A stretch of DNA of 64,000 nucleotides, from NCBI GenBank assembly GCA_001949185.1, contig BDGG01000012.1, positions 1,108,973-1,172,972 on the forward strand, read 5' to 3'. Positions 1 to 64,000 of this stretch are shown here, piece by piece; positions within the stretch are counted from its first letter, which is position 1; the number at the start of each line of letters is the position of its first letter. The position numbers were made by a program, and so were the translations under genes. Source of the stretch: Ramazzottius varieornatus. Its lineage: Eukaryota; Animalia; Tardigrada. The notes beneath the pieces are model-generated. The model had not been told where the DNA came from. It ran no database searches and saw only the letters and a list, made by a program, of their open reading frames with translations.

Positions 1-165
1 AACAAACGAGCCAGACGGTGACGAACCTGCACATAGTGTCACGTGCACATAAAGAGGCCCATGCAAGTGTATGCAGATATGTGTGCCGTTTGAGGAGGTT
101 TTGTCTGCCGATCTCTTACTTGGACTGACTTTTGTTTTTGTTAGCTGGAGAAGTCTCGGTCTCAC

Positions 166-1564
166 CTGAATACGAGCCTGGATGATCTTGCGGAACCTGC
201 TGTCGGAATCGTTATATTCATTTCTGCTGAAAAGGCGGTTCTGGTTGGAGTGACGGCGAAGTTCATAATTATCGTCACACGACGGACTGGATAAAACTTG
301 ATCTTCTCTTTGTTGGAGAGACCTCGAGGGTCGCCGAATACTCCTGAAAACGACCATCGCCATTCTGACGTAGAGGTATAGGCAGATTAGTAGTGGAACG
401 ACGTAGAAGAGAAGTAGGTCGGAAACGAAAACCATGGCGTATGCCAGAGGCTCCGTAAGAAAGCGGAAGTGACATCTCATTGCGTCCCTGTACTCTCCGG
501 CGGGATCATGAAAGTTCAGCGGAGACGTTTGGGTGAGAAAGATCCAGGGACTACAGTATAATCCCACTCCAACCCATATCGAGATGATCACAAGACGCAC
601 TTTGCTAATTTCCATTTGTGGGTCCTGGATGATCCGGGGTCGACAAAGCGCCAGATAGCGCTCCACACTGAACGCCAACATGCTGCGAATGTAGGAGAAT
701 TAAAGAAGACCCTGAAGTTACGCTGCGTTGTGGTTCGCTGATTGAGCTAGTAATCTGTAACTGTCTGCAGGGCACTGGCCATCGATAATTACCTTGCGCT
801 GCTCGCGTTGATTCCTGTAGGCAATAGCACATATTGATTGAACGAAACTATCGGATAAAAGGCTCACGGCTCTGGAGCAGGGACTGAATAACCGGGTCCT
901 TACCAAAATATTGCAAATAAATAAGAGATGAGCATCCGATTTGCCCAAGGACCCAGACATGCGCCGGACGGAAGTACGATGAAATGGTGTCGGGAATTGA
1001 GGACAACAATACTAAGATATCCGCCGTAGCCAGTGACACCTGTAAGGATAGGGCACCAATTGGTAAGAACCCACTCAAGCCAGCTGCGAATAAGCGAGTT
1101 TCTCAAATCTAAATGATGAATCGTATTGAAAATTTTTTCCATCATAGAGGGAAAAGGTCAACAACTGGGAGATCGGCGGACGAAACGTACAAAATAACTC
1201 AAGTGACGCACGCTCCCAGCCTTACACTTTGGAACCGCGCGTCCCTGGAGTTCACCATCATGTACGTTCTGTTTGCCGACCTCCTAACCATACAACCTAC
1301 CAAGTGGTAGTTTACTGGAGTCCGCAGATATTTGTTCTTCACAACAGCAAGGATGATGAGGCAGTTTCCGAATAATCCGAGCACCAGTACAATAGAGTGA
1401 AGGACGGTCCCGGTGGCCTGGTAAGTCGGGCTGAAGTATTGGGGCACGGTGTTCTCACGACCCGTATCGTTTCTCGCTGTACGAAAAAGAGAGCTGTTTG
1501 CTCGAAGTGCCTGGCCGTCGGTCAGAGAATTTCCTGCTATACCAAAATAATGGGCTGCGGACAT
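166..1564 (-). CDS. Rhodopsin-family neuropeptide GPCR, thyrotropin-releasing hormone receptor-like (3' part runs off window)
   Basis: Spliced translation: TM1 ..LGLFGNCLIILAV..LRTPVNYHL | VSLATADILVL..WVLGQIGC..LQYFG | INASSAS | MLAFSVERYLALC..DLLLFYVVPLL..QARIQ|gtgag. GN, LAxxD, ERY and the GINASS motif match TRH receptors. Confidence 0.8.
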
Positions 1565-2849
1565 GGTGATGGATTAGGACTTTACCACCAAAATAAGCTC
1601 ACATCCCTTCTATACTGTAGCATCGGTATGAGGCTCCAGATGTCGCCGCCCATGGGAGTTACTGCAATCTACACTCAGCTAACGTCAAGGTCAATTTCAA
1701 ACAGAATATAATCAAATGATAGAAATCAAGGCTACTCTCCACACGACGTAAATGCTCAATGGACCGGAAACGTGATCAAGTACCACTAATCCCACTCGAC
1801 CGCACCATTCTTCGGACGTGAGGCCTTCCGAAAGTTAAAAGGGGAAGTACAGTACGAAAAGTTTCACGGGCCTCCTCAAATGGAATACGAGTCAAAAGAA
1901 GATGTATGACGGGGAACTTGAAAGAGAAAGCCACTCCCGCTGTGATTAACGAGGATTATGGCAGAATCTCTCCAAAGACTAGCGTCCCGCAACATGTGCT
2001 GTCGCCCACAGGAGAATCATGCTGGCACTACGAACACATGGGTCATAGCCTCACCAACCCGTGTTCGGCCAAAGTGGATGGCGTGCATGTCGTTTTTGCG
2101 ACTGGTTCATTAATCCTCCGGGATCGGTCAGCACCTCATCTGCCTGCAAATCGGATTACGTGCGTGTTCAATCAGAACGATAACGAAAAGCAGGAGGGCC
2201 ATCCTACATAGTGATATCGGTACTCGAGCCTTTGGCGGCGGAAGTACTCTGTTTAATTTGTAGCTAATGTCATAGCAGAAACCAAAAAAGAGTACGGTGA
2301 AATATTAAGGTCGCTCCTCCAAGCAATGCTACTACTCAGCCTTGATTATTCTGATAACATCTGGCTGCGATCTCAACATCCAGATATTCTCTAGCGAAGA
2401 TTGTTTTCCGGCTCTCCACGAAGCTGAACTCTAATGATCCGAACCCATTTAATATTTATGTCCTGTCTTCACCGTACGTGGGTTCATAGCTATGAAAATG
2501 TCTGGAAGCTATTTTCTGACGCTTTATCCGTTAACTGGTCAAAAAGTTAAGATATTATGTGAAAATGCAGAGATTCATAGATGCGAAACCGAATTAAACG
2601 AAATCAACGAAAGAATATCGTTCGAAGCTCGGATGAGTACATGAGGTTTCTCACAGGTGAGACAGCCATTCCTTTCAATGAACCACTGGTTGAGCGGTCC
2701 GAACTGAACCTTCAAGCGCCTCTCGAAACGTCTACCGTCGTAAACACATCAACAACCGAACCAAAACAAGAACCGTTTTTGCTGGAACTCACGTAAGCCT
2801 CGGTTTTCACCCACCGAATGAGTTCCGGGAACCTTCCAGCTTCTCCGCA

Positions 2850-5323
2850 CTAGCCAGCTCGGACTATCCCCGTATCTCGTCCCGCAAGCTTGCATTCGTC
2901 GAAGTATGCCGTGGTGGTGCTGTAGTGGAGTTTACAGAGAACGACGTTGTTGTCGTAACGCATTTCAGCCACTTTGGTGTCCGGATTCACCGTTACTTTG
3001 AAAGTGTAAGTCCCGGGTTTGACATCTGTCAAGTCTATCCATTGGCAGTCTGTAAACCACAGCGCCCAACGTTCTGTCATCGAAATTATTCAACATGATC
3101 AACCAGAAGATGAAGAGGTTGTTACTCACCAACATCGTGCTTGTATATGTCAAAGCAACCCACTGAGATCCCCTGATCGCCAAAATTAGCGCAGTTATAC
3201 TTTTTCTGCCACGGCTCATCACAGGCGTTATCTTCCAGGCAGAAACTGGCTTTGTGTCCTTCCGCCACTTTTGTTCCTCTGTCATCTACAAAACCAAAAT
3301 CGACTGAAACCACAGAAGTCTTTTCAATTTTCCATTTTTTGACGATAAAATGACGTCGGCAAATAAACTGAGCACGATCGTTTTCCCAAGTGACGCAAAC
3401 TACCAGTCAGGAACAATGAATACGTGCGCCGGTGACAAAACATTCGTGTTCAATTCATTCGCCGACGTCCCAAATGTCCTCCGACTTCAGCTGAACTTCA
3501 AGCTCGGATGTTTCCTACAAAAAATCATACAGAACGTTTTCAGCTTACCTAATATGTCAAAGTGGGCGAAAACTTCCATGGAGTGGTAGTGCTTGTGACA
3601 AGCATGCCATTGCCACATATGTTTGGGAATGAAAGACAAGAAGTCCGCCTTGCCGATGTTCTTCGTGGCCAATGTGAACCTTAGAAGACGGCGCGTTGTC
3701 CAAGGGAACGAGAAGGCTTTCGGGTCTAGCTGGTATGCCGTACTTGACAGACAGTTCTCCTCCATGGCACAGGTCAGGTAGAACATGGGCTGTTCCTGCA
3801 GGTAGACGGAAGACACAAGGAATTCCATGTCGACCACGAGATCCGGGAGTTGGGTGTTGCACATGACACCCGCGATACTTTCTCGTTGACCGTGACACTC
3901 GGCGACCCCGACCTGCTTGTGGAAACATTCCATCAAGTGGCTCTCTTGACCGGTGCACGTGACACCGCTCAACGAGATGGCGCGAGTAGGACCCGGAAAG
4001 ATGACATTCTGGATGGCGCGTGATGCTTGGCCTAGTCCGAGCTGCCTACAGATGACATCGGACTCCTGTGTTGCAAAACAAAAGCTGCTCAGTGTTTGGA
4101 CCTTTGCCCGCGGCATAAACTTTGCCCATATACGTCACGAGCCACCCCCAGGCATTTTAAGCTTGTCACGTACACGTGACATATGTTGGTGAAGTTTTAG
4201 CCACGGGCAAATTTAGGACCAGATCCTCGTACAGGTGAATCTGCTTTTTGAATCCTATGATATGGATCATTAAAGACATTAGGATTTGGGATCATTTAAT
4301 GACGGGAGCACAACAGGGCCCCGAATTTACCTTCAAGCTCCATCCGTTCCCACAGATCACGCCCCACTCGTCATGTGAACCAAACTTGACTTCCACACGG
4401 CCTTCCTTCTGATCTCGTCCACCTGCAAGGCGAATCTAAAAATAGGAAACTTCATCAGTTTTTCCAGAGTAAACACCCAAACATAACACACGCTAACGAA
4501 TTACCCACCTGCATGTGTCGTCGTTTATCGTTCTCCAAGTAAGCTTCGTTATGTAACACAAAGTTGGCGATGTCATCGTTGATCAACATTGGTGTGGGTC
4601 TCACGGTAGTCGTCGTTGTGGAAGTAGTCGAAGCTCCAGTTGTGGCGTTTCTTGGACGATCGTGAAGGAGAATGGAAGACACCGTTCGGTTGTTGTAAGC
4701 ACGGTCAAAGCGGATTCTTCGGTTGTTGGGCGAGTCCTGGCTGGGAACGGTTAAAGTGCGCGTGTTGACAGATGAAGTGCGTCCATTTGTGGGCCGTTTG
4801 CAAATTACCCCAGCTGCCTCGTTAGTATCGCAGTCGGAGTTTCCCCAGCCGTCACTCCGGCAAGTGGTAAGATTACGCTCGTAGCCCCAGCACTGGACAT
4901 TGCTGAGCCATATTTGGCGTCCACCAAGCCCGAAGCGGGAGTTGGTGGTGCCAAAGTCCGACCGAGTGTAACCCAGCTGACGACAAACGACAGTCGCGTC
5001 TCTGATATCCCACCCATCTAAGAAAATGAATTTCAGTGTTAACTAGGTTTAAATAAGAGCAGCTTCAAGATTTAGCACATCAACGTGACGTTCGAACATC
5101 AAAAAAACTTTTATCGGGAGTTGGGTCGCGGGTACTTACCATCACAAACACTTCCCCACTTATGGTCATGATAGATCTGTACATTGCCTTCGTATTCCGT
5201 CGAGCCGCCAATCAGCCTCACTTCACCATCTTCTGGACGCGATAGAACCCCATGAAAGCAAAACTTGACCAGGAAGATGAGGAGAGAAGGGTCGGGGAAC
5301 CAGGAAGAACTTTTGAGGCGCAT
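2850..5323 (-). CDS. LOXL: Lysyl oxidase-like protein (signal peptide, 2 SRCR domains, LOX catalytic domain)
   Basis: SRCR motifs VRLIGG..WGSVCDDGWD..VCRQLG, found twice. Copper-binding WQWHACHKHYH, HKASFCLED and DIYKHDVDCQWID. Exons join at GT-AG. Confidence 0.93.
3352..3469. repeat. Intronic imperfect inverted repeat (26-bp arms) in LOXL intron
   Basis: gacgtcggcaaataaactgagcacga versus reverse complement of tcgtgttcaattcattcgccgacgtc: 22/26 identity. Confidence 0.75.
4103..4211. repeat. Intronic inverted repeat / tiny MITE-like hairpin in LOXL intron
   Basis: tttgcccgcggcataaact...agttttagccacgggcaaa (16/19), with pairing continuing inward to gtcacg/cgtgac. Confidence 0.7.
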
Positions 5324-6433
5324 GATGGGCAACAATGCAGCCTGTCAGTGGATCACTAAAACTAATCCGATACGACAGACTCCACTGGTAGAAACCACCC
5401 TCATAAATTAAAGATAGAACTGGTGTTATGGGCATGCAGAGAAAAACAGCTTTTATAAAAAAAGCATCACCTGAAGGTAGATGTAGTTTTACACTTAAAA
5501 TACACAGCAGCTAGATGCAATGAGGAGCAACTAAATCAACAGTTCTTAAGTCAATGTTCACATTCTAGAGCAAACAGCCAGCACGACATTGCTTCCGCAA
5601 CTTTGCCAGAGAAACATCACCATTACTCTTTCCTTTACGCGCGTCCATCTTTAGAAGAATGTTGTTCAATCCGTATATCAACTTGAAACCGTTTCGTCAC
5701 CCGCCTAACTACAACTTAGTCAATCGCCCAAAGATCGTCCAAAAATTGTCAGATGACGAAGAGAGACACAGCAACTGCTAACAACAGTTACTTGTCACAT
5801 TACAAACTTTGTGATCAATCGGCGCCATGGTTTTTTCCCCGCTGGAATCAAAGTCCTTCTTTCCGTCAAAGTTTTCATCAAACTTCTTTGCTTACTTTTC
5901 AATTTACCAGGATAGTCTTTCCTTCCAGCCCACCTTACGGAAATGGATGATGCGAGAAAGGTCACCGTTATGAAACCAGCAAAATCGAACAAAATTGCTG
6001 CTCTGATGGATGAGTGCTTGACATTTCATATTGATACCCTCCGGTGCAAATCTCGCAACATCTCGCAAGATTACTTGCGGACTGATTTCTTGGTTGGGTG
6101 CGTCAATGATAATATATCCCAAATTCCTAATGTACAGTATCTCTTATGCTTCTAGGAGGTAACTTAGGTCGCAATATGGCGCAGAAGAATCGATATTCTA
6201 ATTTCACAAGAATTTTGATAGAATGCTATGAAAAACGATAATGATCTTAATAAGAGGGGTTATCAAAAAATTTTACGATTTTTAAGAAAACTAGTTGTAA
6301 AAAGATTGGCATAAAAAGGGCGAAACCAGCGACGGTATTGGTCATAAAAAAACACAAATAAAAAAAGAAAACACAATCACATGCTGCCCCAAAATAAATT
6401 AGCCTTTTTATAGTGCACTCACTTACTAACAAA

Positions 6434-8928
6434 TCAGATGTGAAACATCAACGGAGTCTTTTCATTTGCTTCGTCCACTTCATCATCCTCCGGATCCACC
6501 TCAGTCGAAAATGTGATCTTTGGTCTCCGCTTTGGTCGCTTTTCGTAGATCATGTACAGAACCGTTGCGGTGGCCTGCAAAAAAAGCATACTTGTTCCAG
6601 CGACCAGATACCCGTTGTGTTCATTGCAGAGAAAGATGTTAAAGTTGATCGAACAAATACTGCAAAAGGCACTAGGCAAAATTTGGTGGAGCCGAAGCGC
6701 CTCTAAAAGTACTCACGACGAAAAGTTGGAAGAAGGCGATTCCGGTCACCGTCCAACTGAAGCCGAGGTTCTCGACAGCGAACCCACCGGCAGCCGGACC
6801 AACGAAAGCCCTGCATAATTCACATTAACATTGTCTACATTTCTCCACAAGAAAGATCAGCGTAGTATCAATATCATGGACCGCAGACGTGTTGATAGAT
6901 ATCGTACCCAAGAGCAGTTGCCGAGCTAAGAGCTCCGGAAACCATACCATGCGTCTCAAAGTTATCCACGAAACCAGCTTTTCTGAAACGTGAAGTCAAA
7001 TGACAAAGTTGCCGTTTAGAAACTCAACAGATACCGCCCTCACATCGTAACTTCCAAATTCTTGCTGAATGGAGGTATCAACTGGCAGCAGGTTCCCAGT
7101 CCAAGGACAATATTGGCAATGATCAAAACCCAAAGTTTCCTACATACAATATCAGCTTGTGATACCCATGAATTTATGTACGGAATATGCTGAGATGAAA
7201 GAGCTGACGAGGAGACTTATTTACCCTTGTAAATTCAAGAACGGAGCAGGACCCATGAACAAGTAGCAGGCACCGCTGATCATGGCACCAGCAACCATAT
7301 ATTCCGCCGCTCTTCCGTGACGATCGATCCTCACCCCCAAGAAAGGCGCGCAAAGAAAGTACAGAACACTTGGCAGGAGGAAGATGGCACCGACCACTGC
7401 TGGAGTTATGTGGAACTAGAAGGAAATTGTCGAACGGTTTCTAGATATACATCCAGGGAAGTGATCAAAAGAAAGAAAGGGCTTACTGCTTCTAGATGAG
7501 GGCCATACATGGCGTCTAAAAACCCAAGTCCCAGTGTGGCGCAAAAGACTGACGCTAAGCTGACCCACACGCCCGGAAGCATGAAGTACTTGCGGTATGA
7601 TGGGGCTTCTTCCTTTTCGTTGGATGTCTCGAAAGAAGGAAATAACAACCAGGAGGCAATGCCGCAGCAGCATACCAGGGAACCCAGAACGGCGAACGGC
7701 AGAAGGAAACCTCCGATCTGGTAGAGGGCGCCACCTATCGGCGGACCCAGCGTATATCCAAGACCGTTGAACCTGAAACCCAGAACGACTTCCGCATAAT
7801 TATGTCATTGTGGGGCATGCGTAGCAGAACAACTCTCGTCTGTCAGGATGGTGTCTTACGTCTCACAGGCTCCGAAGACGGTAGAAATGGCATTGGGGAA
7901 CTGTGAAGCTATGATTGAGAACGAAGCTGAAAATGAATGCAGAGTCAGAAAGATTACTGGAAAGGAGGAAATGGAACTGTTTCCAGCCAATGTTCGACGT
8001 ACCCGTCATGAAAGCGGAAACGCCAACAGCATCAACCAACCGAATGGCAAAGCACATGGCCACAAAGGTTCGTCCTGCTGGACAATATTCCAAGAAGCCC
8101 ATCAGAACAGCCGCGACACCAGTCGTGAGGATGCCCGTGACAAACATAAACTTGGCTCCAATTTTCGGCAACTGTTCAACAGAAACAATGAGTACGGATA
8201 ATCAGGTACAGACGCAAAAAGCTTCCACCATTGACTTACAGCTATTCCCCACAATGGAGACCTAGAGTATAACAGTATATCAAAGACACCATAATACTGT
8301 ATCATTAAAGACAGCGCCATCAACATAAGCCACACTCACATTACGAATATGACGAGCTGAAAACAGCCGAAAATCAGACCGACTTCAGTCTCTGTAGCGC
8401 CCTTCATAGCGGCCTAGAAAACACATCAAGGTACAGATCAGACTATCCACGCTGAACTGTTTGGATTCCTCAAAGTAACATAGGAAAATAAAAACGAGAT
8501 CGTACATAGCTGGGGAAGAAGGGAGCGATGCATGAGTAGAACACGGTTGCGGAGAAGTTCGCCTGAAAAGACACACGTGGATTACAGCGGACTACTTTGA
8601 TACAGGTAAGCAACAGGTTTCTTACGAGGCAAAGAATCGCGATGAGTGACTTCGAGCGATTAGTCAATTCGCGGAACCACCTCAACCCTCCTGCTTTGCT
8701 TTCCTCCTCTTCCTCTTCGAGGTTTATCGGTGTTTTGAAGACGGGCATAGATGCAGACATCAAGTGACTTCCACCAGGTCCACTGTGTCCACTCAAGGTA
8801 GACATCGGCTCTTGCGCTTCTCCATCCTCATCTTCTTCGCGTAAGGTAGAGATATGCGTAAACGTCACCGAGCGAGTGATGGGCTTGCGGAACAGTAGGT
8901 TGTGACTGGAAGACTTTCGGGAAAACAT
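6434..8928 (-). CDS. SLC18B1: MFS-type transporter SLC18B1-like (vesicular polyamine transporter family)
   Basis: Exons ..FYSCIAPFFP..GLIFGCFQLVIF..PKIGAKFMFVTG..FAIRLVDAVG..GYTLGPPIGGALYQIGGFLLPF. Acidic C-terminal dileucine-like EKTPLM. Confidence 0.82.
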
Positions 8929-9606
8929 GATGTAGCCGCTTCAGCTTCACAGGAAGACTGGCCTCGGTAGCCGCTGGGTTCTGAGACTTCCGCTGGCAAC
9001 AGCTGATCAGGCAGTCGAAAGCTGGAGATGCAGCATGCAAATGCGACCGGATGCGGCTACCTAAAACCGCTGAGAATGTGCTTTCCAAAAAGTTGGTGTA
9101 AGATAGGATCTCAAGAAACAAGGGGAGGTAACTCGCTGGCATTCACAAAGTGACTTCGGGAATAACCAAAAGCAAAGCCGAATATCAGCTAAGTTAGCGC
9201 TTGCCAGAAGGAAGCTGGCCAGTTTACGCTTTGCGGTGGACATTGGCCTTATGGCCTACCAGCGTGCTGACAGTCTGACAAGGAGGACTAATCGAGCAAT
9301 ATGACGTCACGACCACGCCCATTTGGCAAATTGGACATGGATCTGCGGTTGATTTATTTACGTTTGATTGCATTTTGTGGCACAATTAAACTACAGTCTA
9401 CAATATTTTTGATTTTTGAAATGAAATTCCGGAAGCACTGGACCTTCCATTGTTCTCTTGTTTTCCGTAGATCTTCGCGTTGAATAGGATGCGTCCTGCC
9501 GCTGTTGGAGAACTGCTCATCGCTGCTACCAGGAAGGAAAGAATCTGTTGTAGACCTGGGAGGTGAGAAGGATACGCACGTTGCATCTGCGACCGGGAGT
9601 ACGAAG

Positions 9607-10252
9607 ATGGTGCTGGCTTTTTTGATCTCCACGATGCAGCAAGAAAGCGCGACGCCCATATATTCCGCCACTTTCGACCGGGATCCAGACATCGCGACGC
9701 GCGAAGAACGGAAGGATTTGTATCAGAGGTTGAGCCAGAAGGTGGCGTCGGAGTACGACGCAGTGAAGCGATATACCAACCGGAGCGATGCTGGTGATTT
9801 CGAGCGTCTACGTAATGACAATATCCTACCGGAGTTTTCTCGCGGTGTGGTCTACCTGGACTCTTCTGAGTACCTTATGGAGGACAAGATACTGTTATGG
9901 TTCGCAGCACTCGATTGTGGGTTTGTGATGGTGCTTCATAGGACGGAGAGTGTGCAAACCGCCGTCCTAAACATGAAAATCCTCATTCAAAATCTGCAGC
10001 AGTATACCCGCATCCTGACTGACCCCGTAGCGGCTCTGTTGAAGATGGAAAGGACCGAAACGGTAGTGCACCATTTAATACCAAATGGTGTTCTGCAGCT
10101 GCAAGCAAGGTAGGTTATGACAGCACGCTACAACCTTTTATCGAGATTTAAATATTCTTAGCTAAAAAGCACCGTTCTTCTGTAGTGCTTTGCTCAAAGA
10201 AACGCTCAAAGAACTCGACAGGAAGTTGCAGCGCCTCATTAAGGAGAGGTGA
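9607..10252 (+). CDS. AP5S1: AP-5 complex subunit sigma-1
   Basis: MVLAFLIST..IYSATF..KILLWFAALDCGFVMV..ERTETVVHHLIPNGVL; one intron near the 3' end. The pattern matches AP5S1. Confidence 0.75.
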
Positions 10253-10601
10253 AAGAAAGAATGTTCTCCTAGTACTGCTTCGTATTTCCGCCTTGTAATA
10301 TTCGTTTTTGATCGTTTGGTGCTCCGGACGGTGGACCGAAACACTTCCGGTTTCTGTGATTTGAATTTTTGGTCCATGGAAGTGTTTTGCGCTACGATAA
10401 TACAGTCACATTTCGCAAGTTGATTTTGATTAAGTACCAGGAAGAGTTGCATGCTGTGCCAGTTTAGACTGTTTCCGCAGAATAGCCCGTCAAGGCTTGG
10501 CAGATGATCGCCTGGCGACGTTTTGGGAATCGTTCCTCCGACAGCGGCACTTGAAAGTCTCTTCGTTCAAGTTCAATTAGCCACAGCAGTTTGCTTCCGT
10601 C

Positions 10602-11588
10602 ATGATGGCTCCAACACTGGATGCGCGTTTCAAGAATCGCAAAGTCGAGTCACCGAAGGTGCGACCGGAGCGTCAAAAGTCACCGTTGGATAACACGGTT
10701 CCGTCAGTCGAAGAGGACGACGGTGACTCGCCCGGAACTTACATGCCCATCCCCATGATTGTACGTTACGGAGGTACTGCATACGTAGAACTGGATGTCC
10801 TGTTCAAAGTCTTATCGAAGTGGCGTTTTAGCAAATAAAGAAATGTACGTAAACCCCAACGCCGGCTTCGCCAGTGTCATGGACTATGTTCGCGAAAAGC
10901 TGTCGGCATCCTCGATCAGTAAGTAGGGAACTGACCGGAGAGATATACGCACAACTGTCCCTAATTCATTATGTTTCAGTACGAAGTCATTATTCATGGT
11001 TTCTATCCACTTTGACTAGTGTCAGAAGAGGACCACATCGAGCTTTGTGATGAGAAAGGTCTGCTTCTCAACCCGGACAATTTCCCTAATATGATGTACA
11101 TGACTAGTTTTATCAAACCCTCAAGCGACGAAGCCACATTTTATCCGGCGAAAGTAGAGCGTACGTAATTTGTGAACAACATGCAGTATGGAACTGGTGA
11201 ACAAAAGCATTCCCTGGTGTTTTCTGCAGGAGACGAAAATAAAAAGGTTATCAAGCTGGATGTTCTTGTGAAAGACCCGGAACATACAGTACCGGAAGTG
11301 TTCATCAAGCTAAAGAAGGACTACCACATTTTGCCTGACGGAAGAACTCGTACAGCAGCGAAAAAAGACCGAAGTAAATGACGATTCAAAAACCAAGTTT
11401 CTCGGATCAACTTCCAATCTTCCACCTTGATTTCGCGTTCTTTTTTAGTTGATGTGGCGCCTTCATCACCGAAAGCGGAAAAGCGGGGTCAAACTCCCAT
11501 GCCTTTTGACCGAGAGCCGTCGGTCATAAGGTCCACCGCAAAGAAAACAGCGCGACGGTCGAGAGAGAAATCAAGAGGGAACAAATAA
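10602..11588 (+). CDS. CXorf65/C22orf15-family uncharacterised protein
   Basis: Spliced: MIVRYG|ENKEMYVNPNAG..VREKL..|IELCDEKG..FYPAKVER|..; resembles the CXorf65 pattern FIKHGDN..VNTNC..IDLCEQTG..YYVCKVER. Basic C-terminal tail. Confidence 0.6.
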
Positions 11589-12076
11589 AACTGCCTCAAG
11601 AAATCCTGGTTCCTTATTAGGAGCAGGTGTCCTGCTGCCAGGTTATAGAGCGTTCTTTCCTGCTCGCCGGCGGAACCTTTATAAGCCGTGCCGATGTGAC
11701 GCGGTACCGTAAGTGTAACATTCTCGGCGTATAGCCACAGTAGTCCTCTTCCAGTTTCGTCAAGAAGATCGAGGACAATGCATAGGCTGTATCAGACGCT
11801 ATCATGAATCAGCTCTGACTAGACCAACGTGGACCATGAGATCAACAAAAATGGCACACAATCTGAAAGCTAAAACAGGAAGAAATAAATAAACAAACGA
11901 TGCAAGCTGCATGGTTATAAGCATACACACACACATAAAACTGGAAAACCACCCGGCACTTAAAACCTGACTAGACACGATGAGCAAACACTATTGGCAC
12001 AGTTCGTTGCAACAAGCCTTGGCTGGAAGTGAATCATATGAGAAGAACAATTAATAGCGAAGAATCTTTGGTTCTT

Positions 12077-15000
12077 TCAAACCTCATCCCAGAAGTGGGT
12101 GGCTATTTCGCCGGGTAGATCGGACACAGAAACTGAAGAGTACATGCTTCTCGGCGAGCCAGTTACCGGTGACAGTACAGTGTCTCCTCCAGCAAACTTA
12201 ACCTGGCGAGGAGAGACCGGACTGGGCGAGGACGCACTGCTAACTGATAAAGCCTGTGGGGCTTTGAGCACCTTCCGTAGGGAGTTGAGGTCGATCTGGA
12301 TGCCACTGTCGTTGGAACAGGAACCGACGGTCGACGACTCTCTGACTGATTTCTGCTTACAGTTTGTCTGCGAAAGAAATCATGAGTGAAATCACCAAGT
12401 TCAGAAGATTCTTCCACGGTTCTCCACTTACTTTGATCCACTCATCTTCCAGAGCTTCTTGGGCAGATAGACGCTTGTCGACGTCGACATTGATTAGTTG
12501 TCGTATGACATCTTTTGCGCCTTCTGATATTGGATCCCAGTACGGAGATCGGAACTCAAACTGTCCGCTCAGGATTTGCCCGAACAAGACTTCCTGATCC
12601 TCTGCGTCACTACAAGTGAATGTCCTTTGAAGCGTCTGTTAACTCGAAGAAAAATTTCAACGTACCTTTGAAAAGGCGGATAACCGCACAACAAAATGAA
12701 CAGAGTAACACCTACAAAGTAAAGCTGCCAAGATGAAAGGCTGAACCCTGCTTAGACGTCACAGGTCTTACCAGTTGCCCAAATATCGACCTTCGCTCCA
12801 TATCTGCAGCAAAGCATTATCCTTACATTATCATGCAGAGCACAAACACAACGCGTGGGAACAGCGACCGAAGTACTTACCCAGCCTCTAACAGTATTTC
12901 GGGCGCTACGTAAGTCGGAGAACCGCAGATCTGAGTCAGCACCTCGCCCTTCTTCATCAGCGCTGCCAACCCAAAATCCGCAAGTTTCAGTGATCTCGTT
13001 CCACTGACGCTGTGCGTCACCTACAGAAAGAGGAAGTGGGTAATGAGGATGGTTTTTTTACAAAGTTCTCAACATTTCGGTGTTACCAGTAAGTTCTCTG
13101 GCTTGACGTCTCGATGTACCACAGAGGAGCGATGAAGGTAATCCAAGGCTTGACACAAGGACCGAATCAATTCGGCGGCCTCCGTCTCCGCGAACTTCGT
13201 GTTCTCCGACAGAAGCGAAAACAGGTCGCCCCCCTTTACCAGTTCCATTACTACGTAAAGACGACCGGCAAATGTATACTCGTCCAACAGATTCACAATA
13301 TTCGGATGCTTCAAGCCGCGGAGGATGCTTATCTCGTTGCCCACAGATTTCTGCACACGAAGTCAGTAAAAACTAACGAGTTCTACTTCCTCTCTCAAAT
13401 CATTTAAATATCAGATACCTTATCGCGGATCTTGTTCCTTTCGATGATCTTTATAGCTACTGGTCGTCCAGTTCGCCTGCAAAGAGCACAGTTAAAACTG
13501 GAACTTCAAATACGGAAGTTGACGCGTCCTTTGGCGAAGAAGATACCGGTACAGCTTATCTTACCATTCAATACACTCGTGCACGCTCGCAAAGTTCCCA
13601 TTGCCAATAGCTCGACCAACATTGTAACGATCACGAATATCAGGTGGGTGGTTGATATTAAAGCACGACGTGATCATCTCGTGCTGTCGTGGGAGCGTCA
13701 TCTAGAGCAAAATAATTTCGATTAGTAACCGTTCTAATTTTACTAAACCTCGTATTCGTTCCTCACCCGTCTCGGCAACCTGGGCGATGCGCTGAAGTCA
13801 CGGGCCGTCATTGCGTTAGTATAAGTCCCATCTAATTAAAACCGTAAATTGAAGCTGATCACTGAAGTGGAACTACGAGGAGCTTCCTGTCCACGTACTG
13901 TATGCACTTCTTCCGTTACGTGTATGGGCTTTCCTTCTCACCAAGAGTTTTTGCTCTACAAAGAACGGAAAATTAGCCGTACGCAAATGCCAAAAGCGCT
14001 CGGTGCATGACGCTGTCAGTCAAGACCCCGTACCTTCCAAGTCCAAGTCGAGATCCGACCGAGCAACACGACCGCTGACAGAAGCAACAAACACTTCTCC
14101 GTTAAAGAAGTCCGCCAGTGTTTGACACTATGAACAAAGACAAATATGTAAACAGTTTTAAGTACAAGCCAGAAGGGGTCTTCACACTATCACACATCGT
14201 CACTTATAGGTTTCCCTAACTGCACGATAAACGCACTGATTCCCATAACAGTTTATGTGCTTCTAGAACATCGTAAAGTGTTATGGTCAGTCTCACGGAA
14301 TCATGTTTCCTCCCTAACATGACTACTAAACTCCCTGACAAGTTTGCCGATATCATGGTTTAACTCTCAAGTCAGTAAAGCGGAACAAAAAAGCGATCGA
14401 TATTGACCATCTGTGCGTCGACTGGACAATCATTAAATAGAGCTCTGTGTGTTCAGTCGAACTTGGTCCATAGAGTAATAAAGCCGTGCTGACCCAACGA
14501 AGGTCAGTATACTTGACTTCGGAACAAGTTTTGCCATTAATATCGATCGCCTCTTTGTTCGTCGATGAACACATCACGAGACGACAATCAACTTCGAAAT
14601 CTAAGAGCATTGGCAAAGCCGGAACTCACCTCGCCAAGTTCGATGTCGAAGACTTTCCGAATCGGTCCCGGAAGTGGGCTAAAGAAGTTGGTGGCCTCGT
14701 CGAGAACGTGTAAGAATGACTGGGTGGTTCGCTCATCCAGTAGTAAACGCATCAGTCTTCTCGGCTTTGGTCCATTCAGGAACATCATGACGCGTTTGGG
14801 AGTCATCAAGTTCAAGGTCGACACGGTAGCCTTTGGACCTAGAAAATATACCTGGATTTAGTTTAAACTTGAGGTTCGGATTTGGTTCACAGTACCTCTG
14901 GAAGATCGCGGTTCAGCATAAGAACGGCGCTTGAGAATGTCTTCATTGGGAAGCTGAAGTGACGGCTTAATCGGCAGGTAGTCTAACCGCTTTAGAGTTT

Positions 15001-15436
15001 CCGTCGAGGAACAGACATAGGACTTTCCATCCAGCAAGTGATCCAAACTCGTGACAGTCGTTCCTTCCATGTTCAGTATGAAGCGCACGCCATGGGGCAT
15101 GAAGATTTTGTCGTCGAGAAGGCGAGTCAGATCCTTCATCAAAGCAGTCAGGGTTCGAGTCTGATCAGGTTGGATCGCCACAGTTAAGCCACCGAAGAAA
15201 TGATCTCCATTGCGGAAAAAGCGAATTCTCTTGCTCTTGCGGTCGGTGTTCTCTTGTGCAGTGGACAGCGAGCGATCGCGAGGGGTAACTGATGAAGTCC
15301 TGGTAGGTATCCGAAGGCTCCGAGTCGACTGCTTGAACGGCATGGTTTTTGTGGATTCTATGCTTGGAGGGGTTGCATTCCTAGAGGACGCCCTTGAAGT
15401 TAAAACAGCGGGTATAGACACCTCCAACGCTTCCAT
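12077..15436 (-). CDS. DCLK: Doublecortin-like serine/threonine kinase (2 DCX domains + CAMK-type kinase)
   Basis: DCX1 [14 protein letters not shown]; DCX2 [10 protein letters not shown]. Kinase [26 protein letters not shown]. Confidence 0.93.
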
Positions 15437-16145
15437 CGCTTCCTATAGACAACGATGAACGGTTAGCAAAGTCGTTAACAGAAGAGTGAAAAAGAGTGTG
15501 GGATACTCGTACTACTTACGTTGCTTGATGAGTCCCAAGGATCGCTCGGTCGCGGATAGACGCTTTCTAGCCTAGTGCTTCCATTTCCGCGGCTCGGTGG
15601 GAGCTATGAGCTTCATTGCTTCAGTAGCGCTGCGTCAGGGATAAAACTTGTTTGCGGACAGACGGAGAAAATTTGCCTCGAACGAATGACTGATGGAAGC
15701 GGTCCAACTGTGGAAACATAAACAGAGTGCCGACTGCGGCTTGTTCGATTATCTCATTCACTCGCTGGGCCGTTATTTCTCATCCCAGTCTGTCTTATCG
15801 GAGGGCTCTCAATCAGCAATCAAACAGAGAGCGTATGGTCCAGACTCCCATCGGTTCCGTGGTTCCGCCGTTCGCCGTTCGCGTGTAAATACAGCAGAAG
15901 CAGCTGTTTATGATTCTCCAGAAGCAATTCGTTGTGATCAAATATTCTGGTCTTTGCAGGTGGCCTTAACCTTCGGGCGGAATCTGGTAGACTGGTAGAG
16001 CGACCTTCAACCGTGTCGGCCTTTACGAGCTAGCGCAAAGCCCCTAGCGCTTGTAGAGGACTGCCTCGTGGCTCAGGTGGGACTTGGGAAAACTTTCACC
16101 CGAAACCGTCAAGCAACATCAGTCCCTGCATCCTCGATCGCAACG

Positions 16146-17755
16146 ATGTCAAAGTTCAAGTTGGCGCTAGTTCAGCTGAAAGCGGGGCTGGACAAGAAGG
16201 AGAACGTTTCCAGAGCACTGCAGTTCATAAAGAGGGCTGTTAGCGAGCACCAAGCTAAAGTTGTGTCACTTCCAGTTAGTGTATACCGTAATTTTCTATG
16301 CAAATCAACCGCAATTAACAATTTCCTTAACTGGCACGAGTGCACTCCCCACGAAATTAACCGAGGTCCAACTTGTTACAGGAGTGTTTCAACTCGCCAT
16401 ATGGAACTCAGTACTTTGCTCAGTACGCCGAGAGCATTCCGGGTCCGACGACAGATGCTCTGTCCGCTGCTGCGAAGGAGCACCAAATTTACCTAATTGG
16501 CGGTAAGAACGAACGACGAACCGGCTAGTTTCTAGTGGTACTGTCAAAGCTGTAACCCTGTTCTGCTTGAATCTTCTCAGGTTCGATCCCCGAGATAAGC
16601 GAGAAAAAGCTGTACAATACCGCTACGGTATTCGGACCCGACGGTAGACTCATTGCCACGCACAGAAAGGTTCATCTCTTTGACATTGACATCCCCGGCA
16701 AGATAACATTCCAAGAGTCGGCAGTCCTGAGTTCGGGAGACAAGTTTTGCACCTTTGATACAGGTTTGCATTCATTTGCCCTAGGAGTTCATGAGTGCTT
16801 TGGGTCGTTTCCGTCGGAACGATCTGGTTTTCCAGTAGAATTCCAGGTCGATTTTTAACAACGAGGTTTCTTCCGCCGTTCAGAGTTCTGCAAGATCGGA
16901 GTTGCCATTTGTTACGACATACGGTTTGCGGAGATGGCAATGTGCTATGCAAATGCTGGTATAGTATCGTTTTGGTCCAAGCCTCAGTTTTTCTTGAGTT
17001 GGGTAGTCGTGCAGGGTTTGGTTCAGCTTCCGGGTTGTTCTTAACAGGTTGTAGCTTGATCGTTTATCCTGGAGCTTTCAACATGACCACAGGTCCGAAG
17101 CACTGGACGTTGCTTCAGCGAGCTCGTGCAGTGGGTAAGCATGCCACGTGTTCAGAATATGGTGTCTAAAGTACACCTTTTGGTGGAGGACGCGGAACCG
17201 GAAATGCAGTATGTGTATAGTGATAAAACTGATACATGCATTCCTGCTTCTTCCAGACAACCAACTGTACGTCGCCGGAGTTAGCCCAGCTCGGTCAGTT
17301 CATCTTGCACACATTACTATTGCTGTTCTAGACCACAGTGATGGTCACCCCTGTAATTCCTCAAACTATTGCTCGTTACAGAGATGAGCAAGCTTCCTAC
17401 GTGTCTTACGCCCATAGCAGTATCGTGAACCCATGGTGAGTCCGCAACACTTGCTTAATCACAAGCTACAACCAAGTCACCATGCTCACTAGATTGTTTT
17501 TCAGGGGAGAAGTGTTGGTCGAAGCCGATGAGACTGAGCAAATCATTGCAGCAGATATAGGTAAGAGATGGTTTCATCTATCAATAACAATGATTTGTGA
17601 TCGTGAAATCCAGTAACCACGAAGCTCCACTGGTGCTGACCAGATGAGCTTTTGCAGACACATCACTCATCGAACAAGTCCGGAACCAGATACCGATCAT
17701 GAAACAGCGACGCCGAGACCTGTACACGCTGGATTCGCCATTAATGAGGCTGTAG
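16146..17755 (+). CDS. NIT2: Omega-amidase NIT2 (nitrilase superfamily)
   Basis: KLALVQL..LP|[56 protein letters not shown]. Catalytic E-K-C triad intact. Confidence 0.95.
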
Positions 17756-18155
17756 ACGAACTCCAGAGGGTCCCCACCCAGGGCTATGGTCCAGACGCTA
17801 AAATTGCCAAAAGCTATAGTACGTATCTGTCTGCGACTAACTACCACTTTAAATTTTTTCCGGTGTTATCAATTTGCTCAGCGCGGATACTTGGTCTATC
17901 CATACATCTTTTATCGCAAGATTTTACAGTTCAAAAGTCCGCGAACGGTCTAGCGGAAAGCGATAAACATTTTTGCATAAAACAATAACGATACCCATTC
18001 TGCGCATGTGTAACCAAACCGTAAAGCCAATAAATTAGACACAGGTGAAAAGCGGCAATACGAATACTGTCGCACGACAAAGAAGAAGCAAGATAACGAG
18101 GTAAAAATGCAGATACGACCACAAGAGTGGTGAGTGGCAAATACCGTGTGAAGGC

Positions 18156-20528
18156 TCAGAAGTCCAACGTGTTACAAATGTTGTAAAGAATGTCTGCCAC
18201 AGTCTGCTCCACAGAAGATTCATTTACTCTTTCGGTCACCTGAAGCACAAAAAGGAGATTAATTGTCAGATCACAGTAAAACTCGAAAGGAACAAAAGCA
18301 AACACCGTACGAAATACACCGCAAATTGAAACGAGAACGATTGTTTCAACTTACAGGCAGGAACGCTAAACTTTTCGGAGGAAAGTCAAAAGCTGAACCG
18401 AAGTTAGCTCTAACAACGCAACTTTTATACAGAGAAATGCAAGGAAAGTAATGCCCGGCGTTGATGTCGCTAAAAGCTACCCCTTGCGATACCCCGTTCT
18501 TGAAGAACGTGATCTGCAAAACCGAAGAAATAAACAGGTAATTGAAGCTAGCCACAACACAAGCTTTCCACATACCTTGCTTCCGGGTACAGAACGAAGC
18601 TGCTGGACTTGTTTGGCTACCTCATCCTTGACTTCGTAGTACAGATGGTTTTTGTACTTGACGAGGGGCTGAAGCAAAAACCACAATCAACAGGCACATA
18701 ACACTGGGCGAGCTGGGGAGTTACTTCCAGTTAGCAAACAGCAACTTACTTCGCTCTTGCAAGAGTCCGGTAGTACGTCCGCCACTTTCTCCGGTGGCGG
18801 AATTTCGATGTAGCACCCAATAACATCGCCTACTCCGTATCCATCGGAGTAGTGCTTGCCCCTCGAGTCGTGGAACTTCGTGCCTTTCCGGGATCTCCAG
18901 CTGTAGCCGAAGCGGTCGTATCCGAGAGGAGCCTGCAGTACTGAAAAGACCGTTCCCCATCCTGCTCGGATGGCGGCGTTTCCCGGGCATTCGAGCACCT
19001 TGAACTCGTAGTACCAGCGTCCATAGCTTAAAGAGTGCGTACCACGAACCATGGAGTAGCCTTTGTCACCAGTTACCGTAAGACCATCTGATGACATTCT
19101 CAACTGAGGAGCTAGAACAGAAAGCGAAGATTAGCACGAGAATGGAGAAGAAATACAGTAAATGTAAAAGAAAGTGCTGTCTAACATTACGAACCTCGTT
19201 CTTGGGCGGAAAGGCTCATCTTGGTTTCCACAAATACTCGGTACATATGCGGCGGTATCTGTCGACCCTGTTGATCGTGCCACTCATCTGGGTTGTTGAG
19301 GTACGTGGTACTGAGAGGAGAGTTTCTATCACATTCGGCGAGTATATATCGGAACGGTGGGTTGTTGGCGGGGAACTCTGTGGGTACCCCGGAAGGGAAG
19401 GCTTTGAGAGCGGTCAGCGGATCCATCTTCGGTTGAGGTGGTGCGGTGGGTGCCGTTGCGCTCTTCTGGCGTTTAACTGATCGCACAGACTTTTCAAAGG
19501 CGGCTGCAGAAACCAATCTCGTTATGCATGGCTTCGTTGCGTATTCGTCGTAGCTACCTTGTGCTTTCTGCTTACCCGTGGGAGCTAGACGCTTCTCGGA
19601 TTTGCCAGTAAAAACAACGAAGTCGTAGGGGTTGATTTGACGAAGGTTCGTGATCTCAAGGCTGTACCGCGCATCCGTACTGTCTTCGTCCTTTTCCATA
19701 CTGAACAAAATCTTGTTCGTGTTCGAACTCTGCAGAGAATCAAATAAATCTTATCAGCATCAGGGGAAAAGGCACCGACTGAAGAAGTTTTCTCACCAGT
19801 ATTTTCGAAACGGTTTCGCGCCATGTCGACTTATTGCGTCGAGAGTCGCTGGTCATCTTGTCCCAATATCGGTCGATGAATGGTATAATTTCGCGATCTC
19901 TAGAAAACGCCCTCTCGATGCTGCCTCTCTTCTCACAGGCTGCGGTCAGGTTGGCGATTGCGGTCGTGCAGAGCTCCAAGAAGGTGAAAGCCTTCTCGAG
20001 ATAATGGTGCGCACCCGAATGACTGCACGCTGCGCAGGTGTACTCGTAGTTCAGGCTATGGGGAAGACAGGGCTTTATGCTGCAACAACAGAATCATGTG
20101 TTCGCGTAATTCTGTGCACTTTTGCCAAGTACTGTGCCACAGAGACTGCGGTAACATACCTCAATGGACCACGACTGGTGTTTCGGACAACTCGTAAAGG
20201 AAACCATGTTCCACATCCCGAGCACTGATATTCCGCTGTATCGAAGAACCTGCAGCATCAGACAGAAGAGCACGATCATATGTTATGACAGCGAAGCGAC
20301 AGGACCGTACTGTACACACCTCACGTCCACAAGGTCGAGAGCAGAGGGCTTCTTGACGCCAGGCGTTTGGCTTCCCTTCTCGTCCGGTGATCCTGGTGCG
20401 GAATCGGTCGAGGGACTTGGGACAGCTGTCAATGGCTTCATGACGGACAACATGGTGTCTGCTGGCTCGGGGAAGTTCGGACTGGCCATGTTGGGCACTA
20501 TGGCCATGTTCACCGTATCGGCGGACAT
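18156..20528 (-). CDS. ASH2L: Set1/COMPASS subunit ASH2 (PHD-winged helix, SPRY, DPY30-binding motif)
   Basis: [46 protein letters not shown]-terminal [10 protein letters not shown]. Confidence 0.95.
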
Positions 20529-20939
20529 TAGGAAGATGGAAGAAAACAAATAGAGTGTCAGGACCGGCTAATTCGCTTCCGTGGACACCGTCAAACTTCC
20601 CACACAAACATCTTCTGCGACCACCAGATGGACGAGAGCGAGAGGATTGACATGTTGCAAAGTGGAAGATCCGAAGATCATTCCGCTGCGGAATCATACC
20701 CATAACCAAATCAATAATCAAACATCGACAAACAAACATAGCTTGATTACTTGATTCGGTGGCGAGGTGATATTATTTTTTACAGATTTGCAGTTTTCGT
20801 ATCGTTTTATCGAAATTAATTTTTTTGAAAACTTTTTCATTTTTCCTTTGCTTTCTGGACCTTAAAGTCCCTTTGCATTTCGACATCTTGAGCAGAAATC
20901 TTTCTGGGAGAAACTTGGATCACGTATCGCACAAAAGAA

Positions 20940-21618
20940 ATGGCTCCCGTAACTCTTCCGGTTAAGAAGACCTTCTTTCAGGTTACGGAGTTGAAATGGA
21001 TGTTCCTCATCAGCGCGGGTTTGGGAATGTTGGTTGTAAGTTTAATTTTGGTACCTCAGCTACCCCATCGACCTCATCATACTGATGGATTTCATTGCAG
21101 TGGAGCTGGCTGTCTCCTCTGACAATTCCGGGACCAGGAGGCTGGTATTTGGGACCACTGGGAGCACTCGGACAATATCTAGGCGTCTACTACCCGGCTG
21201 TTGTTAGAGCGATGTAAGATGATACCTTTTATACGGTATTTACTTTTGCATTTCCTTTGTTCCTGTTGTTCGTGTTCGGACATTACACTCCAACATCTAG
21301 TCCGCTGAATGCACTATTTAACAACATTCTTGGTTTGCAGAGTCTACCTCACATCGTTGGTTCATGTGGGGGAAGCTCTTTTCGCCGTGAAGCTCTGCCG
21401 GTATGTTCGAAATGCTTCTCTGATAACCCTATTGCGAGCATATATATGTGTATAAATAGGCGATTAGAGCACTTCCGCTGTACAGATGCTTTTCTGTTAT
21501 TAGGGATAGCAATCTGACAAGAACGACTGCGCTCAAGTGGTTCGTCCAGACGTTGTGCTTTGGAATCGCATCTCTTGGCATCTTGTGGACCCGAACAAAA
21601 GCGGCAAAACGATTTTAA
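20940..21618 (+). CDS. TMEM254: Transmembrane protein 254-like
   Basis: Spliced: ..YLGPLGALGQYL..HVGEALFAVKLC..KWFVQTLCFGIASLGIL. Matches the TMEM254 family motifs HVGEAL and WFxQTxxFGIASL. Confidence 0.8.
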
Positions 21619-22326
21619 CGTACTGTATTCCTACCTGACCAGAGAGTCTCTTCTTCATGGACTCGTGGTTTATGATTTTATCTGTATGATTACGTTGTCT
21701 TTTAGACGAATTAGATCGCCTGATCTTCGCGTTATAACATTCGTCTTTAAGAATTTTTCCTGGGAAGATTGCTTTCGTTAAGCTCTTCCTGCAGTATTTC
21801 TTTCTTCAAAATGATCGGCGAGGGTCTGTCGCACTTCCGACTTGTTAACATGTGCTTCCTCTTCCTGGTTTCCATCGGTGCTGCACTTTGAGTCTTTCTA
21901 AGGGGGATGCTCAATAAGTTTTTGGTTTCACGTTTCGTTTCATATGTTCTAAAAACTTACTTGTCGAACACTGTCCTAGACATGCGCTGCGGGAAACCAG
22001 CTGGTACCCGGAAATGGTAGAACTTAACACTGGTAGCGGTGGTTAATTTATCATACTGTAATGGCTCGCGATCATAAAAATGTACGTCACATAATAAAAG
22101 TATAAAACATGCAAGCAAGGCCACATTAATTCTGAGAAAAACATCTTCGCACCGAAGCCATCTTTGACCGAAAGACCGCAGTCTGTATGCAAACGAAAGT
22201 ACTACCATATGCAGCGAACTAAAACAGAAAAACGAAACTGTTCAGACGTTCGCAGCCTTCAGCAGTGATTTCCAAAAAGCACTGTGACAAAAATATTCAA
22301 CTGTGAGATTAACTGAGCACAAAATC

Positions 22327-24121
22327 TTATTTGGGGCCATCATCCACCAACATGAATGCGTCCATAAACCGGGGTGACGACAGCAGTCGAGCCATGTCCG
22401 CTACGTCCTTCTTGTCCTTCATGTAGATCTCGTCGTAGTTCGTTCGAAGGAAGATCAGCGAAGCTCGCAGCAGGAGGTTAGCACGGAACTCCCAAGCGAA
22501 CCGCACAACCTGCGTCACATTCTCTTTGGTGAGGTTAGAGATTGCCGCGATTTGGGCAAGTTCGGACAGAGCAGGCATGTCCAGCGCGTCAGCTGCTTGA
22601 ATCAGTTCCATCACGAGTTCCGAGATACCAAACGGAATTCTCCGTTCCACGAGGTAGTACAGCACCATCGGGACAATCTCTGGATACGCTGTGAAAGGCG
22701 CCATTTGCGGAAAGAGCAGACACTGGTCAAAACTACGAGACCACGCATCTGTCAAGAAAGCTCGAAAGTACCCAGAAGAGGAAGCCAACAGTTCTCGTGA
22801 AACATAATAGTATTCTTCGCCCACACCACTAATTTTCACTGCGTCTGACTGTCTTGTGTTGTTTTTGATCACATCGATAGCGTCTCTGTAATAGCTCTCT
22901 CGGTCTTTCGGATCGGAAAACTGGCTGAACGGGAAGCCAATGCGGGGAATACTGTAGTCGGTATGTTTCAGTGTCAACGACATACGAATTGAAGAGCCTG
23001 AGTAGATTTGGTGGTTTGGCTTCAGCCAGTCCCCTCGAGGATGAGCTCCTTGGACTTTATCGTGACCGTACCCTACAACGACGAAATAAAAAAGGTAAAA
23101 ACTTGATTAAATTGGCAATGGACCAGTTTCGAAGTAGGCTTCGTACCTTGGTGGCCGTGAGGACTGGTCCACGAGTGCACGTTTGTGGAGTCAACCACGA
23201 CACAGTTCTCGGCCAAGCAGTACATCTCTATCGGTTCTCTCAGAGTCATTTCGTAGCTGCCAATCTTCAGAGTCAAGCCGGAAACGGACAAACCTGCAGC
23301 TGCCGGCCCATCCCATCGAATGACAGCCAGGAGAACGCACGTTGGATTGCTGGGGTCTCTACTCACACTCAAGGTGTCCGTTAAGGAACGCCTAGTGTCG
23401 TTCTGCCGTTTGCCCGTAAGGCGAGCGGCGATACCCTCTCGAAACGTACGAAGTCGCTCGGTGCGACTTGGGCCTCCGGCGCTAGATGAAGATGAGCTAG
23501 TTCCGGGAGAGCTAGAGGACATCTTGGGCACTAGCTCGAGCTCTTTCAACACGCGAGAGTCCTCCAAAGGGACACGGAAGTTGAACGACATGGTCGCATC
23601 GTCAATAATGGCTATAAGAATGCAACAGTAATATTAATTTATAATATTCAGTTCCATTTCGCATTTGGGAACTTGGCAAACAAACTCGAGAAGACTGTTT
23701 TCCCAAAGTGGCGCACTTTCTGCAGCTATTCACCGAACGCGTGAGCTACTCGAAAAAACGATGTAGTCGATGATGTTTGCCGATTTCCGGTTAGTAATTT
23801 CTACTCACGAAGCAGTTCCAGATCGATACTCCAGTTAATTTCCACAAACGGCGTGAGCTGTAGACTAGGTAGTTCTTGGATTCGCTCTACTTCGGCCGAG
23901 AAGTTATGAGCATTGCAAGGTATGGAATATTCACTGATGGCTTGGAGTGGCTCTCCGTTCTCGAAGGCTGTCTTCACTTCCACCCGATCGAACCCGACTT
24001 CTTTGGCATAAACCGACAGCGTCTCCGTTTCGACGAGCTTGCATTCCGTGATGAACTTCCGGTGGTTCTGGATAGCCAGTTTCAGTGACGGCGCATCCAT
24101 ATCTTCTTGATTCGCGGCCAT
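22327..24121 (-). CDS. BTB/POZ(-BACK-like) protein, possibly a divergent MATH-BTB; 3 exons, ~507 aa
   Basis: Exons 24121-23809, 23611-23147 and 23072-22327 join in frame via GT-AG (1524 nt). BTB: SDAVKI..VSRELLASSSGYFRAFL..ELIQAADALDMPALSELA..LTKENV. Confidence 0.75.
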
Positions 24122-24335
24122 GTCTTTGGAAATACGCGTCTCCTGCCGTCCGTACTAGTGCTGGTGAAGAATGAAGACTATAACGCAGCCCACTACACGA
24201 ATCCCTTCGGAGCTTTCGTTACCTAATATCACAGACGTTGTAGCACAAGGAAAGACGAGGTCCGAGGAACAGTTAGTCAGTCATGAAGAATGAAGAATGA
24301 AAATCTCTATAAAGTACCGTACTGTCGTCTAACCT

Positions 24336-25237
24336 CACAAAGGGTTTACGCCAGTCTGTCCACTCTGATCTTCAAATAAATACGACAGAAAGATAGAGAA
24401 GAGTTNNNNNNNNNNNNNNNNNNNNNNNNNNNNNNNNNNNNNNNNNNNNNNNNNNNNNNNNNNNNNNCCAGTCTGTCACTCTGATCTTCAATAAATACGA
24501 CAGAAAGATAGAGAAGAGTTTGCTCCACACACCGAGATGGACTGAATCGGCGGAATAAAATCCTGGAAGACACCGCAGGAAGCGGAAGTGACGTCAAAAT
24601 TCAGGGCGGATCGTCAGTGTGATAGTAAATCAACCGATTTGATTGCCTACTGCTTGATTTCATACTAGTTGATCCCGCTGCACTTGCACTCTCCGCTCAG
24701 CTGAGCGCAACCCGTTTTGTTGTACCTGTTCCTTCTTTGCTCTTACCTTCTTCGTTCCGTTACTGAGTAATCTCTACACGTGGCCGCTATGGATTACGTC
24801 AATCCGTTGAATGTTCTGAAGCTTCTGGGAACGACTGCAAGCAGTTCTTCCAACTGGACGATCAACCGAGCGAGGCAGACAAGCAGCTGAAGACACTGAA
24901 CAAAGGTATCATTGCCGTTGACAATACAAAACATTGCAGTGAGATACTCCACCAGCTTCTGTTCTTACTCCAGAGTTAATGGATATCAAAATCAACCAAG
25001 CTGGAGTGCAGCGGGATTAATCAATATGAAATCAACCAGCAGGCAATCAAATCGGTTGACTTACCATCACACTGATGATCCGCCCTGAATTTTGACGTCT
25101 TTTCCGCTCTCTGCGGTGTCTTCCAGGATTTGATTCCGCCGATTCAGTCTATCTCAATGTGTGAAGCAAACTCTCCTCTATCTTTCTGTCGTATTTGTTT
25201 GAAGATAAGAGTGGACAGACTGGCGTAAATCCCTTGT
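24336..25237. repeat. Large inverted repeat (arms ~230 bp, ~310-bp spacer); left arm interrupted by an assembly gap
   Basis: 24468-24690 (ccagtctgtc..gatcccgctgcact) aligns as reverse complement to ~25003-25237 (agtgcagcgggat..gacagactggcgtaaatcccttgt) with scattered substitutions. Confidence 0.9.
24406..24467. other. Assembly gap (N run)
   Basis: N run; the ~55 bp on either side are near-identical copies, consistent with overlapping contig ends. Confidence 0.95.
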
Positions 25238-25739
25238 CAATACCATAGTGGGATAGTCCCGCGGGTTAGACCCGAAGGGACGCAGTAGTACGTTAGACAC
25301 TGTCAACACGTGACGTCAATTATTCGTAATAAGATTTTGCGTTTTCGCAATCTCTATAATCAAACGAATGCCATAATCAAATGAATCAACCGTAACCCAC
25401 ACAGGTAGTTTTGGAAACCGTGCGTCAGTAAGGAGGATCTGTTTACGGTCGAATTCTCGATTCGCGTCGGGTCGGGCCTTTCAAGTTCTTCCGATTAGAT
25501 TTCACTTCTTGATTCCTTTGAAGGTTGATACGCTTCAAGCGCAACCGAAAAGTAAGAAGTATCGAGCGTGGAGCGTTGCTCGAGCCGAGGTAAGGTAATT
25601 TAGTCCTGATCATAGCCGATTCTGTTAATCAACCAGTCTGCTTGTGTAGCTGTCGTCAGCGTGGGCTGGAGTACTGCAGCGGCAGCGGTGATCAGAGGAG
25701 TGAGTGGAAATCTGGCCGTATCGGCTGAGGCGCGCGATA

Positions 25740-27523
25740 ATGCCGGAATCAGCGGCGGACGGGAACTCGCCAGGCGTGGAGAAGAACGCCGATGGAGCCG
25801 ACCGGAAGTCCCATAAGGCCGGTACTGATGCTGTAATGAAGACTGTATGCGAACTGAAGCTCCGTGGAGGTGGGGCAAAATCGACAAAGACAGCTGCAAG
25901 ACGTCCTAAGGTGAAGAGAACGAAACAGGCTCCAAAGATAAAGCGAATGAAACGATGCGCAAAGAAGCCGAAAAGACCGTCATCATCGACCAGCGGAGTG
26001 GACGAGGACGAGCTGATTTCCTTCCTAAAATTTTTAGCAACAGTATCGTGGGACTGGAAACTACGGTCGTACAAGAGCGTCCTCCAACGATTCGCAGAAG
26101 ATTGTGGTAAGCACGATCCAAAGTTTTGAGGTGCGATGGTTATGCCGTAAAACTGTTTGAATGTTTTGTACGTTACGATGCAGTACATTTGCCACAGGAT
26201 CCACGATCACTTTGAGCTACAAATGGCGCTCAACATTCGCTCGGGAGCACAAAGATGACTTGCCACCGCGGGTGGTGGAGCTATTTTCAGCTAAGAAAGC
26301 ACAAGAAGGTTCATCCAGAAACGTCACAGCTGCTGAGTACTTCGATCGACTTGCGGAGCTGTATGGGAGGATCTCCACTGCTCCGGAATGCATATGGAAT
26401 CTCGGTAGCCTGGACGTAGAGCTCCCTGAACCATTGAAGAAACTTGAATCTGTCGAAAGTATAATAACCAGTTCCACGGTTTTTCTGATGCTTTCCGGAG
26501 TACGAAGACCATACGTGATGTAAACGTGTATTTTTCAGCAACCTCACCTGAACACGTCAGTGCGATCTACGCCATCTCTGCTGCGGGGGAGCTTATTCCG
26601 GCCACCCTGCTCTTCAAAGGCTCACGAATAGCTGGCGAATGGAAAAGCCTGCTTGATGGGCCTGATAAAGAGAAAGTTTTGTTAATGGTAAACAGCAGTG
26701 GAAAGTACGATCCAGCAGCAGCTATTAGGTGGCTTCGTACCATCTTCACCAAAGCCGTGAAAAGAAAGCCGGTACGAGTTCGCTGCTTCGTGCTGGGCTC
26801 TGTCCCTTCGATAGCTGTGCACATAGAGTTCGGTAGCTGTGTACGTCAGGCTGGCTATATGGTGTCTTTGGTATCTTTGTAGGTCGGCGTGTTCCTGAAC
26901 GAAACGCACTGCTTGCCGGAATATTATGATTTCCTGAAACTCGCCTACGATGAAGACATTCACCTAGTTTCGGCGCCGAAAAAGCTGAACTCCGTAAAGT
27001 TACCACTTGATGTGAACATTTGGGGTCCGACCAAGGATAGATGGTATGAGGAGCTCGACGAGCTACAGATGGAGTTTCCAGCTGCAACGGTGGGAGCGAA
27101 CTTGTCGAATGTCATATGTGGGTATGAATAGTCTTCTTTTTGCAGTTGACTCGGCCACAAGTGGTAAAGTCATTCGCACCAGCTTACTCTCTTTTGAATG
27201 AAGAGGATATAAAAGACGGGTTTGCCAGTTGTGGTATTTTTCCTTTGAACCCGAACGCCAACCCTGTTGTCAAAAAAAGCCTTCTGCCAGCATACGACGG
27301 GGAAATGGAGGAGCAAGAAGACATCAGTTCTCTGTCAGAGGTGGTGGAAGAGGCCTTCGAAATGTACGAACGAGCCGGCTTGTCGCGCGCCCGGGCAAAG
27401 CGACTACTAAGGAATATGAACGTTCCGGGTAAAGTTCGCTGGCTCAGTAAAATATGATCATGAAATTCCAGAACACCGGCAGTCACATACTTCTCCCTTT
27501 TAGGTTTCGAGACCCTGTCCTAA
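25740..27523 (+). CDS. Pogo/Tigger-derived protein (CENP-B-like HTH + DDE_1 domain), intron-containing, probably domesticated
   Basis: HTH-like EDELISFL..KWRSTFAREH..EYFDRL. DDE_1 motifs IWN, AISAAGELIPATLLFKG, NSSG..WL..IF, LPLDVNIWGPTK, IKDGFASCGIFPLNP. About five GT-AG introns. Confidence 0.8.
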
Positions 27524-28229
27524 TGACTTCGCTTCCCGGTGCATCAGCTACGCCTTAGTTCAGGGACCTCTGCTTTTATGATCCTAGGACCGGTTTCTCA
27601 CCTGATACTGACCAATTGTTTGAGATTGATTGCGTACTACATTGTTTGAGATAGATTGCAGTTCTCCTGATGTACTCGTGTGCTGTACTGTTACTGTACT
27701 TTACATGATTTTCGTACTGCGGATGGTCACATGTCACTGGAATGGTTGAATCCTTCCCCTTTCTTACTCGCTGCTCTTAAAACCACCTTCAGACAAGGGT
27801 CCGCTTCTTTTTGAATATTATGTTGTTGAGGTTCGTCAAGAATATCTTCCGTATATGCTCACGAACGAAACTAGAAATTTCTTGATTCTCGCAATGGAAA
27901 TTGCAGGCGGGCGAAAAAAGAAGATTGAACGACGGTCAACCAGTGATAACCACCCTTCTCGGTAGGGGTTGCACTTGCACCACTGACCTCTGAGGCGGAA
28001 ATTAGAATCGATAAAATTAAATTTTGACTGACGAAATCCATTTCTCCACGTTCATCCAGTCCGATCCAGATTTCTTGAACTTCCGGTTCCGGCGCGCCCT
28101 CATGACAGTCTGCTAATTACGACCTTGTTGCTAAAACAGCGATCTTTAGGTGCGAAAGACTGTATTTCCGGCTGAGCGCCTATTACCTCATTCAAAGGAG
28201 TGTCATTTCGACATCGCCGGACTGGAATC

Positions 28230-28499
28230 ATGTCGTTCGATAACAGCGATACGGATCTCTCTGCCGTACTGGATTCGGATCTCCAGGATTTCATCCAGGT
28301 GCAACAGCAGAAGGCCCAGCTTCAGAGCTCTGCGCACAAGCTGACGGATATGTGCTGGGACCGGTGCATAGGAGAGCGGCCTGGTGCCAGACTGGATGCC
28401 AAAACGGAAGTGTGCCTAACTAACTGCGTGGAAAGATTTCTGGACGCTTCCATCTTCCTTGTACAGCGGCTGCAAAAGAATCTTTCCTCTCATGGTTAG
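28230..28499 (+). CDS. TIMM8: Mitochondrial import chaperone Tim8
   Basis: Twin CX3C motifs (CWDRC, CLTNC) and VERFLD; single exon. Confidence 0.93.
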   Translation: MSFDNSDTDLSAVLDSDLQDFIQVQQQKAQLQSSAHKLTDMCWDRCIGERPGARLDAKTEVCLTNCVERFLDASIFLVQRLQKNLSSHG

Positions 28500-28962
28500 T
28501 GTTTTCTGTCCTTAACGTAGTTTGTCACCTTGTCTTGTGCTGTGTGTATTTGAGAATCGACAGTTGTCGGTGTAGACGATTTTCGTTCCGCAGCTTAACT
28601 GCGCCAGTTTCGTCGATCACTCTGAGTGATCATGGCTTCCGGACTTCGTAGGCGTGTTAGTTGTTTTTATTCTTTTTAGCTGTGGTTTTCCATCAACGTC
28701 AGTATGGGGAACTAGTGTTGGATGTACCGAAAATTGCGACGTGTGTAAAACATGAAATAAGTTGAGAACGGTATCATTCCAGTTATCAAAACCACGATAA
28801 GAGTAACGCTCTTCGTATGGGTGCAGGTAGTTCCAAACGAACGCTGCGAAGGATCCACGAAGAATAAAATATCAAAGAATCTGTAGCACGAACCAGGACT
28901 GTGCACGAACTAACACGACCTACGAGAGTAACATTCGCAACATAGGATTGAGCCATTACTCG

Positions 28963-30155
28963 TCAGGAACGTCTTGGAATACTGAGGGAATCCATCACCT
29001 GAAGCATATCAGCAACTTCTGCAAAGAAGATGCAACCTACATACTGTGACGATTAAACAGAGGATTCTACGAAAAAATGGCAGTAAAGAAACAGAATTTG
29101 GGTTCCATACCGTGTTTCAAAATCCGGAGTTTGCTCATGGATATAAGGAAAGAGTGTGATGTCACTTCGTTATCCATGCCTTGTATCCTCATGGACAATA
29201 TAAGTCCAGGCGATGAGGTCACGGACTGATCTTGACATTCGCTCAGAACAATGTCGGGAATCCACTCGGTATGTAGCAATTTCGAAACTAATAACAGAAA
29301 TAAACACAAGGAGATGAGTTTCACTATGTATAGTGAGTACGCCCATTTGGCTAACGAGGGTACCTCGAAATCCGGACTTTTCGAGGGCATGAGCCAGTTG
29401 TTGTCCATCAGACTGATACACCTTGGTCAACGCAGCGGCATGCTCTATGAAACGAACGACTGGTTCTTCCTCGTGGTAAGATAAGACTAAAAGAAGAAAT
29501 TTGAAGTAAGTACCTTTGGGGAACCCGAGCTGTTGTAACTCGTTCGAGAAGACTTCCGCGTTTACTTTGTGTGTAACTGCGTTCGAGAGGAAGAACTCGG
29601 TCGCAGCAATCACGGTTTTGGTGTCACCTAAATCTGCATAAAGAAGCAAACTGAGTCAGCCTTGCCGATAACAGGTTCTCTGGCGAAGTCCACGGAGAAG
29701 GCCATCAGCATAGGACGTAAACTCACTTAGCCTGGCGTCGACGCAGATTTTCCTCGAAGCAATAACCTATAAGTAATACCCGCATTGCAACCGAAAACTA
29801 ATCTTGACCTGCCATTGACTTTGCAGAATAGACCAGGTGCCGAAGTATCGAAACCGACGGGTTATCAAGGTTTCTGAAGCCAGGTATTTCACATCGCATA
29901 CATTCATGCATGCATCTGCAAAAGAAAAAAAGACTTACGTTCTTTGTTTCGTCGCACAGCATTCGCCCTATCTCATGGGATAGTTGACGGAACTTAACGG
30001 AGGAGAGCCTTGTTATCGACGTGATCGCAGCGAGAGCCCAGTCAGGGCAATCCAGGTCCCCGCAAAATTTGAATTTCTGGAATGAAGATGTCGCTGTCGT
30101 ACGATGAAGCATGGGTTAAGGACAAGAGAATCCCCTATACGGTAAGCCTTACCAT
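28963..30155 (-). CDS. COMMD4: COMM domain-containing protein 4
   Basis: ATG|gtaag then KFKFCGDLDCPDWALA..SSVKF..ELQQLGFPKEHA..WAYSL. Confidence 0.92.
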
Positions 30156-30520
30156 CGTGTCTTCTCCGCGTTCGCTTTCCCAAATACATGCGTAGTAGAT
30201 GTCCAGTCAGTTGTCCAGTCCAATTTGTTAGAGTTTGATCAGAGGAATCTAACTAGCAGAACGAAAACAAAGTTTTGAAACTTTGATTAACGAAATTTTG
30301 AAACCGGTGACAGGTCATAAGTGAACTGAAGGCCCGCCCATTTGTAGTCAACCGACCAATCGTGCTGCCGCATGAACAAGCGATGGGAAGTCGTAAACCC
30401 GTCAATGTGGTCCGATTAATTTTACACGTAGTATACATGGAAATAAGGAATTTTCGATTAAGGTTCCCAAGATTTCCGCTTTATTCAGAGTCTTCTGTTC
30501 TTCTGTGTATGAAAATCACA

Positions 30521-31798
30521 ATGTCTAACGAAATGGCGAAAGCTGTGGATCAGCTCTTCTCCCAGGATCCAGCGGACGAGGTCGCGGGCTCCGAGAAGAG
30601 AGGCGTTGCCTTCGTTAAGTCGCGGTCGGAAGCTGTTGGATTTCCCAAAGGATGGTATCGGGAGGAACTCATAAGATCGGGAAGCGGAGTAGTTAATCCT
30701 GGGCACAAGATCGTCCATTACCACAGGTATGTCCTGCATCAACGGGGTGTTGCGCGCTGCTATCAAGCTGTCCGCAGTGGTCCGGTAAAACTGTTCGTAG
30801 ATGTGTCAGCGTTTATTTCTGAGGTCCCTTACTCTGTTGTTCTTTAAGTCCGGATGGAAGAAAATTTCGCTCCAAAGCGGATCTCACCAGATTCTTCGGT
30901 CACCGTCTAGACTTATCCAACTTCGATTTCAAGTCTGGAAAGATGCTCCCTGGATATGGCGCCAGTCAGAAGAAGAATTTAAATACGGCAAAATCTGGCG
31001 CACAGAAAGGATTAAGTGGACCTGTTAGTGCACTTGGCTCCGTGTCGTTGCAGCGCTTTCTGGACCCACCTGTTCGACAATGCACCTGCATATATAACCA
31101 GAAAGTTCGAGCTATCGAAACTTGTGGTACTAACGTGTGCAAAGACGCAAAGGATATTCCCCGCGCATCTGGTATGAAGAATCTCAAACCAAAGCCTGCA
31201 CAGGTAAGTTGCAAAAGTGTAATGAATGTCGCTTTTCCTTCTAACAAGCATTTATCTTTTATTTCTAAAGGTATTTTGGTCAAAACGGTTGGAAGGCTTC
31301 TCTGCACGGGACGTCAACGAAGGCAGGATCGACATGTCACACCTTCCGCGGGGCTTCAAAGGTACGTTCAGCGTGAGATTTGTAGGTGGTACTTTCATAG
31401 TGACAAGTTGCAGCTATCTTATTCTGAACTATTTTATAGCCGGCAGTGGTATACTCAGCGATTCAGCTGCAGTAATTAGCCTGGCGTCTTCTGTATTTAA
31501 CGCGAGCAGCCAAGGTTCTCAAGCTGGTTCGGAGCAAGGACCTATCTTTGGTCAAGGCGAGAAGTTCTCGAAGAATTTGGCTTTCGTCAATCCTTATCAG
31601 CCGCTCGTCGCAGTAAGCACATACCTGCTGCTGTTACATAGATTCCATCGTCTTCTCCAGAGCCTCGTGTAAGATCTTTTTGTATTGTAGCACGTCAAAG
31701 TGACACCCGAACTCATAGAGGAGCAGGAACTGCAAGTGCAAAGACTGCGCCGAGACCTGGCGCGTCTCATGGGTCGTCCTCAGAAAGAACGGATATGA
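30521..31798 (+). CDS. MBD2/3: Methyl-CpG-binding domain protein MBD2/3 (NuRD subunit)
   Basis: MBD FPKGWYREELIR..SPDGRKFRSK..DLSNFDFKSGK; PVRQC; PAQVFWSKRLEG; C-terminal coiled coil IEEQELQVQRLRRDL. Confidence 0.88.
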
Positions 31799-32098
31799 TC
31801 TGCCTACCTTTGTAAGTTCCACTAAACTACATTGCTTTAACATTTTCATAAACTTTATTTAAGATCGACTCGACATGTTCGCCCTTGCGTTGTTGCATTT
31901 TACATTTTATCCAATGTTAGCCGAAAGTGGCGTTTACCCGACCTCACCGTGCAAGTTCGCCATAAGCCTGAGGTCCTTGCACCTTATTATAACGTGCTGT
32001 TTGCTGTTTGTTAACCATGGGGCATGCACTAGACATGGCACGTTGCTCAATTGTCAGGTCTTCAAAAGTAAGCCTTGGCTGAATAAACTTTCCGTTTC

Positions 32099-33143
32099 TT
32101 ACATCGTAGGTAAAAATATTTCCGCTAGCATGCAACGAACACCTCCACCACCAATCTTTTCTATTATAGGAATAGATACCGTTACAATTTTACAGTATTT
32201 ATGAAGCACCTCCATTTGTTCCGAAGTGAGGCTGTCAAAGGCATTCTGGGACATGACAAGCAGCTCGCGTTCTATTGCTACTGTGCCTCGCGGACGCAGA
32301 GTCAGCATGTTCCCAGCAAAATTTCGGACTTGCTTCACTGTAATGTCCACCATAGTATGACCAGTCTTTTCCAGTGATTTTTTTACTGTACGTCGCTCTT
32401 CAGGGTCCTGTATGCACTCCAGGCATACCACGGCGAAGTTGGTCCCAATACACATCATAACGTTCGTGTGATAGATCGGCAGGCCCTGCTCATCGTAGGA
32501 CCGGAAAGAAATCGTTCGGTATCCTAGATAGGAAGCCACATGTTCCAGGAGCTGGAGATCGGTCCGTTTGGACAAGGAACCGTAAGCTCTTCGGTTGATA
32601 TGGTCGAATATAATACTTCCCTGTAGCAAAAGAAACAGAATAGAACGTATTTAAGGCTGTGTACCGGTACAGTATCGGCGCCAGAAAAATCAGTGGTATA
32701 ACTGAAACTACTCCTTCGCGTACCGTTCCTTCCAGGTAAGTTCCGGTCTGTTCCTTTTCCGAAAAGTCCGTCACGTTCGTGATGACATATCTTGTTCGTA
32801 GGTCGTCGATGATATCTGGTCTACGCTCGAGACGACGGTTAGGATGGCACATCGGATAGAGCAGTACTTCTCCATTTGAGTGCAAGGAGATCCAGTTGTT
32901 TGGGAAGATGGCGTCAGGTTTATGAGGTTCGTCTAGGTCTTGGTAGACATGCACAGTAATCCCGCAACTTATCAGGGTATCCACAACGTTGTCGAACTCC
33001 TTTAACACCGTATGGTGCAGGATTGTGGCGTCAAGGGTGCTCTGCTGCTGAAACACGTTATCCAGTGCGGCTTCTGGATTGAAAGTAAAGCGACCTGGAC
33101 GGACCATGAAAACCGCGGACGCTGATTGCTGCGTACTCTCCAT
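32099..33143 (-). CDS. Bacterial-type amidinotransferase / citrulline-utilisation hydrolase (CtlX-like), 313 aa, one intron 32621-32723
   Basis: VFMVRPGRF.FN, PDAIFPNNWIS, LYPM..NRRLERR, LEGT|GSIIFDH, IYHTNVMMCIG, FAGNML, GGGGVRCMLAEIF. Phase-0 GT-AG intron. Confidence 0.88.
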
Positions 33144-34420
33144 CGTGAAGTTCCTTCTTCAAGCAAGAACGCTGTTTCTGACAGAAAGTTCGAGCTAATG
33201 GCCTGCGCCGACAAATGTTAGTTAAATGGAGGTGTCGCTAAATTCGACCCTTATCTTATCTACAGCCGTTTGCGATACGCCGGTACTTCGCGTGAAGTGT
33301 AAAGCAGTTTGATGTGTGGTCCCGCAACGTCCTCCTTGCGCAAGCAAGAATTGTCTTTGTCAGAATTCCTTTGTCATTACTCTCAGTTGTTTCTTTGAGT
33401 GACGAGCATTGGGTCAGAACAAAGGCGGGAGTCATGCCCAGTCGTCGTTTTGCCATCCAACGATCTGGGTCTTTGTTTGGCGAAAAACCGAAACTATATG
33501 GTCCCTGACGGCCCCTGGACGTCTTGTTTATTTACATACAGTACAGTCCTAAACGTCGTATTGTACTCGTATGGCGGTTTCTTTTGCAGATGGATGTGAA
33601 GTGGTGGTGACAATTACGGAACGAAAGGCGCGAGAAAAAATCCCCACGGATATGCTGATGATTAGAAAGTCTATATGTTGAGCACGCACAAGAGAAAATC
33701 GTATCAAGACCATGGGACTTATCTGCCTGCTCAGCGATCTGGCTCCATGAAGCTTGAAGCCTTAGCATCGCATGAAGACCTCGAAGCTCTCTGCCGCGAT
33801 CTTCATTAATTGACGACGGAAGGATCTGGATGTGCATCGACGCGAACCGGATACGGGCGCGACGCTGTAGAATTGCTCTGCTGGGATCAGATATGCATCT
33901 CAGTAGAGAGCTTTTTGTGTATAAGCGAATTACGCGGTAAACACGCAATGTACACAGTAAAGATTGTGCCACACTGAAAGCATTGATTTCCCTTCTCCGG
34001 ATTCGATCAATACTACGCCCTGTCCTTATAGGAAGAACACTCAAGAATAGGTGGCGTCACCACCCATAACGGAGCAATAACAAGGCTTCCACAATCACCC
34101 GGAAATGAATGGCTGCACAGATTTCCAAAATGGGAATGTGCTGACATGGGCAAGATGGAAGAGCTTAAGCGTTGTCTGACATTGGGATGGAATATTTCAT
34201 CGGAAGAGATGCGTCTCAGCCGAGTCTCGAACCAGCCGACAGGTTGTCATTCATCCATCATCACATGACAAAACACTACATCAGCGTGTTCAGCTGGTTT
34301 TCCAACTTTTCCTATGCAACACCCATATCGGCACTTTGCTTCTGAAGAAGCCTCTGACTCAAGCGGACGTTCCATAAAATGTCAAGAGCTATTTCATGGT
34401 TGCTGTCATGCATGGATTGT

Positions 34421-34582
34421 GTAAACAGTCATCCAAGTGGGCTGTCCGGTGAGTAAACAAGCCACACACCGTACGAGCACCGAGTACGCCACCACCATTA
34501 CTTCGGCATATTCAATCATGTCGATGGTGTAAAGCCCGTGTATAACTGCCGTGTAATAGCGTTGTGGCTTTAAGTATATAAA
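34421..34582 (+). promoter_or_regulatory. Putative sHSP promoter: two forkhead-type GTAAACA sites and a TATA box
   Basis: GTAAACA 34421-34427, GTAAACAA 34453-34460, TATATAAA 34575-34582. Confidence 0.45.
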
Positions 34583-34981
34583 GCCCGGTAGCTTTGAGCG
34601 CCTTTTCTCGCTTAATTCAACAAACTAGCTCTCGGTTTTTGGATAGAAGACGTGCTCTACCTAAACGCCTCACACGATTACGGTGGCACCTATCCAATTC
34701 ATCGCATCAACCTGCTAATCATCTGCGGACGTTTTGTTGCGCTTGATTAAGGCCAGCATATCGTTGGGTCTTCGCCTGACCGCACTAACGCAGCCACGTC
34801 TTTTCGAGCCGGATCCTTGCTTAATTGAAAAGTGCGAAAAGGGTCGCTGTGGTACGCGTGCTGTAGCGTGACTCCAAGTGGCGTCTGGTGGCATCATTTG
34901 TGGTGGTTTGACAATTACTTCCTCATTAAACGTCACTCGACACACTGCCTTGTTTTCAAAGAGCCTCTTCTATCCTACACC

Positions 34982-35548
34982 ATGGCTCTTCTCCCCTTTT
35001 TCCGTCGAGAGGAATTTCCGGGTCGAGGACTCGACATTTCCCCATGGAGAGACTTGGATCCTTGGGCGGATTCTCGTGTGGGAACTCCCAATTACCACTT
35101 TAAAAGTCATTTGTCTGGCATTCTGCAGCAGATGGACTCGACGATCGCCCGTATGGATGAGGAGATGCGGACGGTTATGAAACGAGTGGGTGCGGGCGAT
35201 TATGCCGGTGGGAGCATGTTAGGCGAAGCCGCACGCTCCGTTTCCCCACAAATTAATAACGGCCTGGCTATTTATGATTTCGATGTTTCCGGCTTCACGC
35301 CCGAAGAAGTGACCATCAAGACTAAAGATAACGTTCTGGAAGTGATCGCTCGTCATGAGGAAAGGACCAAGAACGGCGAAATCTCGCGGGAATTCCGACG
35401 CACCTTCACGATTCCCGACGGAATAAACCCGGAAGAACTCAGTGGGAAACTAATCAGAGATGGCCTATTGCGTGTGGAAGCACCTTATCGACCACCGGCA
35501 CTACAGAGTTCTCCCTCCGAACGACCAGTCCCTATACAATATAGCTGA
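34982..35548 (+). CDS. Small heat-shock protein (HSP20/alpha-crystallin domain), intronless CDS
   Basis: FDVSGFTPEEVTIK..VIARHEE..SREFRRTFTIPDG..DGLLRVEAP and C-terminal VPI (IXI motif). Confidence 0.93.
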   Translation: MALLPFFRREEFPGRGLDISPWRDLDPWADSRVGTPNYHFKSHLSGILQQMDSTIARMDEEMRTVMKRVGAGDYAGGSMLGEAARSVSPQINNGLAIYDFDVSGFTPEEVTIKTKDNVLEVIARHEERTKNGEISREFRRTFTIPDGINPEELSGKLIRDGLLRVEAPYRPPALQSSPSERPVPIQYS

Positions 35549-36779
35549 ACTGCTATGCTGATGGGTCCCTCCTGTGTATAATTTTAACCGAAGTCAACTG
35601 CAAAAAACTTTCTGTTTGCTTTTCATTAAGAATATGAAAGCACTTGGCGAACCGGTTTAGTGCTTCTGGTTTTTGAGCTTTTTTGTCGCTAATGCTGGCC
35701 GCACTTTTTCCATTACTACGATACTCACGCAATGATTTATGATGGTATAAAATTACATGATCAACAATTGAGCTATTTCGTGGTGTCAATGAAAATTCTT
35801 CTTGTGTTCTTCTTGTATTTCTCAATACAAACTCGCTATATAGCCAGCTCTCATACTTCCGGGTTCCTCAATACGGCGCCACTGATGACATTGACGGCAC
35901 TAGAGTGTACATCGATTCATCATTCGAACAGATGATGCGCAGCGCTTGTCAGTTCTCTCTTAACCACACACTGTACAGCAATTAAATGTGTATTCGTAAT
36001 TATTACGACATCCTATTGTTACAGTACAAGAATGTTGCAGGACTGGTCAAAGTTTTCTACGCTTAATTGGCATGACTGCTTAGTGCTCTAAAATCGTCAC
36101 GATCTTCCGGCTACAGAAGAACAACCTGACCAAGTGCTAATTTTCTTAGGTTAGTTGATAGTCAAGCGTAGCTTACTTGTTACTTTTGTTACCGAGACGC
36201 CATGTCGGTATACAGAAGTGAGGGTTCTTGCTGAACGTGCACGAAGCGAGTGGGCTCGGCAGCGACACCACAGTAATTTACACATTCCATTTTTTCCCAC
36301 CACAACTGACCACCTTTTATCGTCCGTTGTACACGATAGCTTTTGTTGTCGACACTTCTCGATTGAAGTTGTTTGTGCATAAATTATTTATCGATGTTAT
36401 CCACCTGAATGGAACCAACGATTACTGCCGCATGACCAGCTTTTCATTCTACCAGTCGGTGTTTATTGTGTATTATTAATTTAGCTTTTCACAAGAACGA
36501 TTGCTGACGTGCGTTGTAAACATAACAATGCAAGAGGATACCTGCTTATTCTTGGTCGATAAGTCGGTATCAAAAGACTCGGACAATACGGTAGGACTAT
36601 GATGAGAGGCCACTTTGACTGTTTGACACGTGCTAGCTGGAACAGAGTACCATCTAGACACGAATGGCGGACGAACAAGTCCTATAAGAGGACACCAGCC
36701 GTTCATTTCCGTAACGCGCGAGAAGACGAGCCTGAAAGACAAATGGTACGTTGGCCAGGTAGGTACTGTAGACTGCCAT

Positions 36780-37561
36780 TCAGGTTTGTGCAGCGAACAA
36801 AGCGGGATCGATGACGTCGAAATTCAAGACGATGCTGCGACTTCGCGGAATAAACTGCCGGTACTTGATACCCGCCATGTCGAGGAGCCGTCGAGATGCA
36901 ATAAAGACCTCTTGGTCTTTGTACTTGTCGGAGACGAAAACGATCTCTTTAATGCCGGCTTGAATGCACAGTTTCGCGCATTCGTTACAGGGAAATAATC
37001 CGACGTAAACTATGCAGTTCTTGAGCGAAGCAGCGTTCCTGTTCATGATCGCATTTTGTTCAGCGTGGACCACGTAGGGATACTTGGTTTCTGCAATCAG
37101 AAGAAACCAGCTTAATCAGACCAGAAACCGATTCCAGACTCTGTAGGGTCGGCCGACGCGAGTAAGTCGGCCATCTTTTGCGCGTCCATCCGCGATGACG
37201 TCAAACACGTACAAAGCCATGGGTGGCCGACTCGCGCTTGTTGCGCGCGAATATTACCTAGATAAAGGCCTTCGCGCGCCCATGGTAGTTCATCATCGCT
37301 GCATCCTGTTGGCATCCCGTTGTAGCCAATTCCAACTATCTTGTTTTCTTCGTCCACGATACACGCCCCAACCTGGCTTGATGGATCCTTCGATCTTTGT
37401 GCCGAAAGGAAGGCAACTGACATGAAGTACTCCTCCCACGAGATATAGTTTTCGCGCTTTTTGACAGGCCGGGTATCCAGTGCACCACCATTTTGAGGCT
37501 CCGGATGTGCTGTCACTACTTCCGCCGTTTTAATCTTCGAGTGGAGTGTATCTTTCGACAT
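36780..37561 (-). CDS. DCTD: dCMP deaminase
   Basis: [31 protein letters not shown]; VHAEQNA; LFPCNECAK. Confidence 0.95.
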
Positions 37562-37903
37562 GGCTGAAGCAGACGGAGGATTATTCCGGAAGATAACTTG
37601 ACCTGCAGAGAAAAGTGGAACAGCTGATTGCGATCGTAACAAAAGCGTTTTACTTGACATGCACAGTGCACAAGACATATGATATAACATGACATGACAT
37701 CGATTTTGCTATTCCGATTTCTCACAGGCTTATCCCTTGATTCAAGATCGATTGCTCGAAGTACGACCGAGGAGTTCTCAGAGATTCCTTTATGAATCCT
37801 ACCCAGTCCTCACTCTTCAGAAGTGCTCCTTGCTGATTCACGTTTACGCTTCTGTTATCCGATCTTAGACGATAAGCGAGCGTAGTACGGTACGGCGAAG
37901 GGG

Positions 37904-39038
37904 ATGGCGGATCAAGCGGAATCGGACGAAGACACTCCACAAGGACCGGCTATCCCAAGGAACAAGCGCCTCAAAACTGGCCATCTGCACCTGCTGAGCG
38001 ACAGAAAACTCATCGTCATCCTGGAGCGATCACAGCTGGAAACGGTCAAGGTATGTGAGACAGGACTAACTTAATGAAGAATTACGTGGAAACATGGTTT
38101 GTGAGTTTGTTGTCAGTTCTAGTGTTTTGTCTTTCTCCAGAGTGGAAAGGGATTCTCGCTCCTCAGCCAAGAAAAGCACGAGCACGTACTGAAGAGGTCA
38201 AAACGTACGGAGGAAGGTTACCCACGGCCAGACATCACCCATCAGGTAGATTATTTTGTGGTTCGATATAATCGTGACTTTAAGAATGATATGAGGACGA
38301 CTTCCGGTGAAGCTGTTCAGACTTTATTGTATTCCCTTTGCTACCCGAGTTCTCAATTTTTAGTGCCTTCTAATGCTACAAGACAGCGTACTGAACCGAA
38401 TGGGCATGCTCCAGGTATTTCTGCACACAGAAAAAAACGTCCTCATCGAAGTAAATCCTCAGACAAGAATACCCCGCACGTACGAGCGATTCGCGGGTCT
38501 GATGGGTAAGTTGAGTAACACCCTAATAATATTCATGACAATTATTATCTTACGTTGGAGTTATAGCAGATCAGACTCAGTTCCTTGTTTTTATTGTTGT
38601 AGTCCAATTACTACACAAAATGAGCATTCGAGCGGCAGACGGAAACCAGAAGCTTCTCAGGGTTATAAAGAACCCCGTGTCAGAACACCTTCCTGTTGGT
38701 TGCAAAAGATACGGAACTTCACATCAAGCTGAAAAAGTCAGCGAGATCAGATCGCTTGTTCCTCCTTCTGGGCCTGTGGTTTTCGTGATAGGAGCCATCG
38801 CACACGGAAAGGTTGGTCTTATGCGAGTGTCCTTGACAGTCCTTCTGCAAAAAACTTGCAGAAAGTCACTTTTTTGGGCTTCTACAGTCTTGACTGCGAC
38901 TGTATTCGTTCACAGGTTGAAGTGGACTATACGGACGAGATAGTATCCTTCAGTAACTATCCCTTGTCGGCAGCCTGGGCAGTGGCCAAGCTATGCGACG
39001 CCTTCGAAGAAAGCTGGGCCGTGGAGAAAAACGTATAG
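37904..39038 (+). CDS. EMG1: rRNA small-subunit methyltransferase NEP1
   Basis: LIVILE..LETVK, RPDITHQCLLMLQDS.LN, IEVNPQTRIPRT..RFAGLM, IGAIAHG, SNYPLSAA. Confidence 0.95.
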
Positions 39039-39324
39039 TTGGTTGTCCGTTTTCGAGCTTTGACATGGTTTAGATAGAGTTCATAGTTTACTGGCTAAAT
39101 AGATAAAAAATTCTGTATATGGACAAAATACTGCAAAACGCGCGTCTGGTGGACTCTCACCGGGAAGAAACAACAAAACCATTCTCTGAGATCAGTCAGC
39201 CTAAAAAGCAGGCTAACCAGCCCGAAATGAACAAGTAAAAAGAATCAGTGATAAAAACCGGACCAAATTTATCATTGAGCGATTTGTGAATGGCAATTCA
39301 TTCGGCTAATTTCCTCAGTCTCGT

Positions 39325-42300
39325 TCATTTTGTCAAGTAGAAAGTGTTGAGTTCACCTTTCCCTTTGACGTATACCATCCCGCGCGGTTCAAAGTTGTAA
39401 CCGTAGTTCTTGAGCAACAACATGGTTTCTTCCGTGACCTGTATCCGGCTGGGGCTGCCAGTACTTTCCATCCGACTGGCAACGTTCACAGTGTTCCCCC
39501 ATATATCAAAGTGCTACACAAAGAGAATACGATAAATTAAAGCCAGCAGCGTGATTGGAAGGCGGTCAACCAGAACGAACGAATCTCTGCAGCACCTGCG
39601 CACACAGGCTCGCACCTTCATTGCGTGGCGGACGTATGCAGGTACAGTTGTCGCAAGGTGGGTAATTATTTCAACTTACGGGTTTCCGGACGCCGATTAC
39701 GCCGGCCGAAATTGGTCCATGCATGATACCAATCCTGAGCTGAAATTGGTTGAATGATTGGTCATTGAGTTGGTTGAGCTTGTCCTGAAGGGCGAAAGCG
39801 AATCTGACAAGAGTGTCTAAATGGCGCCATCTTTCAACGTCGGACTCTTCATCGTTCCCGATGACGTTCAGACCGCTCGCCACCTATTGAGTACGTTGAA
39901 TATCAGGCAAGGAATGTAAGTGAAAAGTCCCCTTTTCATAAAGCATTACCATGTAAGTGGCACCAATGGTTTTGATCTTCGTAATGGCGCTGAAACGGGG
40001 GTCGTTCAGTAGCTCGTCATAGTCGCTGATGACTTCGTTCAAGAAGCGCAGGCATTCGATGCCCTGATTAGCCACACTTTCCTCGTTGTAGAATTCCGCA
40101 AAGTCGGGCATAGAGGCAAACATCACGCCGGCTTCGGTATCTTGAGAGAATGGCTCCTACAAAACAAGGCAGAAGATTATTATAGCAAACTTCACGGGGA
40201 CCTGAGAGGGAAGTCTTTCGCAGTTGTTCCCTCTCGGCAGCCGGCACAGGTAGTACTTACGTCGTCATCGCCCTTTCTTCCCAGAAAGACTTTGGCCACA
40301 TGAGGCGGAAGTATATTGTACACTAGCTCTTCGTTCTTGCGTCGCAGGTCTGCCGCTTCATCCTTCTGGATGTCTGACTCATTCTTCCATATGAACAGAA
40401 GCCTTGACGTAACCTCACTCTGAAAGATACAGAAAAATTTCAAAACTAAATTCAGTAAACGCTTGGATATTACTGAAAAAGACTTACGTATCGGTTTATC
40501 CAGAAGAGAGCGACCAGAATGATAACCATCATGCAGCAGGCGGCGTACTTTGTTTTGAACGCCCTACGGTGAGAAGACACCATGAATAAGGGCGTACAGT
40601 AAAAAAGTTATCAAATCAGGCATAAGAAAGTGATAATAGCTTACAAGTAGTCGTCCAAATGTTCAATGTTGCCATCTGTTTCATCGTATTTGTCAAAGAC
40701 CTCGCCCTGAACCACAGTAGTCAAGACGCAGTGTACAATCACCAGCAGTCCCATAATCAGCATCTTGTGAAGATGGCCGAACTGCATCAGAGCCGTGATG
40801 CCGAGTAGAAGGAATGTTGTCAGGTGCATGTAGAAGATGGGCGGATGGCAGTGGTAGCTGGTTGGATCGGTGCAGGCTATCCTGTCAGCAATCTCCGGCA
40901 CAGCGGCAATCACAATGAAGGCTGCCAGCCAAGCAAAGCGGAAGGGCGCTACTGTTTCCGTCCACCGAATACACTTGACAATGGGTGCGGGAAAGGATTT
41001 ACTCTTGACAGCAACCCATGAAAGACAGGTCATCACGCCGGTTAATCCAATTGCCAGGCCATATGCTACGCCCGTTCCGACATTGCTGTAAGAAACAACA
41101 AACCATAAAATGACGTTCTTTTCACGAATACCGTATGAAGAAATATGATCTCTTTCATTCATTCGGATATGAATAACAAAAGTTTCTTCGAAGGGCCGGA
41201 AAACAAAAACTCGCAGACATATTTCACGCACCTACATGCCGCAACCCTGCATCAGCTATAGGTAGCAAGTATGCGGATGTGTGAATGCACGCATTTGCTG
41301 GCCTGCCTGATCTTTCTCACGTCAAATCTTAAGCCTTTTAAGGTTCGAAAAGCCTTTACTTCGATTTGTACTTACAACCAGTCCCATAAGATCCCATGGG
41401 CCAGACAGCCGAAGACAATGATGAGCCAGTTGGCTGTGATGAGAGCCGGTCCGTGCTTTTCTCTCATGGCCAGATATTGGCTTTCGTATTCAGGGTCGTT
41501 AAATGTCAACGTGACGTAGTTGGCTTTTCCCTTCAACCTATAACATGAACCACTCACTTCATGCCATTCGCCAGTATCCACAGTGAGGAGGTAGTAAACT
41601 TACGTAGCTCCTTCGCGCTCAATTAAGGCACTCAACAGTCGATCGTTGAATCTGGCTTCTTCCGGCTCTTCGGTGTGATTCGCCATTTCGCTGCGTGCTC
41701 GCTGACTTCCGCGCCGAGCAGTCAACAGTGGTTCAGCTTGAATGGAAATCCTTGCTTTTCCCATATCCAGCGTTCCTTCGGGGAACTGGAAAAACAAACG
41801 AATATCAGTGGCTTACGTTGCCAGCGTCTTTTGGGAAAAACATATGCTGTTTTTCTCTAGTAAGGAAGGTCAGCCTAACGTACCGGCTTCACCACTTTCG
41901 AAATCAGGTAGGTCTGCAAGTGAGCTTTCCGAATGTCTTCATTTCGCTGTTCGCCATGACCCGGCTCCACTTCGAATTCACCATTAAGACAGGCTAAGGT
42001 TTTTTCGGAAATATGAACCCGCCTGGAATAACAGAAAATTGCGCCCGCTATCCCTATACAGATGGAAAATTAATGGTCACGTACCCAGGTACTCCGCCAC
42101 TTTCCATTGCGTTCGCGAGCTTCGTGTCTTTGCTGTAGACGTCGTATGCGTACTGCTTTTGTCCCATGACACCTGCAACGTATAAATGACAATGAAATGA
42201 CCATTACCATCTGTCAGTGTCAAAACGTCGCAAAATCTATCGTTGCCAAAATATCCGTAGTTTTACGATAACGCCAAATCATGTACGAACGGCCATGACC

Positions 42301-45300
42301 ATCGATTGTCATGAAACCCGATATGAAAACAGATAAATTGATCTGTTGGTAGATCACTTCACTATTGTCCTAAGTGTCGGTAGAAGTATAATGATTATTA
42401 TTTTCCACTTTACGAGTTATTCCCGTTCATGTCATTATCGGATAATATTTTATTAACACGCAGAAACGACCGGAAGTTACAAAACAAGCAGCCAGCCTCG
42501 TAAATCATGAATGACATTTTACGTACCGGCAAGAACCGAGCCTGTATGGATGCCCACGCGCATGTTCACTTCAGATTTGGTTTCCTCACGCACGGCCTGG
42601 ATAGCCTCCACCATGGAGAGTCCCATGTGGCAGCACAGGACGGCATGATCGGCGCGGGGTTCCGGTGCGCCACTTATGCAGTAGTCTGCAAAGAGAAAGA
42701 AATTGTCAGGCAAGAAGATGTCCTTTGCGTCAGAGTTAGAGTTGCAGTTTTAGCGGAGCATCAAGTAGTTTAGAGAAGGGTCGAAGCCATGCTTACACAA
42801 GAACTTACACAAGAACTTACAGCAATCACCGAGGATCTTGATACGCAGTTGATGATACTTCTGCAAGGACAGAAAAACACCGCTGGGCACTCTTTACTTT
42901 GCCGTTCTACATTACTCCCTCTGGGTAAGGACGAACTATCGATCCAGCGCCATGTTTCAACCACCAGGAACAGCTTCCGCAAAACCGTCATACACCTGCA
43001 TACCAAAGACCCTCATCATTCGCACGAACAGGGTGCATGCAGGTTCACGACCATCCCGTCAAGACAGCTTGCCGTGCGACCAAGCTCGACGAGACGATCA
43101 CAAACCTGCGTATTACAATCCGAACTATTCGAATGATCGCGAAGTATGCAGCTGTATGACCCCTTGGTTGAATGTGCCGCCGTACGAGCGGCAAGATGTA
43201 GTACCTCGGAGAGTTTGTCGAAACGAGCTATCAGCTTGTTGAGGAGACGAACTAATTCCGCAGCTTGGCATTTCGCACTCTAAAAGAGATCAGACGATAA
43301 CATGATTGTCACAGCCTATTTTAGGGGAAGACGGGATAAGCCGCACGTCAAGGCACGGCACCCTCACCAGTGCAGTGAATCCCACGATATCCGCAAAGAG
43401 GATACTGACATTCTCGTAGCGTGTGACATACATCTTCTTGAACATACCATGGACTATTGCGCCCATGTCATGCCGGATCTCCGAAACAAGATGCTTAGGT
43501 AGCACAGCTAACAGCAATCGCTCCTGTAAGTAACGCTATCATTAACATACAGTACTTCGCCATCAGGGATATTCATCAGGTTTTCAGGACGAAAGTGCAT
43601 GGTGTATTCATTTCTCAAACTTGCTAACCTGTTGTAGAGCTTGTTGTTCGACTACCAGCTTCATAGCTATACTGATCCGGGTTTGACGGAAAGCTCTTCT
43701 TTGCTTCTTGTCCGCGACGAAAGCCTCGAGCACTCCCAAACACATTGAGCAAAAGTATAAAACTGCGGCAGCCGCCACCTGCAAAGAAAAAGAACAATCA
43801 TATTACCTAAAATCGCGAATAACAATGAACCCGAAAGATCGGCATATATGTCTTTTTCAAGAAGGATCTTCGGCTTAGTGAGTTGTCCGCCGGCAACCCT
43901 CTGTTGTAAAGTAGATCGTGACCTTATGAAAGCACATCATACGCGCTGAGAATCTTTCCTAAAATTCCTTTGTGGCTCGGATCGATTTCTGCTCCATCAC
44001 TGTTGAAATAGTAAATTTCCATTCAAATTATTCTTCTGCTAGAATAATGACTCTCAATAAACTACATTTCCAAGCCCTGCATTTGGTTAATCGATAGGGT
44101 TCTTGAATTCCACTGCGAATCCTCGTCATTCCGACTTTTGAAGAATTTTCAAAACTAGGTTGAATGGTGAGAAGTTTTTGGCTGGACATTCGTCTGTCGC
44201 AGATCGGCTTTCTGCATTTTTCATTAAAGCACGTTTCATCCATCCAGTCCAAATAAGGCTCAGTAAAAAGTTCTCTGTCCTGTCAAACTGACGAGCCGTT
44301 ACTTTTCCCGTTAGTCCCGATGGAATGACTTGCTGCCACCGTAATCGATCAAGGAAACCGCCCCAATCCCATCGCGTCACTCCACATTACTTCTACAGGG
44401 AAAAGACGGGCGTCTTTATTCTTCCATTTCCGTTGCGGAATGACTGGCAGTTGCTTCCGGTCATTGCAATTACAATGGCCGCAACCAGCACCTCAACTAC
44501 GCCGTTACGTGAACGCCTCGCTGTGATTGACCGCATTTCAGTAGTTGGCTTCTTATGGCTTATCCATTAGGACACAAATGACAATGCATTGCGAATCCAC
44601 TGTCATCTGCCTCATGAAAATTGCTCTGACTGCCAGAAATTATTCCGTAAATACCCTCACGTCAAATTCTAACTGGCAGTCACCAGCGACTAACGATCAG
44701 GACTAATCTGATTTCTCGGAGAAAATAACAGCACTTTGGTGCATTCAGAAAATGTCAAAGAAGATCGCCGCTAATCTTCCTGATGCTGCTCTGGACTTTG
44801 CGAACCCTCTTCCGAAAATCGGGACGAAAGAGGGCCGACGAAAAACGAAGCCATTTAGCGATTTAGCACGAAGTACTCTCCGGCTGCCAATTGTCATCAC
44901 CTAACGTCTGATTGGATTCCATTAACTATAGAGATTCCACCTGATTTGTCGTAATCGATTTCGAGCGCAACAAACACGATGCGAAAGAAAGTCATCATGG
45001 ACAGGATCCCATCACTCGCCTCTTGATTTCTCCCTTTTCCCAGGAGAATGTGCATGAGCAGGACGCCGACAGAGGAGGTCGTGGCCAAAAGAGCACAGTA
45101 GCGTAACCTGAGCGGCAGCATCGTTATTGTAGTGTACACAAACAGCATCTGGAAGGAAACTCCCACGCTCTTTAACAGCGGGCGGTGAGTGCTGGCCAGG
45201 TCCAGGAAGAAGTTGGCGTAGAGCAAGGCGAAAACAGCCACTGGAACTACCTGTAGAAAACCGACAGCATGGATCAGTAAATGCTAGCTTTCACCAGCCT

Positions 45301-45956
45301 GCATACACTATCATCATGAAGAATGCATAATTTCGTGTATGCAGGTTCACGAAAGCGTCACACGGTCCAGAGCTTTCGGTGACCTGCATTCATGCGTGTA
45401 TTGAAAAATGGTGCGGTTCGTTGTATGCAGGTTCGTGAATTATGGGCAGAACGCTTCGCAGGTCTCATACGAAGTCAGGGGAAGAGTCTGTGTAACGAAC
45501 CTGCTTTATTAGCCTTTGTTTTCTCATTTCCACTGCCTGTAATTTGTATACTCCGACCACCACGCAGTTGACAATGAATGCCATGATGAGAAAAACTAGG
45601 GCCGCCAGCTCCTTGGGATTGTCCAAGGACAGTCCGCGAGCCGCGTAGAATATGGCGCAGTAGACCTGCCAGCACAGTGCCGTCATCACAAAAGCCACCA
45701 GATCACCCTGCTTTTGACTGGTATAATATTTCTTGTACAGAGTCTCCTGCTGCGGATCGGCATATTGGCTGCGACATGCTTCCGGCATGAAGCGGTAGAC
45801 ACCACTTTTGCTCAACTGCAATTGCTCTTCATTTCCGCTCAAGCCTTTCTGAGCAAAGGCGTACAGGGAATTCTTCTTTTGCGGCAACATGGGCCTCTCC
45901 ACGTCCAGCGTGATCATCCCGATGTTCCCCTCCGAGGAAGGCGACGCGGCTGGCAT
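39325..45956 (-). CDS. ADCY3: Transmembrane adenylyl cyclase, type 3-like
   Basis: C1: [37 protein letters not shown]2: [28 protein letters not shown]. Two membrane clusters. Confidence 0.88.
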
Positions 45957-47467
45957 GATGGAAAGGACTGCCTCTACGAACCGCTACCTAAAAAAGTAAA
46001 ACCTCAACTTCTAATCACAAATTTTTCAATTAGTAAAGAAATCGATATAAGTCAGAAATTCCATCAGATAATTTCCTGCTTGCACAATCGATCTTTCAAT
46101 CAGATTAAATCTTCCGAGGGTACACGTACATATTTGCCGTCTATACAGCGCACTCACTTACGTAACAACAGTAATAAAGGATTTCGCTTCTGACATGGCT
46201 ATAAAGAGTCTTCGACGAACGGTTTCCGTTTTATCGCTTAACTACTTCATGAGCAGCAGTAAAGAACTTACCAGCGCCTTCAAGTTGAATCGTCCATGAT
46301 ATTCCAGCCGGAATTAGCTCTTGCTGCGAGGCAATGAACGGCTGGAAAAGAAGAAGAAGAGTTCATTAGTCGACAAGTTTCACATGGGTCACTGGCTCAT
46401 AAAAATAGCTTTTCGCTCTCTTTATCCACTCATCCAGATACTGTAAAATATATTCACTGAGCATCCTAGCACGGTTCCTCCACACATTATTGGGCTGAAA
46501 TATGAGCATTCGCCCAGCAGTAGAAATCACGGCCAATCAATACAGCAGAGACTTTGAAATATACCACGTTCTCTCATCATGACGCACAGATTTCTCCCCT
46601 CGTCGACACCTGTCGCCTTTGCTCGTTGCACCTTCCCGAAATTTGCTCAATTGTCCTGACTCGTAGCTTGATCGCCTACTTCACGACTCCATAAAGCAAA
46701 CAAACAGTATTAATTATGCATAAGGTTGAAATGATTACTCACTATATCCTCCTGCAATCCATGCTCAACCCTTCCGCTACATGCTCCCAGTACATCCAAA
46801 GACAGAAACGGTTAGAGTCCTGCAGTAGGTTGATGTCCGTTGATGCCTCGAGGTGGACGAAGGAATAAGGGAGAGCGCGTTCCAGCATGAAGCGTGCGCA
46901 GTATGTACGGTTATCGGGGCAGCCGGTGGAAGTCAGGCCAAGCGGAAGCGCAGTAGATAACGCTGACAACTGCTATGCTACAAAGTCATCCGCGTGGAAC
47001 ACGCTGAGCCAACGGAAGCAAGGAAGGTTTCCTCAAAACTTGTCTTCATGCGCGACTTTGCTGTAAGCAACGACATACTGTACCTCCCTTTCCGTAAGAA
47101 ATGTTCCAGCTCGAAGTAAAAGTGTTGTGGGCGTATACGCCGCGAATACAGGGCTGCTGCCTCCCGCCAATACGAAAAATCGATTATACCAGCAGACCTA
47201 TGATTGGTCCACTTATGCTTTCGCTTAGACTGCGCACTGGGCAGATGGTGCAGCAGCTCTTCCGGTTGGGGTCATGAGTCCTCCTTGGGTTCTTCGTTCT
47301 ATCTAATCGGCGGAGCTATCGAAAACTAGCAAGAAAATTCGTACCACATCCCTGATGAAACTAAAATATTTTGTGCCATCGATCGTACGGAAGACCAACA
47401 TAATTTACTTCGCCGGCGTGTACAATACTTCGCACAAAACGGCTCTAAGGAAGCGAGGACTAGTGCA

Positions 47468-49520
47468 CTAATGGCATCCACAGCCTTTTGCAATCATCTC
47501 GCGATATTTCTTCAGAACAACGTTAGAGTTATCATCGAAATACAACATAGTAATAGCGCTGAGCTTCGTAGCAGCACACAGAGCTTTAGGAACTTGAACA
47601 GGATTGAAGAGATGGACGAGGGTCTGCACAATGGCGTGGTTCGTGGCGTTCATGTGGGCGTTCAGCGGAAACGAACATTCTCCACCGCAAAAGTTAGCCG
47701 GATATCCATCCGGAGCGATGATCCAGTCCTAGACGGAGAACACAGGTACTCCGTTAGCATCGGTCGATCAAACCTTTATAGAATGAGACCACAACGTACC
47801 TGCCAACCCAACTGCCTAAAACTAACGTAGAGGGTCTTCTTCTTACATGCCCGGTTACTGTGCGAGACATCAAAACCTGCAAGGAGAATTTTTGTGGAAT
47901 TTTTTTCAACGATCACTGCAAAGTTGGGTATTTCGAAACCAACCCGCGGCAAATGAATCGAACCAGATGGTTTTCCACGGAGGCGCACCCTACCAGCCAG
48001 TAAAAATGAAAACGTGCGCCACTTGAGATAACGATCTAGCACAGTTCATTTGCCCACGTCGCACATGAAGAACCGCAAGTTCTTTACCAAATTTTGTTAT
48101 CTGTGATTGTTCGCACCTAAGAATGGGTAGTCTCGATGAATGCCATTGTGCGCGACATGTTCTTCGAGGTTCTGCGGTTTTGATGTTTGAGGTTTTCTCC
48201 GATTCTTAATCGGCGTCGATGAGCGTTTTCTTCTAGCCAAGATGGGCTCGTCCTCGCTTTGCTTGAAGAACGCAACCATGAAACCTTCCTTGTCTTCAGG
48301 CCCATTCTTCAGGGCAATGGAAATATCGGAAGGATCCAACGACTCTCCTGAAAGAACACTCGATACACAAGTCGTCTTTCTGACTTATATACGGTCGATA
48401 ATCGAAAATCTTGTGTTGTGTGAAAGTTTTCCGAAGCTCTTCGAAACACGCACCAGTGCCGGAAATGATATCTATGAGCAGACCATAGTTCTTCGCAGCA
48501 GAGGAAATCCATAACTCGGCCGCCCTCGTTACGTTGAATATTATCCACCCCTTTTCGATGGTGTAGGTTAGCTTCTGATCTAATAGTTCCATCTCGCGAT
48601 CCCTTGAATAAAGATGGATACATAAGTACATCATCAGAGCACATCAATTATCGAGCCATTCTGACTGAACGAAGTAGATGTATTATAATTGCTTACTACT
48701 TACTCCAGGTCGGCTCCTCGCGTGATGAGATAGACGAAGATGGTGAAGTTATGGAACCATGGCTGCTTCCAGCTGTAGGCTTTGAACAGGTGGAACTCGG
48801 CTCCGATCACCTTATGGTCCGCTGGAACCTTGCTTAGATCGAAAAGAAACCTTTTGTTCCTCGACCGCGGATGCTGCTTCCCAACTTAAAAACAACACGT
48901 TACCCCCCATTACTCTCATATCAATAATACTCTTATAGTCTATTATGTAGGGCGTCGGCAGATGATTCCATCCAGATCATCAGCCCAAGTGGCGCACGGT
49001 TGGATCGTTACTGGCTGAGAAAGTGCGCCACTTAGAAAACCGACCTGAGTAGAATCATTTGTCAACGGCCCATCTGTTTACCTTGGTTTGGGAAGCTGAT
49101 GATTTCGTCGGCTTCGTTCATGGAATTCAAACTGGCGTTATTTTCTGTCAGCGTTCTGTCGCGGACTCTTATAAGTTTATCGCCGTCAACCTTAAGTAGC
49201 CCCGAATCTTCGTCCACGAATGATTCGTACAAGTTCAACATGTACTTCGGTGCAGCCTGACTGGTTTCTTGATTTTGGGGTCTTGGTCGGGAGTGAAGAC
49301 CCAGAAGTTCCAGTAGTTCTTCTTGCATATGCTTCTTTTCCTCTCTTGGTAGCGGTGCGACGATCACAGTCTGATCGATGCCATTATCAGCATACAGTCC
49401 ACCGAGCGCCGAGTTAGAGTTCGACGCTGAAGCGTCAGACGCATCTTCGAGTGGTGAGACGCAGGATGTCAGGATGAAGAAGGAACAAGCCGTGCAAATA
49501 CTGAAGTAAGAAATCTCCAT
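47468..49520 (-). CDS. gbb: BMP5/6/7/8 (gbb/60A)-class TGF-beta ligand
   Basis: Signal peptide; prodomain [20 protein letters not shown]; furin site RRKR; mature domain [39 protein letters not shown]. Confidence 0.88.
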
Positions 49521-50346
49521 GTCATAAAGATGAACACTTTGCAACTGCAGGTTAAGTTAAATATAATGTTTGTCGTTTGCTATGAACGATTCAAGCCATA
49601 TCAATGTCGACCATACAGCATCAAGAAGTATGGGAACTCACTGGTTCAAACTAAACTAAAACCAGAACGATTTGCTTTGGGATGATTTTTTTTCACGGTA
49701 TATTCTGTGGCTTTCTTCAAACATTCACTTTGTTATTACATGGAATATTTACCTTGCACTGGTACACTTGGCTCTGCGGCTCTGTGCTTCTAAGGAAGTG
49801 TTAGACAAAAGTGTGCCTCCAGGCTATTCTTTCAGGTTTCTTCTGAATTCTTCTGTTAGACTGCACTGCTAAGGAAAGGAAACTTTGACTGTCTCAACAG
49901 GTGTGCTTTGTTTGATTTAGCACAGCCTTCGTTACTGCATGTAGGTCTTCCACCGAAAGATGGCGTTCGTGTGCTGCAGAATATTATGGGTACACAACAC
50001 TTTCCATGTTTAAGTTTACCTTTCCCATACTATATATGGCTTCCAGCCGCTCTTCTGCCCGAAAATCTCTCTCCCAAGATGTGTAGAATACAGATGAACA
50101 ATGCTCCTTGTTACCTGGAAGCGCAAATGTAAATCAAAAGTTAGAGACCTGGATGATAGCTCTAAGTCTACCCTCTATACTTACCTACGAGTACTCCCTG
50201 CACAGGCTGAAGCGTACTGGTTACACTGTGGAGCCCGGCGGAGGAAACAGGTGGATCCGAAGAACTTTCGGTCAAGGTGCAGCATCTGCTTGTAGTATTC
50301 CCCATGCAATAGACCATGATTGTATTCTTCATCCATTTGGCTCAAG

Positions 50347-53300
50347 ATGGTATTCTCTCCTGTAACCAAACCGAAGATCGAAGTTTGGGACCCATCTTTG
50401 CACTACATTGCATGGGCGCAACCGGGTGAGTTCTTTCCTATAAGAAAACCATTAGTGTTTTCAGCTGTGTTGCTCATATAGGTACGCTTATTCCGGTGAT
50501 CAATGCCAAACGACAAGAAGATCTGTTACCTGCACTGGACTTGTCATATCCGCCCAAGAATAAACACCAGCCCGCTCGTACTGAGCGCCCCACTGACCAT
50601 GACGCTTCGCATCATGCAGCCAAGAGCCATCTCCTACTTGATCACGCCTTCTTCCCAGGCCACAGTCCCGATCACACAAACAGGAACTCACCGGAAGTCA
50701 CGTCGAAGGTCGACGTTCACGACCCGGAAGAACCGGAACGATCCTTCTTGGCCTTATGGGCGCACCACGAGCACGATGTCAGACGACTGCGTGAAGAAGA
50801 TCTTGCGTTACACACAGCGGAGAAGTTCTTTGCTTGGTTAGACGAGAAGACCCACAAAACCGACTTCGAGTTCCATGTCTGGAGTCGTCTAAGAAAAGAC
50901 ATTGAGAACAAACTGCGGTATCGGCTGGAGTTCTGTCATAGAAAGATGCATACAGTTGAGTATCGAAAGCCGTTAGAAACGCTCATGGTAACGGTGCCTG
51001 ATCCCACCTACCATTTTGCGGTCTGCGCCGACAAACCACCGGAAGTCGTTAAAGCCATCATCGAGCCGCGTGGAGAAATCACAAGAAGAGCCATATTTGA
51101 CAGAATACTTGTTTTCGATGAGCCGCGGTTTCGGTTAAGGTTCCCGGCAGTGGTCAACAACGATTTTCCCGAAAGGACCAAACTCGCATTTAAAAGACTA
51201 GCCAAGCTTATAGTGCGGAGTGAGCAACAAAGCCGCTCTAACAGCGACGGTACGGGCGAACCAGGCGAGAATACCTCCCCGGTTCCACCATTTAAGGAGG
51301 AAGAGTTGCTTCCCGCCGAACACAGCAAAGCTGGAAAGAAGACTAAGAGTGGGAGGAAAACAAAAGAGAATGCATTACCCACGAAGAACAAACCTGGCGT
51401 CGAAGAGTCAGAAGACTTATCAGGATCGAAAGGAAAAGGTACGCGGAAGCCCAACAAGCAAAAGAGAAGCAAAGTCTTCAAGATTTCGGAAGATAACGGC
51501 GGAAAAGCCTCCCCAGGACTGAAGAACCTCTCTGGTGCTACGAGTACCAAAAATGCGTCCGGAAAGAAGGCAGGAAGAAGTGGACAAGTGAGGGAGAAGC
51601 CGAGTACTGGACTGAAGAAGTCCAAAAGAAAGAGGAACTATTCCCTGCTAGCCGATTCTTCCATCGACTGGTCAGTTGCACCTGTAGCAGCAAAACGTGG
51701 AGCAATGGAACATTATACGAAAGATGAGATACTCGCTCTTCAAAAGCACACCAGGTTGACCTACAACTTCAAGCTCAAGTCCGACGGACATCCGGACATC
51801 TCGGCGCCGCAGGCCGCAGTCGATGGTCCTCCTCTGCCTTCTCCGGCGATCATTCGTATGATTGAAGAAGTGGCCTTCAACAAACGATGGAGACTGACGG
51901 ACCTCTTCGCTTATGGCGACAAAGACAAGTCTTGGCGCTTAAACCCTGTCAAAGTTCGTCATATGCTGGACACAGTATGAAAGCTTGCTGCCTGCAAGAC
52001 ATTGGTTGATCGAAATTGTGACTATACGTTCCTCTTGTCTAGTTAGGTCTTGAGCAAGTTACCGAGCAGGCTATTACGGATTTTTTCGTCAAGCTGGACG
52101 ATTTTTCCGAGCAAACGATTAACTTTAAGGACGTGAGAACAGCTATGCATGCTTGGATCAAGGAAAAGCGAGTTCGGAAGCGTTATTGCATGGAGATTGC
52201 AGGTGGGTAAGCATACGGATACGCGAACGCTGGCCATCCTGTAGTGTATTCAAAGAGAAACGATAGTATTCAAGGCGGTCTTTCTCTTTAGGCGAAACGG
52301 TCTTGGCCGAAATCAGTCCATCCACCGCTTCACCCGTTCCAGCCGCTCATCCCACAGAAGGCGGACAGGAGAAACTTCAAGCGGGAGCGTCCGTGGCAAA
52401 AAAGCACGTCGAAGAGCGCAACCGACATTTACTTCCGGTGCCAGACGAAATCGGTACCGAAGTGTGCGAGGTACCCGGTGTCATCTGCCAGTGGAATACT
52501 GTGTTTCCGGAAGAACAGGTTCTGGCTTGGAGAGTTCAGCAGAAACTGGAGAAACTGTATCACGATAAACGTTGGCTGGTACGAACGTAATTTGACCGGA
52601 AAGCCGAATTCGTGTTTACGGAGAAGTTACTTACAGGAAGCGAAGAACGCACTGAAAGTTTTCGGACATCTTCGACATATGAACCATGCTGATGAAATTC
52701 CTGTCGAAAAGGAAGAACCTCCACAGCAGATTCCCGTGCAAGAACTGCCCCTACTAGACCGTCCGAGTGCTCAAATGGAACCTGCGGCTACTTTGGACGA
52801 TCTAGCTAAAGGCGTCGTCTTACGCATGCCTCTGCTCGACCAAATGTCCCACACTGAGATGCACAAAAGGCTATCACTCTCCGAGCTGGAGAAAGGTCTG
52901 CAAAGTCCTATAGCTGAAACCAACGACGAACCGTTCCCTAAAAGACGACACAAGTACCAGAGAATCATGGAGGAAGAAGCGCGCATCGACATAGAGTCGC
53001 CTCAACTCAACCCTGAAAACTCGGTCATGGAGGTTAACAGCGAAAGCCGACAAAGTGCGGGAGATATTCCCGGAAAGGAAGTCACAGCTAAAACCACGCG
53101 CTCCTGGATACTATCCGAACTGAAAAACGATCCATCAAATCCCGCAAGCCAAGGGGACGGCAGCAGCAAAGTGCCTGTGGAGAATAGAATGAAGCGAAGT
53201 ATCGTAGCAAATGAGGAAAAACGTACGGACAGGACTGAGCTTGACCGATACCTTCGGAGGCGTTTTCGCATCCTCTACAATCCAGTCCCCGTCGACGAAG

Positions 53301-54572
53301 AATACGGCGACGTGCTCGAAGTTCTGAAGTTTCGTGCTTTCAACAAGTTGAAGGAAAGCGCGAAGGAGGAAGAAGAACGTCTGCAGGCTGCACGTGATCC
53401 TGCGCGGATCAACGATACTGCGTGTCAACTGGTTTCCGATGTTGAGAACATCCTCGTTGATGCTAGAAAGAACATGAACGCTTCGGTGAGCATCTCGGGA
53501 CCACCTGTTGACCAAGAAAGACTGTGCGAGTTGAAGGACCTAAAGAAGGAGGAAATCAAGAAGAGGCTTCTCCTGGAAGCCAAAGGTCTGCCTAGAACGC
53601 CCCTCACTTTCATGGATTCGAAGACTAAAGCGCTGGCTTACCAAGTAAAACGGCTGAAGAGCGCGTTACATCTACAAGCTCCCGATATCAGAAAGTGCAG
53701 AAGCTCCTCGTCGTCTATCGCACCCTCCTACTACCGAAGTGAAAGGAGCGCAACCAGTAAGTGCCATCATCATGGTTTGCCATGTGAGCTCGTTCTGATC
53801 CGACCTGCTAATTTCAGGTGTCTGTCTAACCGGGATCCGTACTGGAAGCAAGAAACCGAACAGCAATCAGCATGAAGAGCGTCCTTTAACTAAACTCGAT
53901 AACGTCAAACCACCACACTTACCTCGTACTCGGCCCCTCGAGGTTCATCCCAAAGCTCTTCCAAGGAAGTCGAGCGACGACAAAGTGGGGCATGTCATAA
54001 GGAAGCAGCCGAACCGTCGGAGAGTTCTTCACAACACCGGCATTGAAATCGGCTTTGTGTTGGACTTCTACTTCTCCCGGCATGTCGACCATTACCTAAA
54101 AGGGATGGATAAGAACATTAAGAAACAAGCACAAAAGCTGAAGATTACACGATATCAGCCACTCCGGATCGTGGAACGACGACTTATCCAGCGACAGAAG
54201 TTCACAAAGACGACTGAGAATTACTACCAGTCAGTTAACCAAGATGCACAGGCGCTATTCCGAAAAATGCACCAGCGAGTGGAAGCTAAGAACCTTGCTG
54301 ATATGTTCCCGGACGACATGTTGCGGCGCGTGATGCTGAGACAGGAGGATAAGAACCTCGCTCCTATATCCTATAGGGAGGCATTTGCAAAATTCAAGAC
54401 GGCCATTGAACAAGAATTCGGCGGGCGTTTTCCTAATCGGATACCAAAGAATAAGAGCAAGCGATTCTATTCACTTCCTACGTTCTTTCCGTTGAGGCAG
54501 AACGCCGAACTCCTGAAAACTACCCATGATAATCAATATCGTCGCGTGGAGGCGGATGTTGCAGACAGATAG
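50347..54572 (+). CDS. Large uncharacterised protein (~1297 aa, at least 6 exons), Lys-rich low-complexity segment
   Basis: Exons 50347-50425, 50482-51974, 52043-52202, 52292-52578, 52637-53756 and 53818-54572 join in frame via GT-AG (3894 nt). No family recognised; the start is uncertain. Confidence 0.7.
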
Positions 54573-55229
54573 GGATCACAAATTCACAATTTCACATCCG
54601 GAAAACAGATCAGGATTCAGGAATTCGCAAGAACGTTTTCGGGGAATTGCGATTTAAGAATAATGGTTTCTTAAACTGATTTGTTCAAGTTTTTTTGTGG
54701 CTTGGGTTCAGTGCGAATTCGCGGGGCGGCACCCTAACGGGTACTGTTGCCGCCGAGGGAGGCCAAAAGGGAAGAAAACGGGAACTGGGATGATGGCAGC
54801 GCGTATCCTAAGTTCCCAACCATTGAATTACTCCCTGTGACTCAGAATACAATGCTATAGCCTTATCTCCTTCTTTTGTGACCTACTTTCGCTTCTCCTC
54901 AGTCACATTCCATTCACAAGCTTATCTCCACTAATGTTGTACTTTGCCCTTCACTGGGCAAAGTTCAGCAGAGAGGTTCTAACACAAACTTACGAACAAA
55001 ACCAGCTCCCAAAACCCATGTTAGACCACCTGACTCGTAAGCTCTGCGAGCATTAGGTGATAGCCTCACACTGTATCGGCGGCAACAAAACTCGGCTAGA
55101 ATGATCTTACTAATCAATCAATCGGTCGAGCAATCTTATTTCGATTTGAACTACCCTTGTGGTTGGTGTTATGATATCCGGTGGCAACAGCAGCAGTGAA
55201 CAGCCTGGCACATCGCTGACTCCAGACTC

Positions 55230-55673
55230 CAGAGTGGGGTTATAGTGGCCTAAGCTAGGCAAGACAGCGCTGACGAGGCGGCGGAGGCGCCGGTGAGATG
55301 CCAGTATGAGGCGCCACCAGTCTCCAGCTGGGAAGGCACGTAGAATAATTAAAACATTAGGAAAAGGAAAGCACTTCCATACTTTCTGCTCGTTCTGAAA
55401 ACTTTTTTCGGACGGACCCACGTTGAGGAATTAAAGAATTTTATGCTCGAATTTTTGTGATCGGTCACGCAGAAACGAGACGGTTGTGAGATTTTAGAGA
55501 AATCTTTAGAAGCTCCTTGCGTGCTTGGATCCAGGGCGAAAGTGACGTCACGCATCGTGAATCAACTAATCAACAGGTCATGTAGGCAAGTGTGGTCAGG
55601 TGCATCTCACCGGAGCCTGGGTAAACTGGCAATTGGCAAAGGCCTGAAGATAGATCACTATAACCCCACTCTG
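55230..55673. mobile_element. MITE-like element, 444 bp, 18-bp perfect terminal inverted repeats
   Basis: CAGAGTGGGGTTATAGTG (55230-55247) and CACTATAACCCCACTCTG (55656-55673). No clear TSD. Confidence 0.65.
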
Positions 55674-55794
55674 CCGTCTCTAATCTGTCCATCAATCTTG
55701 GTTCTTGAAACATCCCGAAACTTTCATCTCTGACCCTCCGACGGCTTTCTCACAAAGCCTTTGTGCTTGCTTCTTTCTACGAAGAGTTCAGGTT

Positions 55795-57025
55795 ATGGAA
55801 ACTAGGGGAAAGAAGCGCCGGCAACCTGCATTGCCGAACGGCATGGAGCAGCCACCGGAGACATCGGGCCAGAGTAGCGCGAAGGCCGGAGCGGAGAAAC
55901 GATCGAAGCGGAAAGTGCCGGCTTCGGAAGATGAAGCACAGCCAGAGGAATTCGTTTCCACGAGGGACATCAAAGACCTATGGAAAGAAATGGGATACTC
56001 TGTGCTGCTGGAAATGTTTCGCCACTTCGAAATGAACAAGCGCTTCGAGATGAGCAGGTATGGCAAACTTAATGCATGTGCCATAAGTAGTCACGACGGA
56101 TGATGTATTTCACACTTTCCAGGGTTTCCAAAGAATGGAATACTGTGCTGTTAAATACGGCCCTCCTGACAAAGCATTACCTGTTCGTGGAAGATGATGC
56201 GAAGTGCGGCATGGCGATCCAGCATTTTCAGATCTAAGATCGCGAGACCCAGCTACGCCTGTTCATCGTGGGTAATGGAAAGCGCAACGGTGGTAGTGAC
56301 AGCACTGACGAGATAGCGATTACGGGCTTCCTCTTGAAGAACCCTCAAGTTAGGCGAGTGGTCTTCTACAAGGCTGCGATCCATGAGGAGCAAATCGTAA
56401 ACGATCGTAGTCTCCATAGTATGATCGGGCTGACTACCAATGGAGAAGACTTTTGGTACTTGGTGGACTGTGTCACGTTGATCAAATGCCAACTGAAGAT
56501 CCAGTTCCACACAAGGATCCCCGATACGCCTGACGATCGCTTGTGGTCGTGGACAATCGAGCTGCCGCCCAAGATGCTGTTCGCCTTCAAAGACAAGAAC
56601 AAGCCAATTGACTTGTACCAACGATGGGGTCTGTACTTCAAAGAAATGAGCAAGCAGAAGGTCTTCTGGCCGTATCCTCCTGAACAGATGGACTGGCTGA
56701 AAAAGTACCTCCCGAAAGTGCGTGGGGCTGCGAAGAAGCACATGGAGCTTTTCCTGACGTCTCAACAGTAAGTGAATCCTGCCACAGATAAATCAGTGGG
56801 AAATTTATATGCAACCATTCCGGTGATGCTTTTCCTCGTAGGCGTAACCAGTATGTACGGGTAAAAGAGATGCCTGGACTGACGGAGACGAAGTTGTGGG
56901 ACTATCAGTTGTTCGAACGGGACTGCGGTATCCTTTTGTTCCAGCTGATGGTCAGCGGCATGAAGGGATTGGAGCATCCGCCGTGCAAGGTCCCTGAAGC
57001 TCTTGCAGATTTTGACTATATTTGA
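55795..57025 (+). pseudogene. F-box-like gene copy 1 with single in-frame TAA (56235-56237)
   Basis: WKEMGYSVLLEMFRHF..RFEMSR|VSKEWN (F-box-like). Exon 2 reads CAG ATC TAA GAT CGC and the frame continues into ORF 56268-56771. Confidence 0.6.
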
Positions 57026-57287
57026 AGGAAGATCGATAATAAAGTCGGTACTAGATGTTATGGCGGAATTCGAAAGGATGAATCTTGGTCAGGTTACTAC
57101 ACTTCAATCCGATAGAACAGTGAAGTATCTGCAGTAGCCTTTTTTTCTGCGCTGCAGACTTTTCTCGACAGATTACTCTGCTTTGTTGTAGTATGCGGCG
57201 ACTTACGATGTTTCCTTCCGTTTTTGTTCATATTCTGGACGAAATCTGATCCAAAAACCTCCTCACCATATCTTCCTTACTGCAAAT

Positions 57288-58330
57288 ATGAAGCTGCCGT
57301 TAAGATTTCGGGACGACAAAACGAGTCTCTCTATGCCCCGAGAGAATAAGGATTAATCAGATCCTGGAAGATATTCTCTTCAACCGTTCGGTCCATCTAG
57401 TGGACGAACGCTTTGACATGAGGAGGTAAGCGAAAGATTTGACCATGGCTTTCCGTACGTCATACTGTATATAAACAAAAGATTATCCATTGTATTCCAG
57501 GGTTTCTTTGGAGTGGAACGAAATCTCGTCAGACGCTTCACCGAAGAACTTTTTCGTGGAGTGTGGCTCTGTTTCTGCCAAGGAACTTGCGCATGTTTGT
57601 CTCATAAACCAAGAAGCAGATTTCAGCTCTCGTCCTTGTGGGCAGCAGTGGAAGGACTAGCCACGGGTACGATAGTTCTCACAGAGGAAGTGATCCCGTC
57701 AGTAATTTGTTTCTGAAGAACCCAAGCCAAGCAGGTAATCATGCATACGTTCTTGGATTACGAAGATGAGATCTTTAACTATCGCGAACGCTACTGCGAA
57801 GATTTTCAGGCAGAAGACTATTGGTACGGTACCGAGTCTGGATAGAGTCATCCGGGTGCAAGCTACAAATTCAGTACCGCACAAGACATCCTTCCACACG
57901 CGACCATAAAAAGTGGACTTGGTGCATCGATCTTCCGATCCTGTTATTCGGCTGTAAAGGACTGAACAGGGAAGCGGATGCTGTAGCTCGATGGAGGAGC
58001 TACCTCAAACAAATGAGCGAAAAGAAGGCGTTCTGGCCGTACCCACCGCAACAAATGGTTTGGCTGAGGAAGTTTCCTCCGAAGGTTCGGGGAAATGCTA
58101 AGGAGCACCTGGAAGTCTACTTGAACACTGCGAGTAAGACTTTTTTTGGTTATTTCTGTCCAGTTCTAATCACTGCATTTCTCTCCAGACGAAAAATATA
58201 CGCCGCTGCTGGAGGAACCAAGTTGCCCGGCTTGACAGACGCGGATTTGCAGGGAGAGAAACTGCAATGATATCCTGATGAATATCATGTTGATAAGCAG
58301 AATGAAAAGACTGGCTGCAAGCTCCACCAT
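57288..58330 (+). pseudogene. F-box-like gene copy 2, degenerate tandem paralogue
   Basis: ERFDMRR|VSLEWN..CKLQIQYRTR..WTWCIDLP..RWRSYLKQMSEKKAFWPYPPQQMVWLRKFPPKVRG aligns with copy 1 and has the same intron positions, but several stops and frameshifts. Confidence 0.7.
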
Positions 58331-59090
58331 GCGAAGTACACAAAGGTAACAGATTTGACTGCATCTAAAGAACTCCAGTCTGGTAGTACTCTCATAGAAT
58401 CTGCTAGCGAGTTGCCTCAATTCGAGCTCTTGTTCCGATCGTCAGGAAGACTTTTTCCGGTAACTGTGAGACGGTTAACTATCGTGATTGTTTTCGTTTT
58501 CCGTAGTTTTCGTGGACTGCCCAAATCTCTTGTCGTGAAAGCTATTGTTCTGTTGGAGATAGACTGAGTACCAAGCAGTTCAGTTTACGGATGCAGCGGT
58601 GGGATAACTTATTTTTCTGTCCTTTCCTTACGAAAGAAATCGAGAAGATATTTAGATGTAATTGAATACAGATTAATTTCGTAACACGCCAAAGAGAATA
58701 CCACGGGGTAAAACATGCTGGTAAAAGCTCGACGACAACGGACTGGGTACTTCTAAAAGTGAAAAGCCTGTTCAGATGAAACTGCAAGAAATAATAAGAG
58801 GTGGTACATGAAGATACCATGAAGTATTAAATATAATAATAGTAATATACAGATAAAATAAAAAGAAGATTTTTCATGAAAATGCAAAAACAAAAAAGGT
58901 TGTCGGGTGACTAACTACATTCTGGCACGACTTTAAAACTGAAAATGTTCGGTTTGGCATTTTTGTCTTTAGTCAGAAAAGATTCTGCGGTGTAGCTGCT
59001 CCTGGTTCCAGATCAAGAGTCGCATGGCGTCCATTGAAAGGATGTGTGGTCTCTGTTGGGCAGCAAGAACAAACAGGAGGAAAGGCAACC

Positions 59091-60552
59091 TTATGCGTAA
59101 TATTCTTTGGAACTGTTGGTCGGTGCGCGCATGTATCCACCAGGTCGCTTCTGCGGCTCGTCCAAGGCGTAACTGCCCTCATCCTTCTTCCTCATCCGGT
59201 ACAGCAGATACATGACCAGGAGGATCGCGCATAGTAATCCCACCACTGCACCGCCAATCACAGCTGCAATAACAAGAGAGCCTTTACAACACCGAGCATA
59301 CTGTAACGGGCCAAGGACTGAAACAAACTACTCGTACCTGCAAGCATGGCAGGTTGAGCAAGTAAGTTAGCGGGGGCGTTTGCAGGTTTCTGTACAATGG
59401 GATCATTTCCGAAATTATCTTGGATCTCTCTTGCCACATCCTCGTCAGCGGTAAGGTCCCGATCGTTATCCAGAGAATTTCCAGTAGGCTGCGGCATTTC
59501 CGTGGTCGTAACGATCTACGAACGAACACGAGAGTTACAAAAGATGATCGACAACAACAGTAACCAAGATCAAGGACAGGCCTCACCTTTGGCGCGTTCG
59601 GGTCTGGGGTTTCATTGATGTCAAATTCATCCCCAAACGACGCTAAGACAAAACGATATCACTTCCGGCGAACCGATAATTATCACGACACACGAGATAT
59701 CGCAACACAATGGTACGACAAAATTTGCGAATATGTCATACGTACAGGAAGGAGCGGATCTGTCGCCACCTGGGATAGGATAGCTGGGTCTTGGGGCACT
59801 GGGTTTCAGTGGTGAGGAAGGTCTGGTCGGCATCATCCCGGAACCTTCAAACGGCGACAGTACATCTTCGTCCACATCCGCATCGTCTTCGTCGTCCGGG
59901 TTTATGGGATCTACCTTTCCGCTTGCTCCTCTTGGCATATCACCCGATCCTTCAATATTATCGTTCGATCCGCGTAGATTCAAAGGTACCAGTCCACTTG
60001 CTTGCTGTAAACAGACAAACCCCAGTTAGTACTGCGGTAAAACCATGTTCTGTACAAAGAGCCTCTTGACGCCGGAACGACGACGGTGACGAAGGACCTT
60101 CATCAATATAGATAAAATCTTCCATACTATACCTTCTCCTGGCTATCAGTTATTACAGACTGCGTAGTAACCGAACTTCCTGACGAAGTATCAATATCGA
60201 AAGCTGAAAGATCGCTAGTAATAGCTGGCGAGGGCACTGTGGTGCCTACAGCGGACCCGACTGGCACGAAGGACGTTACGTTCACTCGTATCGAAGTGCT
60301 ATTAGTGTTCTGGGTCTGTCGAAAGGGAGGAGGGACCCGCGTCGAGGCAAGACTATCTTCCACAGTCGGCGTCGAACTCGACAGTTCCATAACATCGTCG
60401 CTCGGGAGATCGTCCTCTAAGTCTGCATCATCCTCGTCGTCTTCTGCATCATCAGCCGCTGTGTCGACAGCGTCGTCATAATCTGAGTCTGGAAAGTCTG
60501 TGGTGGTAGTGGGTTGAGGCGTGGTGGTGGTCAGCAGCCGAGCAGCCAGGCG
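59091..60552 (-). CDS. SDC: Syndecan (signal-peptide exon not identified; probably upstream)
   Basis: Acidic, S/T-rich ectodomain with EGSG glycosaminoglycan sites; TM AVIGGAVVGLLCAILLV; cytoplasmic YRMRKKDEGSY..KEYYA*. Confidence 0.93.
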
Positions 60553-63500
60553 CTAAGCAGAGCAACAAAATTAGGTTATGGGGCAGCCAAAGCGACAAGC
60601 GCAAACAAAATATAATAAAATATCATAGCAGGGGATAGGCCGTAAGACTTATACAAGACAGCCAACATGCAAAAGGGGATGAGAGCGGACAGGGGGAAGC
60701 AAACGGGTCAACGCGGTATTTTCTTATCAGACGGTTGGAGGACCTTAATTATTTTGGCATCTTGATCCAGAAAAGGGGGACAGAAGTCGCGACTAATTTT
60801 TATTGTGATTTCAGAGAGCTGCTGTGATGTGAATATTAAGTAAGCGGTTTCTCAATCGCGGTGATTTGCCGTTCAAACATGCAGCGTCAAGCCATAATAT
60901 ACCGTACAAAGCAGCAAAAAGCAAAGCCGAACTGTATGGAGTTTCCAACGGAAAAAGAAGCCTCGATCGAATGGACGACAAAGCCTGGTCGGGAAAAGTT
61001 TGCCTTGTCATCGAACATCTCTCCAGCATGCAAGATCGATAATCGGGACAAACTAGTCCAGCCATAAATGGGCGAACAGTCGGTGAGGTCACGCCAATAC
61101 TCCAGCATATACCAAACAATGCATAATTATTCCATCTATAACGACCTGTCGAGCTTATTTACTTTGGCAAAAATTGGGCCAGCCGTATTGCATACATATT
61201 TCGGGCAACTGCTGTGGATTTTAGTCGTTTCAGCTTATGAAAGGAATTTTGTGGACAGATCGCATTTCAAGGAGCAATTTGCGCCTGACACGGGCAAAAA
61301 TAAACAGAGGGCCTTTTGGTGTGGTTTTCACTAGCACGCCATTTGCATCTACCGCCTGGTTATAAAATTTCCCCTTTATAACAATCCCTCCCTGCCAACG
61401 CAAAAGTCCCAGGCTTTGTTCCCGGTTCAGATTTCCCAAACCATGAAACATGCACGATACGCTCATGGTCATAGCCATGTCGGTTACAGAAATTAACGCA
61501 ATATCGCATAGAAAAGAAGAAAATTAAGACCAGTGTTCTTTGCCACTTGACTTCGATTCATCAGCAAAATGAGGGTATTTTTCTTGGATTTTGTCTAAGT
61601 GTAAAGTCATTCTGCTTCAGTTAGGTACTGCGGGATCAGGTGGGCATCTGCTCGCGGGTCATTTTCAGCCACATCTGCTCTGAAGAACCCTGAAGAACTC
61701 TTATGGATAATATCCCACAAGTGGTTAATTTCAGCCTCCTCAAAACGCAGTCTGAACGTCGCGCAACGTCCGACCGTTGCTTACGTTCGGCAAACAGTGC
61801 GAAAATAATGCCGTTTCCACTCCATCCTCGTCAAGTTTCATCTCCCTAATCAATAACAGCACCAGTTCCACCATTCCTTTTATCCATACACATTTTTTAG
61901 TTCGTTATGGAACACGGAAAGGGGATTTTTTGGAGGACCCCGATTGATATTGACAATGATTGGTCCTTTCACCACAGCGCAAAACTACAATCAGCAATTC
62001 CCCACACTTGAGCTGCGCACGTTAAGTCACAATCTGCACATTACAAAACTGTAAGTTGACAGTCAACACCGTATTGAGGGTATTGAGAGCGCAAAGAGAT
62101 TTACCGGTCCATCCGTGAGGGAGTGAACCGGAAGAGTGGCTGGCCCAACAAAGAGCTAACCGGTCCTCGGGGAGTAGTCCGTTGTTCCGATAATCTCCAC
62201 ACCTTTCTCTCCTTCGACAGTCCTGAAGGACGGTCATTTTGTTCCTTGACTCGGACCTTTCATCACTTCAATTCCCTCCTTGAGCAACTTTTACACAGGT
62301 TCACCTTACTTCCTCCTCGCATTCCTGTTCAATGAAAGCATACACGCATTTCCCTCCTCACATTCTAGTTCTTGATTTTTATGACCTGATCGATCCATAC
62401 TCCTATTACACCATGACTTCTGATTGTCAATCGCGGTTACGACCCTTCCTTTTACTTTGCCGATTCATCGCAAAGCAACACAATAACAACGCGGGCCGCG
62501 TTATAAAAAGTTTGACCCCTCATAATAGAAACCAAAGCTCCCTTACTGACATCTAGTTGCAATATTTCCCTGGTTTCTATTCGAGTGTTGCATTCTGATT
62601 TCCTCTGCCATGATCTGTGCGGCCTCATAGCGAGTTGTGAAGCGAGGAGAACACCCCGGTAGCTTTTGCTCCTTTGTGTCCTACGAGCTCGTTTCCACTC
62701 ATTTTCGCATCAAATCACCAAAATCCTTTCCGCTCGTTCAGACTTGCACGCAGCTATTCCGACCCTATCCTTTCAAAAGCTAGCTGGCCAAACTGCTTCC
62801 CCTCGCTTTGATTCCTCATCTTTCGCAGTCGCGGCACTGCAAAATTACAATGGGCTCTTTTTAAAAGAACAAGCCATCACTTTGTCGTTCGTTCGCTTCA
62901 CTTCACTACCATTTACGCTGTATTGCCTTGTCATAAAACCACCTCTTCCTTCCTCCGCCCCACATCCTCCTCTCGACTTGCAAAACGATCTCTTCATCAC
63001 AGCCATCTTTCCCTCTTGTCACCAGCTGCAGTGTACGCTGGCAAAAAATGACCGCACACGCTCAAGCCCTCGTCAAGACCTCGCCGTACTTCCTCGTTGA
63101 TACCTACAAACAGACCACTTTGTTGTACATTTGGACATAACTTTGTGCATAACTAATCATTTTCGTCCGCATTCGAAATTCCAAGCTAACTCACCGGGAA
63201 ACCAGACGAATGCCCGCTAATCCTGAGAAGCAGATGTGGCCCATTCTCATCAGCGCCCCATCCACCTCTAGGGGGATGTCGGAAGTGAGATGGATGTGTG
63301 ACAAGCGGAAGCTGGCTTTGAGTGAGAGGAACGTAACGTTGAAGACCTCTATTCGATCTGGACGCTGAAGTATCAGGTGACTCGCGGTAATTACCGTAAC
63401 ACGCTAACACTTGACATCCATCCTCACTCGGTTCCAGCTCTTACTACTCCAGGCTTCCCTCCCTCCCTTCGTATTCTGGATATGCGCAGTCTACATAGCG

Positions 63501-64000
63501 CACTACTAGCTTGCCCACACAAGCCGAACTTCCGTAATCGTGCCTTTCATTATGAATTTTCGATGGGTTATTGAAAACGGTAATGTTGATGGGCAAACTC
63601 ATCACTGACGAGTCGACAGTAAAGGCTTTAACCGTAGTCCCTAATATTTCGAAGCTGTGGAAGCCCTTTCGATTTTAGACGTGATGTTTCAGGAAGGTTG
63701 TCAAGCATTCATCCGGCACGTTCCTTCGTGCCTGAAGCCTCGGCATTACGGTCCGGTGCTAGGCGGAAACCAGTCTTTTTTCTCAGGCACAACGGCACTT
63801 TCGTTACGGCGACACATATCCTTAATCCGTTGGTCAACAACGCCGTAAGCAGATTGTAACAAAAATCCCTGAAACTATCTCACATTTTAGAGCTGACATG
63901 ATTAGCTTGATGGAGCTTCTTATTGAATCTCTTTTCCATCCGACATTCGGCCGACATTTCACGATGATGAGAAATTGATCTATGCGTCTGGCTATCCGTT

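Follow-up and report, generated by a model that had tools for sequence, protein, structure and literature searches.

A CtlX-family gene of probable bacterial origin in the nuclear genome of the tardigrade Ramazzottius varieornatus

Structure, splicing and genomic setting of RvY_15787

The window analyzed here, a 64,000-nucleotide stretch from Ramazzottius varieornatus (1.109-1.173 Mb of a 1.74-Mb contig), contains a two-exon gene on the minus strand (33143..32724 joined to 32620..32099) that encodes 313 aa according to sequence reading and ORF translation (Table 1). A protein-database query with the ORF that reads through the intron, scored over residues 1-140, retrieved GenBank GAV05695.1 ("hypothetical protein RvY_15787 [Ramazzottius varieornatus]"), a 313-aa record identical to the predicted product; translated separately, the exons (140 and 173 aa) match their respective halves of this entry at 100% identity. 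Exon 1 closes with CTG GAA GGA ACG (L E G T) at 32724 and exon 2 opens with GGA AGT (G S) at 32620, and the intervening intron has the donor GTACGC and a pyrimidine-rich acceptor, TTTTGCTACAG, that ends in CAG. The intron lies between Thr140 and Gly141, inside an EGTG motif that is invariant across the CtlX family in a 27-row alignment. A first-pass annotation of this DNA had described a 313-aa ORF split by a single phase-0 GT-AG intron (LEGT/GS), and this model agrees with the sequence, with the identity to GAV05695.1, and with the spliced contigs described below. RvY_15787 is the single locus of the CtlX family that a genome profile search identified in the whole R. varieornatus assembly (55.8 Mb, 200 contigs). 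A candidate AATAAA is present in the 3' UTR (minus strand, 31859..31854).

Table 1. Features of the RvY_15787 locus and of the two genes beside it (positions are those of the window).
Feature	Position	Strand	Description
Coding exon 1	32724..33143	-	Residues 1-140; ATG at 33143; PDAIFPNNW and RRLERR block; PF19420 positions 1-123
Spliceosomal intron	32621..32723	-	103 nt, phase 0, GT..AG, GC 42.7%; skipped in contigs of four studies
Coding exon 2	32099..32620	-	Residues 141-313; stop TAA 32101..32099; YHTN; GGGGVRCM with putative catalytic Cys303; PF19420 positions 124-291
5' UTR, minimum extent	33144..33232	-	One RNA-derived contig extends to 33232
3' UTR, provisional extent	31691..32098	-	Overlaps the 3' end of the convergent MBD2/3-like gene
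Convergent MBD2/3-like gene	30602..31798	+	Exons include 30847-31201, 31269-31359, 31438-31612, and 31691-31798; GT..AG introns; from contig joints and translations
Divergent small heat-shock protein gene (HSP20/alpha-crystallin domain)	34832..35548	+	Pfam PF00011, 62.6 bits

Contigs of four runs, each from a different study, were aligned to positions 30800-35600 of the window. Each run has a contig that skips exactly 103 bases at 32619/32723, the skipped bases having CT..AC ends on the plus strand and thus GT..AG on the strand of RvY_15787; RNA reads across this intron (32621-32723) had been named in the first-pass annotation as a check on the gene model. In three of the four runs the same contig also skips three plus-strand GT..AG introns of the convergent MBD2/3-like neighbor. 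As introns are skipped on both genes, the contigs must be RNA-derived and the RvY_15787 intron is removed in vivo. The two genes overlap at their 3' ends, as the contigs pass unbroken from the exons of RvY_15787 into the last exon of this neighbor.

The genes on either side had been taken for MBD2/3 and small heat-shock protein genes. The latter assignment is confirmed by Pfam, with HSP20 at 34832-35545. The MBD2/3-like identity of the convergent neighbor was read by eye; its MBD domain is interrupted by an intron, for which reason the Pfam MBD score (16.6 bits) stays below the threshold of 21. ORFs near RvY_15787 carry domains of eukaryotic genes (HSP20, dCMP deaminase, Tim10, COMMD, and EMG1; Pfam). 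The coding sequence of RvY_15787 has a GC content of 48.0% and a GC3 of 52.4%, compared with a GC3 of 44-62% in the neighbors and 64-79% in Hymenobacter ctlX.

RvY_15787 is therefore a genuine host nuclear gene that is physically integrated, transcribed, and spliced; contamination or a chimeric assembly at this locus is excluded, since the same contigs carry both the RvY_15787 splice and the spliced convergent animal neighbor. The bacterial best matches of the protein (see below) could be taken to indicate a bacterial contaminant or an assembly chimera, but we give this explanation virtually no credence: beyond the intron removal seen in RNA-derived contigs from four studies, the 1.74-Mb contig has animal genes on both sides, the base composition is that of the host, and identity to the closest bacterial protein reaches only 58%. 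The earlier argument against contamination, which was made from the intron and the flanking genes, is thus upheld by the spliced contigs, the animal neighbors, and the host composition.

Family membership and predicted fold

Based on sequence criteria, RvY_15787 is a member of the bacterial CtlX (putative citrullinase) family. The protein scores 391.8 bits on the NCBIfam CtlX equivalog (NF046062; cut-off 334) over model positions 2-299. Taken singly, the exons reach 157.2 and 216.6 bits on this model, at consecutive positions (2-134 and 135-299), and 120.6 and 196.6 bits on Pfam PF19420 (DDAH_eukar; gathering threshold 23), at contiguous profile positions; given that the exons match consecutive halves of both models, the splice model restores one unbroken domain. 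The CtlX signature is present as FPNN (residues 80-83) and HTN (residues 191-193), both invariant in the 27-row family alignment, and all 52 invariant columns of this alignment are kept in RvY_15787, including Cys303 and His191. Across the wider set of family sequences, FPNN is found in 522 of 568 and HTN in 541 of 568. The PDAIFPNNW, YHTN, and GGGVRCM motifs noticed by the first reading are located at residues 76-84, 190-193, and 297-304, the last of these reading GGGGVRCM in full.

With 3,525 clusters at 50% identity, the CtlX family is a large one, and its members are overwhelmingly prokaryotic. CtlX was defined by Price et al. (2022; PMC9007349) on the basis of Pseudomonas and Phaeobacter fitness data, and was proposed to hydrolyze citrulline to ornithine plus carbamate; relative to guanidino-acting relatives, the substrate-binding Asp is replaced by Asn in CtlX (FTRD to FPNN, and HLD to HTN). 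The citrullinase role of bacterial CtlX rests on fitness genetics, and the authors stress that biochemical proof is missing (PMC9007349). In Pseudomonas, Phaeobacter, and Burkholderia, ctlX is associated in the genome with genes for ornithine catabolism (ocd, aruFG), a common context that is not a strict requirement of the family. This association was not found beside RvY_15787, where the neighbors are the MBD2/3-like and small heat-shock protein genes, nor at two Hymenobacter ctlX loci, where the neighbors encode Mqo, BLUF, SDR, and methyltransferase proteins. RvY_15787 resembles bacterial CtlX in length, predicted fold, FPNN and HTN motifs, and C-terminal catalytic Cys, in addition to its 53-58% identity to members from Hymenobacteraceae. 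It differs in being an animal nuclear gene that is interrupted by a spliceosomal intron, has the codon composition of the host, and lies among animal genes, in lacking adjoining ocd or aruFG, and in its long branch in trees.

The AlphaFold2 (AF2) model of RvY_15787 (pLDDT 95.3) places the protein in the pentein superfamily, with a predicted five-fold beta/alpha propeller, a C-terminal catalytic Cys, and a catalytic His. Foldseek matched this model with a probability of 1.00 to ArgZ, AgrE, DDAH-1, GATM, and agmatine deiminase. Among solved structures, DDAH-1 and the arginine dihydrolases ArgZ/AgrE of cyanobacteria come closest in fold (15-17% identity); a PDB sequence search with either the RvY_15787 protein or the 27-row family profile gave no match, such that these relatives are seen by fold only. 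The earlier proposal of a CtlX-type pentein distinct from GATM, DDAH, and PADI is supported by two results, namely a score above the NCBIfam equivalog cut-off and an identity to DDAH-1 and ArgZ that is at the level of fold.

ArgZ/AgrE (PDB 6juy, 6lrf) and AstB are among the best solved structural matches of the model (Foldseek E about 1e-12, TM 0.7), but they act on arginine, retain the acidic residues that bind the guanidinium group, and have no sequence-level match to RvY_15787. In the second half-reaction of these enzymes, an enzyme-bound citrulline-type intermediate is converted to ornithine, which is the same chemistry as that proposed for CtlX. Animal DDAH-1 (PDB 6szq and others) has in common with RvY_15787 the pentein fold and Cys-His catalysis, and the name of PF19420 alludes to DDAH; however, DDAH-1 is about 16% identical and belongs to another Pfam family, and DDAH makes citrulline, whereas CtlX would consume it.

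Relatives in bacteria and in other animals

In a search of 5.8 billion proteins (including NCBI nr), all named proteins among the best 120 matches of RvY_15787 are bacterial: about 35 are CtlX proteins of Hymenobacter or Solirubrum (53-58% identity), and other named entries belong to Tenuifilaceae, Bacteroidota MAGs, and Ferruginibacter. No protein from another tardigrade (including Hypsibius) or from any other eukaryote was among these best 120 matches. Across 185,579 prokaryotic species genomes, Hymenobacter spp. supplied the top-scoring loci. With phmmer at a fixed database size, Hymenobacter (4.1e-104; 366 bits) scored above the best animal-labeled protein (6.5e-78; 279 bits). The alien index, a calculation already suggested by the first-pass annotation, is 60.3 and the HGT index (hU) is 87 bits, both above the thresholds in use (HGT index of at least 30 bits or alien index of at least 45; Gladyshev 2008; Boschetti 2012; as used in Hashimoto 2016), with the animal side of both indices represented by copepods only, the acanthocephalan sequence being more distant. 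Because even the closest bacterial protein has no more than 58% identity, and because RvY_15787 sits on a long branch of 0.7 changes per column, either the donor is unsampled or the transfer is old.

The family is also encoded by other animals. Calanoid copepods carry it in transcriptomes of Calanus glacialis and Neocalanus flemingeri, and in Eurytemora carolleeae (LOC111699712; RefSeq, 545-kb contig); the copepod proteins form one clade with about 25 short metatranscriptome-like contigs. The acanthocephalan Pomphorhynchus laevis has two paralogs, GJ496_000468 and GJ496_011955, on contigs of 110 and 158 kb. On the CtlX model (cut-off 334) copepod proteins score 372.6 and 350.2 bits, and P. laevis scores 333.0 bits. 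Similar to RvY_15787, these genes are animal-encoded, have all the catalytic motifs, and are placed among Bacteroidota-type sequences; they differ in being 40-45% identical to RvY_15787 and in having other bacterial partners in maximum-likelihood (ML) trees. In P. laevis the protein is extended by 45 residues at its N-terminus.

RvY_15787 joined no other animal sequence in the best trees, and was always placed among Bacteroidota-type bacterial sequences. In FastTree analyses of 459 and 551 rows it fell inside a set dominated by Hymenobacteraceae (support 99 and 95). The more careful ML trees were built on sets of 62-63 rows, with copepods and, in the last of them, P. laevis as the other animals. 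Under LG+C20 PMSF in IQ-TREE (62 rows), RvY_15787 belonged to a 15-row bacterial set (96/91) comprising Hymenobacter, Chromobacteriaceae, Steroidobacteraceae, a Verrucomicrobiae MAG, and Psychromonas, with no resolution inside the set. With denser sampling of Hymenobacteraceae, RvY_15787 and one unnamed sequence were sister to the Hymenobacteraceae clade (84/89); when the acanthocephalan sequence and its neighbors were added, support for this relationship dropped to 27/87. Path lengths from RvY_15787 to Tenuifilaceae-type sequences are about equal to those to Hymenobacteraceae.

The copepods formed a separate clade in three IQ-TREE analyses (100/99, 100/97, and 100/99), and in two of these analyses this clade was within a set that also includes Ohtaekwangia-type Cytophagales sequences (99/98 and 96/97). 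P. laevis, whose branch is very long, was joined to a MAG of Bacteroidia (98/85). In approximately unbiased (AU) tests, a clade of the tardigrade and the copepods was marginally rejected (delta lnL 21.6, p 0.045), and a single clade of all animal sequences was not rejected (delta lnL 19.5, p 0.175). Thus, the vertical metazoan clade that had been named as the finding that would speak against transfer is absent from the ML trees, but the AU test tolerates it for all animals.

The sister sequence of RvY_15787 in FastTree (P0245), when used as a metagenome query, recovered not its own contig but only homologs that run as one uninterrupted block (40-53% identity). Two matches that align in two stretches (P0366 and P0386) were considered as eukaryotic gene models and rejected, because both just carry a loop insertion. 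The motif GGGG[VI]RCM was rejected as a derived character common to the tardigrade and the copepods, because many bacteria have it too, among them Steroidobacteraceae, Vogesella, and Bacteroidota MAGs.

Origin and putative metabolic role

Taking these data together, we consider it probable that RvY_15787, a single-copy nuclear gene for a putatively cytosolic CtlX-family hydrolase, was derived from a Bacteroidota-type bacterium by horizontal gene transfer (HGT) and domesticated, and that its product may function in the conversion of citrulline to ornithine. Horizontal transfer is the most likely way in which the animal lineage obtained the gene, and we infer both the direction and the timing of this event. 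A bacterial source of the Bacteroidota type is well supported; a tardigrade-specific, independent transfer of CtlX is favored, but not proven. After the transfer, a spliceosomal intron would have been gained inside the conserved EGTG motif, host base composition would have been acquired, and transcription and splicing would have been established. The first-pass reading of a domesticated horizontal transfer is in agreement with the bacterial identity of the best relatives and with the host composition, but has to be qualified insofar as other animals carry the family and a clade of all animal sequences is compatible with the AU test.

HGT in tardigrades has been contested since 2015, and well-documented single cases therefore have value. 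RvY_15787 shows most of the features by which HGT is judged, including linkage to animal genes, an intron removed in RNA from four studies, host composition, and assignment to a bacterial equivalog. The R. varieornatus genome paper reported 234 putative HGT genes by HGT index, sitting among animal genes (Hashimoto 2016), and similar numbers were obtained subsequently (Yoshida 2017). RvY_15787 would represent the same class of event as other putative HGT genes of this species, such as the clade II catalases and TPS, which are likewise bacterial-type and expressed among animal genes (Hashimoto 2016; Yoshida 2017); what is added here is the enzyme family, its metabolic context, and the parallel cases in other animals. 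We found no mention of the RvY_15787 locus tag by name in the searchable literature.

The members of the family in copepods and an acanthocephalan raise the question of recurrent capture versus ancient patchy retention. According to the latter, the CtlX gene would be old in animals (early protostome or earlier, by vertical descent from a eukaryotic ancestor or one ancient transfer), kept in R. varieornatus, calanoid copepods, an acanthocephalan, and perhaps nematodes, and lost elsewhere. Consistent with this are the homologs passing or touching the CtlX cut-off in Calanus, Neocalanus, Eurytemora, and P. laevis, the AU result for all animal sequences, and the long branches of all the animal sequences, because of which ML may scatter them; the Pfam name of PF19420 also says "eukaryotic". 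In addition, orthogroup OG0005423, "Amidinotransferase (PF02274)", which comprises 26 proteins and occurs in 89% of nematodes, in no arthropods, and in one of two tardigrades, has been counted as a candidate synapomorphy of Tardigrada and Nematoda (Yoshida 2017). The tardigrade member of OG0005423 may well be RvY_15787, since the UniProt name of the latter ("Amidinotransferase") fits and the genome has no other such gene. However, RvY_15787 is closer to Hymenobacteraceae (53-58% identity) than to the other animal proteins (40-45%), it is not among the best 120 matches of the Calanus protein, and neither Hypsibius nor any other tardigrade contributes a protein to its own best 120 matches. Moreover, the ML trees give the three animal lineages three different bacterial partners, and an ancient origin would need very many independent losses. 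We therefore regard ancient retention as unlikely.

For this bacterial-type enzyme, a cytosolic location is suggested by the lack of an N-terminal extension relative to bacterial homologs. By analogy with other penteins, Cys303 would attack the ureido carbon of L-citrulline, with His191 as the general base; Asn82 and Asn83 (FPNN) and Asn193 (HTN) would bind and select the uncharged ureido group, the Asn of the two motifs replacing the guanidinium-binding Asp of arginine-acting penteins. The resulting thio-carbamoyl intermediate would be hydrolyzed, yielding ornithine, ammonia, and CO2.

An exon-by-exon HMM search of the R. varieornatus genome identified NOS at two loci, arginase at one locus, ornithine decarboxylase (ODC) at two loci, and ornithine aminotransferase (OAT) as six exons (about 505 bits summed). 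The same search of the assembly gave no match for argininosuccinate synthase (ASS; PF00764, TIGR00032) or argininosuccinate lyase (ASL; PF14698, TIGR00838), a result that depends on the assembly and on the sensitivity of exon-level HMMs. If both enzymes are absent, the citrulline that NOS produces could not be recycled to arginine, and a citrullinase would salvage its carbon and nitrogen as ornithine. RvY_15787 could thus drain NOS-derived citrulline into ornithine, which would feed OAT or ODC. We infer that citrulline is the substrate of RvY_15787 and that salvage is its physiological role. A bacterial enzyme family that only fitness genetics has characterized so far would thereby enter the arginine and nitric-oxide metabolism of an animal, and the apparent absence of the usual enzymes for citrulline recycling provides a directly testable biochemical hypothesis.

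A bacterial origin would also accommodate another ureido or guanidino substrate, such as methylarginines (as in DDAH), arginine, N-carbamoylputrescine, or a carbamoylated amine. The function of CtlX is known from fitness data only, for which its authors ask for biochemistry (PMC9007349); Pfam labels PF19420 dimethylarginine dimethylaminohydrolase, the nearest solved folds act on arginine or methylarginine, and the Hymenobacter ctlX genes are not beside ornithine-pathway genes. In addition, no classical PF02274-type DDAH or ADI was detected in the R. varieornatus genome, so a need for a DDAH-like activity could exist. Nevertheless, the protein scores above the cut-off of an equivalog-level CtlX model and has Asn at both guanidinium-binding Asp positions (FPNN and HTN), as in CtlX, which argues against a positively charged guanidino substrate; we thus consider a substrate other than citrulline rather doubtful, and retain citrulline as the preferred candidate.

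A broader and more speculative proposal, which we regard as conceivable rather than probable, is that small invertebrates have captured CtlX repeatedly, as seen in the tardigrade, in calanoid copepods, in the acanthocephalan, and possibly in nematodes, as a one-enzyme shortcut from NOS-derived citrulline to ornithine after the loss of ASS and ASL. If true, such repeated capture would mean that the citrulline-NO cycle has been replaced convergently by way of HGT.

Nitric-oxide synthase and citrulline recycling

Nitric-oxide synthase is represented by two loci in the R. varieornatus genome assembly. Models of argininosuccinate synthase and argininosuccinate lyase found no match when searched against the whole of this assembly, so the route by which citrulline is recycled to arginine seems, on gene content, to be missing from the genome.

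CtlX-like genes in other animals

The CtlX-like genes of calanoid copepods form a well-supported clade (proteins P0035, P0061, and P0151, together with about 25 short contigs, P0132-P0147), and one of its members is a RefSeq gene from Eurytemora carolleeae, carried by a contig of 545 kb; the nearest bacterial relatives of this clade are of Cytophagales type (Ohtaekwangia). Two near-identical CtlX-like proteins, both with an N-terminal extension of 45 residues, are encoded by the acanthocephalan Pomphorhynchus laevis on contigs 110 and 158 kb long (GJ496_000468 and GJ496_011955; P0336 and P0490), and their branch in the tree is very long.

Genes and transcripts around the ctlX-like gene

The ctlX-like (-) and MBD2/3-like (+) genes are convergent, with overlapping 3' ends (window 31691-32110), and are merged into a single contig in unstranded transcript assemblies.

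Features by position (C11 and C2, contigs of the R. varieornatus assembly; other positions, window)
Feature	Position	Strand	Source or remark
Nitric-oxide synthase locus	C11:364515-366061		genome assembly
Nitric-oxide synthase locus	C2:1761850-1763574		genome assembly
AATAAA of MBD2/3-like gene	32082-32087	+	window sequence
Stop of ctlX-like gene	32099-32101	-	window sequence
dCMP deaminase gene	36783-37690	-	interrupted by short introns
EMG1/NEP1 methyltransferase gene	38373-38940	+	interrupted by short introns

In a transcript contig of RNA run X1, a 1.1-kb upstream stretch (33345-34447) is joined to the sHSP exon (34646-35600) across a 198-nt GT..AG intron; this stretch may serve the sHSP gene as a further upstream exon or as a long 5' leader. 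Contigs from the other three runs lack the 34447/34646 joint. The dCMP deaminase and EMG1/NEP1 methyltransferase genes look like ordinary housekeeping neighbors. ORFs of a putative pogo/Tigger-like transposase were recognized at 25740-27523 in the first-pass annotation, from sequence alone.
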